UHGV virus genome: UHGV-0090257
Source of the DNA: a virus
Length of the DNA stretch: 36,853 nt
Reading direction: 5' to 3' (one strand)
The translations under genes were made by a program, and so were the position numbers. How positions within the stretch are numbered: the first letter of the stretch is position 1; the number at the start of each line of letters is the position of its first letter. The notes beneath the pieces are model-generated. The model made no database searches. It was not told where the DNA came from and saw only the letters and a list, made by a program, of their open reading frames with translations. This document shows, piece by piece, positions 1-36,853 of the stretch.

Positions 1-13
1 ATCTCATTTAGCA

Positions 14-38
14 TAAGGCCAAAAGTTTTTTGGCCTTA
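14..38 (-). terminator. Palindromic hairpin downstream of the tailspike gene (possible transcript end at the prophage edge)
   Basis: Perfect palindrome TAAGGCCAAAA-g-TTTTGGCCTTA about 50 nt past the tailspike stop; no clean U-tract outside the stem, so a weak call. Confidence 0.3.
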
Positions 39-85
39 TAAACAATAATAAAAAACTTACAAAATAAATCTACTTTTTAGTATTA

Positions 86-1747
86 TTACCATCCTATAAT
101 GACATCAACACTGCCAACATCAACAGGTGATGAGCTAGTGTTTTGGAATGTAACACGAATCATGTCGTCTGATATTGCCAATACATCAGTTATAACCCCT
201 ATTGGCAGATCTCCTAACACCGTCATATTGATTGGAAGTTCATTTTCTATTTTATATCCAGTAGCTACCCTCTGAATTGAAAATCTAGAGTTTGGATTAA
301 TTGAACCAACATTAATTGTTGATTTAATTTTTTTCCCAGAAAACACGATATCATTGAAATCAACATGAGAGTTATTTATTAGCGAATCGGCAATAGAACC
401 TGAAAAATTGCTATTTATACCTACCTGTCTTAAAACTGAGTGTTTTTCAACCCTTACCCCATAATCCACTTTAGCTAAAGAGGCGTCGATATTATTTATT
501 GCGACAACAGCACCATCGACGCAGTTTATCGCATATTTTGCGCTCCCTAGCATAACAATATTTCTTAATGATAAATATGAGGAAAATTGGCTGGTAGCAA
601 ATGCTGAACCTTCACTTCCAACCATATAACAATCAGATATCTCTACAGATGATGAATAACGAGCCGCTACGCAAGACTGAGTTTTCGGTTTTATAATTGA
701 CAATTCTTTTATATAGCAAGATGAAGCATGCTCAACCTTAATTGAGTCTTCATTTGAATTGTATGATGAAAATGAAAAACCTTTCACGCTAGCTGCGTAA
801 ATACATTCCAGCGAAATATTTGCGTTAGTAATATGAACTTCATTGATACAAAACTGAGATCCAGAGCCAGAAACAAGAACTCCACAAACAGAGCCTCCAT
901 TTACAATTAAATTGTTTGCATCCCAAACTACGCAACTACCACATTGTGAATCAGGGTAGTATCCACCTCCGATAATGAGTCCGTAATCACCATCTGTTTC
1001 AATAGCAACATTTTTTATGCTGTATATATTTGATCTAAATTGTATTCCTTTTGTTGTTTTTATTATGGAATTTATTGGTTTTGCCACAACCCCGTTAACC
1101 GGGCCTGAAATTATACCATTGTGACTCATATCCAATGTTAAAACATTTCCATCCTTGGAAATTATCATCGCTCCACATGAAATGTCTCTCCTGCCAGAAA
1201 GTATACAATATTTACCAACATGAAAATTATCTGCATTCTGAACAGAAACTTTAAATATACCAGTCAACACATCATAAGAAACATCATATACATTAACAGG
1301 ACTATAATCCACACCCAATATATTCAGAGGAATATTATCAAACTCATCATAATGTGAATAACCATCAGGAATGTGAATATACTGCCCGTATTCTATCTGT
1401 GATCTAAGCTGATCGGGATCGTACTTCAGCACATTAGGAAAATAGAACTGCTGAGCACCGTACGCATCATAAACAGCCATAGAATGGCCATGTACAGTAA
1501 CGAATTTGGCGATCTGTCCGTTATATACCGGGTAACCAGCAGCGTTAATGATGATTGGTTGCGATACAGGAACGTGAGAACAGTCTTCGTTTTCCACATA
1601 AACCTGAATCTGGTTTTCAGGATTTACAGGGTCAGTGTCAATTTTACCGATATAAATTTTGCCATTAGCTACGGCTTTAAAAGAACGAGCCATAGTGAAG
1701 AGTTGCGAAGGCATGCTTACCACAACATTGGCTGTAATGTCTGTCAT
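86..1747 (-). CDS. Tailspike protein: P22-type N-terminal head-binding domain fused to a divergent receptor-binding domain
   Basis: 553 aa ORF; the first ~110 aa ([11 protein letters not shown]...[25 protein letters not shown]...ENED...) match the P22 gp9 head-binding domain as remembered; the remainder is Gly/Ser/Asn/Val-rich with repeated short strands typical of a beta-helix; last gene of the virion module. Confidence 0.85.
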
Positions 1748-1911
1748 TTAATTTGCTCCAGACGTAGCAATGCCGAACAAGATGCAACTTGCCCTGCATT
1801 GCACTAATGTCAGTTATGATTTGTTAATTATGAGATGAGTCTATGCAAAGAGATCTGTTGAATATTGCGCTCTATATATTTGTTTTTTGCACGTTCCTGG
1901 TGTTTGCGAAG

Positions 1912-3909
1912 CTATTCTGACAACGCATCAGACTTAACACCCTGCGTCATAGCGTTAATAGCCTTTTGTGCCTGCTGCATGGCTTTCTCAAACGCTGTTG
2001 ATCCGTGTGTGGTATTTGCCATTCGTAGCATTGCATTTCTGAATGGCTCACTCTCATAGGCGCGAGTAAGAAGGCCGTAGCTTACTGCTGCGCCAGTTGT
2101 CGCCGGGTTCATTGCCGTACCATATCCGATAATGAACGGGATAGTTTGCTGCCCTGTTGGTGTTGTTACTGCCGCTTTTGCAGCCTGCTGCGTGGATTGC
2201 AGGTAGTTTTTCAATCCCCTCAGGTAAGCAGCATCCTGCCCCTTAAATGTGATACCCGTTTGGTTTTGCAGGATGTTAAGCTGTCGAAGGAACTGGTCAG
2301 GGGATCCACCTGATTTCTCTATCGCCTTTCCAATGATGCCATTGCGCATTTGCGCTCTTCCAACGCGACCAACTGAGTTATACAGCGTCTTAATTTCCGA
2401 TTTGTTCTTGCTGAATAGCATGTTATTCACAACTTCCGGCGTCAGGTCGCCTTTCATGAGAACATTCTTCAGCCTGGTATTCTTTAGTTTCGCCGCTTCG
2501 TCAGCGTAGACGGCATTGGCCTGCTGATATTTACGAAGAGTATCATTGCCAAGATTCTGACCAATGGCACCATTGATATCGTCGGTCATCGCCTTATAAA
2601 CGCGCTGAATGGCAGCATCGGAACGGTTTGGTAACACTGGTCGCTCACCCTTCACGTCCATTCTGAACTGACTGCGCAGGTCGCTTAATTGCTTCAAATC
2701 CAGATTTACCGGACCATCAGGGCCAGCATTGCGAACAAGCTCATCACGATATGACTGAAGTTTTGAAATTGTCTCGTTATCAGCCACCTTACCAAGCTTC
2801 TGCAGATTAGATATCTCAGTATCAATCTGCTGAATTGCTCGCGCAGGCTGTATATTGACTCCCGCCATTGCATTCTGAACCTGCTCAAGACGGTTCCCAG
2901 CAGCACGACGAATTCCTGATGTTTTCGCTTTAAGGCTGTCAATAACAACTGCCGGATCGTACTCGCCGAATTTATCAGCAAATCTCTGCACCAACTGGCT
3001 TCTCGCTTCCTGTTGCGTTGCTCTCATTCCGCTTGTGCCAGCCAGAGGGATATTTTCTGCTGTAGTCTGCGCCATTTTTCCGACGCGGGAAGTTGGTTGT
3101 AACAGGTCTGTGGTGTGCAGAGGAACTCCTTCACGCTCTGCAAATCTGATAGCCTGTTGCGCTTCTGGTGCTATCGAACCACGAACACCACGATAAGCAG
3201 CACCTAATCCACGTCCGGCAGCGTTAATAGCACCGCCAGCCAGCACACCAACGCCTAAATCGGTGGCGAGTGCTTCCGCATCATCTTTCGCACTGTTTGC
3301 AGCAAGTGATCCAACTGCGTTTTCTGCGAGAAGGCGAGTTGCCCCCTGAGCAATTCGACCAGCAAGTGTTGGTGCCTGTGTTGCCGCTCTCTCAACGCCA
3401 GCAGGAGTGAGGTAAGGCAATGCTTCAGCAAACACCCTGCCCTCTGTCGTTTGTGGAGTCAGCGCGCCTTGCTGAAGGCCAAAGTCCTGCTCTAATCCCT
3501 GCGTTGTTACTCGTGGCGCTGGTTGATATGTACCATCGCCAATGCCGAGTTTACCGCCAGCCCATGCAGCCGCACTTGTTACAGCATCGGCAACTGATGC
3601 AGGTATGTTTGCCACGTTCACGCCAGCCTGCACCAGTCCGCGACCAGTCTCTTTTACTGCTTCGCCAAGATCAGACATAAATCCACTTTGCTGTGGTTGT
3701 TGCTGTGCTACTGGTTGCTGTGTCTCCACTTGCTGCACAGATGGCAATGGATAGGCAGCATAGAAAGCTTGCTTAGCCTGCTCTGCATTTTCTCCGGCTT
3801 GCGGGGCCACGACTTCATTGAAGTATTGCTCCTGAGCCTGCGCTTTTTGTTCTGGTGCTAACGCCTGATACTGTGGAGAGGCGATAACATCTTTCCATGC
3901 TTTAGCCAT
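1912..3909 (-). CDS. Ejection (internal virion) protein, P22 gp16-like
   Basis: 665 aa ORF in the gp16 position directly after the gp20-like ORF; Ala/Gln-rich, typical of P22-like ejection proteins. Confidence 0.75.
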   Translation of the reverse strand: MAKAWKDVIASPQYQALAPEQKAQAQEQYFNEVVAPQAGENAEQAKQAFYAAYPLPSVQQVETQQPVAQQQPQQSGFMSDLGEAVKETGRGLVQAGVNVANIPASVADAVTSAAAWAGGKLGIGDGTYQPAPRVTTQGLEQDFGLQQGALTPQTTEGRVFAEALPYLTPAGVERAATQAPTLAGRIAQGATRLLAENAVGSLAANSAKDDAEALATDLGVGVLAGGAINAAGRGLGAAYRGVRGSIAPEAQQAIRFAEREGVPLHTTDLLQPTSRVGKMAQTTAENIPLAGTSGMRATQQEARSQLVQRFADKFGEYDPAVVIDSLKAKTSGIRRAAGNRLEQVQNAMAGVNIQPARAIQQIDTEISNLQKLGKVADNETISKLQSYRDELVRNAGPDGPVNLDLKQLSDLRSQFRMDVKGERPVLPNRSDAAIQRVYKAMTDDINGAIGQNLGNDTLRKYQQANAVYADEAAKLKNTRLKNVLMKGDLTPEVVNNMLFSKNKSEIKTLYNSVGRVGRAQMRNGIIGKAIEKSGGSPDQFLRQLNILQNQTGITFKGQDAAYLRGLKNYLQSTQQAAKAAVTTPTGQQTIPFIIGYGTAMNPATTGAAVSYGLLTRAYESEPFRNAMLRMANTTHGSTAFEKAMQQAQKAINAMTQGVKSDALSE

Positions 3910-5204
3910 TAATCACCCCATAGTGAAGAAAAGTTACTGCCAGTAGTAGATTGTCGCCCTGGCATATTCTGCACCGGCTCCTGATAATCAAACTGTTTTT
4001 TAACAGTGCTCAACTTGCTTTCAAGCTGATTTCTAATCTTTCCGATAGAGTCACGAAAAGCCTTTTCACTCATTTTGGGGCTTAGGGCACCAACCGCATC
4101 GGATAATTTTTTACCCTCAGCATCTGAAAGAGCACCCATACCCTTCAGGGACTGCACCATAGGAAGGAATGTTTGAGCTTTAAAGGTGTCGAGCCTTGCT
4201 TCAAAGTTAGCCGCATCAGAGCCAGGAACTGTCGGAAACGCTGAGCGAATTCCTACTGCTTTTGAAAGGCCGGGGCTTTGCTCTATCTCGTTGAGAGAAT
4301 CAAGCGCGGCGCTGAACGTATCAACTGCACCCTGAGCGGCGGCCTGCCTGTCAGCGCGGGCTATGTCAGCCTTTTGCCGAACATCTGCCTGTTTCTGTTT
4401 TAGCTCTTCAAGCTTTAACTGATTGCTTTCTCTGGCTATCTGTCTGTCAAGAGCCTTTTCTTGTAATTCTGCTCTTTGTATTTCGCGGGAAAGAGCAGCA
4501 TTCTGTGCGCTGATGTTCTGTCCACGTATCTGGATGTCCTGACCACGCGCTGTTAGTGCTTCTCCAGCCTGATTGCTGCGGATTGTCTCTGCCAGCCTGC
4601 CTCGGTCAATTTCACGACCAGCCATCTTGTCCTGAACATTGAAGTAATCAATCGGACCAAGAGCAGCCATTCCAAGGTGATCAACAAACTCACCAAATCC
4701 TGAAGGGTTCTGCTGATACATCTGAGCAACGTTATTAGGGTCAACACCGACGCGAGTCAGTTCCTTGGCGTTGTTTTGCAGCCATGATTGCATTGCTTCT
4801 GGAGACGAGGCCGCTAGGCGTGCGCCAGCCGCTAAGGTGCCGATAGAATTACGTTGGTCTTCATCAATGAATCCCATGCCTTTACGAACGGATTCAATCT
4901 GGTCTGGATATTGAGTAGCTAACTGACGCAAAGCACCGCGATCACCAGACGCATAAGCATTAGCGTACGCCTGCTGAAATTCTTTCTGCCGCTGAGCCTG
5001 CTTTTCCTGCTGAAACACCCCTGCAATACCTGAAAGGCCTTGCAAAGCAGTCAGCCCAACATTGTTAGCGCCTGAACGCTCAATATCATTGTTCTGCCTG
5101 ATAAGCTGAAGCGTATTGCCGATGTCATTTACGCTCGGAGCGTTTGAGTTGACGCCGCCGATACCAGCCAACAATCCGCCATTTGATCCTTGCCAAGTAG
5201 CCAT
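3909..5204 (-). CDS. Ejection protein, P22 gp20-like
   Basis: 431 aa ORF; synteny gp7-gp20-gp16; start overlaps the upstream stop. Confidence 0.75.
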   Translation of the reverse strand: MATWQGSNGGLLAGIGGVNSNAPSVNDIGNTLQLIRQNNDIERSGANNVGLTALQGLSGIAGVFQQEKQAQRQKEFQQAYANAYASGDRGALRQLATQYPDQIESVRKGMGFIDEDQRNSIGTLAAGARLAASSPEAMQSWLQNNAKELTRVGVDPNNVAQMYQQNPSGFGEFVDHLGMAALGPIDYFNVQDKMAGREIDRGRLAETIRSNQAGEALTARGQDIQIRGQNISAQNAALSREIQRAELQEKALDRQIARESNQLKLEELKQKQADVRQKADIARADRQAAAQGAVDTFSAALDSLNEIEQSPGLSKAVGIRSAFPTVPGSDAANFEARLDTFKAQTFLPMVQSLKGMGALSDAEGKKLSDAVGALSPKMSEKAFRDSIGKIRNQLESKLSTVKKQFDYQEPVQNMPGRQSTTGSNFSSLWGD

Positions 5205-5213
5205 GATTACCCC

Positions 5214-5906
5214 TTAAAACAACGAGCCAAGCAATCCGATACCAGCACCAATTCCAGCGCCCCAAGGTGTTGATGTTCCCAAAAGGCTGGCAAGACCTGC
5301 ACCGGCAATCGCACCAGACGTGCCACCGCTAATTGCAGTCTGAAGACTTGATGGTTTATTGGCATTAGCAGCGGCAAGAGCTGCGCTTTGCTGTGCAATG
5401 CTGCTCATGTTGTTGGCGTACGTCTGCCCGGCGTTTGCCTGACCTTGCAGCGCACCAAGCCCAACGTTTGCCAGATTGTTGTAATTGCTCATCTGATTTG
5501 ATAACCAAGACTGACCGAGTGTCGGCGCGATCGTAGCCAGTTGATTGCTTGTGGCTGTCGAACCAAGTCCACCCGTCGCCTCCGCAGCAGCAAGACTCTG
5601 GTAACGAGCCTGACCTGCAAGGTCTTTATACTGCTGAGAGTTGTAATACTGATTAAGTGCCTGCCCCTGACCTTCTAAACTGGAAAGGTTCTGAAGCTGG
5701 TTAACATACTGCTCCGCAAGAGGCGTGAACGGAGCAAGGTTTTTCATGATCGTCTGCCACTGCTGATTTTGCAGGTCTGCTGCATACTTCTGAGCTTCTG
5801 CGGCATACTTTGCGCTTTTATCAGAACTGCCACCTTTCCCGCCTTTTTCAGGGCAATAAGGTTCCTCGCCGCGCAGTTTTCTGCCCAGCTTAAATGCATA
5901 TAACAT
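5214..5906 (-). CDS. Ejection protein, P22 gp7-like
   Basis: 230 aa (P22 gp7 is about 229 aa); Gly/Ala-rich C-terminus; synteny. Confidence 0.75.
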   Translation of the reverse strand: MLYAFKLGRKLRGEEPYCPEKGGKGGSSDKSAKYAAEAQKYAADLQNQQWQTIMKNLAPFTPLAEQYVNQLQNLSSLEGQGQALNQYYNSQQYKDLAGQARYQSLAAAEATGGLGSTATSNQLATIAPTLGQSWLSNQMSNYNNLANVGLGALQGQANAGQTYANNMSSIAQQSAALAAANANKPSSLQTAISGGTSGAIAGAGLASLLGTSTPWGAGIGAGIGLLGSLF

Positions 5907-5908
5907 GG

Positions 5909-6364
5909 CTATCTCCCGTGATTCAGGAAGTCGATTAGTTCTTCGCGTGTGGCGCTGTAAAACGTCACGTCATCCACGCCTTTGAAGTATTTCTTGATGG
6001 TTCCTACACGCTTAAGGCCAATCATTGCGCAGTACATCTGACCGTGGCGGAATTTGCGCGCGGCGAACGATGTGACGCACTGAACGGTGGTGTTAGTCAG
6101 AATGTATCGCCAGAACGCCAGCCCGATTTCCTTGCTGAATCCACGAACCTCTGGCAGGTACATGGCGTGGCAATCGAATGTCAGCGGCTGAATCTCCTGA
6201 TAGTAAACAATGCCGCCGAACTGCCCGTGCACGTTCACCTCAAAGTAACGGCATTCAGGTTTGTAGTCGTATCCATCACCGTTGTTGCTACCAGCGATAA
6301 TGTCAGGGTGATTTCCGACTGCTTCGATCAGGTCGATGTTTCGCGTTGGTTTGAATGTAATCAT
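5909..6364 (-). CDS. P22 gp14-like virion assembly protein
   Basis: 151 aa ORF between the tail needle and gp7-like genes, tightly packed (2 nt gap). Confidence 0.65.
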   Translation of the reverse strand: MITFKPTRNIDLIEAVGNHPDIIAGSNNGDGYDYKPECRYFEVNVHGQFGGIVYYQEIQPLTFDCHAMYLPEVRGFSKEIGLAFWRYILTNTTVQCVTSFAARKFRHGQMYCAMIGLKRVGTIKKYFKGVDDVTFYSATREELIDFLNHGR

Positions 6365-7065
6365 CAGTCAATCAGCCCATGTAATCTAAGTGCCGTTTCA
6401 AGCGCCAGAATACGCTGCCGCGCCTGCTGCAAACCTGTAGCGAGAGCCGCGACTTCGGATTGTGTGTACGTAGTGCCGACCGTGTATGACTGGTTAGCGT
6501 TGAATGAGCCAAGAAGTGGCGTACCTGTGGCTGCAGTCCATCCGGTCTGCCTTGCTCCAACGACCTGAATTCCATCAACTGAATATGATGTTTTTACATC
6601 CAGCGGTGACGCAAGAGACTGCGATTCGGTTACAGTTTTCGATACGTAATCACTCTTAATGTCAGATACATCGCTTTCTACGCCATCCAGTCTTTGGTCA
6701 ACAGTGACCAGATGCGCCTGAATATCGATAACCTCATCCAGCAAGTAATCAACATCGCTACGCAGTACGACTATCTTCCCTTCGGCAGTTGTTAACCTGA
6801 CCTCAAGTAGATTTATCGCTTTTGTGTTTGCGGTGATTCTTGCATCGTGATCAGCCAGTTCGACGTCCTGTTCATCGTTTTTCACCTGAGCATCGTAAGC
6901 GCCCTGACCAGCCTGATTTGCTTTCCCGGCAATTGCGCCGACATCAGCTCCCTGATTTATGACATACAGCAGGTAAGACTGGCTGAATATATTGCGTGGA
7001 AGGATTGATGTATCGAGTCGTGTAGCCTGAATGATTACCGGCTCATTGAGATTCGAATCAGCCAT
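6364..7065 (-). CDS. Tail needle (cell-envelope penetrating) protein, P22 gp26-like
   Basis: 233 aa, the same length as P22 gp26; [18 protein letters not shown] start and C-terminal ...[21 protein letters not shown] resemble gp26 as remembered; coiled-coil heptads. Confidence 0.85.
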
Positions 7066-8483
7066 TACTCGATCCTTATCTGGCAGCCTGACAGAGTGAC
7101 AGGTGACTTAGTGATAACACGCAATTTGAAGCCGACATTTTTCCTGATGCGCCCAACTCGCTTCCACAAAACGCGTTTGTCGTAAACGAACGGTTCATTC
7201 TGCTCAATCATCTGCTCACGTCCGTAATTGATGCCGTCAGTGGTTGCAGAGAGAAAAAGGCGGTCGGCGTACTGCGCAACGCCAGTTGACGATTCAACTT
7301 CAAGGTCGAAAACTCTGGCGTTATCCGCTTTGAACAACGGAGTAAACAGCAGGTGTTCCTGTTGCTTGTCGTACTGGCTGCTGATGTCGAATTGCAGTTT
7401 CCCGGTAACAGATTCCAGCTTATCGCCGCACGTTATCTGATTGCCTTCGTAAATGAAGTCGATAGCGCGGTACACATCGTCATACAAGCCAGTTTTCAAC
7501 ACACACCATTGCGGACCATTGGCGCTTGAAGATGCGTCGTACACCAGAACATGGCGCGGAAGATGGATAATCAGAAGCTCATGCGCATCAAATCGCAGAG
7601 ATTCCATCACGCCATCAGCCAGTTCATCAGCAGTGTAGGAGCGGAGGATTTTCTCAATGCTCGCGCTGGCGATTGGTGATACCTGACCTGATCCGATGAT
7701 GTATACAGACGGCGCACCCGTTGCCGGATTGCTGATAAACGCATACGAATCAGCAAACGGCGTTTTGCAGTAAGTTCCGGCAATGCCTTTCTGCACCATC
7801 AGTGATGGCTGTGCGACATACAAAGCAGCACCAACTGTGGTTGCGCCAGTCAGGGAAAAATATTCAATCGTAGATGAACCAAAGCAGACGATGAAGTCTC
7901 GCCATGTTCCGATTCCGATGATGCCGTCCGGCTGCGATTCTGCGCGATATTGTGCGCTGTAACGGTCAGGATGCGATTCGTCTTCAAGGTCAGTGATAAA
8001 CCATGAATCAGTTCCGTCTTTTGACCACGCATAACGCCCACGTAAGCGCGTAATGTCACGGACCGAACCTAATTCATACTGCGTGAATCCGCTGTCTGTA
8101 GGCCAGTTTGAGACGGTTTTAACCGTGCCATCATAACGATACTCGACCAGTTGACCATTAACGCCTACTGCCTGTGATGTCCTACCATGCGCCATTGATA
8201 CGCGACCACTTCCGGCAACATCACCGACCTCACTTTCGCCCTTATACAGTTTGCCACCACAAACGCGATAAACAGCATTCTGCGCCATGTTGTACTCAAC
8301 TCCGCGCGATACGCCGTTCACATCAGAACGTTTGGCAATGCCCGGGAATGAGCGAAGATATCCGCTGCTGTTCAGGATTTCTTTGGGTGTAGCCAACATA
8401 TTCACTGGCAGATAGTCGATATAGTCGGCGTTTCTAAAGTCTTTGCCGACACCTTTCATAAGCGGAAGTTGCTGAATAGGCAT
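7065..8483 (-). CDS. Tail hub protein, P22 gp10-like
   Basis: 472 aa, the same length as P22 gp10; synteny gp4-gp10-gp26. Confidence 0.85.
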
Positions 8484-8491
8484 TTATTCAC

Positions 8492-8974
8492 CTATGCGTT
8501 TGGGATATCGCCATCAATCAGAGGGAGACCGCCTGGATAATATCGGTCAGATGTGAACACGTCATATTTATTACCCTGCCCTACAGGAAAATCTCCACGT
8601 CGTCGCATTGAAGGAACAACCAGAGTGTCGGTCATCAAGGCATCATATGAGCGTTGGGCGTTACTGAGAACTTGCGGAGTTGGCTCAAGGCTGTAATCAG
8701 ATAGCATTCTCAGCAATAACTGATAGCCTACTGCGTGTTTGTATTTTCTTGGAAGACCTGACTCATCATCTGGTAATGGCTGCTCATCTCCAGTTGCGAA
8801 AGCGTAACCAATGTCGCCGGGGTTAATCATCCACTCGGACATCATATCTTCCAGATCATTTACACCATCTTCAATTGATTGCGGCTCAACATCAGTCAGC
8901 GATGCATTAGAAGCAATAGCAAACTTACGAAGCGCAAAAAGGACGATCTCACCCTTTGTCAGTACTGTTGCCAT
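8492..8974 (-). CDS. Head-to-tail adaptor (tail accessory) protein, P22 gp4-like
   Basis: 160 aa; the motif LTDVEPQS..D.V.DLE.MM.EW resembles P22 gp4 as remembered. Confidence 0.8.
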   Translation of the reverse strand: MATVLTKGEIVLFALRKFAIASNASLTDVEPQSIEDGVNDLEDMMSEWMINPGDIGYAFATGDEQPLPDDESGLPRKYKHAVGYQLLLRMLSDYSLEPTPQVLSNAQRSYDALMTDTLVVPSMRRRGDFPVGQGNKYDVFTSDRYYPGGLPLIDGDIPNA

Positions 8975-9134
8975 TGTCTGCCGCCTTACGACCTCGCTTA
9001 CTGGTCGGTTTCAATTCATCAACTGAGGCAACAAAGCCCAACCTTTCGAAAAACTGGAAGTCTTTTTCTGCGATAACGGCCTGTACATGCCCGGATTCGT
9101 TATCTGCGGCAAGGAATACACTCATGCGATCCAT
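8949..9134 (-). CDS. Small hypothetical protein between coat and gp4-like genes
   Basis: 61 aa ORF starting just after the coat terminator and overlapping the gp4-like start; no recognisable family. Confidence 0.35.
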   Translation of the reverse strand: MDRMSVFLAADNESGHVQAVIAEKDFQFFERLGFVASVDELKPTSKRGRKAADNGNSTDKG

Positions 9135-9148
9135 ATTGTTTCCTTAAA

Positions 9149-9172
9149 ACATAAAAGGGGCGTAAGCCCCTT
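9149..9172 (-). terminator. Intrinsic terminator immediately after the coat gene
   Basis: Minus-strand sense GGGGC-ttac-GCCCC followed by TTTTAT, 5 nt past the coat stop codon. Confidence 0.6.
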
Positions 9173-9176
9173 GTTA

Positions 9177-10448
9177 TTACGGATTACCGAAGAACTGACC
9201 GCCCATGTGAGGGTTAAAGCACACATATGCAGGCAGTAAGTCAAAGCGCATTTTTTGCACGTTGGCATCGCCATCTGCGTATTTATGTACGCGGATGGAG
9301 AAACCTTCATATGTTGCAACAGCAGAATCAATACTGTGCAGTTTCGGCAGTGGGATAGAGCCAAGTCCACAGAAGAACTTGTTATAGAACAGGTTTGGCT
9401 TCATTGTCTGGCTAGCAGTGCCTACTACAGATACGGCATCGCCTGCCTCTACCTGACGACTTACAGAGTTGTACTGCGGGTTTGTAGTGTCATAAATCGG
9501 AACACCAGAAAGCGTAACCGTCACATCGCCACTGCTGTCTGAATTAGCATCAGCAGTAACCGTTGCAGTGAAGCTAATTGGTGTGGCTCCGTTATACAAC
9601 GCCTGTTTGGTCTGCTGTTGCAGCCAGTAGGTATTGGTGAATTTGACCTGATCACCAGCTTTCAGAAAACCTGTAACGCTGGCTGTCGCTCCGGTCAATG
9701 TTACAGTGAACTGGTATGAGTCTTTAACTGCGTTATAGGTAACAGTTGGCTGTGTTTTGACTGTCAGTGTTCCGCCAAATGCCCCCTGCGTACGAGAGGC
9801 AAGCCCATTAGACATCAGTGCGCGAATGCCGCCAAAATTGGTTGGGATCTGTGCGTTCTCCCATGCAGTACGAACCAATTGATCTGAAGCATGCAAACCA
9901 GTCTGCGCATCAGCAAGTCGCTGTGCAGACCATGGATCCATTACAGCATAGTTTTCACCTTCATTAACGCCGAGGTCTTTCAGGAAAGATGCCGTCTGCG
10001 CAACATCAGACCATTTGGTGATTGGAGTATTGGGGCTACCAAGTGACAACGCACCGTTATTCATCATGAAGTGAGCAAGCTCTGTTTCAAGGTCGGTAAC
10101 GATTCGCTGGCGAACCGGCGCGAGAATTTCTTCCAGCTGGTTAAGCTTGATCGCTTCCTCCAGTTGCTGATATTCAACAGCAACAGTGATGTAGTTACCT
10201 ACACGCCCCGTAGCTTTACCTGAGATCAGGTTGTTTTTATTTTGCCCTGAAATATCACCAGTGGGAGTACGGAGGGATGAGAATTGATGCGGACGTTTAA
10301 AGCTAACGCTATCGCCAGTGCTGGAGTTGATTTCACCTGCCAGCAACTGACGGTCTACGGTTTTCGCCAGAACTAAATCTGACATAAAACCCGGAAGGAA
10401 TTTTTTCAGAACGATTTGACTGACGTTACTGTCGAGATTGTTAGGCAT
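9177..10448 (-). CDS. Major capsid (coat) protein, P22/Sf6 gp5-like
   Basis: 423 aa (the Sf6 coat is 423 aa as remembered); lies between scaffold and gp4 with a strong terminator after it. Confidence 0.85.
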   Translation of the reverse strand: MPNNLDSNVSQIVLKKFLPGFMSDLVLAKTVDRQLLAGEINSSTGDSVSFKRPHQFSSLRTPTGDISGQNKNNLISGKATGRVGNYITVAVEYQQLEEAIKLNQLEEILAPVRQRIVTDLETELAHFMMNNGALSLGSPNTPITKWSDVAQTASFLKDLGVNEGENYAVMDPWSAQRLADAQTGLHASDQLVRTAWENAQIPTNFGGIRALMSNGLASRTQGAFGGTLTVKTQPTVTYNAVKDSYQFTVTLTGATASVTGFLKAGDQVKFTNTYWLQQQTKQALYNGATPISFTATVTADANSDSSGDVTVTLSGVPIYDTTNPQYNSVSRQVEAGDAVSVVGTASQTMKPNLFYNKFFCGLGSIPLPKLHSIDSAVATYEGFSIRVHKYADGDANVQKMRFDLLPAYVCFNPHMGGQFFGNP

Positions 10449-10459
10449 TTATCTTTTCC

Positions 10460-11344
10460 TTATTCGATTTTTGCGCCGGGGCATAATTTGTTGAATTCGT
10501 CTTGTTTCGCATCAGCACCGCCACCACGTACTTCCGGCTCTGGCTTGATGGCTTTCTTTGGTTTTGGAGCAAGGCTTACCTGTTTGCTAATCTGCCCCAA
10601 GAGGAATGCTGCGCGAATTGGATCTGTCTCAGCGGCTACACGCTGGCGTAATTGCTGGCTCTTACCTAAGCCATAGGCGAGTAGTTCAGAGCCTTCGTCT
10701 GCACAGTGAATGATGATTTCCTGCTGAATTGGTGGTAGCTCACTAAGAACAATGGCTTCCATTTCCTGATAATCTTTCACAGGAAGTTTGGCTGCCCGTT
10801 GTTTATGCGCTTCTACCCTTTGCTGGAAACGCTGCTGGTATTCCTGTTGCTGACGTAGTTTTTGTTGCTGCTGCTGTTCGACACGGCCTTTTTTCTCATG
10901 CCAATCAGTCAATGCCTGTTCAAACGCCTGTTCGTCATAATCACACGACTCAAGAGTCGGTTTTGGTGGAATAGCGTCTGGTTGTGGTTGCTGATGTTCC
11001 GCTGGCTTGGCTAATGCTTCCTCAAGCTGGCGGCGCAACTCACGGTTTTCTTTCTGTGTTTCTTTGAAGCCTTTGCGAAGATCTTTCACCCATTGCGGTG
11101 CAGGTTGCCCGTCAATGTGATCATCATCGTCAGCGTTAAGCTGAATTTCTTCATCACCAATACGCAAGGCGTAATCTTCTGGTGTCTCTTCGGTTTTTTC
11201 AGGCTCAGTTGCCACCTCTTTACCGTTGTCATCCTGGCTTTCATTCTCAGGCTGTGACTCTGTTTGGATGATGGTTTCTTCTGCATTTTCCTGTGTTTCA
11301 GACAGGCCAATAACCTGACCGTCGATGATCAGTTCGTTTTCCAT
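10460..11344 (-). CDS. Scaffolding protein
   Basis: 294 aa, highly charged and Gln/Glu-rich with a coiled-coil character; positioned between portal and coat. Confidence 0.8.
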   Translation of the reverse strand: MENELIIDGQVIGLSETQENAEETIIQTESQPENESQDDNGKEVATEPEKTEETPEDYALRIGDEEIQLNADDDDHIDGQPAPQWVKDLRKGFKETQKENRELRRQLEEALAKPAEHQQPQPDAIPPKPTLESCDYDEQAFEQALTDWHEKKGRVEQQQQQKLRQQQEYQQRFQQRVEAHKQRAAKLPVKDYQEMEAIVLSELPPIQQEIIIHCADEGSELLAYGLGKSQQLRQRVAAETDPIRAAFLLGQISKQVSLAPKPKKAIKPEPEVRGGGADAKQDEFNKLCPGAKIE

Positions 11345-11357
11345 TGATTACTCCTAG

Positions 11358-13484
11358 TTAACTCGGCATTAAGTCTGCCGGAGACTGTGGTGGTGACTGG
11401 AATTGCTGTTGTTGTGACTCGGAGACATCTTTCAGAAGGCGTATTGCCTCCATCACTGCTTTGTCATCGATGTTTCTGGCTTGGGCCAGTTTATAGACAG
11501 TGTTTGCCTGACTCTCCATCGCATCCTGCTGGGCAGTAAATGCTTTGATTTGAGTTTGAGCAGTTTCGTTAGTTGCTTTTTGCGCTTCTGCCTGCGCTGC
11601 TACCATTTGCGCCTGAGCGAGAACCATTTCAGGATTTGGCTGGCTTTGTGCTGCCATTTGCGCCTGTTGAACAATCTGCTGCTCTTTCTCATTGCGTGGT
11701 TTTGCAATACCAGATATCAGCAGTTGGTTTCGGTTGTACTCTTTGAAGTCATCAAGGCCTTCGCCATCGATATTGTCCAGAATAATACCCTGAATTGCCG
11801 GGCGCATTGGGTCTGTTGGAAGCATAGAGCTAAGGACATTTGTCAGTACAGAAACCGTTGCATCACGTCGTGCTGTGTAGCTTGGTCCAACATCAACCGT
11901 CACATCGTATCGACCGACAGAAAGGTCATTTAACGCAACAACAGCCCCTGTTTGCCTGTCAACAACCTGTGCGCTCAGGACAGCGATATCATCACTTCCA
12001 TCTTCGTTAACGATGCGCACTTCACGTTCTGAACCGTACACTTCACGCGCCATTGACAGCCATACTTCACCAGCGCGTTTAAGACTTTTCGCCATATTGT
12101 CCAGATAGATAAACGAAGCCATATCTGCTCTGTTCATCAAGTTGTTAACCGTTTCCTGAGCAATATTACTTGGCATCTGCTGCATGGCCTGACTGCCGCC
12201 TGTAACCTCCTGAATATCTGCACTGGTTTGCTGTAGTAATGCAGCCAATGCCTGATTCATAACCGCAGGCTGTGTATATCCTGCCGGGGTAGCTCCAGCG
12301 ATAATGTTGCCAGATTTATCTCTCACTTCGCGCAACGGCAAGAACGCTGGGCGTTTCTTGTTGCGAGCCTCCCAGTGCTTCTCAAGTCCACGAATTTGCT
12401 CCATGCCAACTATAGGGATCTGACCGGGGTCTTGCGCTGCAGTATCAGCCAGCATTGAAACCTGAAGGTTGTACAAACGCTGTGGATCCATTGCTTTTGC
12501 AATGTGCCCTTCGACACGCTCAATGTCATCAATGAACCAGCGTTTTCCATAAACCGGGATGAGGGGGATATGCTCACCAGGAATACGTCGAGGTTTCTCA
12601 AGGAAACCATCACCATCCACTACGGATACATACACACGACGGCGCTTCACTGAGCGCCTTGCCACTTCCTGAAATCCAGCTATTGCCAGTTCATCTTCAA
12701 TATCTTCAACCTGATCACTGTCGTATGTTGCAACCTCTCCAGTGATTGGATGTCGATAACTGATGACGTCAACAGACTCTTTACGAACTTCGTAATACTT
12801 CGCTATGTAAATAACATCTTCATCAAACCAGTCATATTCCCAACTGGTCATAGACGTTACGTCCAGAGAAGCAGGAGGTTTCTTTCCGTATTCAGCCTCA
12901 TATTTTTCAGGTGACAACGAATACATGCAGAACGCCCACAACGCGTCAGATTTGTCGTACTTCTTAGCGTCAGGGTCAAACCACACAGAGCGCGACGGGT
13001 CGTATATTGGTTCAATAGCAATACGCTGACGATCGTCCATGGGGTCGTATTCATTGACCAGCATCGACGTCAAACGGAAGCAACCGAAACCACCAGTAGC
13101 AGCGTCGTCAAATGCATTATCGCAAGCCTCACCGCCATCAGTTTCTTCGTAGTCAGCACGGAACAGACCATTTAATTTATTGGCTAACTCTTCGCTTGCC
13201 TCTCTGTCACCAGGACGAAACTTAACGGTGATTCTATTATTGCGGTATTCTGCAATGATGCGGTTAAGTTCAGTTGCTACCTTATTGATTTCAAACTTAG
13301 GATACTTCTCGAACTGCTCATCAAGCTTAGTTCCAGCCGCCGTTGCTCCTTCCCATTGACCTCCGGGGACACGAGCAAACCTCGTAGCTTCAATGCACTT
13401 TTCGCGCACTTCCTTCTGTGGAGAATAGGCGCGGTCAAACCTGAGCATGATCCGCTCATGTTTTTTCTCTAATGTCTCTGCCAT
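11358..13484 (-). CDS. Portal protein
   Basis: Six-frame ORF is 732 aa; the likely start is the internal ATG at 13484 (MAETLEKK...), 2 nt after the terL stop, giving 708 aa, the size of the Sf6 portal as remembered; Gln-rich C-terminal barrel region. Confidence 0.85.
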   Translation of the reverse strand: MAETLEKKHERIMLRFDRAYSPQKEVREKCIEATRFARVPGGQWEGATAAGTKLDEQFEKYPKFEINKVATELNRIIAEYRNNRITVKFRPGDREASEELANKLNGLFRADYEETDGGEACDNAFDDAATGGFGCFRLTSMLVNEYDPMDDRQRIAIEPIYDPSRSVWFDPDAKKYDKSDALWAFCMYSLSPEKYEAEYGKKPPASLDVTSMTSWEYDWFDEDVIYIAKYYEVRKESVDVISYRHPITGEVATYDSDQVEDIEDELAIAGFQEVARRSVKRRRVYVSVVDGDGFLEKPRRIPGEHIPLIPVYGKRWFIDDIERVEGHIAKAMDPQRLYNLQVSMLADTAAQDPGQIPIVGMEQIRGLEKHWEARNKKRPAFLPLREVRDKSGNIIAGATPAGYTQPAVMNQALAALLQQTSADIQEVTGGSQAMQQMPSNIAQETVNNLMNRADMASFIYLDNMAKSLKRAGEVWLSMAREVYGSEREVRIVNEDGSDDIAVLSAQVVDRQTGAVVALNDLSVGRYDVTVDVGPSYTARRDATVSVLTNVLSSMLPTDPMRPAIQGIILDNIDGEGLDDFKEYNRNQLLISGIAKPRNEKEQQIVQQAQMAAQSQPNPEMVLAQAQMVAAQAEAQKATNETAQTQIKAFTAQQDAMESQANTVYKLAQARNIDDKAVMEAIRLLKDVSESQQQQFQSPPQSPADLMPS

Positions 13485-13486
13485 GT

Positions 13487-14899
13487 TTACCAACCGGAGG
13501 ATGAGGGAACGTATATTTCTGTTTCTTCGCGGACCAATGCCGGGCAATGCATACACATCATCAGCGCATCAGCCAGGTTAGGAGATGGAATACCGAGCTT
13601 CTGCTTCATTTCGACCTTAGTCATTAACTCAAGCTTCCCGTTGTTATTGAATTTGCGCTGAATCTGCGTCAGTTCTGCAAACAGCTTCTCCAGCATCTTC
13701 TCGCCTATCGCTTCTTTGTCGAAACTCAGCATGTCGTCGGGGTCTGCATACTCACCGTGAACAACCGCCCGATATGTCAGATACAGCCTGTCAGCCAGCG
13801 CGTAATAGAATTGCGCTCGCTTATTGCGGAACACATCGCCAATAGTGCGAACGTTGTCGCCCTGTACGACTTCATCGGCCCATGCTCCGGCCTGATATGG
13901 TGCATCTTCATCGAATGGCGATTCGCTACCCTTGAACATCGTGGCGGTGATTTTCTTGCCGGAGAACGCTTCCGTTGTCTGTCTGCGCAGCCCTGCACCG
14001 ACACCATCGCCATCCCACAGGTAATGGTCAGCGCCGTCTTCAATCGCCAGCGAAGTAGCCCAGTCAGCACCCTCGTTGATGTCCATCAGCAGACCTTCGG
14101 CAATGCGCTTAACTACCGAACCGTGACGCGATGCATAACCTTTAGCATCTGGCCCTGTATCTGATGGGTCATGCGCAGAGACAACAGCGCCTTTCGCTTT
14201 CCATCCGAGTTTCTTGTGCGCATCGGTTGCGGCTTCAAGCCATTCACGTTTGATGATTGCCATATCACTTGCGCTTACTGGCTCACCAAGCCAGATGTGA
14301 CGATACAGTGTCGGATTTCTGCGTTTGCACTCTTCCATCTCCAGACGGAGAACTTCAGGAAAGTGCGGGTTGTCGGTGTAGTTCACCGTCAGCAGGCAAA
14401 TATCATCGGGAGGATTTACGACGAATCGCTGATAGGTATCGTCGAGAATGTTCTTCGGGTTAAAGCTCACCCATATTTCAGAGAACGGCTTACGGATGGT
14501 TGGGATCAGGATATCCCATGATTCCTTCGTTACCGCTTCCGCTTCTTCCACCCAGCAGATATCAATGCCTTCGAGCGATTTAATCTTCGTCGGGTTGTTT
14601 TTGATGCCGTAGAACATGAATTCAGCATTCGTTCCGAGATGACGAATCATTGAACGCTGAATTTCAAACTCAGCCGAATACCCTTCCCGCTCGATGGTAT
14701 CTTCAAGCAACCGGATTACCGAATCGCTGATACTGTTTTGCAGTTCACGAGCGCAAAGAATACGCACTGGCTGCCGACGCGCCGCTTCAACAAGCAGCCT
14801 CGCAATTGCCCATGACTTACCGCTACCTCGACCGCCTTTGGCGACTTTGTAGCGATGCGCCTCAATGAACGGTTCAAAGATAGGATTAATCGAGGTCAT
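13487..14899 (-). CDS. Terminase large subunit
   Basis: 470 aa; Walker A motif KGGRGSGKS near the N-terminus; the same length as Sf6 gp2; start overlaps the terS stop. Confidence 0.9.
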   Translation of the reverse strand: MTSINPIFEPFIEAHRYKVAKGGRGSGKSWAIARLLVEAARRQPVRILCARELQNSISDSVIRLLEDTIEREGYSAEFEIQRSMIRHLGTNAEFMFYGIKNNPTKIKSLEGIDICWVEEAEAVTKESWDILIPTIRKPFSEIWVSFNPKNILDDTYQRFVVNPPDDICLLTVNYTDNPHFPEVLRLEMEECKRRNPTLYRHIWLGEPVSASDMAIIKREWLEAATDAHKKLGWKAKGAVVSAHDPSDTGPDAKGYASRHGSVVKRIAEGLLMDINEGADWATSLAIEDGADHYLWDGDGVGAGLRRQTTEAFSGKKITATMFKGSESPFDEDAPYQAGAWADEVVQGDNVRTIGDVFRNKRAQFYYALADRLYLTYRAVVHGEYADPDDMLSFDKEAIGEKMLEKLFAELTQIQRKFNNNGKLELMTKVEMKQKLGIPSPNLADALMMCMHCPALVREETEIYVPSSSGW

Positions 14900-15423
14900 T
14901 TTCCGAATAGAGTGCTCATCGGTGATGTTTCAATCTGGATTGCGCCGCCGTCTTTGCCTGTTAATTCGTGAGAAGCTTGTTCTTTAAACGCCTGAACAGA
15001 AACATGCTTACCAAGAAGTTCGAGGTTTTTAACCTTATCAGGCCATTTGATTTTCTTCAGAAGTGCGGCGCTATCTGCGGATACCATCTCCACGACATCC
15101 ATTCCTGATAGCGTTGTGCGCCATACCTTAGGCCAGTCTTTAATTGGCTTTAACTCGCCGTTTTGCAGGAGAATGTCGAGCACATCCATCTGGTCGATTT
15201 CAATAAGGCGATTAAGTACATATTCTGCATTAATACCAACAAGATCATTGCGTTGCGCTTTCAGTTCGGAGATTCTTAACTTGATATCAGGTTTTGACAG
15301 GTTTTCGGATGCGGTACGGTTAGCTGTCTTTGCGCTGTACCCCGCCCGAATAGCCGCTTGCGTGGCATTTAAATCGATGAGGTACTCGCGACAGAACATT
15401 TCTTGTTTGTCGGTGAGTGCCAT
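14896..15423 (-). CDS. Terminase small subunit
   Basis: 175 aa; N-terminal MALTDKQEMFCREYLIDLNATQAAIRAGYS is typical of phage small terminase HTH domains; immediately upstream of and overlapping terL. Confidence 0.8.
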   Translation of the reverse strand: MALTDKQEMFCREYLIDLNATQAAIRAGYSAKTANRTASENLSKPDIKLRISELKAQRNDLVGINAEYVLNRLIEIDQMDVLDILLQNGELKPIKDWPKVWRTTLSGMDVVEMVSADSAALLKKIKWPDKVKNLELLGKHVSVQAFKEQASHELTGKDGGAIQIETSPMSTLFGK

Positions 15424-15449
15424 TTTTTACTTCCCATAAGGAGATTGTT

Positions 15450-15632
15450 ATGAACGATGACTTTAAAACAGGTGACATTGTTAAACTGAAATCAGGCGGA
15501 CCTGACATGACTATCAGGTCATTTTCATCTACCCACGGTAACTCTTTTCTTTGTCAATGGTTTGCTGGCAAGAAGCTTGAGCAAGGATATTTCAAACCGG
15601 AATCTCTTGAGCGCGTTACCCCAAAGCCATAG
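15450..15632 (+). CDS. Small DUF2158/YodC-like protein, antisense to the late operon
   Basis: 60 aa, MNDDFKTGDIVKLKSGGPDMTI...CQWF matches the YodC-type small-protein pattern as remembered; strong SD AAGGAG 7 nt upstream; start is only 27 nt from the divergent terS start. Confidence 0.6.
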   Translation: MNDDFKTGDIVKLKSGGPDMTIRSFSSTHGNSFLCQWFAGKKLEQGYFKPESLERVTPKP

Positions 15633-15676
15633 TCCCAAACACACCAACCTTAACTCTTGATGATATTTCATCATGG

Positions 15677-15916
15677 ATGATGTCCGTTTTATCAACAGAG
15701 GGTTGCCTTTATCAGCAGGATGTTGTGGATTATCTCGTTAAACAACATAACGAGCAGCACCTCAAAGAAAATGCGGATGGCAACCAAGCGCTATCAACAA
15801 AAGTGATTAATAAATTCAGGGTTGATAGCGGTGAAAGTGTTGTTTGGGTTAAGCCAGATAAGTACTGGCGTTTCCGTGTGCCTGAAGACGAAAACGGTCG
15901 TGAAGCTCGCGGTTAA
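15677..15916 (+). CDS. Hypothetical protein, second gene of the antisense cassette
   Basis: 79 aa ORF on the same strand as the YodC-like gene; start uncertain; ends just before the bidirectional hairpin. Confidence 0.4.
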   Translation: MMSVLSTEGCLYQQDVVDYLVKQHNEQHLKENADGNQALSTKVINKFRVDSGESVVWVKPDKYWRFRVPEDENGREARG

Positions 15917-15926
15917 ACTAATCAAC

Positions 15927-15954
15927 GATAAAAGGCAGCATGTTGAGTGCTGCC
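15927..15954 (-). terminator. Hairpin terminator between convergent genes
   Basis: GGCAGCA-tgttgag-TGCTGCC stem; on the minus strand it is followed by TTTTATC; sits between the plus ORF ending 15916 and the minus ORF ending 15992. Confidence 0.5.
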
Positions 15955-15991
15955 ATATTCATCTCACTTATTTGTTATTTCAGGTTGAGCA

Positions 15992-16234
15992 TCATGCTCC
16001 GGTAGTGAACAGGTCTAACGCTTCCTTCGATTTACGCACCGCTTCGATAGTGCGGGTCGTGATATCTGAATTAGCGCCGCCTGACTGGAAGTGAATTTTG
16101 AATAGCTCAAGCTTCAGTTCGTCAGTGCCAATGAACTGAAATGCTTCTTCTGCGGCTGCGTTCTGGTTCATGACCAGCTTGTAAATCTCTAACTGGAATT
16201 TCTGTTCTTCAGTCATGGGAATAATCTCTGCCAT
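15992..16234 (-). CDS. Hypothetical protein
   Basis: 80 aa ORF in the late-operon direction, followed by a terminator hairpin. Confidence 0.5.
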   Translation of the reverse strand: MAEIIPMTEEQKFQLEIYKLVMNQNAAAEEAFQFIGTDELKLELFKIHFQSGGANSDITTRTIEAVRKSKEALDLFTTGA

Positions 16235-16340
16235 TGTTGGCTCCGTTTATCCGTTAAAAGGGATATCAGTTAAGTTATCCCGTGTAGGGTATAAGCCATT
16301 ATCAAAGCCACTCTGTAGGGAATGGCTTTTGTGATGGCAA

Positions 16341-16364
16341 TAAAAAAGGCCGCCTGAGCGACCT
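16341..16364 (-). terminator. Intrinsic terminator after the DUF551-like gene
   Basis: Minus-strand sense AGGTCGC-TCAG-GCGGCCT followed by TTTTTTATT. Confidence 0.5.
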
Positions 16365-16381
16365 TTCATTTTTCATCCGTT

Positions 16382-16600
16382 TTAATCATCTGGGTAATTA
16401 AGCGGCATCCAGTGTGTAACCTTGCTTGCTCCTGAATCGATGAATGCCTTGGTTCTCTGCCAGTAAGAGCCCATACATGATAGTTTGAACACGTCACCAG
16501 TATCAGTAAGAGCTATAACCTCTTTAGACCACATCCCTTCTTTGCTTTCTGGTAGCCGGTGTTCAACATTGATCCATTGGTTTCCGTTATCATCCATCAC
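16382..16600 (-). CDS. DUF551-like phage protein
   Basis: 72 aa; the motif QWINVEHRLPE resembles the W-x-V-x-D/E-R-L-P-E signature of DUF551 proteins as remembered. Confidence 0.5.
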   Translation of the reverse strand: MMDDNGNQWINVEHRLPESKEGMWSKEVIALTDTGDVFKLSCMGSYWQRTKAFIDSGASKVTHWMPLNYPDD

Positions 16601-16816
16601 AACCTCGTCTAGTTGTTCGCCATAGATTCAGTGGCAGGCGGTGACGAGTCCGCTTTTCGGGAGCTACCCTAGCCACTGCTTTATTCTATCCAATGTCTTT
16701 CCATCAGTCCGCCACCACAAAGAATCTTTTTTGCCATAAGGCAGGAGGTTCATCTTTCAGTGGCTGCCAGTGTTATTTCCCCACTTACTGGCTTGGGTTG
16801 TTTCGCTGTACTGCCG

Positions 16817-17359
16817 TTAATTGGTGAGTCCGGGGATTACGGTTTGCCCGTGCTGTTCAAGGCGTTCAATTCTCGCCAGTAGCTGAGGCTTCTTAATTTT
16901 TCCCCAGCGATTAAGCAGGCGGCCTGACATGCTGGCAACATCCTTCTCTTTCATGTACTCCAGCATTACGGCATTTCTCTCTTCTTCAAATTGACGATGA
17001 CCAACCTGAAGCATGGCGTACATCCAGTTGAATGCGTTGATGTAAGCAATTTTGATACGCATTGCTTCTTTTTTGGTGTAGGACATAACCAAAAGCATCA
17101 ACCCATCCTTGCGGAGACGGTAGAATTTTTGCGGCTTACCATTCTGTAACTCATTGTTTTTATAGCAAAGCTCAAAGTTGAGCTTTGTATTAAACTCAGG
17201 AGGGCAAGCTTCTATGGTTCGCTCAATGTCACGGACTACGTTCTTCGGCAGCTTTCCAAATGCTTTTGCCACCATAAAAGAATCTGTAACCGGATCGTTG
17301 TTTGCTACAAAAATTAGGTCTCTGAAATCTATATCGTTAACAACGGTTGGGTAGTTCAT
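16817..17359 (-). CDS. Rha-family phage regulatory protein
   Basis: 180 aa; N-terminal PVTDSFMVAKAFGKLPKNVVRDIERTIE resembles the Rha domain as remembered. Confidence 0.65.
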   Translation of the reverse strand: MNYPTVVNDIDFRDLIFVANNDPVTDSFMVAKAFGKLPKNVVRDIERTIEACPPEFNTKLNFELCYKNNELQNGKPQKFYRLRKDGLMLLVMSYTKKEAMRIKIAYINAFNWMYAMLQVGHRQFEEERNAVMLEYMKEKDVASMSGRLLNRWGKIKKPQLLARIERLEQHGQTVIPGLTN

Positions 17360-17506
17360 TGCGTCTTTACCTTTTAGAAAGATGAGCCTGTTCGCACAGA
17401 AAAGCCGTCCCCGAGATGGTCGCCACCATATACGGCAATTCTCAGGCTCAGCTTTCTGAAAGACTCGGGATTGTTACGCGCTGCGATGCGCGGTTTACTG
17501 CAGATG

Positions 17507-17532
17507 TAAAAAAGCCCCGCGAATGCGAGGCT
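17507..17532 (-). terminator. Intrinsic terminator downstream of Rz
   Basis: Minus-strand sense AGCCTCGC-attc-GCGGGGCT (8 bp with one G-U pair) followed by TTTTTTAC. Confidence 0.45.
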
Positions 17533-17705
17533 AAATCCTGGTGTTTGTGATGACTGGCTCTTATCTCAACGCAGCCCCTTACCGCGCGCCAGATGCTCAA
17601 TATCAAGCATCAGCAATGAGATGTTTAATCTGGATTCTCTCCAGAAGTGATCACCACCCTGTCTACAGAGCCAGATGTGAAGGATGATGAGTAAAATTAT
17701 CGCTA

Positions 17706-18143
17706 TCATCGAAGGCATTGCGTCCTGATGTACTCCTGCAGGTAGTTAACCTGCGCGGTTATCTTGTCGATTCCGCTTCGGAGACGGTAATAATTGAGTT
17801 CAGCATCTGCTGTAAGTCTTGGGCTTTCTCCATCGCCCATGCTGCTGGCTCCGGTCGTTGACTTTGCACAGGTGGCGGCGACTTGCAGGCGCTTACGACC
17901 AGCAGAAACATCAGCACGGAGACTTTCGATAGTCGCGTTAGCATCAGCAAGCTCCTTTGTATATCTGGCATCGAGTTCTGCTACGTCACGTTGACGCTTC
18001 TGCATATCAGCGATTGTGGATGTGGCTTGATCGCGCTGCTCTTTGTAGGCGATGGCGTTATCACGGTAATGATTAACAGCCCATGACAGGCAGACGATGA
18101 TGCAGATAACCAGAGCGGAGATAATCGCGGTTACTCTGTTCAT
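17706..18143 (-). CDS. Rz: Spanin inner-membrane subunit (i-spanin) Rz
   Basis: 145 aa; N-terminal TM segment then coiled coil; follows the endolysin with a 4 nt overlap; matches lambda Rz closely as remembered. Confidence 0.9.
17759..17944 (-). CDS. Rz1: Outer-membrane lipoprotein spanin Rz1, embedded in Rz in the +1 frame
   Basis: Embedded ORF; from the internal Met: signal-like [20 protein letters not shown] with lipobox VSAC followed by the proline-rich stretch [16 protein letters not shown]. Confidence 0.75.
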
Positions 18144-18616
18144 GCCTCAATCTCTCTGACCGTTCCGCCTGCTTCTTTGAATTTTGCAATCAGGCTGTCA
18201 GCCTTATGCTCGAACTGACCGTAACCAGCCCCCGGCAGTGAAGCCCAGATATTGCTGCAACGGTCGATAGCCTGACGAATATCACCGCGATCAATCATCG
18301 GTAAAGCGCCACGCTCCTTAATCTGCTGCAGCGCAACAGCATCCTGGCTTTTCGGAGAGAAGTCTTTCAGTCCAAGTTGCTTACGGTAAGCATCCCACCA
18401 ACGGGAAAGAAGCTGGTAACGTCCGGCTGCTGTTGATTTGAGTTTGGGGTTTAGCGTGACAAGTTTGCGAGGGTGATCGGAGTAATCAGTGAATAGCTCT
18501 CCGCCTACAATGACGTCATAACCATGATTTCTGGTTTTCTGACGTCCGTTATCAGTTCCCTCTGACCACGCCAGCATATCGAGGAACGCCTTACGTTGAT
18601 TATTGATTTCCACCAT
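18140..18616 (-). CDS. R: Endolysin (lytic transglycosylase), lambda R
   Basis: 158 aa, [51 protein letters not shown]... essentially matches lambda R as remembered. Confidence 0.95.
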
Positions 18617-18923
18617 CTTCTACTCCGGCTTTTTTAGCAGCGAAGCGTTTGATAAGCGAACCAATCGAGTCAGTACCGATGTAGCCGATGAACACGCTCG
18701 TTATATAAGCGAGATTGCTACTTAGTCCGGCGAAGTCGAGAAGGTCACGAATGAACCAGGCGATAATGGCGCACATCGTTGCGTCGATTACTGTTTTTGT
18801 AAACGCACCGCCATTATATCTGCCGCGAAGGTACGCCATTGCAAACGCAAGGATTGCCCCGATGCCTTGTTCCTTTGCCGCGAGAATGGCGGCTAACAGG
18901 TCATGTTTTTCTGGCATCTTCAT
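18600..18923 (-). CDS. S: Holin/antiholin, lambda S (dual-start motif M-K-M)
   Basis: 107 aa, [39 protein letters not shown]... matches lambda S107/S105 as remembered. Confidence 0.95.
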
Positions 18924-19248
18924 GTCTTACCCCCAATAAGGGGATTTGCTCTATTTAATTAGGAATAAGGTCGATTACTGATAGAACAAATCCAGGCTAC
19001 TGTGTTTAGTAATCAGATTTGTTCGTGACCGATATGCACGGGCAAAACGGCAGGAGGTTGTTAGCGCAACCTCCTGCCACCCGCGTTCACGAAGGTCATG
19101 TGTAGAAGGCCGCAGCGTAACTATCACTGATGAATTCAGGATAGCCAGTGGCTACGGCTCAGTTTGGGTTGTGCTGTTGCTGGGCGGCGATGACGCCTGT
19201 TCGCATTTGGTGATCCGGTTCTGCTTCCGGCATTCGCTTAATTCAGCA

Positions 19249-19334
19249 CAAAAGGAAGAGCGCTAGTCTACCTCTATCGATTAACGGGCTTGTGGGGCAG
19301 TATCGCCGATTCACCTAACGCTCTTCCTTTTGTG
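19249..19334. repeat. 16-bp perfect inverted repeat flanking a 54-bp spacer in the late leader
   Basis: CACAAAAGGAAGAGCG at 19249..19264 and its exact reverse complement CGCTCTTCCTTTTGTG at 19319..19334. Confidence 0.6.
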
Positions 19335-19346
19335 ATTGTAACGCAA

Positions 19347-19376
19347 AAAGCCCCGAGCTATTAACTCAGGGCTTTA
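19347..19376 (-). terminator. tR'-like intrinsic terminator of the pR' leader transcript
   Basis: Minus-strand sense GCCCTGAG-ttaatag-CTCGGGGC followed by TTTTTGCG, about 30-55 nt downstream of the predicted pR' start. Confidence 0.6.
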
Positions 19377-19402
19377 TTTAACGAGTGCATTTATCCATCG
19401 TT

Positions 19403-19440
19403 GGGTCAAATTTACCCAGCTTTATTCAAAAAGTCAATAT
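19403..19440 (-). promoter_or_regulatory. Late promoter pR' with Q-utilisation (qut) region
   Basis: Minus-strand sense TTGACT-17 bp-TAAATT directly downstream of Q; the string ttgactttttgaataaagctgggtaaatttgac closely resembles lambda pR' as remembered. Confidence 0.7.
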
Positions 19441-19479
19441 TATGCCGTTAATATGTTGCCATCCGTGGCAATCATGCTG

Positions 19480-20103
19480 CTAACGTGTGACCGCATTCAA
19501 AATGTTGTCTGCGATTGACTCTTCTTTGTGGCATTGCACCACCAGAGCGTCATACAGCGGCTTAACAGTGCGTGACCAGGTGGGTTGAGTAAGGTTTGGG
19601 ATTAGCATTGTTACAGCGCGATATGCGGCGCTTGCTGGCATTCTTGAATAGCCGACACCTTTGCATCTTCCGCATTCTTTCTCAACAACTCTCCCCCACA
19701 GCTCTGTTTTGGCAATATCGACCGCACGGCCTGTACCGTGGCAATCTCTGCATCTTGCGCCCGGCGTCGCGGCACTACGGCAATAATCCGCATAAGCGAA
19801 TGTTGCGAGCACTTGCAGTACCTTTGCCTTAGTATTTCCTTCAAGCTTTGCCACGCCACGGTATTTCCCCGATACCTTGTGTGCAAATTGCATCAGATAG
19901 TTGATAGCCTTTTGTTTGTCGTTCTGGCTGAGTTCGTGCTTACCACAGAATGCAGCCATTCCGAATCCGGCTTGTGATTGCGCCATCCCCATAGCAGCCA
20001 TCACATCAGTACCGGAAAGAGAGTCAGAAGCCGTAGCCCGTGGTGAGTCGCTCATCATCGGGCTTTTTGGCGAATGAAATTTAGCTACGCTTTCGAGTCT
20101 CAT
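19480..20103 (-). CDS. Q: Late-gene antiterminator Q
   Basis: 207 aa; sequence matches lambda Q as remembered ([31 protein letters not shown]...). Confidence 0.95.
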
Positions 20104-20765
20104 GCGCCTTCTCCCTGTACCTGAATCAATGTGAGGTTTCCGCAGAACACTGCGCCGGTATCTATATACATCTGGTTGGCAAACTTGAGTGGTTTCACTG
20201 CTGGCGTATGACCAAAGATGAACGTGTCCGCTCCTTTGATTTCTTTTACGATCCCGTCTTGTGAGTTGCTGATTCGTTCGCGGTTCCAGATTACCTGCTG
20301 ATGATCAACTGGCTTTCCAAACTCGTATTCGTCACAAGGATAATCGGCGTGGCAGATGACATATTTTTTACCTTTGCTCACCAGTTCAATGACTAACGGA
20401 AGTTCATCTGCTTTATGGGCAAGAGCTTTAGCCAGAATTTCTTTGTCGTAATCGAGATTAAAGAACCAGCCACCGCCATTAAACAGCCAGTGATTGACGT
20501 TTCCACGCTCTGATAAGCCATCAATCATCATTTGCTCATGGTTTCCACGTACAGCTCGGAACCAGGGGAATGTGATTAATTCCAGACATTCGACGTTCTC
20601 TGTACCGCGATCGACCAAATCGCCAACCGAGATAAGCAGGTCTTTTTTGGTGTCGAATCCTATCGTCTCCAGTTTTTCCATCAGGTTCGTGTAGCATCCG
20701 TGCAGATCGCCAACTACCCAAATATTTCGGTATTTGCTGCCATCAATTTTTTCGTAATAGCGCAT
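20100..20765 (-). CDS. ninI: Ser/Thr protein phosphatase NinI (lambda PPase)
   Basis: From the internal Met [25 protein letters not shown]... (221 aa) with metallophosphatase motifs GDLHG, GDLVDRG and GNHE; the longer six-frame ORF overlaps ninH and is not the real start. Confidence 0.9.
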
Positions 20766-20949
20766 CTCTTTCACTCCATCCGCGATGAACCATGAGAACG
20801 TCGTTGACGATGGCGTGCATTTTCCCGTCTTTATCATCAACGTATTTTCTGACCGTACCGCGACTACATTTCAGTCTGCGTGCTACTTCTGTCTGGTTTC
20901 CGTATGCTTCAACGAGCATGTCTGGAATGGTTTTTACTGAGAACGTCAT
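20743..20949 (-). CDS. ninH: NinH
   Basis: 68 aa, [37 protein letters not shown]... matches lambda NinH as remembered. Confidence 0.85.
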
Positions 20950-21557
20950 GCGGCCTCACTTCTGCTGTTTCGCAGGTCTTTGAGTTTCTGCTGATATTCC
21001 GCCTTGATGGCCCTGCACTCTTCGACAGTCCAGCGATGGCGGTTATGGTTTGATTCGATTTCGTCTACTGCTTCCTGCCCGATGCGGCTAATCAGTTCGA
21101 CGCGATACGGAACGAGATTTCCGCTTTTGTGCTGGTTGCACACCACGCATTGCTTGTGAATATTGCGTTCATCAAATCGGAGTTGAGGTGCCGCAGCAGT
21201 TGTCCGGTAATGTCCGGCATCCCACTGAGCAGACGTGAGCGTTCCGCACGAGATACATGGTAAGTCGCGGTCTCTTTCTCTGATGAAGGCGTTTACGGCT
21301 TGTTGGGCTTGTTTAATCCAGTAACTGCGGGGCTTTAAGGCGAGTTTTCGAATCTTCAGTTTATCTTTCTGTTTCTGCTCCTCTCGTCGTCGTTTCTTCT
21401 CTGCTGCTTTTTCCGCTTTTTCGCGTTCTTTGCTTCGTCGTTCGAGTGCTATCTTGGTTCCACACTCTGGAGAGCACCACCACTGATTAGCGAATGCAGG
21501 GTGAAACCATTCCCGACATTCATCGTTTTTACATCGTCTTCGCGCTGGTTTAGCCAT
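20946..21557 (-). CDS. ninG: NinG (Rap recombination-associated endonuclease)
   Basis: 203 aa, [33 protein letters not shown]... matches lambda NinG as remembered. Confidence 0.9.
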
Positions 21558-21726
21558 CGTCTTCTTCCTCGTACATTGAGCTATTCGGATCGCTCATCAG
21601 TTCTGCACAGCAGTGCTCACACACGTGAACTTCCAGCACATGCAGCTTCTGACCGCAGTTAGCGCACGTTAAAGCCCGCTCGACGCTTTCTTTCTGGTAT
21701 TGAATGGATTGAGATGGGCTAAGCAT
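21550..21726 (-). CDS. ninF: NinF
   Basis: 58 aa ORF below the 60-aa track cutoff, translated by hand: [58 protein letters not shown]; stop overlaps the ninG start. Confidence 0.75.
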
Positions 21727-22102
21727 TATTGGCCTCCTGCATCAGGAGAAAGACAATCATGGCGGCGCGGAGAGGTCTGGCATCAAATATTGGGCTTACG
21801 CCTTTTGCATCCACACACCATTCAGTTAACTGGTCTAAGATAGAAATCCTGTATTTCTCAATAATCGGCCATGAAGCGCTCGGATCATTGCAGTAGTCAG
21901 GCAAATGATTTAATGGCTCAAAAGTTGTATCAGCATTTCCGTAATACCATTTGTTGGTGTTATTCCCTGATGTTTCCGGTTTACTTGCCCAAAGGCCTTT
22001 AAAAATTATGTCTCCTACCATTCTGTTAATTTCAAAATCACTTAACTGTGAATAATCCATTGTCATTTCCTCGCACGATTTCTTAGCCACCGGATATCCC
22101 AC
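21719..22102 (-). CDS. Hypothetical nin-region protein (NinX/NinE slot)
   Basis: 127 aa ORF between the zinc-ribbon ORF and ninF; the real start may be an internal Met (MTMDYSQ...); no family recognised with certainty. Confidence 0.5.
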
Positions 22103-22205
22103 AGGTGAGCCGTGTAATTGAAGGTTTTTACGTCAGATTCTTTTGGGATTGGCTTGCGTTTATTTCTGGAGCGTTTCGTTGGAAGGTATTTGCAGTTTTC
22201 ACAGA

Positions 22206-22379
22206 TTATGTCGGTGATACTTCGTCGCTGTCTCGCCACACGTCCTCCTTTTCCTGAGGTAGTGGTAACACCCCTGTTGGTGTTCTTTCACACCGGAGAC
22301 ACCATCGATTCCAGTAAGGCTGTCCTGGTCGAAAGCGATCGTCTTCCTTTCGCTCTCCACATCGATAACAGTGCTTCAT
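22206..22379 (-). CDS. ninD: Small zinc-ribbon protein, NinD-like
   Basis: From the internal Met: [34 protein letters not shown]..., 57 aa with two CxxC pairs; NinD assignment rests on size, position and memory. Confidence 0.5.
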
Positions 22380-22966
22380 GCGATCACCATTTTGCATGGT
22401 TTAATCGCCATGCCGGGAGCCAGTTCAAAATCGGAGTCGCACTGATTTCCCCACATATCCCACCCGGTCACTTTGTCGCGGCTAAATAACTCACAGCGCG
22501 GCACGTCGCCAAGCAACTTAGCTAACATGTCTCTTACGATCGGTGGTTTTGCACTGTGCTCCATTCTCGGTGCGGTAAAGTGCTGGCATATTGAAGCGTC
22601 CATTCTCTCAGGCAACCGCCCTCGAACGGCAAACAAGCAATCCTCGCTATTTGCCCGGGTCATATGCCCCATTCCGATCGCACTGTTGCCTTTGTGCTTA
22701 TTGGTTTTGTGCCAAGTAAAGCCTTTCATAGTCATCAACCTGAATCCCCACGCCTCAATTACCTTTAGCGCTTCGGCTGGCTGTGTCGGCACCCACCACA
22801 TCGCTAACAAGCAAGATTCTGGATCCGCTAAATCCCATACTGGCAGTCGGCAAATGTCCTGAACATTCATAACATCGTATTTATGTCCAGCACCGCGATT
22901 GCCATCGTTGGCTTTGTCGCGATATTGCCAAGGTGGATCTGCGTAAATAAGTCGGTATTTGTTCAT
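22376..22966 (-). CDS. DNA N6-adenine methyltransferase, MT-A70-like
   Basis: 196 aa; catalytic DPPW motif in [10 protein letters not shown]; occupies the slot of ninC between ninB and the NinD-like ORF. Confidence 0.75.
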
Positions 22967-23406
22967 GCAGCTTTATCTCCCCATCTCGCTTTCCACTCCA
23001 GAGCCAGTCGCGCTTCGTCTGACCATTTAACGCCACGTTCTGTACCGAATGCCTGTATAAGCTCTAATAACTCCGCAAATTCGCTTACACGCATCCTGCT
23101 GGTTGACTGGCCTATTACCACAAAGCCATTCCCGGCAAGGTTAGGAACAACGTCCTGCTGCTTTAATGCTGCGGTAAACACACACTTCCAGCTTTCTGCA
23201 TCCAGCCAGCGACCATGCCATTCAACCTGACGAGAGACGTCACCAAGGCAAGCCCAAAGCTTTCGGTTTTGGTCTAAGCTGCGGTTGCGTTCCTGAATGG
23301 TTACTACGATTGGTTTGGTTGGGTCTGGAAGAATTTGCTGGATAGCTTGAATGGCGTTCTGCTGATGGATGGGGCTTCTTAGTTCAAACGTTAGTTTCCT
23401 CACCAT
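22963..23406 (-). CDS. ninB: NinB (recombination mediator)
   Basis: 147 aa, ...KLTFELRSPIHQQNAIQAIQQILPDPTKPIVVTIQERNRSLDQNRKLWACLGDVSRQVEWHGRWLD... near-matches lambda NinB as remembered. Confidence 0.9.
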   Translation of the reverse strand: MVRKLTFELRSPIHQQNAIQAIQQILPDPTKPIVVTIQERNRSLDQNRKLWACLGDVSRQVEWHGRWLDAESWKCVFTAALKQQDVVPNLAGNGFVVIGQSTSRMRVSEFAELLELIQAFGTERGVKWSDEARLALEWKARWGDKAA

Positions 23407-23547
23407 TTACGCTCCTGTAATCGTCAAGTGCAGCTGCAATAGTCCCTATCGGGTCATGGTCTTGTCCGATAATCTCATTTACGTTTTCATCTTCTTCCAC
23501 ACCGAAAAAGAATCGCAGGGCTAACATGATTTCTTCGTATGCGCTCA
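23407..23547 (-). CDS. Small hypothetical protein
   Basis: 46 aa ORF read by hand (MSAYEEIMLALRFFFGVEEDENVNEIIGQDHDPIGTIAAALDDYRSV) filling the gap between the 83-aa ORF and ninB; its stop directly abuts the ninB start. Confidence 0.3.
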
Positions 23548-23550
23548 TAC

Positions 23551-23802
23551 TCACTCCTTCACTTTGATTCCAGCGGCGCGGATGGCGTCAGCGCAATAAT
23601 CGATAGCGCAGTTGTGTCCTTTGTCGAAATCATCCTCAGCCATCACTTTGTCATCGAGTTTTATCTCGATAGCTGCGCGAGACTTAACCCATGACTGCCA
23701 GGCAATCATCTTGATGGCCTGAACGTGAAGTTCTTCGCTGCTGTTAATAGACTCGAACTCTTCACCAAACCACTCCAAAAACTGCTTTCTTGATTCGTCC
23801 AT
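23551..23802 (-). CDS. Hypothetical protein (ren-slot cluster)
   Basis: 83 aa acidic ORF in the early-right operon direction. Confidence 0.5.
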   Translation of the reverse strand: MDESRKQFLEWFGEEFESINSSEELHVQAIKMIAWQSWVKSRAAIEIKLDDKVMAEDDFDKGHNCAIDYCADAIRAAGIKVKE

Positions 23803-23813
23803 ATCAATCCCCG

Positions 23814-24014
23814 TTATGACAGGTTAATTTTCACCCAACCCTTCCCACGCACATTTGCAACAAGCCCTTTCTTTCTCAGGTATTGCATACGGCGATCGAT
23901 GGTTTCGATATACATTCCATTGCTCCGCCATTTAAGCCAGATATCAAAAACAGGTGTTGGTCTTTCACTCAGCATTGAAAGAATGTTTTGATCTAATTTT
24001 TCGTACTTGCTCAC
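23814..24014 (-). CDS. Hypothetical protein (ren-slot cluster)
   Basis: 66 aa basic ORF; stop overlaps the upstream gene start region. Confidence 0.5.
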   Translation of the reverse strand: MSKYEKLDQNILSMLSERPTPVFDIWLKWRSNGMYIETIDRRMQYLRKKGLVANVRGKGWVKINLS

Positions 24015-24337
24015 AAATACCCTCTCTCACTTAATCGCGCCCACGCTTCGTTAAACTCTTCTCGGGTTGCGCCGGATTTTCTTTCTTCAAACATCATGCA
24101 TTCGCTGATGTCTCCCCATGACTTTGGTCGCTTTTCAGCGAACAGATCATCCCATTCGAATACCCAGCGGCCTGATTTTCGGTAGTGGTAAATGGTCAGC
24201 CATGTTGTGCTGTTCGCTGGATACCCATAGAGAACTTCGACTTTTTGATCACGGTCTTTATGCTTCTTCAGCAGGATAAAGCCAGCAACCAGCGAAGCTC
24301 CGGCAAGAATGATGATTGGAATTTGCCAGTCAGCCAC
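24011..24337 (-). CDS. Hypothetical membrane-anchored protein (ren-slot cluster)
   Basis: 108 aa; N-terminal hydrophobic segment IPIIILAGASLVAGFILL; GTG start preceded by the SD GGGAGAGGGA. Confidence 0.5.
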   Translation of the reverse strand: MADWQIPIIILAGASLVAGFILLKKHKDRDQKVEVLYGYPANSTTWLTIYHYRKSGRWVFEWDDLFAEKRPKSWGDISECMMFEERKSGATREEFNEAWARLSERGYL

Positions 24338-24352
24338 AATTCCCTCTCCCCC

Positions 24353-24384
24353 AAATAAAAAGGCCTGCGATTACCAGCAGGCCT
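24353..24384 (-). terminator. tR2-like intrinsic terminator within the early-right operon
   Basis: Minus-strand sense GGCCTGC-tggtaatc-GCAGGCC followed by TTTTTATTT, between the HTH gene and the ren-slot genes. Confidence 0.65.
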
Positions 24385-24409
24385 GTTATTAGCTCAGTGA
24401 TGTAGATGG

Positions 24410-24700
24410 TCATTGCCTTACCTCCATAAGCGCCCTATTAATAAACGCCGTCATTGGATTTGCACACCCCCACCCCGTACCATCTGGATTTCTTTTAATT
24501 GGCTCCTTCTTCACTTTGCGTTTTGCATAAATAACCGTCTTCCACTTACGCTCAACAACACTCAAATGTCCTTGTTTCACCATATGCCTTGCTGCTTGAG
24601 CGATTCTGTTATTTGGTATTCCGGTGATCAGTGCTAATTCATGTGGGGAGAATTGTTCATGAGTTTTCAGATATTCCAAGATGATTTCTTTTCCAGTCAC
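24410..24700 (-). CDS. Small helix-turn-helix DNA-binding protein
   Basis: 96 aa; SPHELALITGIPNNRIAQAARHMVKQGHL resembles a winged-helix/HTH recognition region. Confidence 0.5.
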   Translation of the reverse strand: MTGKEIILEYLKTHEQFSPHELALITGIPNNRIAQAARHMVKQGHLSVVERKWKTVIYAKRKVKKEPIKRNPDGTGWGCANPMTAFINRALMEVRQ

Positions 24701-25590
24701 GATCTGCTCCTGTAACTATCCCATGTAAACGCAAGAGTGCACCCGCCGCCATCATTCATCCTGTCAATAACACGCTCACCAATGAATGCCGAAAGTTCAT
24801 CTTTGCTCTGATTACTAATCAGGATTGTTGGCTTCATGTATTCATATCTGGTGTTGATAATTTCGAACATGATTAGCTTTTCAGCATCACTGCCGAACTG
24901 CACGCCAACCTCATCGATTATTAACAAGTCAGGATGCGTAAATTGCCTAATGACTTCTTCTTCAGTTCTGGTTGCAGCCTTAGACCATGTTGATTTGTAC
25001 TCTCTGGCAATTTTCAAAGCAGTGGTAAATATCACAGAGCTTTGATGCTCGATAATGGCGTGCCTAGCGATAGCCAGTGCAAGGTGGTTCTTTCCAGTTC
25101 CAGGCTTACCACACATGACCAGTCCGCCACCTTTCTGAAGGCGTTCAGGCCACTTACTGGCATATGCCTGGCATACCTTAAGAACTCGCTTTGCATCATC
25201 ATTAACAGGCTCATAATTCTGAAGAGTGCAATATTTGAACCTCTCTGGAATATTGAGAGAATTCAACAAGTATTCAATTTTTGATTGTCTTGCTCTTTGT
25301 TCTGCCTGCTCACATTCAATCTCTTTCTTACGAATTTTCTCCTCAAGGCACTGTGGGCACTCAGATTTACTTGAAGTAATTCTTTTTCCTGAGATGGTCA
25401 GATATTTCTCATAGGAAGTATATTTACCGTGTTTCTCGCACTCTTCCACTGTGCTGGTAACTGACATTCCATCTGATGCTGATCCAATTTTGCTAAACTC
25501 AAGTTTCTGTTTAAGATCAGAAATGTCATTGATTTTTGAGTCTACAAGTTGCCTTTGCAGTGCCAGATTGTAACCATTTGTCGTATTCAT
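24697..25590 (-). CDS. DnaC-like replicative helicase loader (AAA+ ATPase) with N-terminal Cys-containing extension
   Basis: Walker A CGKPGTGKNHLA and Walker B LLIIDEVG; probable start at the Met of MNTTNGY overlapping the O stop; N-terminal region has CPQC. Confidence 0.8.
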   Translation of the reverse strand: MNTTNGYNLALQRQLVDSKINDISDLKQKLEFSKIGSASDGMSVTSTVEECEKHGKYTSYEKYLTISGKRITSSKSECPQCLEEKIRKKEIECEQAEQRARQSKIEYLLNSLNIPERFKYCTLQNYEPVNDDAKRVLKVCQAYASKWPERLQKGGGLVMCGKPGTGKNHLALAIARHAIIEHQSSVIFTTALKIAREYKSTWSKAATRTEEEVIRQFTHPDLLIIDEVGVQFGSDAEKLIMFEIINTRYEYMKPTILISNQSKDELSAFIGERVIDRMNDGGGCTLAFTWDSYRSRS

Positions 25591-25592
25591 AT

Positions 25593-26438
25593 TCACTCCT
25601 GCGCCCATGAAGGCATTTCAGTTTGTCCGTAATCTTTGGCGGCAAAGTTTTCCTGCATAGCTCGATGCTGCGGCCTCGGTTGAGATTTCCCCTTTGGAGT
25701 CTTGGGCTCAAAAATCCCCTGCCAACCACTGGCGATGCTCTGGTTTATAATTTCTTCAGGTGTATATCCCTTCTCCAGACTTCTGCTTAGAACGTTGATA
25801 GCCTGAGTGACACTTTGCTTAGACTTGATCGACTTACCTATCTCCTTGCGATAGGTAACCCACGACAACCATGTTTCTGCAGATAACCAATCAGGCAACT
25901 CTGTTTCTAGCGGGTCGAACTTCTGAGAAACTTTTTTGGGGGATATAGGGGGTTTATTAATATTTTCTTTTGTCTTTAAAGAATGTCTTTTGTGTGTCTC
26001 TAACTTCGAGACATTGAGTGTCTCTAATTTGGAGACATTTTTTGTCTCTAACTTCGAGACAAAGTTGCTAACTTGGAGACACTTGCTGAATAGCCACGCA
26101 GATACCTCCCTGTTTACACCGATTTGATTTCCATCCATAAACAGGCAATTCATTGAAATCAGTTCTTTTTTAGCCTTGTTAACATTCTGCCTTGACAGTC
26201 CTGTTAACTGAGCAATTTGCTCATCGGCTATTCGATCTGTTTTCTTATTGAATCCATATGTTTTCCTGACGTAGGCCAGCATAACTTTCAACTGGCGAGC
26301 GGTTAAATCGGCACTTGCGATAGCTTCCAGCAGCTCGTTAGCGAATCTGGTGTAACCATCATCGATATCAGCCACTCTTCGCTCCTGTTCGGCAAAGTTA
26401 CCTCTGCCGAAGTTGAGTATTTTTGCTGTATTTGTCAT
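25593..26438 (-). CDS. O: Replication initiator, lambda O-like, containing the origin
   Basis: 281 aa; N-terminus MTNTAKILNFGRGNFAEQERRVADIDDGYTRF... closely resembles lambda O as remembered; the middle of the gene carries iterons. Confidence 0.85.
   Translation of the reverse strand: MTNTAKILNFGRGNFAEQERRVADIDDGYTRFANELLEAIASADLTARQLKVMLAYVRKTYGFNKKTDRIADEQIAQLTGLSRQNVNKAKKELISMNCLFMDGNQIGVNREVSAWLFSKCLQVSNFVSKLETKNVSKLETLNVSKLETHKRHSLKTKENINKPPISPKKVSQKFDPLETELPDWLSAETWLSWVTYRKEIGKSIKSKQSVTQAINVLSRSLEKGYTPEEIINQSIASGWQGIFEPKTPKGKSQPRPQHRAMQENFAAKDYGQTEMPSWAQE
25995..26081. repeat. Origin iterons (4 copies of an ~19-bp dyad-symmetric repeat) inside the O-like gene
   Basis: TGTCTCTAACTTCGAGACA at 25995 and 26043, TGTCTCTAATTTGGAGACA at 26019, and a degenerate copy at 26063; followed on the O-sense side by an AT-rich tract at 25925..25985. 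Confidence 0.75.
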
Positions 26439-26472
26439 AATGACTCCTGTGGATTGATCCAGTCTTTCTACA

Positions 26473-26751
26473 TCAGGCCTCGAAGAATTCGCCGTTCTTC
26501 GGGGCTTTTTCTTTTGTCAGCATTCTTGCTACTTTCTTAGCCAGTTCCGCCAACTCCTCGTCTTCAACACCCCATTCAAGAACAGCCAGAAGCATTCCCA
26601 TTTTTGGGATGAAGCTGTCTTTCCATCGCGAAATTTGCGATTCATTAATCCCTAACGCGTCGGCAACCTTTCGCTGACCACGTACAGCAATTCGATTCAG
26701 GATGTTGCTTGTAATTGCATTCGCTTTCTTGCGAGTACTTGTAAGTTCCAT
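26473..26751 (-). CDS. cII: CII-like lysogeny establishment activator
   Basis: From the internal Met: ...GINESQISRWKDSFIPKMGMLLAVLEWGV... aligns with the lambda CII core (VDKSQISRWKRDWIPKFSMLLAVLEWGV); SD AAGGAAAT upstream; the longer six-frame ORF overlaps nutR. Confidence 0.85.
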   Translation of the reverse strand: MELTSTRKKANAITSNILNRIAVRGQRKVADALGINESQISRWKDSFIPKMGMLLAVLEWGVEDEELAELAKKVARMLTKEKAPKNGEFFEA

Positions 26752-26783
26752 ATGTAAGTATTTCCTTAACAAATAAGAAGTTA

Positions 26784-26801
26784 TGCGCATCAACTTATGC
26801 G
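26784..26801 (-). terminator. Hairpin between nutR and cII (tR1 position)
   Basis: Perfect GCGCAT-aagttg-ATGCGC stem; the downstream sequence is only partly U-rich. Confidence 0.35.
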
Positions 26802-26807
26802 CGTTGT

Positions 26808-26853
26808 ATTCCCGCATTTCGGCGGGAATGAGGACCATGACTGTTAAAGAGCG
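26808..26853 (-). promoter_or_regulatory. nutR (boxA plus boxB)
   Basis: Minus-strand sense boxA CGCTCTTTAACAG and boxB hairpin TTCCCGC-CGAAAT-GCGGGAA, between cro and cII. Confidence 0.7.
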
Positions 26854-26859
26854 GTGTTA

Positions 26860-27054
26860 CTATTTGTTTTTCTTGTTGCTTGGGAAAGGACGAACTTCCT
26901 CTCCAATCACACTGCCATCAGGCTTTACCGTAACCATGATGTTACGGCCTGCCAGAATGGCCTTGCTGATAGCGCACTGGATTACACCAAAGTCACTGGC
27001 TGCTTTAGCCTGTCCATGGATTTTGGCGTAATCGGCAAGTGTCATTCGAATCAT
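26860..27054 (-). CDS. cro: Cro repressor
   Basis: About 64 aa from the ATG at 27054; ...[35 protein letters not shown]...[16 protein letters not shown] aligns with lambda Cro; SD GGAGA upstream. Confidence 0.85.
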
Positions 27055-27083
27055 ATGCACTCTCCGTTATTAACCATGAACAA

Positions 27084-27154
27084 AGAATACTACAGGTATT
27101 CAAAGCAATCAATACTCAGGGTATTTTTAGTTTAAGTACTTTAGCTATTAGAAT
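27084..27154. promoter_or_regulatory. Right operator region with divergent pR and pRM
   Basis: Operator-like dyads AATACTACAGGTATT (27086..27100), AATACTCAGGGTATT (27111..27125) and weaker AGTACTTTAGCTATT (27135..27149); pR -10 TATTCT and -35 TTGATT on the minus strand; candidate pRM -10 TAGAAT at 27149..27154 about 7 nt before the cI ATG. Confidence 0.6.
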
Positions 27155-27160
27155 TAAGCT

Positions 27161-27877
27161 ATGGAAAATAAAAAATCACTGACGACAGAACAGCTCGAAG
27201 ACGCTAAGCGGCTTAAGGCTTTGTATGAGTCAAAAAAGAAAGAATTGGGAATAACCCAATACTCAATCGCTGATGAACTGGGTATCACCCAAGGAGCGGT
27301 AGGGCATTATCTTAATGGCAGAAACGCGCTAAACGTTGAGGTTGCATCTGGTTTTGCACGACTGTTGCAAGTCTCAATTGCTGATTTTAGCCAGTCAATT
27401 GCTGCCAAGGTTGCAGAACAGGCAGAAAGCCTTAAGAGCGATGCCAACGTAAGGTATGCAGGGGAATACAGAGCAGGAAAGAGGTATCCGGTGTTAAGCA
27501 GTATCCAGGCTGGCTCGTGGTGTGAAGCATGCGAACCATACACCATTAAAGACATAGATGTTTGGCTTGAGTCTGACGCGCATATTCAAGGTAATGCGTT
27601 CTGGCTTAAAGTGGAAGGTGATTCAATGACGGCACCGGTTGGGTTAAGCATTCCAGAGGGAACATTCGTTCTTTTCGATACCGGAAGGGAGGCGATCAAC
27701 GGCAGCTTGGTCATAGCAAAACTTTCTGACTCTAACGAAGCAACATTCAAGAAGCTGATAATCGACGGCGGAAATAAATACCTCAAGGGACTTAATCCTG
27801 CATGGCCTCTCGTGCCAATCAATGGAAACTGCAAGATTATAGGCGTTGCAATTGAGACAAAACTAAGGCTGGTTTGA
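27161..27877 (+). CDS. cI: CI-type prophage repressor (HTH plus S24 LexA-like autopeptidase domain)
   Basis: 238 aa; N-terminal HTH (ITQYSIADELGITQGAVGHYLNG), A-G cleavage site in QAGSW, catalytic Ser in GDSM and Lys in FKKL. Confidence 0.9.
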   Translation: MENKKSLTTEQLEDAKRLKALYESKKKELGITQYSIADELGITQGAVGHYLNGRNALNVEVASGFARLLQVSIADFSQSIAAKVAEQAESLKSDANVRYAGEYRAGKRYPVLSSIQAGSWCEACEPYTIKDIDVWLESDAHIQGNAFWLKVEGDSMTAPVGLSIPEGTFVLFDTGREAINGSLVIAKLSDSNEATFKKLIIDGGNKYLKGLNPAWPLVPINGNCKIIGVAIETKLRLV

Positions 27878-27894
27878 TCACGCAAGGGGCGATT

Positions 27895-28263
27895 ATGGTT
27901 GGAACAGCTATAGCAAGCTTTTTTGGGATGTTGGCAATCTCGACAATTTACGGCTTAGCGCATGCTTTTATTGCGAAATCTCTATCAGAAAAAATAAGCC
28001 AGGCTTGGGCGCATAGATTAGCTCGTTTCATGATTCTAGTGATCATAGCAATACAAGGGATATCTGCATTTATCCTCTATGGTTCAAGCTTATACCTGTT
28101 GTATCAAGGCGCGACATTTACGCCTTACACCAGTGATTACGGAACGCTATACGATGGTAGTGAAGACATCTCTATGGCTTGGATCGTCTTTGGTTTATCT
28201 ATGGCCGTGTCTGTTGTAGCAGACATCATTAAGGTAATTCTCGTCTTAACCTTCGCTGACTAA
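27895..28263 (+). CDS. Small polytopic membrane protein co-oriented with cI (lysogenic accessory gene in the rex slot)
   Basis: About 122 aa from the ATG at 27895 (SD AAGGGG); at least three hydrophobic helices; starts 18 nt after the cI stop and ends before OL. Confidence 0.6.
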   Translation: MVGTAIASFFGMLAISTIYGLAHAFIAKSLSEKISQAWAHRLARFMILVIIAIQGISAFILYGSSLYLLYQGATFTPYTSDYGTLYDGSEDISMAWIVFGLSMAVSVVADIIKVILVLTFAD

Positions 28264-28350
28264 ACCATAATCCCGGCAGCAATAGCTATCGGGATCCACT
28301 TCACATATCCCGCATAAAAAACACTGAACAAGCAGACACCGAAAAAAATA

Positions 28351-28437
28351 AATATCCTTTGTATTCATTTGCTTATCATTATTTCACCAAAAATAAATAC
28401 CTTGGGTATTTACACAATAAAATACCTACAGTATTCT
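28351..28437. promoter_or_regulatory. Left operator region with pL
   Basis: Dyads AATATCCTTTGTATT (28351..28365), AATACCTTGGGTATT (28396..28410) and AATACCTACAGTATT (28421..28435), the same family as OR; pL -35 TTTACA (28409..28414) and -10 TATTCT (28432..28437) pointing toward N. Confidence 0.6.
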
Positions 28438-28482
28438 TTAGCCATCAGCAGGACGCTGGAAGCCAAACGGAACAGATTGGCA

Positions 28483-28524
28483 GGCTCTTTAACATTGATG
28501 GGATTGTCCCGCCGAAATGCGGGA
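28483..28524 (+). promoter_or_regulatory. nutL (boxA plus boxB)
   Basis: boxA GGCTCTTTAACA followed 12 nt later by hairpin TCCCGC-CGAAAT-GCGGGA, the same boxB core as nutR. Confidence 0.7.
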
Positions 28525-28838
28525 ACCAAAGAGTAGTTGGCTTTGGGGTGACGTGAAGTGCAGCTGCACGACGGCAACCGGAAGATAAGCACCCGGCGCG
28601 TCACCGCCAAAGTCAATTCCATAGGCGTTATGCAGCCGCCACCATATTCAAGAAAGCTGCACAAGAGGTAGGAGGATTTATGTGAATACTTACATTCAAT
28701 TGAGAGATTAATTAAATAGAACTGATCGAGCAGAGTCCATGAAGGCTCATAAATGCTCTTCCATCCCCGTCTAATTGGCGGGGAAGGAAACCACTTTGTA
28801 ATAAAAAAAATTCCAAAGTTGTTTCATCGGAGGTCAAC

Positions 28839-29138
28839 ATGACAGTAGTCATTACATATCTGGCTGACGATAACGCCAGAAATCGCCGCAGAGCACGCAG
28901 ACAGGCTCAACGTGAACAGGCAATGCAAGAGCAGCGACTGGCGCGAAAAATTGCGCTAAAGCTCTCTGGTTGCGTCAGAGCAGATAAAGCAGCATCACTC
29001 GGAAGCCTTCGCAGCAAGAAGGCAGAAGAAGTCGAGCGTAAACAGAACCGTATTTACTACCGCAAGCCCCGCAGTGAAATGGGTGTGACATGTGTTGGTC
29101 GCCAGAAAATGAAATTAGGCAGCAAACCACTTATTTGA
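28839..29138 (+). CDS. N: N-type transcription antiterminator
   Basis: 99 aa; N-terminal arginine-rich motif NARNRRRARRQAQREQA; first gene downstream of pL/nutL; SD GGAGGT. Confidence 0.8.
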   Translation: MTVVITYLADDNARNRRRARRQAQREQAMQEQRLARKIALKLSGCVRADKAASLGSLRSKKAEEVERKQNRIYYRKPRSEMGVTCVGRQKMKLGSKPLI

Positions 29139-29146
29139 GGTGATAT

Positions 29147-29338
29147 ATGGAACGTAAATTTGAAATTTGGTTGGATTCCGGCGCAAACATTCATTCTTGC
29201 AAAAAGACAGTTGTAACACTCGGTGATCTTGGCTTATCCGAGAATGAGTGGGATGAAATGGATCGGGACGAAAAAGACGAAAACATGCGTGATGTAGCAT
29301 TTGAAACGCTTGATTGGGGATGGAAGGAAATTAAGTGA
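29147..29338 (+). CDS. Hypothetical protein (N-proximal accessory ORF)
   Basis: 63 aa acidic ORF in an AT-rich segment immediately after N. Confidence 0.5.
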   Translation: MERKFEIWLDSGANIHSCKKTVVTLGDLGLSENEWDEMDRDEKDENMRDVAFETLDWGWKEIK

Positions 29339-29386
29339 TGGCCGCATAGTCGGCCTTTATTTTTGGCATAAACAACAGAGGCCAAC

Positions 29387-29683
29387 ATGGAATTTAAAGG
29401 TACTGAAGGTAAGTGGGAAATAATGATGGATGGCGATGAGATTAAAATCATCCAGGCAGACTCACTTGAAAATGGCGCAGGCTGGCGTTCGTATATTGCA
29501 ATCTGTGAGGAAGTTCAATGCATTGAAGATGCCAATCTAATAGCGGCAGCACCTGACCTTCTCGAAGCACTTCAGTTATTACTTAAGCAAACCAAAAATA
29601 GAACAACGACAACATATCCAGAATGGTATGGAGCTGTTAATAAAGGTCTTGTGGCAATCAGAAAAGCTCTTGGGGAAGAATGA
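29387..29683 (+). CDS. Hypothetical protein (N-proximal accessory ORF)
   Basis: 98 aa ORF, AT-rich codon usage, no family recognised. Confidence 0.5.
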   Translation: MEFKGTEGKWEIMMDGDEIKIIQADSLENGAGWRSYIAICEEVQCIEDANLIAAAPDLLEALQLLLKQTKNRTTTTYPEWYGAVNKGLVAIRKALGEE

Positions 29684-29841
29684 TGAATAAGAAATACATT
29701 GTTGAAGTTATAGAGCGAGAAACAAAAGAAGTAATTAAACATTTCGAATTTGATAATTATAGAAAAGCTGATCGCGTAGAAGAAGGATTGTTGCGACAAA
29801 GTAATCTCGAAAAATTTGATGTTGTCATGCGATGCGAATAA
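29680..29841 (+). CDS. Small hypothetical protein
   Basis: 53 aa ORF read by hand (MMNKKYIVEVIERETKEVIKHFEFDNYRKADRVEEGLLRQSNLEKFDVVMRCE), ATGA overlap with the previous ORF, very AT-rich. Confidence 0.4.
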   Translation: MMNKKYIVEVIERETKEVIKHFEFDNYRKADRVEEGLLRQSNLEKFDVVMRCE

Positions 29842-29934
29842 GCACCTATAGCAGATTTACGAGTCTGCTATGTGAGCAATGTCGCTCGTAACTAAACAGG
29901 AGCCGACTTGTTCTGATTATTGGAAATCTTCTTT

Positions 29935-29961
29935 GCCCTCCAGTGTGAGGGCGATTTTTTA
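29935..29961 (+). terminator. Intrinsic terminator in the early-left operon (tL-like)
   Basis: GCCCTC-cagtgt-GAGGGC followed by GATTTTTTAT. Confidence 0.65.
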
Positions 29962-29980
29962 TCTATGAGGATATGAATAG

Positions 29981-30349
29981 ATGTCAAACATCAAAAAATA
30001 CATCATTGATTACGACTGGAAAGCATCAATAGAAATTGAAATCGATCATGACGTAATGACAGAGGAAAAACTTCACCAGATTAATAATTTCTGGTCAGAC
30101 TCTGAATACCGACTCAATAAACACGGCTCTGTATTAAATGCTGTATTAATCATGCTGGCGCAACATGCTCTGCTTGTAGCAATTTCAAGCGACTTAAATG
30201 CATATGGTGTTGTGTGTGAGTTCGACTGGAATGATGGAAATGGTCAGGAAGGATGGCCTCCAATGGATGGTAGCGAAGGAATAAGGATTACCGATATCGA
30301 TACATCAGGAATATTTGATTCAGATGATATGACTATCAAGGCCGCCTGA
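29981..30349 (+). CDS. Hypothetical protein
   Basis: 122 aa acidic ORF, followed by the hairpin GCCGC-ctgagt-GCGGC at 30341..30360. Confidence 0.55.
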   Translation: MSNIKKYIIDYDWKASIEIEIDHDVMTEEKLHQINNFWSDSEYRLNKHGSVLNAVLIMLAQHALLVAISSDLNAYGVVCEFDWNDGNGQEGWPPMDGSEGIRITDIDTSGIFDSDDMTIKAA

Positions 30350-30424
30350 GTGCGGCTTTACCGCATACCAATAACGCTTCATTCGAGGCGTTTTCGTTAT
30401 GCAATCAAATATAAGGAGTTACCC

Positions 30425-30559
30425 ATGATGCACTTTCAGCTCGCGGGTAGCGGCGTCATGTCCGCTTTCTACCCGCACGAATCTGAATTATCACGCCGAG
30501 TTAAACAATTAATCAGAGCAGCAAAGAAACAACTGGAGGCGTTATGCGCAATGAAATAG
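30425..30559 (+). CDS. cIII: CIII-like protease (FtsH) inhibitor
   Basis: 44 aa from the ATG at 30425 (SD AAGGAG); MMHFQLAGSGVMSAFYPHESELSRRVKQLIR resembles lambda CIII (MQYAIAGWPVAG..ESLLERITRKLR) in pattern and position. Confidence 0.6.
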   Translation: MMHFQLAGSGVMSAFYPHESELSRRVKQLIRAAKKQLEALCAMK

Positions 30560-30696
30560 CCATCAATCACCAGATGCTTCGTGCGGCACAAAACAAAGCA
30601 GTAATAGCCAGATTTATTGGTGATTCAAAAATGTGGCTTGAAGCAAATAAAGCGATGAAATCAGCTATCAACCTTCCGTGGTATCGCAGGAAATGA
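30544..30696 (+). CDS. Kil-like small protein
   Basis: 50 aa ORF read by hand; ...IARFIGDSKMWLEANKAMKSAI resembles the lambda Kil segment IATFIGDEKMFREAVDAYKK as remembered; lies immediately after cIII as in lambda. Confidence 0.45.
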   Translation: MRNEIAINHQMLRAAQNKAVIARFIGDSKMWLEANKAMKSAINLPWYRRK

Positions 30697-30800
30697 GTTT
30701 TACAGATAACTGGTCAGACGAAGAATTCATTCGTCAGATGAACAAAATGCTCAATCAGCACAAAGAACAGGAGAAAGATGATGATTCTGACTCTGAATGA
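30693..30800 (+). CDS. Very small acidic ORF
   Basis: 35 aa (MSFTDNWSDEEFIRQMNKMLNQHKEQEKDDDSDSE), overlaps both neighbouring ORFs; may not be expressed. Confidence 0.25.
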   Translation: MSFTDNWSDEEFIRQMNKMLNQHKEQEKDDDSDSE

Positions 30801-31089
30801 TAAGCGTGAAATATCGCAAATAATCGCAAGTTTTACTGATGAAGATTACGAACGAATCAACAGTGAAGTTGATCGCCTCTGCAAACGTTGCGACCCAATA
30901 AGCGAAATGCTTCGCTCATATAAACCAGATGAACACACTAAGGACGCTATCGACTGGCTGGAAGATGATGACTGTAACTATCAGGAAAAAGCCGCTGAAT
31001 GGTTCTGGGATGCAATAACCGAAAGAGTTAAGGCTGAATATGCCTTCGCAATATTCAAACGCAGACATATTTATGGAGAAGCTGCATGA
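30778..31089 (+). CDS. Hypothetical protein upstream of recT (Gam/Abc slot)
   Basis: 103 aa ORF, stop overlapping the recT start. Confidence 0.5.
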   Translation: MMILTLNDKREISQIIASFTDEDYERINSEVDRLCKRCDPISEMLRSYKPDEHTKDAIDWLEDDDCNYQEKAAEWFWDAITERVKAEYAFAIFKRRHIYGEAA

Positions 31090-31988
31090 GCAATATCGTT
31101 GAATTCGTTAAACAGCAAGAGCAGTTATTCTGCGGAGCATTGACTGAACAGACGGTGACATGGGCTAAGGAAAGCCAGTTTGCAATTCAGTATTTCCAGA
31201 AAAACGATTACCTGGCTAAAACAGCACTGGCAAATCCAACCAGCGCACAGAACGCCATTATCAATGTTGCGGCGATCGGCATCACCTTAAACCCGGCCAG
31301 CAAACTGGCTTATCTGGTTCCTCGCGAAGGCATGGTGTGCCTTGATATCAGTTACATGGGATTACTTCATCTTGCGCAATCGACAGGATCAATTAAGTGG
31401 GGGCAATGCAAACTGGTGTACTCAAACGACACCTATGAATCAAATGGCCTTGATTCAGCACCAACCCACAAATACAACGCATTTGGTGAGCGAGGCTCTA
31501 TTGTTGGAGGTTATTGCACGGTTAAAACAGCAGATGGTGACTACCTGACTGAAGAAATGAGTCTGGCAGAAATTAAAGCAGTTGAAGCAACGAGCAAGGC
31601 AAAGAATGGACCGTGGAAAACATTCTGGGAAGAGATGGCGCGTAAAACAATAGTTAAACGCGCCAGCAAATACTGGCCTAAAGCCCAGCGACTGGATAAT
31701 GCCATTCACCTGCTTAACGAAGATGAAGGTATGCATCAGGAACCAGTTATGCCGCACAAATCAGAGGAAGATATCCGCGAAGATGAACGGAAACGCCAGC
31801 AGGAAATAATGGATAAAGCACAACTTCTTTGCGATGAAATGGCTCAGGCAGAAAACATGGACGATTTGAAGCGATATTTTGCAGAAGCATATCGCCTGAC
31901 ATCTGGAATGAAATTGCAGCAGAACGTACAAGCCATTTACATAGAATGCAAAGCGAAACTGGAGGTTGCCAGTGAGCAAACTGTATGA
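31086..31988 (+). CDS. recT: RecT-family single-strand annealing protein
   Basis: 300 aa; NGPWKTFWEEMARKTIVKRASKYWP matches the conserved RecT core (NGPW..HWEEMAKKTA.RRL.KYLP) as remembered. Confidence 0.85.
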   Translation: MSNIVEFVKQQEQLFCGALTEQTVTWAKESQFAIQYFQKNDYLAKTALANPTSAQNAIINVAAIGITLNPASKLAYLVPREGMVCLDISYMGLLHLAQSTGSIKWGQCKLVYSNDTYESNGLDSAPTHKYNAFGERGSIVGGYCTVKTADGDYLTEEMSLAEIKAVEATSKAKNGPWKTFWEEMARKTIVKRASKYWPKAQRLDNAIHLLNEDEGMHQEPVMPHKSEEDIREDERKRQQEIMDKAQLLCDEMAQAENMDDLKRYFAEAYRLTSGMKLQQNVQAIYIECKAKLEVASEQTV

Positions 31989-32454
31989 AATTGCCAATGA
32001 ATACGCAAAATTGATGGATTCAGATTTAGAACCAGAGATGATTGCTGACACAATAGAAGGCATGGAAGGAGAATTTACCGATAAAATAGAGCAACTTCTT
32101 GCCATTATTAAAAATGAATCTGGTTATGCTGAACGCCTCAAGGAAGAGGCAAAGTCACTAAATGAGCGAGCCGCAGTAATTCAAAACAAGATTGACAGCA
32201 TTATGGCGTATATAGCGTCATCGCTTGAAATGGTTGGCAAGAAAAAGATTCGAGCAGGTATTCACCAGGTAACAATCCGCAAACCGTCAGAAACTGTAGA
32301 AATCATCGACTCAAGCGCCCTTCCTCCTGAATACGTTGAGTTTGAAACGACAATTAAAGCCGACAAACTGGCAATCAAACACCAACTAAAAGCAGGAATA
32401 AATATCCCCGGCGCTCAACTCAAAGTTGGGAAACCTTCACTTCTTATCAAATAA
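31972..32454 (+). CDS. Gp157-like protein commonly paired with phage recombinases
   Basis: About 160 aa; probable GTG start at 31972 with SD GGAGG; N-terminal SKLYEIANEYAKLMD pattern; the assignment is from memory and tentative. Confidence 0.5.
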   Translation: MSKLYEIANEYAKLMDSDLEPEMIADTIEGMEGEFTDKIEQLLAIIKNESGYAERLKEEAKSLNERAAVIQNKIDSIMAYIASSLEMVGKKKIRAGIHQVTIRKPSETVEIIDSSALPPEYVEFETTIKADKLAIKHQLKAGINIPGAQLKVGKPSLLIK

Positions 32455-32465
32455 CGGTATCGCCT

Positions 32466-32780
32466 ATGAAAAAGACTCCATGGGAGAAATGGGAGGTCGA
32501 TTTCTTGCGCGAAGTGGCGGCGACAATGCCAGTTGAAGTTATCGCTGAAAAACTGGAAAGGACTGAAAAAGCAGTAATGGCGAAAGCAACAAGGATTGGA
32601 GCTGACATTGTTAGCCGACTTCGTGGAAGACGCTGGACAAGAGCCGAAGTATCACTTTTCGGTAAGTTCTCCGCAGAAGAAATAGCAATTGCAACCTGCC
32701 GCTCAATTTATTCAGTAAGAGCTATGCGATACAAGCTAAAAAAACTCGATGAAGAAAGAGCAGGCATACGAATAAATTAA
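32466..32780 (+). CDS. Hypothetical protein
   Basis: 104 aa basic ORF. Confidence 0.5.
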   Translation: MKKTPWEKWEVDFLREVAATMPVEVIAEKLERTEKAVMAKATRIGADIVSRLRGRRWTRAEVSLFGKFSAEEIAIATCRSIYSVRAMRYKLKKLDEERAGIRIN

Positions 32781-32796
32781 CATGGAGTAATTAACA

Positions 32797-33078
32797 ATGA
32801 AGCTAAACATCGACCTCGGAAAATACGTTATTACCGGAACTAAACACGATCTGATTCTTAGCGAAAGAGGAATTATCAAAGAAGGTGAGAATGCAGGGAA
32901 AGAAACACTAAGCCGTATCGGTTATTACAGCAAGTTTGAGCATCTGGTCAAAGAGTTATGCAACCGTGAAATCCTGTTATCTCAGGCGCAGACGCTACAG
33001 GATATTCAGCAGCATATCGAGACTTTAGGTGTATCACTTAGCATGGCTGTTGACCAGTTCATGGAGAGTAAATCATGA
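32797..33078 (+). CDS. Hypothetical protein
   Basis: 93 aa ORF. Confidence 0.5.
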
Positions 33079-33239
33079 GAGGACTTGCATACAATCCCGG
33101 CATTCTTCCGGCAGAAATGATTATTCGCCAACGCGTAAAGCCAATGCCATCGAGAGAGGAATTGCTTAAGAGAAATTCTTTTCCATCAGTGAATCAAAAC
33201 AAATATCTGAATGCGATGTTGCGGAGTGGGAAGAAATGA
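33075..33239 (+). CDS. Small hypothetical protein
   Basis: 54 aa ORF read by hand ([54 protein letters not shown]), ATGA overlaps at both ends. Confidence 0.35.
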
Positions 33240-33712
33240 AACAAATGTCACTAATTGAGATGGATGGATTTCTGAAAGGTAAATGCATCCCAAGTGATTT
33301 AAAGGTTAACGAAACAAACGCTGAATATCTGGTGCGTAAGTTCGGTGAGCTTGAATCAAAACTGGAAACGGCGTTGCGGGAGTGTCGTTCTGCTGGAATC
33401 ACGATTGATAACCTTGAGGCTAAATGCGCGAAGATGGCTGCAGAAAATACCTCGCTTAAGCAATCTGAGAAGGAATTTAATGACTTTTGTCGTGAGGAGT
33501 TTAGCGAATGGGAAGATGATGTTACTGAAACCACAGCCACCGATGCTTTCCTGGCTGAAGTACGGGCGCAGGGCGTGGATATGGCTCGTAACGCGATGAT
33601 TGATTTTGTCGATGGTGAAGTTGGGCCAAACAAGAACGTTCCGGGGCTGATTAGAGGCGCAGAGATATGCGTAAGTATTGCTGAACAGCTTCGCAAAGGA
33701 GGCAACCAGTGA
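33236..33712 (+). CDS. Hypothetical protein
   Basis: 158 aa acidic ORF with coiled-coil character. Confidence 0.55.
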
Positions 33713-33942
33713 CTGTATGTCTTATTGATAAACGTCGACGTGGACAACAAATACCATCTGTTGAAATGCCGAATCACACATGGTTTTGCGTACTTGATAT
33801 CGATGGTATGGATACGTTGATCGACACTCGTCATTACTGCGATACCGCAACAGCTACTCCTGCAAAAGCAAAGAAAATGGCTGCTCTGATAGAAAACTGG
33901 ACTCCACCTGATGGTTGGTGCAATGGGAATGATCGAGATTAG
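33709..33942 (+). CDS. Hypothetical protein
   Basis: 77 aa ORF, overlaps the previous stop. Confidence 0.5.
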   Translation: MTVCLIDKRRRGQQIPSVEMPNHTWFCVLDIDGMDTLIDTRHYCDTATATPAKAKKMAALIENWTPPDGWCNGNDRD

Positions 33943-34009
33943 CACGAAAAAATGAAGGGCTATATCTGCGATTTTTTACGTAAATGCAACGGCTTCAGGG
34001 TGATGTGAC

Positions 34010-34693
34010 ATGAGCAAGATTGACTATCAGGCACTGCGTGAAAAGGCAGAGAAAGCAACGTGTGGTGTGTGGTCGCTCGAATATGGAGAGGGCCGATTTG
34101 ATGGTGATGATGCACTAATTCATCGCGAGGCTGCTGGGTATATTCCCATTTGCAGAATTGAAGGAGCGCATCCAGAAAGCGGTTTCGATGAAGATTTCCA
34201 AATGGAACAGCAGGCCAATGCTGAATTCATCGCCGCAGCCAGTCCAGCTACCGTGCTGGCGCTGCTGGATGAACGGGAAAGAAACCAGCAATACATCAAA
34301 CGCCGCGACCAGGAGAACGAGGATATTGCGCTAACAGTAGGGAAACTGCGTGTTGAGCTTGAAACAGCAAAATCAAAACTCAACGAGCAGCGTGAGTATT
34401 ACGAAGGTGTTATCTCGGATGGGAGTAAGCGTATTGCTAAACTGGAAAGCAACGAAGTCCGTGAAAACGGAAACCAGTTTCTTGTTGTTCGCCATCCTGG
34501 GAAGACTCCTGTTATCAAGCACTGCACTGGTGACCTGGAAGAGTTTCTGCGGCAGTTAATCGAACAAGACCCGTTAGTAACTATCGACATCATTACGCAT
34601 CGCTATTACGGGGTTGGAGGTCAATGGGTTCAGGATGCAGGTGAGTATCTGCATATGATGTCTGACGCTGGCATTCGCATCAAAGGAGAGTGA
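34010..34693 (+). CDS. Ead/Ea22-like protein
   Basis: 227 aa; the segment ANAEFIAAASPATVLALLDERERNQ is the motif remembered from the Ead/Ea22 family of lambdoid early-left proteins. Confidence 0.6.
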   Translation: MSKIDYQALREKAEKATCGVWSLEYGEGRFDGDDALIHREAAGYIPICRIEGAHPESGFDEDFQMEQQANAEFIAAASPATVLALLDERERNQQYIKRRDQENEDIALTVGKLRVELETAKSKLNEQREYYEGVISDGSKRIAKLESNEVRENGNQFLVVRHPGKTPVIKHCTGDLEEFLRQLIEQDPLVTIDIITHRYYGVGGQWVQDAGEYLHMMSDAGIRIKGE

Positions 34694-34884
34694 GATCGGT
34701 TTTGTAAAAGATAACGCTTGTGAAAATGCTGAATTTCGCGTCGTCTTCACAGCGATGCCAGAGTCTGTAGTGTCAGATGATGACCGTACTCAAACATCGG
34801 GTTGAGTATTATCTTACTGTTTCTTTACATAAACATTGCTGATACCGTTTAGCTGAAACGGCATACATTGCAAGGAGTTTATAA

Positions 34885-35166
34885 ATGCGTATCAATGAGT
34901 TAGAGTCTGAGCAAAAAGATTGGGCGTTATCAATGTTGTGCAGATCCGGTGTCTTGTCTCCATGCAGACATCACGAAGGTGTTTATGTAGATGAAGGTAT
35001 AGATATAGAGTCGGCATACAAATATTCCATGAAGGTTTATAAGTCTAATGAAGACAAATCCCCATTCTGCAATGTGCGAGAAATGACTGATACCGTGCAA
35101 AATTATTATCACGAGTACGGTGGAAACGATACTTGCCCTCTCTGTACAAAACATATAGATGATTAA
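34885..35166 (+). CDS. Hypothetical Cys/His-containing small protein
   Basis: 93 aa; SD AAGGAG; contains C...SPC.HH...C...CPLC, which could be a small zinc-binding fold. Confidence 0.5.
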   Translation: MRINELESEQKDWALSMLCRSGVLSPCRHHEGVYVDEGIDIESAYKYSMKVYKSNEDKSPFCNVREMTDTVQNYYHEYGGNDTCPLCTKHIDD

Positions 35167-35189
35167 ACCAAATATTACATAACAATCCT

Positions 35190-35248
35190 CGCACTCGCGG
35201 GGATTTCTTTTATCTGAACTCGCTACGGCGAGTTTTGTTTTATGGAGA
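35190..35248 (+). terminator. Tandem intrinsic terminators
   Basis: ATCCTCGC-actc-GCGGGGAT followed by TTCTTTTAT, then AACTCGC-tacg-GCGAGTT followed by TTGTTTTAT. Confidence 0.6.
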
Positions 35249-35254
35249 TGATAA

Positions 35255-35422
35255 ATGCACTTCCGAGTCACAGGTGAATGGAATGGAGAACCATTCAACA
35301 GAGTTATCGAAGCAGAGGACATCAACGACTGCTATGCCCACTGGATGCTGTGGGCGCAGATAGCACATGCAGACGTAACCAATATTCGAATTGAAGAACT
35401 GAAAGAACACCAAGCCGCCTGA
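35255..35422 (+). CDS. Small hypothetical protein between terminators
   Basis: 55 aa ORF read by hand (MHFRVTGEWNGEPFNRVIEAEDINDCYAHWMLWAQIAHADVTNIRIEELKEHQAA). Confidence 0.35.
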   Translation: MHFRVTGEWNGEPFNRVIEAEDINDCYAHWMLWAQIAHADVTNIRIEELKEHQAA

Positions 35423-35436
35423 TGGCGGTTTCTTTT
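35411..35436 (+). terminator. Intrinsic terminator upstream of xis
   Basis: GCCGCC-tgat-GGCGG followed by TTTCTTTTT. Confidence 0.55.
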
Positions 35437-35452
35437 TGCCTGGAGAATTAAG

Positions 35453-35644
35453 ATGACCGATACCAGCCTGATTCCTGAGAAAGAAGTGATGAACAAGCTC
35501 GGTGTTTCATCACGTCAGACAATCTGGAACTATACCAAACGGCACGGATTTCCGAAGCCAGTCAGAACCCACCCCAAATCATACCTTCGTGAAGCTGTTG
35601 AAGGGTGGATTCTTAACGGTGGCGTTAATCAGAAATGCTCCTGA
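35453..35644 (+). CDS. xis: AlpA-family excisionase / transcriptional regulator
   Basis: 63 aa; LGVSSRQTIWNYTKRHGFPKPV matches the AlpA-type HTH pattern (...STIYRLIKEGKFPKPV) as remembered; adjacent and convergent to the integrase. Confidence 0.7.
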   Translation: MTDTSLIPEKEVMNKLGVSSRQTIWNYTKRHGFPKPVRTHPKSYLREAVEGWILNGGVNQKCS

Positions 35645-36803
35645 TGTGCCAGAACAATTTATCAGCGTGAAGCTCATACGCTTTGCGCTGAGCCTCTATC
35701 CAATCGTGTTTATTGTATACGGACATTATCCCGCCAAGTTCATGACCGAGCATTCGCTCAGTAACATGAGGCTCGACATTCATCTCGGACAGACGTGTAA
35801 CAAGCGTTCTTCTGAAATCATGTGTTCGCCAGTAACCTATATCCATCCCTCCCCTTATTCTATTTACGAATCGGTTGGCTGCAGCGATGCTGATCGGTTT
35901 GTTTATGTCTTCTCCAGGGAAAAGAACATCATTGTACGTTGTCATGGCCTTATCGAGGAAAGGCTTAATTTGTTCGAAGATTGGACGGCGGATAACATTA
36001 CCCATCTTGCTATGCTCTTTCGGTACGGTCCATACGTTGTCCAGCAGGTCAAATTCTGTCTTTGTTGCCAGCCTAAGCTCTGAGAGCCTCGCCCCCCACA
36101 GCATAAGCATCTGATGAAGTAGCTTATTTGACGTAGACGCACGGCTTCTTTCAATAGCAAGCCAAATCTTAGCCAGTTCGTGATACGACAGTACCCGATC
36201 CCCTACCTCAGCGCGGGAGCCGAAGTCCCTTGGTTGGATGCTCATAATTGCGCAACTATCTATCAACTGACGCCGCATGCACCAACTTATTGCTGATCTT
36301 AGTTGACTTAGCACCTGCCTTGCTCGGCGTGGATTATCTCTTTCTTCTTCGGTAAGCAGGTCAACCCATTGCTTAACCGTGATAGAAGATGCCGGACGAT
36401 TAGGAAAGGCGTCATGCATGCGCTTCATAACCGTTGATCGGTAAAGTGCCTGGGTCTTTTCTCTGAGAGTTGTAGAGACGTAGTTGTCGAACCAGTAGTC
36501 GAGACACTGGGCGACCGTCATGGAGTTCTCCACCTTCTCTTCAAAATAGGTGCGTGGATCCGTTCCTGAGAAATAGAGCTTTCGCAAGTCAGCAGTGATC
36601 TGTCTGGCATCCTTCAAAGACAGGGATGGGTATCGACCAAGCCCAAGTCGATTAGGCTTGCCATGCCAGCGATAGCGGTACTGGAACTGGATGACCCCCT
36701 TCGGTGAAATTCGTACGCTGAGGCCATCGGCATCAGCCACTTCTTGTGGGCCCGAATATGGTTTACCATAAATAGTACGCAGTTTTGTGTCGCTTATAGC
36801 CAT
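35625..36803 (-). CDS. int: Tyrosine recombinase (P4-type phage integrase)
   Basis: 392 aa; N-terminal arm-binding type domain (GLSVRISPKGVIQFQYRYRWHGK), catalytic-region motifs HDFRRT and MLGH, and a tyrosine in SVYNKHD. Confidence 0.9.
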   Translation of the reverse strand: MAISDTKLRTIYGKPYSGPQEVADADGLSVRISPKGVIQFQYRYRWHGKPNRLGLGRYPSLSLKDARQITADLRKLYFSGTDPRTYFEEKVENSMTVAQCLDYWFDNYVSTTLREKTQALYRSTVMKRMHDAFPNRPASSITVKQWVDLLTEEERDNPRRARQVLSQLRSAISWCMRRQLIDSCAIMSIQPRDFGSRAEVGDRVLSYHELAKIWLAIERSRASTSNKLLHQMLMLWGARLSELRLATKTEFDLLDNVWTVPKEHSKMGNVIRRPIFEQIKPFLDKAMTTYNDVLFPGEDINKPISIAAANRFVNRIRGGMDIGYWRTHDFRRTLVTRLSEMNVEPHVTERMLGHELGGIMSVYNKHDWIEAQRKAYELHADKLFWHIRSISD

Positions 36804-36853
36804 AAATAATATTTGGTACGCTCAGAAATAATAGTTTGGTACACATCTGGTAC
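36804..36853. repeat. Direct repeats upstream of int (candidate integrase arm sites / att-proximal)
   Basis: AAATAATATTTGGTAC (36804..36819) and AAATAATAGTTTGGTAC (36826..36842), plus CTGGTAC at the window end. Confidence 0.4.

Follow-up and report, generated by a model that had tools for sequence, protein, structure and literature searches.

The region around cI and cro in the viral genome UHGV-0090257 very probably forms the switch for immunity (lysis/lysogeny) in a lambdoid, P22-like prophage, and its sequence places it in the HK620 immunity type. The switch itself is an ordinary feature that has already been described, and the original prediction read it correctly: OR1-3, OL1-3, pR and pL are annotated in the HK620 record (GenBank AF335538; Clark, Inwood, Cloutier & Dhillon 2001). 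Positions and PWM ranks given here refer to the window, the whole analysed stretch of 36,853 nt (36.8 kb). Table 1 lists the features.

Table 1. Features of the immunity region and their positions in the window
Feature	Position	Strand	Sequence or elements	Remarks
cro	26860..27054	-	64 aa; recognition helix QCAISKAIL	lambda-type Cro fold family; divergent from cI
pR	27084..27112	-	-35 TTGATT (27112->27107), 17-nt spacer, -10 TATTCT (27089->27084)	drives cro; matches HK620 pR
OR1	27085..27101 (17 bp; core 27086-27100)		GAATACTACAGGTATTC	overlaps pR -10; same as HK620 OR1
OR2	27110..27126		CAATACTCAGGGTATTT	overlaps pR -35, adjoins pRM -35; centre -43 from cI ATG
OR3	27134..27150		AAGTACTTTAGCTATTA	weakest OR site; PWM rank 6/36,833; equals HK620-annotated OR3
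putative pRM	27126..27161	+	weak -35 TTTAGT (27126-27131), 17-nt spacer, -10 TAGAAT (27149-27154), 6 nt (TAAGCT), ATG	
cI repressor	27161..27877	+	238 aa; recognition helix QGAVGHYLNGRN	lambda-type N-terminal HTH, S24 self-cleaving C-terminal domain
hkaS-like small membrane ORF	27895..28263	+		between cI and OL, place of lambda rexAB; hkaS in HK620
probable OL3 (distal)	28350..28366		AAATATCCTTTGTATTC	centre 45 bp from OL2; PWM rank 5/36,833
OL2	28395..28411		AAATACCTTGGGTATTT	overlaps pL -35; exact motif, annotated in HK620
pL	28409..28437	+	TTTACA-17-TATTCT	drives nutL and N; promoter scan and HK620 pL
OL1	28420..28436		AAATACCTACAGTATTC	overlaps pL -10; exact motif, annotated in HK620

The immunity module and its genes

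The module running from cro over OR, cI and the hkaS-like ORF to OL is 98.8% identical to coliphage HK620. Identity to the window is 98.8-99.2% for the immunity regions of HK620, mEpX2, HK630 and HF4s, and 98.6-99.2% at the DNA level over cro-OR-cI-hkaS-OL when all HK620-type phages are considered (HK620, mEpX2, HK630, HK140, HF4s, HZ41, phi296, phi367 and some Stx2c). The N-terminal domain of CI (residues 1-101) is 99% identical to that of HK620 and 100% identical to those of HK140, mEpX2 and phi296. HK620 has OR1-3, OL1-2, pR and pL annotated at places equal to ours; OR1, OR2, OL1 and OL2 are base-for-base identical, and pR, pL and nutL are likewise the same. Upstream of OL the two differ by a few SNPs and a 1-bp indel. 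Larger differences are seen in the flanks: the window carries a lambda-type cII/O and a DnaC-like loader whereas HK620 has a P22-c1-like cII and a helicase-type P, and the N leader of the window contains a CUS-3-type insertion of about 208 bp, unlike HK620. The immunity group that the original prediction saw defined by these operators is that of HK620, mEpX2, HK630 and HK140. With the immunity type named, predictions can be made of the temperate phages that are excluded and of potential recombination partners. The module was found in 146 of 5,426 complete E. coli genomes (about 2.7%), and 344 copies are in IMG/VR.

Both regulators are homologous to those of lambda. CI, which matches Pfam HTH_3 and Peptidase_S24, is a full-length homologue of lambda repressor (PDB 3bdn, E 2.9e-52). 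Its N-terminal domain is 50.5% identical to that of lambda cI, with the N-terminal arm and helix 1 conserved, and this match supersedes the description 'similar to 434 and L cI' in the HK620 record. In the alignment with 3bdn the residues QAG, GDSMT and FKK stand opposite lambda A111-G112, S149 and K192, so that the Ala-Gly/Ser/Lys self-cleavage apparatus is conserved. Cro matches Pfam Cro (E 3.6e-26, 91 bits) and PDB 1cop (E 4.7e-19); its start is the ATG at 27054, based on the HK620 annotation and the sequence context, and is preceded by a Shine-Dalgarno (SD) GGAG. The small membrane ORF that replaces lambda rexAB had no match in Pfam.

The likeness to lambda extends to the layout of the switch: three 17-bp dyads in OR between divergent cI and cro, and O1/O2 sites overlapping pR and pL. 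The OR centres lie at about -19, -43 and -68 in the window and at about -19, -42 and -66 in lambda (counted from annotated OR coordinates), the spacing being 25/24 bp against 24/23 bp. Specificity differs: the half-site AATACY has A2, A5, C6 and C7 in common with the lambda half-site TATCACC but differs at positions 3-4, and the recognition helices read QGAVGHYLN (lambda QSGVGALFN) for CI and QCAISKAIL (lambda QSAINKAIH) for Cro. The conserved CI residues Q44, N55 and K4 and Cro residues Q27, K32 and R38 are presumably, judging from structural knowledge, those that touch the conserved bases in the lambda co-crystals. Phages 434 and P22 follow the same logic (tripartite OR/OL, HTH repressor with S24, divergent pR/pRM), but their operators are of 14 and 18 bp and of unrelated sequence, their Cro proteins have an all-alpha HTH rather than the lambda Cro fold (in Pfam, P22_Cro as opposed to Cro), and the sequence similarity of CI to theirs is much lower than to lambda.

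The sequence anatomy, the lambda homology of both proteins and the conservation of sites, spacing and -10-to-ATG register are observed; from them we infer how the proteins bind and cooperate, how pRM is activated, how the DNA loops and where the mRNA starts. CI dimers, and also Cro dimers, would recognise the 17-bp dyads AATACY-N3-RGTATT. With CI on OR1/OR2 (pR) and OL1/OL2 (pL), probably bound cooperatively at the 25-bp spacing, early transcription would be switched off both ways, and immunity of the lysogen is predicted against phages that share these operators (HK620, mEpX2, HK630, HK140, HF4s and some Stx2c). CI at OR2 would be positioned to activate the weak divergent pRM, from which the maintenance transcript should start at or within one base of the AUG and, like that of lambda, need no Shine-Dalgarno for its translation. 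Through OR3, the weakest site, which overlaps the pRM -10, CI should regulate its own gene negatively and Cro should shut off pRM. The third OL site probably helps by OL-OR looping, as in lambda.

Operators and early promoters

The motif AATACNNNNNGTATT (AATAC-N5-GTATT) has four exact matches in the window, at 27086, 27111, 28396 and 28421, whereas 100 dinucleotide-preserving shuffles yield none. These four are OR1, OR2, OL2 and OL1. The original prediction had counted six such pairs, three of them in OL. Four stand as exact dyads, but OR3 (core at 27135, AGTACTTTAGCTATT) has two mismatches (8/10) and OL3 (core at 28351, AATATCCTTTGTATT) has one (9/10); beside the exact OL1 and OL2, a third OL dyad at 28351-28365 is probable. 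The predicted OR spacing of 25 and 24 bp was recovered when measured centre to centre, and in OL the corresponding distances are 25 bp (OL1-OL2) and 45 bp (OL2-OL3).

We scored the window with a PWM trained on 98 sites from 29 prophages of other genera, the window being excluded. The six sites take ranks 1-6 of 36,833 window positions, with the reservation that the training sites were picked using the motif and the core columns are thus partly circular. OR1 scores 20.9, within the top four of the window, OL3 scores 13.2 and OR3 9.0; the next best match in the window reaches 6.2. In sequence, OR is a tripartite operator that lies between cI and cro, has OR3 as its poorest site and overlaps pR and the putative pRM; the operator consensus is refined to AATACY-N3-RGTATT.

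More diverged relatives show the same arrangement. Since an N-terminal-domain protein search gave mostly fragments, we used tblastn against phages and a profile-based scan of species-representative genomes. The recognition helix Q(G/S)AVGHYLNGRN is kept in 32 loci, among them loci of Serratia, Yersinia, Pectobacterium, Pantoea, Tatumella, Proteus, Morganella, Providencia and Photorhabdus; for about 30 relatives the CI N-terminal domain is 60-84% identical. The operator motif indeed recurs beside cI homologues in these genomes: most of the diverged loci have three sites, near -74 (OR1), -50 (OR2) and -26 (OR3) from the cI ATG. Perfect sites are present at OR1 in 21 of 33 relatives, at OR2 in 16 and at OR3 in none. 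When 23 OR regions were aligned with MAFFT without guidance, the half-sites, TA..AT and the ATG came out as invariant columns, and across the roughly 30 diverged relatives only the half-sites, the TAnnAT hexamer and the ATG are invariant within OR. A divergently encoded lambda-type Cro with helix QxAISKA accompanies cI in 28 of 34 loci.

Closer copies were suited to polymorphism rather than footprinting: in a scan of viral contigs, the CI N-terminal domain matched 80 loci, each of them 99-100% identical. Among 81 near-identical copies 13 OR positions are polymorphic, none of them in the AATAC/GTATT pentamers of OR1 and OR2, although this avoidance of the operator core is marginal (about 0.06 by a simple binomial). 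The two changes at Y/R positions are transitions that preserve Y and R. The OR of HK620 differs from ours by one base, inside OR3 (C there, T at 27140 here). The T is rare: 80 of the 81 other copies have C.

Another observation concerns the two early promoters. The original prediction called them near-identical, with TATTCT as the -10 of both. The -10 and the register relative to O1 are indeed common to both, but the claim was overstated: the stretch from O2 over O1 to the -10 is identical at 35 of 50 nt, and the -35 hexamers differ. A consensus promoter scan with a threshold of 9 of 12 called pL and missed pR (8/12). An Rfam search gave no match in the region.

Placement of the third operators

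Judged on sequence alone, neither OR3 nor OL3 reaches significance, because 23 matches with up to two mismatches occur in the window against 15 expected. This lends some weight to the reading that only OR1, OR2, OL1 and OL2 are real operators and that the other two matches arose by chance in the AT-rich DNA of the promoters, the site at 28351 really being part of a pL-upstream A-tract/IHF/UP-type element or of the weak 'tIMM' hairpin. The left half of OL3 in fact overlaps an A-rich element, AAAAATAAAT, that supplies its first bases and recurs at 45 bp from OL2 in almost every relative and even in lambda, whatever the operator specificity; the OL3 match is therefore in part inherited for another reason. 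In lambda this pL-upstream element belongs to the IHF/UP region. HK620 moreover labels the stretch at 28351 tIMM, so that our OL3 overlaps that annotation and not the HK620 OL3.

Nonetheless, we consider the four-operator reading rather unlikely, as position and comparison with relatives appear to rescue both sites. A site with one or two mismatches is present at -26 in 27 of 33 relatives, lying over the pRM -10 exactly as in lambda. At the 45-bp position, both halves follow the operator consensus in loci that lack a proximal third site, whereas the match is degenerate (3-5 mismatches) where a proximal site is present. The distance from OL2 is exactly 45 bp in six loci (L085, L088, L090, L091, L113 and L114), and in the last two the site is perfect. 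The fifth and sixth PWM ranks, well above the next best match, also argue against chance. A hairpin is hardly a better explanation: that of 'tIMM' consists of A-U pairs only, and the region 28250-28395 folds no better than its shuffles (z = -1.3). The consensus scan revealed no credible terminator in the stretch from hkaS to OL.

A different question is whether a third OL operator lies where HK620 has it annotated, at about 28373-28389 (TTATCATTATTTCACCA), 21-22 bp from OL2 as in lambda. Besides the annotation itself, six relatives (L087, L089, L092, L097, L100 and L104) speak for this place, as their OL2 has a good third site at a distance of 21 bp. In the window, however, the sequence has 8 mismatches in the 10 core positions and a PWM rank of only about 15,000-21,000 of 36,833. 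It is not conserved among type-A relatives, and the window and HK620 differ by C/T at 28387. The distal site is identical in both. We therefore regard the annotated place as highly improbable, and OL3 at 28351-28365 is much better supported. OL1 and OL2 are certain, and with this probable distal site OL too would be tripartite and overlap pL; the third site (28350-28366) lies over an element that is conserved but not an operator, and it departs from the HK620 annotation. The spacing of the third OL site among relatives is 21, about 29 or 45 bp, and the OL3-OL2 distance in lambda is 20 bp against 45 bp here.

The comparison thus suggests two things, and that both hold seems to us an even bet. 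The first is that OL3 is misplaced in HK620, the real one lying 45 bp from OL2 atop the conserved A-rich pL-upstream element, and that OL3 geometry is flexible. The second is that a single specificity, with AATACY-N3-RGTATT as operator and QGAVGHYLNGRN and QxAISKA as the helices of CI and Cro, persists in more than 15 Enterobacterales genera whose CI N-terminal domains are only 60-84% identical. Given such a shared specificity, cross-immunity could reach far beyond near-identical phages; Hafnia phage Pocitis76 is one diverged relative with this consensus. The comparative set yields a cleaner operator consensus, a corrected OL3 and support from natural variation for a lambda-style leaderless cI throughout the clade. 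Annotation can make use of it, and it provides a diverged system to set beside the lambda switch; the current understanding stays unchanged.

The putative maintenance promoter and the predicted start of the cI transcript

The original prediction placed a pRM -10 (TAGAAT) about 7 nt before the cI ATG and proposed a leaderless cI mRNA as in lambda. The distance is correct, the A of the ATG being the seventh nucleotide beyond TAGAAT. With 6 nt left between the two, transcription from pRM would start at or near the AUG, and the predicted +1 is the A of the ATG at 27161. In lambda, the pRM mRNA is described as leaderless (PMC10491246). The two switches agree in detail: the final two bases of OR3 also open the pRM -10, and lambda OR3 likewise gives its last 2 bp to the -10, followed by 6 nt and the ATG (TAGATT + TAACGT + ATG). 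The conserved TAnnAT at 6 nt from the ATG, the lack of a consistent Shine-Dalgarno and the homology to lambda together support a leaderless pRM transcript, though they do not prove it. Outside the primary HK620 paper, our literature search found no experimental binding, footprint or cI 5'-end study of HK620-type immunity.

Alternatively, cI in the lysogen could be expressed from a leadered mRNA with a conventional ribosome binding site, TAGAAT not being the maintenance promoter. A likely pRE-type promoter upstream (TTGC-N6-TTGC at 26709-26722) would give a leadered establishment mRNA, with a start expected at about 26740-26750, and pRM stayed below the threshold of the consensus promoter scan. 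Several observations make this alternative improbable. The cI frame contains no in-frame start upstream of 27161, and the N-terminal arm and helix 1 of CI are conserved with lambda. In the lambda homologue, the -10 hexamer and the ATG are arranged in exactly this way. The cro-cI gap of 106 bp is taken up by pR and the three operators. The ATG in the window is without a Shine-Dalgarno (anti-SD duplex +0.2 kcal/mol), and the relatives have no consistent one at cI either (the anti-SD duplex averages -3.3 kcal/mol, compared with -7.0 at cro). For the pRM transcript we thus favour the leaderless form; pRE should yield a leadered cI mRNA alongside it, and finding one would be compatible with the leaderless form.

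Finally, the register between hexamer and ATG is kept across the relatives whereas the six bases in between vary. Of 32 relatives, 23 have a gap of 6 nt and 28 one of 5-7 nt; in four relatives from Morganella the -10 stands in another register to the ATG.

Identity of the immunity switch

The switch belongs to the known HK620 type and is a diverged homologue of its lambda counterpart; its map orientation in the window is inverted compared to lambda. HF4s, mEpX2, HK620, HK630 and HK140, together with two EHEC-derived and two Stx2c phages, have immunity regions 98.6-99.2% identical to the 1.6 kb from 26850 to 28450, and this stretch is found in 146 of 5,426 complete E. coli genomes. OR1-3, OL1-3, pR, pL, tIMM, nutL and nutR are all annotated in the record of coliphage HK620 (AF335538), where OR1, OR2, OR3, OL1 and OL2 coincide with the originally predicted operators whereas OL3 does not. 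In the literature searched, no experimental study of this type of immunity was found. Overall, the observation of the original prediction is confirmed and its interpretation supported for an already known feature. Our analysis adds a sharper consensus, a probable repositioning of OL3, support from relatives for leaderless expression from pRM, and an operator specificity shared across a broad Enterobacterales prophage clade.

Features of the immunity region and other elements of the window
Feature	Position	Strand	Remarks
int-alpA sRNA	16617-16679	-	
cII	26473-26751	-	
CII site	26709-26722	+	TTGC-N6-TTGC
nutR	about 26800-26860	-	
cro	26860-27054	-	
cro-cI gap			106 bp, contains OR
OR1	27086		AATACNNNNNGTATT
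pR	27112->27084	-	TTGATT-17-TATTCT
OR2	27111		AATACNNNNNGTATT
OR3	27135		AGTACTTTAGCTATT
pRM -10	27149-27154		TAGAAT
cI	27161-27877	+	
Small membrane ORF (hkaS-like)	27895-28263	+	
A-rich element	28341-28352		AAAAATAAAT
OL/pL	28350-28437	+	
OL3, predicted	28351		AATATCCTTTGTATT
OL3, HK620 annotation	about 28373-28389		TTATCATTATTTCACCA
OL2	28396		AATACNNNNNGTATT
pL	28409-28437		TTTACA-17-TATTCT
OL1	28421		AATACNNNNNGTATT
nutL	28484-28524	+	
N-leader insertion	28618-28825		about 208 bp
N	28839-29138	+	

The OR region differs from that of HK620 and mEpX2 at a single position, 27140, the Y position in the left half of OR3 (T against C), while the OL sites are the same in all three. C is present in 80 of 81 near-identical IMG/VR copies, and a single one shares the T; both bases are compatible with the operator consensus.

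CI consists of HTH_3 and Peptidase_S24 domains. It can be aligned from end to end with lambda repressor (3bdn, E 2.9e-52), retaining the Ala-Gly site, Ser and Lys, and the two N-terminal domains share 50.5% identity. Cro is a member of the lambda Cro family (Pfam Cro; 1cop, E 4.7e-19). The module is therefore more than an analogue of imm-lambda: it is a diverged homologue. Comparing the half-site (G/A)AATACY with lambda TATCACC in a 17-bp frame, A2, A5, C6 and C7 are common and positions 3-4 differ. In lambda co-crystals the shared bases are contacted by CI Q44, N55 and K4 and by Cro Q27, K32 and R38, all of which are present here, whereas CI S45, G46 and A49 and Cro S28 and N31 are changed. 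Going by established structural knowledge, kept and changed residues would correlate with shared and differing operator bases.

Operator consensus and comparative evidence

Six AATAC-N5-GTATT pairs had been predicted, of which four are exact: AATACNNNNNGTATT occurs exactly four times in the 36,853 bp and in none of 100 shuffles of the window. OR3 carries two mismatches and the predicted OL3 one. Since 23 matches are found at up to two mismatches against 15 expected, these two sites require further support. The spacing in OR is 25 and 24 bp, as predicted, and in OL 25 and 45 bp.

A profile scan of species-representative genomes yielded 32 related prophage loci with a CI N-terminal domain 60-84% identical (from Serratia, Yersinia, Pectobacterium, Pantoea, Tatumella, Siccibacter, Lelliottia, Lonsdalea, Enterobacter, Photorhabdus, Providencia, Proteus, Morganella, Kluyvera, Phytobacter and Scandinavium), to which the phages Pocitis76 from Hafnia (79%) and Fostie (68%) were added. 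All loci retain Q(G/S)AVGHYLNGRN, and 28 of 34 have a divergent lambda-type Cro with helix QxAISKA. Most relatives have three dyads near -74, -50 and -26 relative to the cI ATG. OR1 is perfect in 21 of 33 relatives, OR2 in 16 and OR3 in none (one or two mismatches in 27), the same strong-strong-weak grading as in lambda. When 23 OR regions were aligned with MAFFT without guidance, the columns that stayed invariant were the half-sites, T-A..A-T of the -10 and the ATG, with free variation in the spacers and between the operators.

For an operator matrix, 98 sites were taken from 29 other loci. Its sixth half-site position is a pyrimidine (C 89, T 104, A or G 3), giving the consensus AATACY-N3-RGTATT. 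Scanning the window with this matrix, whose core columns are partly circular because the training sites were chosen by motif, places the six sites at ranks 1-6 of 36,833 positions (23.2, 22.3, 21.4, 20.9, 13.2 and 9.0; next best 6.2); what is informative here is how the two weak sites rank, along with the Y/R columns.

Four Morganella loci (L106, L109, L110, L112) have no lambda-type cro beside cI; a nut boxA lies immediately past OR1, OR has a poor third site, and the gap from -10 to ATG is 3 nt, a different register. The Fostie-like loci L084 and L111 (QSAVGHY helix) have Ser for Gly at the lambda S45 equivalent and shifted half-sites (AGTAC / ACTAC-N5-GTACT), which may represent a specificity variant inside the family.

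Position of OL3

At the OL3 annotated in HK620, 8 of 10 core positions are mismatched in the window and the matrix rank is above 15,000. Across relatives the OL1-OL2 distance is always 24-25 bp and the third site takes three alternative positions: 21 bp from OL2 (L087, L089, L092, L097, L100, L104), about 29 bp (Pocitis76, L086, L093, L098, L099) or 45 bp (the window, L085, L088, L090, L091, L113, L114), the last being perfect in L113 and L114. A good distal site mostly occurs without a proximal one and vice versa, which favours the predicted OL3 over the database annotation. However, the element AAAAATAAAT precedes the OL2 centre by exactly 45 bp and keeps this position in nearly all relatives (about 25 diverged ones), whatever the operator specificity. 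Its AAAAATA-AAT runs up to and into the left edge of 28350-28366, so the left-half match is partly inherited for another reason. Lambda has a matching A-rich element at the same distance from OL2 (CTGCAAAAAATAAATTC, NC_001416 about 35673-35685); this part of lambda is the IHF/distant-UP region upstream of pL (Giladi et al. 1998), and the element here may belong to such a region. On balance, we consider 28350-28366 probably a genuine CI site.

The HK620 tIMM, an all-A/U hairpin, overlaps this probable OL3. No convincing intrinsic terminator was found between the hkaS-like ORF and OL (28264-28350).

Promoters, cI transcript and neighbouring elements

The pR and pL promoters share the -10 and the register to O1, but calling them near-identical was too strong because the -35 hexamers differ and only 35 of 50 nt match. 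The pRM -10, predicted about 7 nt before the cI ATG, is separated from it by 6 nt. There is no in-frame cI start upstream of 27161, and conservation of the CI N-terminal arm and helix 1 with lambda makes the start codon secure. A Shine-Dalgarno sequence is lacking before cI (duplex with the anti-SD +0.2 kcal/mol; for cro, -7.0). Of 32 distinct relatives, 23 have exactly 6 nt between the end of TAnnAT and the ATG and 28 have 5-7 nt, the six bases themselves not being conserved. Lambda has the identical register (TAGATT, TAACGT, ATG), the first two bases of the hexamer coming from OR3, and its pRM transcript is described as leaderless in PMC10491246. OR2 is centred at -43 relative to the predicted +1, which is where lambda CI sits when it activates pRM. 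Taken together, these features give strong circumstantial support to a leaderless pRM transcript of cI, with the predicted +1 at the ATG. The lambda-type CII site inside the 5' end of cII points to a pRE running antisense through cro into cI, from which a leadered cI mRNA would arise as well in establishment.

Both nut sites have the boxA GCTCTTTAAC, and their boxB hairpins (TCCCGCCGAAATGCGGGA) are identical. N is 95% identical to HK620 N over the first 65 residues and then divergent; the cII/O/DnaC-like replication module is unlike HK620's, which makes the prophage a mosaic. The N-leader insertion relative to HK620 has no Rfam match; it is 99% identical to the CUS-3 'bsq5 boundary sequence' and within it a boxA-like sequence (GCTCTTCCA) precedes a GC hairpin (TCCCCGTCTAATTGGCGGGGA). 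The sole Rfam match in the window is the int-alpA sRNA (45.1 bits, E 2.5e-6).

Follow-up and report, generated by a model that had tools for sequence, protein, structure and literature searches.

hkaS, a candidate membrane exclusion gene between cI and OL in the HK620-type immunity region

The immunity region and the hkaS reading frame

The window, by which we mean the whole stretch of 36,853 nucleotides analyzed here, is a mosaic phage or prophage of the P22-like (Lederbergvirus) type, with virion genes approximately 96% identical to those of Sf6 and HK620 and an immunity region of the HK620 type (Table 1). Megablast and GenBank annotation identified the reading frame that follows cI as hkaS of coliphage HK620 (AAK28867), which has been carried as "unknown" since 2001. 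The window protein matches PHROG 6534, a family of unknown function, from end to end (residues 1–122 of 122, E = 3.3e-78), and is 96.7% identical in amino acids to HK620 HkaS, with equal length and the same position between cI and OL; its closest allele is that of HK140 (98.4%). The gene is annotated as hypothetical in HK140, HK630, mEpX2, HZ41, phi296, phi367, 611R6, and two Stx2c phages. The initial annotation of this DNA recognized no family for the gene; it is already catalogued, both as hkaS and as PHROG 6534, and is a candidate for study and no surprise in itself. Our literature search found no functional study of hkaS or its HK620-type relatives, the matches to "hkaS" being to a herbarium acronym.

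Table 1. Coordinates of features in and around the cI-to-N interval of the window.
Feature	Position	Strand	Basis or remark
cII	26473–26838	-	HK620-type immunity region
cro	26860–27054	-	Maps onto annotated HK620 cro; 97% identical to HK620 cro
OR1–OR3, form AATACYNNNRGTATT, carrying pR and pRM	27086–27100, 27111–27125, 27135–27149		Pattern search and HK620 annotation
cI repressor, 238 aa	27161–27877	+	HTH_3 and Peptidase_S24 (Pfam E = 5e-24 and 8e-10)
cI-hkaS spacer, 17 nt, with Shine-Dalgarno AAGGGG at 27884–27889	27878–27894	+	Direct sequence reading
hkaS, 122-aa protein, predicted three-TM inner-membrane	27895–28263	+	ORF, PHROG 6534, AF2, hydropathy
Stem-loop, arms AUCCCGGCAGC/GCUAUCGGGAU, no U-tract	28270–28295	+	MFE and shuffle test
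OL3 (degenerate); OL2; OL1	28351–28365; 28396–28410; 28421–28435		Similarity to OR sites
pL	-35 TTTACA at 28409, -10 TATTCT ending at 28437		Promoter scan
nutL	Between pL and N		Mapped from HK620 annotation
N antiterminator, first pL-operon gene and right border of the slot	28839–29138	+	PHROG 271 (E = 2e-36); HK620 annotation

The window repressor shares 99.6% identity with HK620 cI and ends at the TGA at 27875–27877. As had been described, the 122 codons of hkaS open on the same strand 18 nt after this stop, with 17 nt in between, at the ATG at 27895, and run to the stop codon at 28261–28263. Five nucleotides separate the Shine-Dalgarno sequence AAGGGG from the ATG, and every divergent lineage keeps a Shine-Dalgarno of the AAGGA type upstream of hkaS. 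No Shine-Dalgarno was seen in the sequence upstream of the cI start (27161), suggesting that cI is probably translated leaderless from pRM, as in lambda. A longer, 129-aa version of the hkaS frame starting from the TTG at 27874, which overlaps the cI stop and would imply translational coupling, was rejected on comparative grounds, because the divergent homologues are all 122 aa long and, in the Salmonella lineage, an in-frame TAA closely precedes the ATG. By this sequence comparison the start codon of hkaS is the ATG at 27895. On the opposite strand, a 40-aa cysteine-rich ORF (28246–28368) has its start within OL3 and overlaps the 3′ end of hkaS. The record of phage Hf4s annotates a shorter form of it, but divergent loci do not conserve the sequence it occupies, so the ORF is probably spurious.

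An operator pattern search of the window gave 11 matches against 4.2 expected, six of which were clustered and correspond to the OR and OL sites. The OL sites match the three OR sites, and the locus alignment showed that OL/pL is kept in all divergent loci while the flanks diverge. The gap from the hkaS stop to the first operator is 87 nt, in agreement with the statement that the ORF ends just before OL. The OL3 assigned by similarity (AATATCCTTTGTATT) is kept in all divergent loci and lies 45 bp from OL2. The annotated OL3 of HK620 maps elsewhere, to 28372–28388, and it is the annotated "tIMM" of HK620 that maps onto the operator-like site at 28351–28365, not onto a hairpin.

Several further features were observed around the locus. 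Relative to HK620, the window carries a 203-bp insertion at 28618–28820, between nutL and the Shine-Dalgarno of N; a diverged version is present in HK140, with a 41-aa ORF annotated there. The insertion holds a boxA-like TGCTCTT followed by a hairpin (CCCCG-N9-CGGGG) and an A-run, motifs that would fit either another nut-like site or a terminator placed upstream of N. An 84-aa ORF at 28413–28664 (- strand) showed a weak match to PHROG 6589, and an ORF at 30350–30559 (+ strand) encodes a CIII-like sequence (MHFQLAGSGVMSAFYPHESELSRRVKQLIRAAKKQLEAL) from an internal Met; the cIII of HK620 is annotated as truncated by an internal stop. An Rfam scan of the window at the gathering threshold returned the int-alpA sRNA as its sole match (16617–16679, - strand, 45.1 bits against a gathering score of 35.8), and no structured RNA at the hkaS locus.

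A scan of the interval between cI and pL detected no promoter-like or terminator-like site on the + strand, and a simple terminator scan of the + strand from 26800 to 29200 was also negative. These scans bear out the earlier claim that no classic terminator lies 3′ of the ORF, and they showed nothing to break off pRM or pRE transcription through this cI-strand gene. On the model of lambda, we infer that cI and hkaS are read as one transcript from pRM and pRE, the latter being annotated in HK620.

A stem-loop begins 7 nt 3′ of the hkaS stop (MFE -13.7 kcal/mol, z = -3.85, 60% of the ensemble), and none of 200 shuffles was as stable (0/200). Comparably stable hairpins of unrelated sequence are found at the same place in other loci (L003 of the Salmonella lineage, z = -3.38; L007, z = -2.43). 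The sequence around these hairpins is unalignable between lineages, and all of them are without a U-tract. The stem-loop is probably a conserved 3′-end element of the cI-hkaS transcript, acting as a non-canonical terminator or as a stabilizer. Alternative ATCCCG/CGGGAT hairpins had been proposed here; the repeats are indeed present, but they do not form real alternatives, as the stem-loop in Table 1 dominates and the second CGGGAT/ATCCCG pairing yields a weak stem of 6 bp closing an 11-nt loop. Riboswitch-like switching between hairpins was rejected on this dominance and on the wider 121-nt fold, which is unremarkable (z = -1.3).

Distribution of hkaS and selection on the cI-hkaS pair

Divergent HkaS homologues were found in a Hafnia-type lineage (83% identity), in Salmonella (61%), and in an unassigned metagenomic lineage (52%). 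Each of them has exactly 122 aa, and its gene lies 17–20 nt after a cI of 238–240 aa and before N. The same gene order, with cro pointing away from cI and hkaS, and OL/pL and then N following hkaS, is kept in four lineages (97%, 83%, 61%, and 52% HkaS identity). Between cI and OL, hkaS is the sole conserved ORF, so the earlier remark that it has no RexA partner stands. Every homologue found directly follows a cI of the HK620 type, and in the phage collection the 16 records with a cI of at least 99% identity are exactly the 16 records with hkaS. These phages span podoviruses (HK620, Hf4s), siphoviruses (HK140, HK630, mEpX2), and Stx phages, so that what hkaS follows from phage to phage is the immunity module, not the virion type. 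Full-length hkaS is present in 146 of 5426 complete E. coli genomes (~2.7%), always on the chromosome, and its hosts include commensal, ETEC, STEC, and animal isolates. No member of the family was found on plasmids or outside prophages on chromosomes, and the family belongs to one prophage immunity type. Next to cI relatives at 65–71% identity, the slot is empty or holds an unrelated soluble ORF (Serratia phage OS31, Erwinia phage 49, Cronobacter phage ENT39118).

Selection was measured by Nei-Gojobori counts. Between the deep lineages pS is ~0.8, that is saturated, for both cI and hkaS, whilst pN is 0.27–0.33 for hkaS versus 0.07–0.08 for cI. Two Salmonella alleles of hkaS differ at synonymous sites only (pS 0.118, pN 0), and among the E. 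coli alleles dN/dS is mostly 0.10–0.24; the closest pair, HK620 and HK140, gave 0.61 on very few substitutions. These counts indicate that hkaS is a real gene under purifying selection, changing about four times faster than cI. As dS is saturated for both genes, the linkage of the pair is of long standing. Tight linkage to cI is not by itself proof of function, since anything located between cI and OL is inherited along with the immunity specificity, and the faster change of HkaS could reflect the lax constraint typical of transmembrane helices and not an arms race. Recent acquisition was rejected as a reading of base composition, the signature being weak (GC content of 41.7% for hkaS, 45.6% for cI, and 46.2% for the window).

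In Hf4s, hkaS (locus L008, 1201–1568) has a 1-nt deletion in an A6 run (GAAAAAATAAG) at codons 32–34, causing a frameshift at codon 33–34, and in the record only the 77 codons distal to it are annotated. Either this allele is a pseudogene in nature or the homopolymer was misread during sequencing. The Hf4s lysogen is the only phenotyped lysogen with an hkaS locus, and we considered its phenotypes as a natural experiment; this was rejected, because the frameshift makes that lysogen uninformative on HkaS.

Predicted membrane architecture and homology searches

Hydropathy analysis of HkaS gave three hydrophobic segments (approximately residues 3–26, 45–71, and 93–119), supporting the earlier description of a polytopic membrane protein. 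In every member of the family loop 1 (residues 27–44) carries charges of +4/-1 and loop 2 (residues 72–92) charges of 0/-4; by the positive-inside rule, these loop charges place loop 1 in the cytoplasm and loop 2 in the periplasm, with the N-terminus out and the C-terminus in. An AF2 model built on an eight-sequence alignment (pLDDT 89.9, pTM 0.76) has helices at residues 2–29, 31–38, 41–74, and 89–121, and a small beta-hairpin at 78–86. HkaS is thus predicted to be a three-helix inner-membrane bundle with N-out/C-in topology, and in the model there is almost no soluble mass that could form an enzyme or sensor domain.

Across the homologues 36 positions never vary, among them K33, W38, H40, and R44 of the cytoplasmic loop, Q54, S65, and Y67 of TM2, D110 and K113 of TM3, and a C-terminal ILVLT. 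Conservation is highest in the cytoplasmic loop (9 of 18 positions invariant) and lowest in the periplasmic loop (4 of 21). The protein ends ...LTFAD, with 3 residues after TM3.

Database searches left HkaS in an orphan family, as the initial annotation, which recognized no family, had anticipated. The Pfam scan returned a single sub-threshold match, to TssN (E = 0.041, 13.7 bits against a cutoff of 30.3), NCBIfam gave no match, and PADLOC-DB v2 returned 0 defense families at E up to 10. No PDB sequence was found with the HkaS profile, and a BFVD fold search had no match at E up to 0.001. In PHROGs the protein matched PHROG 6534 alone. HkaS also matched none of the exclusion families that Pfam and PHROGs represent (SieA, SieB, Imm, Cor, and others), and no transporter, stress-protein, or regulator family. 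A word-indexed search of 5.8 billion clusters yielded 12 clusters, all enterobacterial, and when 1.84 billion representative proteins were searched exhaustively by HMM, two matches resulted, one of them a fragment. Beyond these 12 clusters and two profile matches no remote homologues came to light.

Three specific relationships were examined and rejected. Homology to RexB received an hhalign probability of 0.6% and a best BLASTP E of 3.7 (the Pfam scan gave no match to a Rex family), and homology to Hex of phage 434 an hhalign probability of 0.06%. Class I holins share the topology of three TM segments with N-out/C-in, and this likeness is of topology alone: HkaS has no holin match in Pfam or PHROGs, its gene is located in the immunity region, and only the short tail noted above follows TM3.

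Possible roles of HkaS and comparison with known systems

The interval between cI and N is a mosaic and a common site of lysogen-expressed moron loci (PMC7067206, PMC8585504). It is a transcription unit that is kept on in lysogeny, and it has yielded RexAB, BstA, and Hex. By its cI strand, its position between cI and OL, and the lack of a detected intervening promoter or terminator, hkaS would belong with rexAB, hex, and bstA. The initial annotation compared this slot with that of lambda; the comparison holds as far as lysogen-expressed genes are concerned, with rexAB and bstA as precedents (PMC8585504, PMC7067206), but to restrict the slot to exclusion genes is too strong, as hex occupies it in 434, Sf6, and Huey, and it is empty in mEp213 and in Serratia phage OS31. 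An exclusion role for hkaS is a fair hypothesis, one of several that the slot allows, and the gene is an attractive candidate for a new exclusion family.

As an accessory gene, hkaS is a genuine part of the HK620-type immunity module. On the reading that we favor, it would form the second cistron of the cI message, which would start at pRM in the lysogen and at pRE while lysogeny is being established, and its translation would use its own strong Shine-Dalgarno. The protein is predicted to insert into the inner membrane as the three-helix bundle described above, presenting a conserved basic amphipathic loop to the cytoplasm and a variable acidic beta-hairpin to the periplasm, with the Asp110/Lys113 pair inside helix 3. 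There it may protect the lysogen against other phages, a role suggested by position and architecture only. Its mechanism would be interference with DNA entry, by a constitutively tolerated blocker that has no sensor and does not work as a trigger of depolarization; the slot position and the nearly all-membrane architecture of 122 aa lead us to favor such a constitutive block over abortive infection. That HkaS is a lysogen-expressed membrane exclusion factor, with a bias toward a DNA-entry block, is our leading but tentative interpretation, standing somewhat below an even chance. Counting against exclusion are the lack of similarity to any known exclusion or defense protein, and the presence in the same slot of a non-exclusion gene (434 Hex), or of nothing, in related phages.

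A stronger version would have HkaS found a sequence-orphan family of single-component inner-membrane exclusion proteins, maintained in a single repressor lineage of enterobacterial lambdoid and P22-like phages from a time before synonymous saturation, and acting via the three-helix bundle and its intramembrane Asp/Lys pair by a mechanism unlike described defense systems. That mechanism could poison the route by which DNA enters through the inner membrane, or it could be a leak that is self-contained and gated by infection. Taken as a whole we regard this version as rather doubtful.

It is unlikely that HkaS is instead a single-component abortive-infection effector, a latent pore or ion channel resembling RexB and working without RexA, which infection would open so that the membrane potential collapses and the infected lysogen is sacrificed. 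The slot is that of rexAB, the protein is polytopic with an invariant intramembrane Asp110/Lys113 and polar residues Q54, S65, and Y67, and its most conserved part, the cytoplasmic loop, could be a gate or sensor. Against this, HkaS has no similarity to RexB and three TM segments, not four; it lacks a partner gene and would have to sense anything with about 18 cytoplasmic residues; and no PADLOC abortive-infection model matches. An unregulated, constitutive pore-former would also be costly, yet the gene is intact in the 146 E. coli genomes.

The strict and ancient linkage to one repressor lineage might alternatively point to an accessory of the lysogeny circuit, which would tune the establishment or stability of HK620-type lysogens by modulating FtsH/HflKC (control of CII) or by damping induction in the manner of Hex. 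Hex of 434, made from the pRM transcript, stabilizes the lysogen against RecA-stimulated repressor cleavage and so provides a precedent in the slot (PMC3564112). HkaS would also be made from pRE during establishment, and the conserved basic amphipathic cytoplasmic helix is in keeping with such a role. However, HkaS has no similarity to Hex, which has an N-terminal signal-like sequence and no TM bundle, and the position inside the OR-OL module explains the linkage mechanically. Divergence four times faster than that of cI and Cro is unexpected for a partner of a conserved switch, and the gene is absent beside cI relatives at 65–71% identity. We consider this explanation improbable.

As regards Hex itself, its loci lie at 2409–2813 in the 434 record (L012), 2108–2512 in that of Sf6 (L014), and 2109–2513 in that of Huey (L016). 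The 434 product starts like a signal peptide (MIRIAALLSILLTTSANSEC...), and the Huey gene at this position, of the same 405-bp length, is labeled as a PagP lipid A acylation protein. Both the signal-like start and the PagP label sit oddly with the cytoplasmic anti-RecA activity reported for a Hex fragment.

Equally improbable, in our judgment, is a lysogenic-conversion protein that serves host fitness and is unrelated to phages, altering envelope physiology through stress or antimicrobial tolerance or through transporter modulation. Non-defense morons expressed in lysogens do exist, such as lambda lom and bor (PMC7067206), and hkaS is kept in commensal, ETEC, STEC, and animal isolates under purifying selection; but the protein matches no transporter, stress-protein, or regulator family, and the gene is confined to one prophage immunity type and was never seen on a non-prophage chromosome or a plasmid. 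Last, a hitch-hiking ORF with no present function is very improbable indeed: any sequence between cI and OL travels with immunity specificity and the natural Hf4s allele is frameshifted, but the frame, the 122-aa length, the topology, and the 36 invariant residues are kept across lineages with saturated synonymous sites, and the Salmonella alleles have a pN of 0 against a pS of 0.118.

HkaS occupies the slot in a whole immunity group that includes HK620, HK630, HK140, mEpX2, and several Stx2c and EHEC phages. If it excludes phages, it would be a very small (122 aa), homology-free membrane defense protein that current defense finders miss, with relevance to phage therapy and to the ecology of Stx phages. 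If it tunes lysogen stability, it would be a second and unrelated example of the principle represented by Hex.

Among characterized systems, lambda carries rexAB in the same slot, and HkaS resembles RexB in slot, strand, and being a small polytopic inner-membrane protein, with co-transcription with cI being likely for HkaS from the layout of the locus. Lambda RexB has four TM segments. HkaS differs from it in length (122 aa against 144 aa), in its three predicted TM segments, and in having no sequence or profile similarity; in addition, and unlike the rexAB locus, hkaS has no adjacent gene for a RexA-like sensor, and no internal promoter was detected by the scan. Like 434 hex and BTP1 bstA, hkaS is encoded directly downstream of the repressor. 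Both of these genes are expressed from the repressor promoter (PMC3564112, PMC8585504), and transcription of bstA from the cI promoter was seen under each of 17 conditions (PMC7067206, PMC8585504). BstA and Hex are both unrelated to HkaS, and Hex, which lacks a TM bundle and starts with a signal-like sequence, acts on repressor cleavage. In kind, HkaS is like P22 SieA, T4 Imm, and HK97 gp15: very small, nearly all membrane-embedded, encoded by a single gene, and without an enzymatic domain. It has no detectable homology to these three lysogen- or early-expressed proteins, whose genes are located elsewhere in their genomes. For P22 SieA, the single protein suffices, and its proposed targets are ejection proteins at the inner membrane (PMC10883804).

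Follow-up and report, generated by a model that had tools for sequence, protein, structure and literature searches.

Lambda-type ea8.5, a hybrid ea22 and their neighbours at the probable distal end of a mosaic lambdoid early-left operon

The locus at positions 32466–35166 of the window (the complete 36,853-nucleotide stretch of viral genome UHGV-0090257 analysed here) raises the question of whether its run of small genes is truly uncharacterised, and what these genes might contribute to the virus. The six consecutive plus-strand ORFs of 54–227 amino acids described by the first-pass annotation, with their tight or overlapping junctions, are all present. From first to last the junctions are a 16-nt gap, two ATGA overlaps, a GTGA overlap and a 67-nt gap, such that the small genes are spaced by 4-nt overlaps or short gaps, and each has its own Shine-Dalgarno sequence. 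Every ORF matches a Pfam and/or PHROG family, with E values from 1e-20 to 1e-77, and each exact protein is present on between 15 and more than 1000 public contigs. Comparison with ten related loci, in which internal stops are absent, gave pN/pS ratios of mostly 0.05–0.4. These data confirm that the ORFs are real and not chance reading frames, are conserved and are under purifying selection. The earlier view that, a tentative Ead/Ea22 motif apart, they belong to no assignable family does not hold, as Ea8.5, Ea22, DUF5405, DUF2737, DUF7739 and PHROGs 323 and 614 could all be assigned. NCBIfam, at E≤0.01, returned no family for any ORF, and PADLOC, whose models describe defence rather than anti-defence systems, gave no match for eight ORFs at the same threshold.

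The segment lies between recombination genes (RecT and Gp157/MuGam-like) and xis/int. Upstream, on the same strand, are genes for a cI repressor, an N-like antiterminator, cIII, Kil, an Arf-like ORF, RecT and Gp157/MuGam, while an AlpA-type xis and then int follow downstream, an arrangement that bears out the proposed early-left (pL) placement. The interval is therefore very probably the distal accessory part, of ‘ea’ or exo-xis type, of the pL early-left operon in a mosaic lambdoid prophage. The prophage is a lambda-like element of E. coli, a mosaic of HK140, HK97, P22 and lambda, and its operon would begin with the N-like antiterminator (28839), continue with cIII, Kil, RecT and Gp157 and end at xis (35644). 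The early-left operon of lambda is transcribed straight after infection or induction, with N reading through internal terminators, and by analogy the prophage operon would be subject to the same early transcription and N-dependent read-through. Positions 34253–35442 of the window are 98.4% identical to lambda 29098–30287. A scan of 27000–36853 against Rfam at E≤0.1 gave no match. Long antisense ORFs at 33166–33945 (259 amino acids), 34930–35325 and 31761–32105 are without a PHROG match; another, inside ea22 (34120–34383), matches phrog_13760, a family judged to consist of spurious antisense calls.

The 93-amino-acid Cys/His-containing ORF (34885..35166, plus strand), previously regarded as uncharacterised, is phage lambda Ea8.5 itself, with which it shares 92 of 93 residues; S2R is the one substitution. 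It matches Pfam Lambda_ea8_5 (PF20735) at 1.1e-48, scoring 164.3 bits against a cut-off of 27, with residues 8–93 spanning profile positions 1–90 of 90, and phrog_6325 over its full length at 5.6e-53. Sequence searches of the PDB retrieved two solved homologues, 2M7A (8e-18) and 2M7B (6e-4). Among 45 relatives (27–61% identity) recovered by an exhaustive HMMER search, where a word-indexed homologue search gave close relatives only, the sole invariant residues are M1, C27, H30, C84 and C87. The last four, in a Cys-x2-His...Cys-x2-Cys arrangement, align with the Cys and His residues of 2M7A. The solved homologues and the four invariant Cys/His residues support the earlier suggestion of a zinc-binding fold, and the Cys/His pattern on which it was based survives in part, in that C27, H30, C84 and C87 are conserved whereas C19, H29 and C62 are not. 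Conservation, together with secondary citations, points to the four residues, encoded on the plus strand at 34963–34965 (C27), 34972–34974 (H30), 35134–35136 (C84) and 35143–35145 (C87), as putative zinc ligands through which Ea8.5 would hold one Zn. The family has been described as having a hybrid homeodomain/zinc-finger fold (PMC8614690, PMC7093339), and homology to 2M7A, an NMR structure, in combination with PMC8614690, suggests that the protein encoded here is likewise homeodomain-like/zinc-finger.

A spacer and its own Shine-Dalgarno sequence set ea8.5 apart from ea22, as had been noted; the spacer measures 191 nt (34694..34884, plus strand) and AAGGAG, at 34872–34877, ends 7 nt before the ATG. 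The spacer lies within the lambda-shared stretch and contains no ORF, no Rfam match and, at the threshold of the scan, no site resembling a promoter, and its fold z-score of −0.74 indicates that its RNA structure is not unusual. The window and lambda have in common this spacer, the slot of ea8.5 between ea22 and orf55/xis, and the hairpins that follow the gene. These are two tandem terminator-like hairpins with T-runs (35184..35235, plus strand; terminator scan, fold z-score −3.6), which fall inside the stretch that is 98.4% identical to lambda. Beyond them lies a 55-amino-acid homologue of lambda orf55 (lambdap35) at 35255..35422 on the plus strand (phrog_676, 1.4e-39), with 95% DNA identity to the lambda copy. 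The terminator scan also detected a plus-strand hairpin after orf55 (35412–35431), at a site equivalent to that of a rho-independent terminator in the HK140 annotation. The last gene of the operon encodes an AlpA-type excisionase/regulator (35453..35644, plus strand) whose match to phrog_66 (1.9e-8) is stronger than that to Pfam Phage_AlpA (0.0032); the HK140 and FDN-9 equivalents are annotated as AlpA family. It converges, with a 20-nt overlap, on a minus-strand tyrosine integrase gene (35625..36803) recognized from its ORF and the equivalent gene of near-identical contigs, where the protein has Arm-DNA-bind_3 and Phage_integrase domains and the gene adjoins sbcB. The flanking integration module, AlpA plus a different integrase adjoining sbcB, thus differs from the xis/int of lambda.

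The tentative Ead/Ea22 call proved solid. The 227-amino-acid product of 34010..34693 (plus strand) matches Pfam Ead_Ea22 (PF13935) at 8.9e-39, with a score of 133.7 bits against a cut-off of 27, residues 2–146 covering profile positions 1–139 of 139. The allele consists of an HK140/Gally-like N-terminal domain, a coiled coil and a lambda C-terminal domain. Compared with lambda Ea22 it shows 162 identities over 227 positions with a 45-residue gap, being near-identical from residue 84 to the end. The part shared with lambda (residues 84–227) comprises the coiled coil and the C-terminal domain, including the HRYYGVGG loop (PMC10834534), while the N-terminal ∼83 residues, unlike those of lambda, are of HK140/Gally type and 45 residues longer. 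Residues 147–227 are identical to PDB entry 8DSX at 80 of 81 positions (E=1.5e-50), which places the C-terminal domain with the lambda type and not with the Stx-phage variant. At the DNA level nucleotides 1–364 of the gene resemble HK140, Gally and PS131, and nucleotides 244–684 resemble lambda. The allele is a recombinant joined inside the conserved coiled coil, a segment that is also 75% identical to P22 EaD, and the exact protein sequence is rare, occurring on 15 contigs.

The gene preceding ea22 supplies the one new detail of the region, an amber codon. This DUF7739 gene (33709..33942, plus strand; GTG start) encodes 77 amino acids and ends at a TAG (33940–33942) in place of Trp78; alignment with ES9 and FDN-9 shows the change to be TGG to TAG, the untruncated gene encoding 99 residues. 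The match to Pfam DUF7739 (PF24881; 4.6e-17) falls short of full length, as the TAG at codon 78 limits it to profile positions 1–77 of 98. Forms of 99 amino acids are found on hundreds of contigs and the 77-residue form on 21, and the TAG is retained in all six near-identical contigs. The untranslated 3′ remnant, 22 codons plus TGA (33943..34008, plus strand), abuts the start of ea22; in relatives the frame stays open as far as the TGA, which lies a single base ahead of the ea22 ATG. The 67-nt gap between the two genes is thus a dead gene end and not an intergenic region. The gene is a DUF7739 member by descent that has been inactivated or shortened by the amber codon. Pseudogenization, which the first-pass annotation had named as an observation in close relatives that would count against its reading, is confined to this gene and to the window itself, the ten loci compared being free of internal stops.

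Two further small genes are embedded in the run. The first encodes a 54-amino-acid DUF2737 protein (33075..33239, plus strand; Pfam DUF2737, 3.4e-32), the counterpart of P22 orf56, to which it is 77% identical, and of HK97 gp38; its start overlaps the upstream DUF5405 ORF by ATGA. The second (33236..33712, plus strand) encodes a modular coiled-coil protein of 158 amino acids that matches phrog_614 at 1.2e-57. Residues 3–42 display 73% identity to the N-terminus of K-12 YfdS and the central part aligns with P22 EaE at 62% identity over 58 amino acids; the C-terminus is variable. Mosaic breakpoints inside the gene are evident among relatives, and its exact sequence occurs on 19 contigs only. Like Ea22, the 158-residue protein would be a coiled-coil scaffold with swappable end domains; no paralogy between the two was detectable, even though both match phrog_368. 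A PDB sequence search with the protein returned nothing beyond coiled-coil noise, and NCBIfam at E≤10 returned nothing relevant for it or for a relative named ‘YfdS family’ in RefSeq. In the E. coli K-12 cryptic prophage CPS-53 the yfdQ-yfdR-yfdS-yfdT cluster likewise lies just upstream of a TorI/xis-type gene. The likeness to CPS-53 is limited to the YfdS N-terminus, as the remainder of the 158-residue protein is unrelated to YfdS, and YfdR, to which the replication inhibition by the yfd cluster is mainly attributed (PMC4776307), is absent from the window. YfdT was considered as a relative of the DUF7739 ORF and found to be unrelated.

Comparison with other phages reveals a conserved gene order in which individual genes have been swapped, dropped or inserted. 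In six near-identical contigs, which have one or other of two recombination modules upstream, the block 33075–35644 has 0–14 mismatches. The same families occur in the same order in HK97, HK140 and the ea region of P22 (abc1, orf56, eaE and eaD), the order shared with P22 being an Abc1-type helix-turn-helix (HTH) protein, DUF2737, an EaE-like protein and an EaD/Ea22-like protein. In contrast to the window, P22 has Erf/Abc2 in place of RecT/Gp157 and lacks DUF5405, DUF7739 and Ea8.5, and the likeness to its EaE and EaD is limited to central coiled-coil segments.

The first two genes of the run adjoin the recombination module. The last gene of the module itself (32466..32780, plus strand) encodes a 104-amino-acid tandem HTH protein that matches phrog_323 at 2.8e-20 (profile positions 145–269) and phrog_11492 at 4.6e-23. 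P22 Abc1 also matches phrog_323, at 1.3e-23, over a stretch (93–190) that overlaps that of the 104-residue protein only partly. BLASTP returned no alignment between the two proteins, and hhalign a weak one (probability 24%, E=8e-4) over HTH repeats of the form W-x2-E...GRS. The AF2 model of the 104-residue protein (pLDDT 82.6) displays two three-helix bundles; its best Foldseek neighbours in the PDB are without exception DNA binders with two HTH motifs, although their E values exceed 0.1. A profile of the family gave a match to the NarL HTH domain (E=0.004), and longer relatives possess a third repeat and a Sigma70_r4_2 match. The pN/pS of its gene is 0–0.15. This Abc1-like protein is probably an accessory factor, putatively DNA-binding, that closes the recombination module. 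The adjacent gene (32797..33078, plus strand; pN/pS 0.04–0.18) encodes a single-domain DUF5405 protein of 93 amino acids, predicted to comprise four β-strands and a helical hairpin (AF2 model; pLDDT 87.4, pTM 0.70). It matches Pfam DUF5405 (PF17399) with 25.5 bits against a cut-off of 21.6 and phrog_154 at 5e-31. Foldseek identified no neighbour of the model in the PDB (best E=0.33), where a sequence search was also empty; in BFVD there are 13 matches at E<1e-3, with TM scores up to 0.83, all DUF5405 or uncharacterised with the exception of a phiKT entry labelled replication initiation protein. Proteins with this fold occur in phages, temperate as well as virulent, whose hosts include both Gram-negative and Gram-positive bacteria. 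The same replication label, attached to phrog_154, was not adopted, as the PDB yielded neither a sequence match nor a structural neighbour better than E=0.33; the gene lies outside the replication module.

With respect to function, published work on the lambda copies points, by analogy, to modulation of the lysis-lysogeny decision, a description that is a phenotype and not a mechanism. Much of the exo-xis phenotype published for lambda is due to orf60a, orf63, orf61 and orf73, none of which is present in the window, and lambda results therefore transfer only for Ea22 (the C-terminal two thirds), Ea8.5 and orf55. Lambda Ea22 is tetrameric and pro-lysogenic, as revealed by experiments on lambda and Phi24B (PMC7093339, PMC10834534). 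Lambda Ea8.5 represses paQ, and pI weakly; transcription of its gene follows both infection and induction, and its expression in lysogens that had not been induced has also been reported (PMC7093339, PMC4195576). In a CRISPRi screen both ea22 and ea8.5 were non-essential (PMC10695390). If the phenotypes of the near-identical lambda genes apply here, the Ea22 tetramer would bias the decision towards lysogeny, and Ea8.5 would dampen the cII-dependent promoters paQ and pI. The genes as a whole would be non-essential, freely exchangeable cassettes that tune the interaction between phage and host and take no part in building the virion. For the DUF proteins any activity is inferred. Literature searches on DUF2737, DUF5405 and DUF7739 found nothing functional.

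Three other readings of the run deserve consideration. The 104-residue protein, possibly with DUF5405, might be an Abc1-like cofactor of the recombinase or of the anti-RecBCD function and not an independent regulator, a proposal that is possible but doubtful. It shares a PHROG with P22 Abc1, which is described (PMC12315714) as aiding homologous recombination without being essential for it. Its gene occupies the abc1 position, last in the Rec module and before DUF2737/orf56, in the window, HK140, Gally, FDN-9, JCKP02, S56 and PS131, and also in SEN22, where the module is of RecE type; conversely, contigs in which a Rad52/SSB/Abc2 module precedes an otherwise identical downstream block do not have the 104-residue gene. 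This co-occurrence, however, is among DNA segments of 91–99% identity and may simply reflect the common descent of linked genes. Homology to Abc1 is weak, and S56, Gally and SEN22 are devoid of DUF5405 although they have the 104-residue gene. It is rather unlikely that one or more of the ORFs (the 104-residue protein, DUF5405, DUF2737, the 158-residue protein, DUF7739, orf55 or even Ea8.5) are anti-defence or host-takeover proteins. Such a role would fit genes that are early, small, non-essential and turned over as cassettes, and that directly follow an anti-RecBCD-type gene (Gp157/MuGam-like). A Lar-family restriction-alleviation gene occupies the slot of DUF7739 in JCKP02, FDN-9 has a Lar remnant after ea22, and the spread of the DUF5405 fold over phages of many hosts, virulent as well as temperate, is as expected for a general host-directed function. 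The ORFs, however, resemble no characterised inhibitor in sequence or structure, their PDB neighbours are uninformative, literature searches found no link of these families or of the exo-xis region to anti-defence, and the phenotypes published for Ea22 and Ea8.5 relate to the choice between lysis and lysogeny.

That some of the ORFs are decaying, functionless prophage remnants, and the run a relic and not an expressed operon, is very unlikely. The premature TAG in DUF7739 here and in all the near-identical contigs would agree with decay, as would the frameshifted DUF2737 of JCKP02, the ea22 genes annotated as partial in ETEC1730 and PS131, and the dispensability of the genes (PMC10695390). Conversely, all but one of the seven ORFs are intact; their pN/pS is far below 1 and ten relatives show no stops in them, starts have Shine-Dalgarno sequences and coupling overlaps, and the same genes are found in the plaque-forming phages HK140, mEpX1, Gally and lambda. 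A more speculative proposal, and an improbable one, is that the 104-residue protein and DUF5405 are unrecognised recombination cofactors or inhibitors of a host defence that senses DNA ends, or that Ea8.5 is a prophage regulator or defence factor acting on the DNA of the host or of a superinfecting phage. The reading that we favour is the accessory segment of the early-left operon, with the lambda-type genes as putative modulators of the lysis-lysogeny decision.

The region has already been catalogued, being the ordinary accessory end of a lambdoid early-left operon in which no ORF is an orphan. As a discovery this textbook mosaic of cassette-like genes matters little; for both named genes structures and phenotypes have already been published. 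The analysis is of use in correcting the record, in that the ‘novel small zinc protein’ proves to be lambda Ea8.5 and the ‘tentative’ Ea22 assignment is firm. The residual value lies in the biology of the Ea8.5, Ea22, DUF5405, DUF2737, DUF7739 and Abc1-like HTH families, which are abundant in the prophages of E. coli and Salmonella, including Shiga-toxin phages, in which the balance between lysis and lysogeny controls toxin release.

The run of small genes lies downstream, on the same strand, of genes encoding a cI-type repressor (27161-27877), an N-like antiterminator (28839-29138), cIII, Kil (30544-30696), an Arf-like 40-residue ORF (30678-30800), RecT (31086-31988) and a Gp157/MuGam-like protein (31966-32454). 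This places it within a lambdoid prophage's pL early-left operon, in line with the first-pass annotation; in near-identical contigs this prophage adjoins sbcB. Judged by its sequence, the interval is a mosaic. In megablast searches its left part is 96-99% identical to phages HK140, mEpX1 and Gally and to many E. coli prophages, while 34253-35442 shares 98.4% identity with lambda 29098-30287, and no single phage or E. coli record covered 80% of the 3.1 kb contiguously.

Two upstream ORFs deserve mention. The 40-residue ORF, located between kil and a 103-residue gene that precedes recT, is a match to phrog_2123 ('recombinase') and has an N-terminal motif, SDEEFI, similar to that of Arf from phage P22, a cofactor of Erf. 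Directly 3' of cI, overlapping its last 4 nt, is a gene (27874-28263) for a predicted membrane protein of 129 residues (phrog_6534, unknown function). Lambda keeps rexAB directly downstream of cI, and the shared position makes this gene a candidate lysogen-expressed exclusion gene.

ORF calling reproduced the positions reported for six consecutive plus-strand ORFs and a separate 93-residue ORF. In order, they encode an Abc1-type protein of 104 residues (32466-32780), a 93-residue DUF5405 protein (32797-33078), a 54-residue DUF2737 protein (33075-33239), a 158-residue phrog_614 protein (33236-33712), a 77-residue DUF7739 protein with a GTG start (33709-33942), the 227-residue Ea22 (34010-34693) and, set apart from the other six, the 93-residue Ea8.5 (34885-35166). 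Sequence inspection of the six-ORF run showed successive junctions comprising a 16-nt gap, ATGA, ATGA and GTGA overlaps and a 67-nt gap; ea8.5 follows a 191-nt spacer, with AAGGAG 7 nt 5' of its ATG. The operon is completed by orf55 (55 residues, 35255-35422) and a 63-residue AlpA-type ORF (35453-35644), convergent with the integrase gene (35625-36803). The 3' ends of the convergent AlpA-type xis and integrase genes overlap by 20 nt (35625-35644), as they do in HK140 and the related locus FDN-9. The lambda-identical (98.4%) stretch contains two tandem terminator-like hairpins 3' of ea8.5 (35184-35235, fold z -3.6) and another (35412-35431) that overlaps the end of orf55 and is an annotated terminator in HK140; N-modified polymerase presumably reads through these towards xis.

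Exact copies of each protein occur in public collections on 15 to >1000 contigs. Against ten related loci, pN/pS was mostly 0.05-0.4, the counts per gene being small, and the same comparison revealed no internal stops in relatives. Related loci show occasional decay, with a frameshift in the DUF2737 gene of JCKP02 and ea22 genes annotated as partial in ETEC1730 and PS131.

Within the run, the 77-residue protein is a truncated DUF7739 match (4.6e-17). Alignment with ES9 and FDN-9 showed that an amber codon at 33940-33942 replaces the TGG of Trp78, leaving the 22 codons beyond it (33943-34008) intact and untranslated. In relatives the gene has 99 codons, its TGA ending one base before the ea22 ATG. 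The 67-nt interval before ea22 is thus no true intergenic gap but the dead 3' remnant of the DUF7739 gene. All six near-identical E. coli contigs carry this TAG, regardless of recombination module; the 77-residue form occurs on 21 contigs and 99-residue forms on hundreds.

The 227-residue protein (Pfam Ead_Ea22, 8.9e-39) is nearly identical to lambda Ea22 from residue 84 to its end, and over residues 147-227 it agrees at 80 of 81 positions with 8DSX, the solved C-terminal domain. Its N-terminal part (∼83 residues) is HK140/Gally-like and exceeds that of lambda by 45 residues. As the DNA match is to HK140, Gally and PS131 over nucleotides 1-364 and to lambda over nucleotides 244-684, this is a recombinant allele joined within the conserved coiled coil, a segment common to P22 EaD (75% over 44 residues). 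An 87-residue antisense ORF (34120-34383, minus strand) in the conserved coiled-coil segment matches phrog_13760 (6.4e-27), a PHROG most likely assembled from spurious antisense gene calls.

The Cys/His protein, previously listed as uncharacterised, is lambda Ea8.5 (92/93 identical; Pfam Lambda_ea8_5, 1.1e-48), with NMR-solved homologues 2M7A (E=8e-18) and 2M7B (6e-4). Their fold has been described as a hybrid homeodomain/zinc-finger (PMC8614690, PMC7093339, PMC4195576, all citing Kwan et al. 2013). The suggestion of a small zinc-binding fold was nevertheless most probably sound, since in an alignment of 45 full-length relatives (27-61% identity) from an exhaustive HMMER search (75 hits) only C27, H30, C84 and C87, besides Met1, are invariant; C19, H29 and C62 vary.

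Among the other proteins, the DUF5405 assignment (25.5 bits, cut-off 21.6) is accompanied by a confident model (pLDDT 87.4, pTM 0.70) of four strands and a helical hairpin. The model matches DUF5405 or uncharacterised proteins of many phages, including virulent ones and those of Gram-positive hosts; no structural neighbour was found in the PDB. The PHROG label 'replication initiation protein' is unsupported. The 54-residue DUF2737 protein (3.4e-32) is the counterpart of P22 orf56 (77% identity). The N-terminus of the 158-residue protein is YfdS-type (73% identical to K-12 YfdS over 40 residues) and is followed by an EaE-like coiled coil and a variable C-terminus; mosaic breakpoints fall inside the gene.

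The 104-residue protein could, perhaps with DUF5405, be functionally part of the recombination module, like Abc1, a proposal we consider rather doubtful. It shares phrog_323 with P22 Abc1 (2.8e-20 and 1.3e-23, respectively), the profile stretches overlapping only partly. Its gene is always the last of the recombination module in the relatives compared, including SEN22 with a RecE-type module, the position held by abc1 in P22. BLAST gave no alignment between the two proteins, and hhalign a weak one (probability 24%). The family alignment contains two W-x2-E...IA-x2-T-x-RS-x3-V-R repeats, three in 152-residue relatives, which have a Sigma70_r4_2 hit. The AF2 model comprises two three-helix bundles (pLDDT 82.6); as neighbours Foldseek gave only DNA binders with a bipartite HTH, none significant, and a profile search touched the NarL HTH domain (E=0.004).

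Relatives keep the gene order and exchange units. Block 33075-35644 differs by 0-14 mismatches across the six near-identical contigs, preceded in some by RecT/Gp157/104-residue/DUF5405 genes and in others by Rad52/SSB/exonuclease/Abc2. Three related loci (L012, L015 and L016) show a sharp junction at ∼33075, the DUF2737 gene start, upstream of which they carry a Rad52/SSB/Rv2179c-like exonuclease/Abc2 module and are unrelated to the window. S56, Gally and SEN22 lack DUF5405, and PS131 has DUF7446. JCKP02 carries a Lar-family restriction-alleviation gene in the DUF7739 slot (L008 2809-3042) and FDN-9 a Lar remnant after ea22 (L005 4761-4862), so anti-restriction cassettes do use this locus. That the ORFs here include anti-defence proteins would fit this use of the same slots and genes that are early, small and variable; the present findings provide no direct support, however, and we regard it as unlikely.

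This region was known before. What the analysis adds is confined to Ea22 as a hybrid allele, truncation of DUF7739 by an amber codon, a tandem-HTH make-up for the 104-residue protein and the absence of a solved structural neighbour for DUF5405. The tetrameric Ea22 of lambda promotes lysogeny (PMC7093339, PMC10834534). Lambda ea8.5 is non-essential and transcribed early, with expression reported in non-induced lysogens; its product represses the cII-dependent promoter paQ, and pI weakly, and is linked to MinE, Ren and Q by yeast two-hybrid (PMC4195576, PMC7093339, PMC8614690, PMC10695390). The best-supported interpretation is that the run consists of non-essential accessory genes, strung together by translational coupling and transcribed under N antitermination, which would adjust host physiology and the choice between lysis and lysogeny, with Ea22 and Ea8.5 probably acting as in lambda.

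Follow-up and report, generated by a model that had tools for sequence, protein, structure and literature searches.

The DNA analysed here, called the window throughout, is a stretch of 36,853 nucleotides from virus genome UHGV-0090257. Its backbone is that of an HK620/Sf6-like podophage with a lambdoid early region, in which the pL operon runs from left to right, beginning with an N-like gene and ending with xis, the last gene on the plus strand. Three hairpins and a small ORF lie between ea8.5 and xis, and beyond xis the integrase gene is read from the opposite strand (Table 1). The hairpins are designated t3, t4 and t5 after their equivalents in phage lambda. The first of them begins 17 nt past the ea8.5 stop; the Shine–Dalgarno sequence of orf55 (GGAG at 35244-35247) is found directly 3′ of the t4 hairpin, the orf55 stop codon TGA (35420-35422) falls inside the t5 loop, and the ATG of xis is preceded by GGAG, 8 nt upstream.

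A preliminary description of this DNA had reported three intrinsic terminators and a 55-aa ORF upstream of an AlpA-type xis, together with a 20-bp convergent overlap of the xis and int 3′ ends. This geometry is borne out. The terminator scan places all three hairpins upstream of xis on the plus strand, within a few bases of the positions first proposed (35190..35248 and 35411..35436); the ORF table holds the ORF between the hairpins at 35255-35422, and the overlap of xis (plus strand) with int (minus strand) at 35625-35644 follows from the ORF coordinates. The remark that this layout is unlike that of lambda is also correct, since xis and int are co-oriented in lambda and convergent here.

The integrase carries the Pfam domains Arm-DNA-bind_3 (8.3e-18) and Phage_integrase (1.4e-16). 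Upstream of its gene, the motif TGGTACRC is present in two complete copies and a third that is cut by the end of the window. In phage HK140, five copies of this motif, against 0.3 expected by chance, flank the annotated attP core. Only 50 bp 5′ of the int start lie inside the window, and the int promoter is mostly beyond its end.

Table 1. Features of the early-left end, by position in the window
Feature	Position	Strand	Evidence or remarks
cII gene	26473-26838		
cI-type repressor gene	27161-27877		
nutL-like site	28484..28523	+	boxA-like GCTCTTTAACA (28484-28494), then hairpin CCCGC/GCGGG (28508-28523)
N-like transcription antiterminator gene	28839..29138	+	PHROG 271 'anti-termination protein N-like', E 2.3e-36
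ea8.5 homologue, 93 aa	34885..35166	+	Pfam PF20735 Lambda_ea8_5, E 1.1e-48; near-identity to lambda ea8.5
t3-equivalent terminator-like hairpin	35184..35213	+	9-pair stem 35184-35205, T tract after; tail TCTTTTATCT (terminator scan)
t4-equivalent terminator-like hairpin, in tandem with t3	35216..35245	+	8-pair stem 35216-35235, T tract after; tail TGTTTTATGG (terminator scan)
orf55 homologue, 55 aa (lambda lambdap35)	35255..35422	+	PHROG 676, E 1.4e-39, full length
t5-equivalent terminator-like hairpin, third of the series	35412..35438	+	8-pair stem 35412-35431, T tract after; tail CTTTTTGCCT (terminator scan)
xis, 63 aa, winged-helix/AlpA-like recombination directionality factor	35453..35644	+	47% identity to phi24B Xis
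xis/int 3′-end overlap, 20 bp	35625..35644		ORF coordinates
int, 392 aa, P4-type tyrosine integrase, convergent with xis	35625..36803	-	Pfam domains
TGGTACRC direct repeats 5′ of the int start	36814..36853	+	candidate Int arm-type sites, int promoter region

The lambda segment

The part of the region to the left of xis closely follows phage lambda. Window positions 34253-35442 are 98.4% identical to lambda 30287-29098 over 1190 bp (blastn), and direct alignment shows that 34860-35440 is near base-for-base lambda. The two genomes have in common the gene order ea22, ea8.5, t3, t4, orf55, t5 and xis, the 88-bp spacer between ea8.5 and orf55, and the location of hairpins directly upstream of xis. 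The orf55 ORF aligns to lambda 29118-29285, and its counterpart in HK140, gp31, carries an annotation of similarity to lambdap35; Orf55 of lambda is treated by Donaldson 2021 (PMC8614690).

In lambda, t3, t4 and t5 are predictions of the ARNold software (Bloch 2014, PMC4195576), and the window hairpins match the sequences given in Table 4 of that work, single-base differences aside. The stem and loop of t3 are identical to those of lambda t3, t4 has one A-to-G change in lambda that turns a U–A pair into U–G, and the T tracts of t3 and t5 each differ by one base. An assignment of the tandem hairpins to lambda tL3 was considered and rejected, since tL3 is the t1 of Bloch 2014, which has a different sequence and lies further upstream (PMC4195576). 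Homology to lambda ends at 35442, shortly past the T tract of t5. What follows in lambda is the TTGC-N6-TTGC motif of PI and the lambda xis-int genes, whereas the window continues with an unrelated xis and an inverted int. Judged from these alignments, the left module, up to 35442, is a near-exact copy of the lambda ea22 (3′ part)-ea8.5-orf55 segment, including its three predicted terminators.

The excision cassette and its relatives

From t5 onward, the window has 98-99% DNA identity to phages HK140, mEp234 and Sf101, to Stx phages 2851 and 1717 and to many E. coli prophages, and its Xis is 100% identical to proteins of HK140, mEp234 and Stx2a_WGPS8. HK140 also carries t3-t4-orf55. In the chromosome of E. 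coli 1008S13, the full arrangement from ea8.5 to int is colinear with that of the window, and int adjoins sbcB. What differs within the HK140/mEp234/Sf101 group and the sbcB prophages is the set of upstream accessory genes, which vary from phage to phage. By sequence, the right module is a recombination cassette of the HK140/mEp234/Sf101 type, inserting by sbcB, and a homologue of the phi24B cassette, with an Int 57% identical to phi24B Int over its full length.

The label 'AlpA-type' attached to xis in the preliminary description holds by name and falls short by profile. RefSeq places the HK140 protein, which is identical to the window Xis, in the AlpA family, and Xis matches PHROG 66 ('excisionase and transcriptional regulator') with an E of 1.9e-8. 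However, its score against Pfam PF05930 (AlpA) is 17.8 bits (E 0.0032), under the cut-off of 21, and an NCBIfam search of Xis returned no match. Xis is AlpA-like, but it is not a certified member of PF05930 by the score threshold.

More distant homologues of Xis, with 42-62% identity, are found in phage 86, in many Stx phages (all with the same 46.6%-identical Xis), in SEN34 and in Klebsiella and Hafnia phages, and every such match sits under both a small ORF and an integrase. According to annotated coordinates, the convergent 3′ overlap measures 17 bp in phage 86 and 20 bp in SEN34. In phi24B, int (236-1405) and xis (1389-1571, opposite strand) overlap by 17 bp.

The best-described relative is the phi24B module. 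Its int is inverted relative to lambda and is driven by a promoter of its own that CI does not control, and the small ORF beside the 3′ end of int encodes a functional excisionase, for which continued pL/CI control was argued from its orientation (Fogg 2011, PMC3064807). The window has a homologous inverted P4-type int and an adjacent xis in the pL orientation with overlapping 3′ ends; as in phi24B and phage 86, xis is the last pL gene, int faces attP and the 3′ ends converge and overlap. The phi24B cassette nevertheless belongs to another lineage of the family with another attachment site, the window type being the one that adjoins sbcB. It also lacks orf55 and has none of t3, t4 and t5 before its xis, where a single unrelated hairpin was predicted (Bloch 2014, PMC4195576).

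A second published system is the IntS-TorI module of KplE1, HK620 and Sf6, which resembles the window cassette in the separate transcription of int and directionality factor (Panis 2010, PMC2951348). In the paradigm put forward there, the promoter of int adjoins att, which allows Int to repress its own gene and leaves the control of excision to the directionality factor alone (PMC2951348). The two modules are without sequence relationship. In Sf6, torI, attP and int follow one another on one strand, whereas in the window the genes are convergent and overlapping and attP is beyond the 5′ end of int. The KplE1/Sf6 module was rejected as a model for the layout, because its geometry, with attP between co-oriented genes, is not that of the window.

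Hairpin structure and distribution

The terminator scan of 33500-36853 returned eight sites, against 2.9 ± 1.6 in shuffled sequences. The folding energies of t3, t4 and t5 are -13.1 kcal/mol (z -6.5), -11.9 kcal/mol (z -3.3) and -14.5 kcal/mol (z -1.9), respectively, the last of these folds being only marginally better than shuffles. In all three, a GC-rich stem is joined to a T tract on the plus strand alone, the minus-strand tails being poor; this is the make-up of an intrinsic terminator, in which a GC-rich stem-loop on the transcribed strand leads directly into a U-rich tract. In the window, the T tract of t5 is interrupted (TTTCTTTTT). Annotation in related phages agrees with this reading, the t5 element being labelled a rho-independent terminator in the HK140 record and the t3-t4 block a terminator in that of MG40. 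The sole Rfam match, Leu_leader on the minus strand, scored 20.8 bits against a threshold of 50 and was discarded as noise caused by the hairpins.

Variants of t3-t4 and of t5 were collected by pattern scans of IMG/VR. Among 37 distinct t3-t4 variants, stem cells are paired in 97% of cases, versus 38-56% with slid 3′ partners, and the T tracts show almost no variation. The commonest polymorphism is the U–A/U–G alternative in t4 (20 versus 17 variants), for which pairing is kept only in the plus-strand RNA. In this set of 37 variants no pair is changed on both sides and no covariation measure exceeds shuffles; the variants are about 97% alike, and covariation is therefore not to be expected. 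A single T–A to A–T swap was seen in one contig, too little to count. Stem mismatches occur in some relatives, such as GACGCC in t5 and a C-to-A change at the closing pair of t3. The hairpins are supported as structures by thermodynamics, by T tracts confined to one strand and by conservation, the compared sequences being about 97% identical. Going by these features, the xis-bearing strand seems to carry three intrinsic terminators.

The same hairpins are widespread outside this layout. A sensitive search found pieces of 35150-35460 in 371 phage records, and the hairpins are where these pieces break off. P22-like Salmonella phages, including MG40, BTP1, ST160 and others, have the t3-t4 block (35179-35247) alone. 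Many Stx2a phages have only the t3 hairpin, as does ES18, in which it stands directly before a P22-type xis. The t5 block (35375-35440, including the last dozen orf55 codons) is found in Min27, co-matching 933W-like Stx phages, HK633 and ST64T, in the last of which no long ORF precedes it. Edges of homology between otherwise unrelated phages fall exactly on these blocks, for example at 35179 (start of t3), 35247 (past t4), 35375 and 35438-35442 (end of t5); in HK140, the match to the window begins where the t3 block does, at 35179.

The neighbours of the blocks vary from phage to phage. The t3-t4 block ends at the Shine–Dalgarno GGAG, after which come at least four different ORF starts. The module 3′ of t5 was determined in 119 contigs with enough downstream sequence: it is a lambda-type xis-int in 66, another xis-like ORF whose integrase is distant and co-oriented in 26, a P22-type xis in 10, an AlpA-like xis with reversed int as in the window in eight, a 933W-type xis-int in three and of other kinds in the remaining six. 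Hence, t5 stands before at least six kinds of excision module. The terminators are a generic fixture of the border between accessory 'ea' genes and excision module in lambdoid phages, and the hairpin blocks are portable junction sequences tied to no one xis/int arrangement.

This distribution raises the question of whether the blocks are kept chiefly as boundary or linker sequences, short patches of homology that serve module exchange, with termination incidental. The exact coincidence of homology edges with the blocks and the variety of ORFs and excision modules that follow them speak for this view, and in the Sf6 record, 'boundary sequences' of a similar kind are annotated in this part of the genome. 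However, it leaves unexplained why a GC-rich hairpin and a T tract are combined on the transcribed strand only, and why stem pairing is kept at 97%. As the principal role of the hairpins, a boundary function is possible but rather unlikely. Junctions would also gather at short functionally conserved elements, so that the boundary and terminator readings are not mutually exclusive.

Transcription across the end of the pL operon

The early-left region of the window is organized as in N-antiterminated lambdoid phages, with an N homologue, a boxA-like sequence and a 5-bp hairpin. The segment 28484..28523 is taken here as the nut site by its likeness to the lambdoid boxA consensus; the stretch folds with the hairpin, yet its stability does not exceed that of shuffles (z -1.3). 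Further terminator-like sites on the plus strand occur earlier in the operon, at 29340, 29933 and 30373. A scan of 33500-36853 for sigma-70-like promoters gave none of sufficient quality, hence no internal source of leakage was seen. Having no promoter-like site of its own, xis must be expressed by readthrough of N-modified polymerase from pL, the route by which lambda xis and int are expressed (Panis 2010, PMC2951348). For lambda, Bloch 2014 (PMC4195576) reports at second hand that ea8.5 is expressed in lysogens without induction, which provides a concrete source of leakage that the terminators would stop.

The experimentally demonstrated terminators tL1, tL2 and tL3 of the lambda pL operon offer a parallel. 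They too are intrinsic terminators within the operon, and only N-modified polymerase reaches the genes distal to them, xis included. By comparison, t3-t5 are predictions only, and the sequence of tL3 differs from theirs.

From these features we infer, with a probability of about 75%, that the region is the far end of an N-antiterminated pL operon, made up of a lambda segment and an inverted-int cassette, and that the hairpins stop unmodified polymerase there. Any polymerase left unmodified by N at nutL, including one that starts inside the 'ea' genes in a lysogen, would halt at t3, t4 or t5. The lysogen would then contain no Xis and, by analogy with phi24B, a low and constitutive amount of Int read from a promoter of its own beside attP, and the prophage would stay in place. 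Upon induction, N-modified polymerase from pL would pass all three hairpins, Xis would be made and would direct the pre-existing Int towards prophage excision, while the same pL transcript would run on as antisense RNA over int. The hairpin blocks would, in addition, mark joints at which lambdoid phages exchanged accessory genes and excision modules. The most likely role of the hairpins would be to stop transcription not modified by N at the end of pL and to keep xis silent in lysogens. The proposal made in the preliminary description, that xis is insulated from early-left readthrough, is thereby narrowed: with an N-type gene and a nutL-like site upstream it is plausible for unmodified transcripts, but xis itself needs N-modified readthrough from pL, so that only the unmodified transcripts would stop.

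Transcription past xis is a separate issue. The sole plus-strand site that the scan found beyond xis, at 35946, is weak, and with no good plus-strand terminator after xis, transcripts that pass it must run on antisense into int. In addition, an overlap of 17-20 bp between the 3′ ends leaves no room for a terminator between the two genes, so that their full-length transcripts must overlap. Antisense coupling of int and xis is, on this arrangement, a reasonable idea. An extended version, decidedly unlikely, would make pL readthrough over int a counterpart of sib retroregulation in lambda: in the lytic programme, convergent transcription or RNase III cleavage of the sense-antisense duplex would stop Int synthesis, and ribosomes completing orf55 might further tune the readthrough of t5 into xis. 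With the stop codon of orf55 inside the loop of t5, a terminating ribosome would cover the hairpin.

Read along the lines of the preliminary description, the terminators and the convergent xis/int pair would form one purpose-built unit in which xis is shielded and the overlap couples the two genes by antisense. The geometry is real, and the overlap is kept at 17-20 bp in cassettes whose Xis proteins are only 47-62% identical. However, the terminators belong to the lambda segment: in lambda itself, orf55 and these three hairpins precede a co-oriented xis-int, and they are not specific to the convergent layout. Conversely, a canonical terminator before xis is absent from the diverged convergent cassettes of phage 86, SEN34 and the Klebsiella phage, that of phage 86 having only a hairpin without a T tract at this place. 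The overlap, moreover, has no special RNA structure on either strand (z +0.25 and -0.12), and the words 'overlap' and 'antisense' do not appear in the phi24B paper (PMC3064807). A purpose-built unit is accordingly improbable. Six kinds of module after t5, together with the lack of a terminator before diverged convergent xis genes, identify terminators and layout as independent; in terms of sequence, they are separate modules joined by recombination.

Stable 3′ stem-loops protect bacterial mRNAs, and the hairpins might be supposed to serve chiefly as 3′ stabilisers or processing ends that guard the ea8.5 and orf55 messages against 3′ exonucleases. Their location directly after an ORF, close to the ea8.5 stop in one case and over the orf55 stop in the other, would fit such a function. 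However, stabilisation has no need of the conserved T tracts, which are characteristic of terminators, a tandem pair after one gene suits fail-safe termination better, and the t5 block of ST64T follows no long ORF, all of which makes stabilisation a poor candidate for the main role. It is similarly doubtful that t5 is bidirectional and also ends the int transcript after an antisense run through xis: its complement was scored twice on the minus strand (35428-35415 and 35424-35408), an A-rich run precedes the hairpin on that strand and between t5 and the int stop the minus strand offers no further convincing terminator, but the minus-strand tail CTTGGTGTTC is poor, the minus-strand fold is no better than shuffles (z -0.98) and an equivalent element is absent from the diverged cassettes.

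The inverted-int layout was already published for phi24B (PMC3064807), and the hairpins were already predicted in lambda (PMC4195576). Nothing here is new, all elements being already known or predicted, and the finding is real but ordinary. The case nevertheless illustrates how a recombination joint in a lambdoid phage can coincide exactly with a terminator, and few short sequences at the border between accessory genes and excision module are as widely shared as the lambda t3-t5 hairpins. Termination data for t3-t5 would hold alike for lambda, many Stx phages and P22-like phages, and would bear on how tightly Xis is silenced in lysogens with a constitutive integrase.

The orf55 stop codon and neighbouring regulatory sequences

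The loop of the t5 hairpin (35412-35431), the predicted terminator that spans the end of orf55, a 55-aa homologue of the lambda gene, ahead of the excisionase gene xis, begins with the orf55 stop codon TGA, which supplies the first three bases of the loop (35420-35422). A ribosome terminating on orf55 would cover the hairpin, so that translation of orf55 might modulate readthrough into xis.

Further intrinsic-terminator-like hairpins are found elsewhere in the window, and the three on the strand of the early-left (pL) operon (Table) probably correspond to tL1 and tL2. A separate hairpin, AAGGCCAAAAGTTTTTTGGCCTT, flanked by A/T runs, occupies the window start (1-45) on the downstream side of a 553-aa ORF (86-1747, minus strand), and looks like a bidirectional terminator.

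At the other end, the TGGTACRC repeats next to int comprise two complete copies and a third truncated by the window end. In HK140, a phage with the same t5-xis-int cassette, five copies surround the annotated attP core (4636-4677 and 4909-4928 of its locus L001), where 0.3 would be expected by chance. The repeats are likely arm-type sites for Int that overlap the promoter of int, an arrangement that would imply autoregulation of int.

Features located in the window and in compared phage loci (own numbering of each locus)
Feature	Sequence	Coordinates	Strand	Remark
Intrinsic-terminator-like hairpin	window	29340-29365	+	pL-operon strand, shortly after N gene
Intrinsic-terminator-like hairpin	window	29933-29964	+	pL-operon strand, shortly after N gene
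Intrinsic-terminator-like hairpin	window	30373-30402	+	pL-operon strand, shortly after N gene
TGGTACRC direct repeats	window	36814-36853		adjoin int start codon, upstream side
168-nt ORF	phage phi345 (L077)	1202-1369		91.9% identity to orf55-t5 stretch
168-nt ORF	phage 86 (L069)	122-289		same length and position as phi345 ORF

Terminator blocks and mosaic joints

The match of the window to lambda ends directly past the t5 T tract (window 35438-35442 versus lambda about 29098-29105 in the alignment). Beyond that tract lambda carries CTTGCGTGTAATTGC, whose TTGC-N6-TTGC motif we take to be the cII site of promoter PI; since the match ends between tract and motif, the recombination joint parts t5 from lambda PI and xis.

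The t5 block of ST64T (L005 1490-1564) and of Min27 (L006 2060-2141) includes the last 12 or so orf55 codons and is preceded by unrelated sequence. In ST64T a stop codon precedes the block, which is therefore not part of any long ORF; the 3′ arm of the hairpin there contains the ATG annotated as the start of eac. In Stx phages of the P27/phi86 type, a 168-nt ORF directly follows the antirepressor gene, and because that of phi345 matches the orf55-t5 stretch, orf55 moves together with t5 to other genome positions.

Among the IMG/VR loci (L080-L263), the t5 block precedes at least six unrelated excision modules, and the block of the two tandem terminators t3 and t4, ending at the Shine-Dalgarno GGAG, precedes at least four different ORFs. 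These short terminator blocks behave as mosaic joints common to lambda-like, Stx and P22-like phages.
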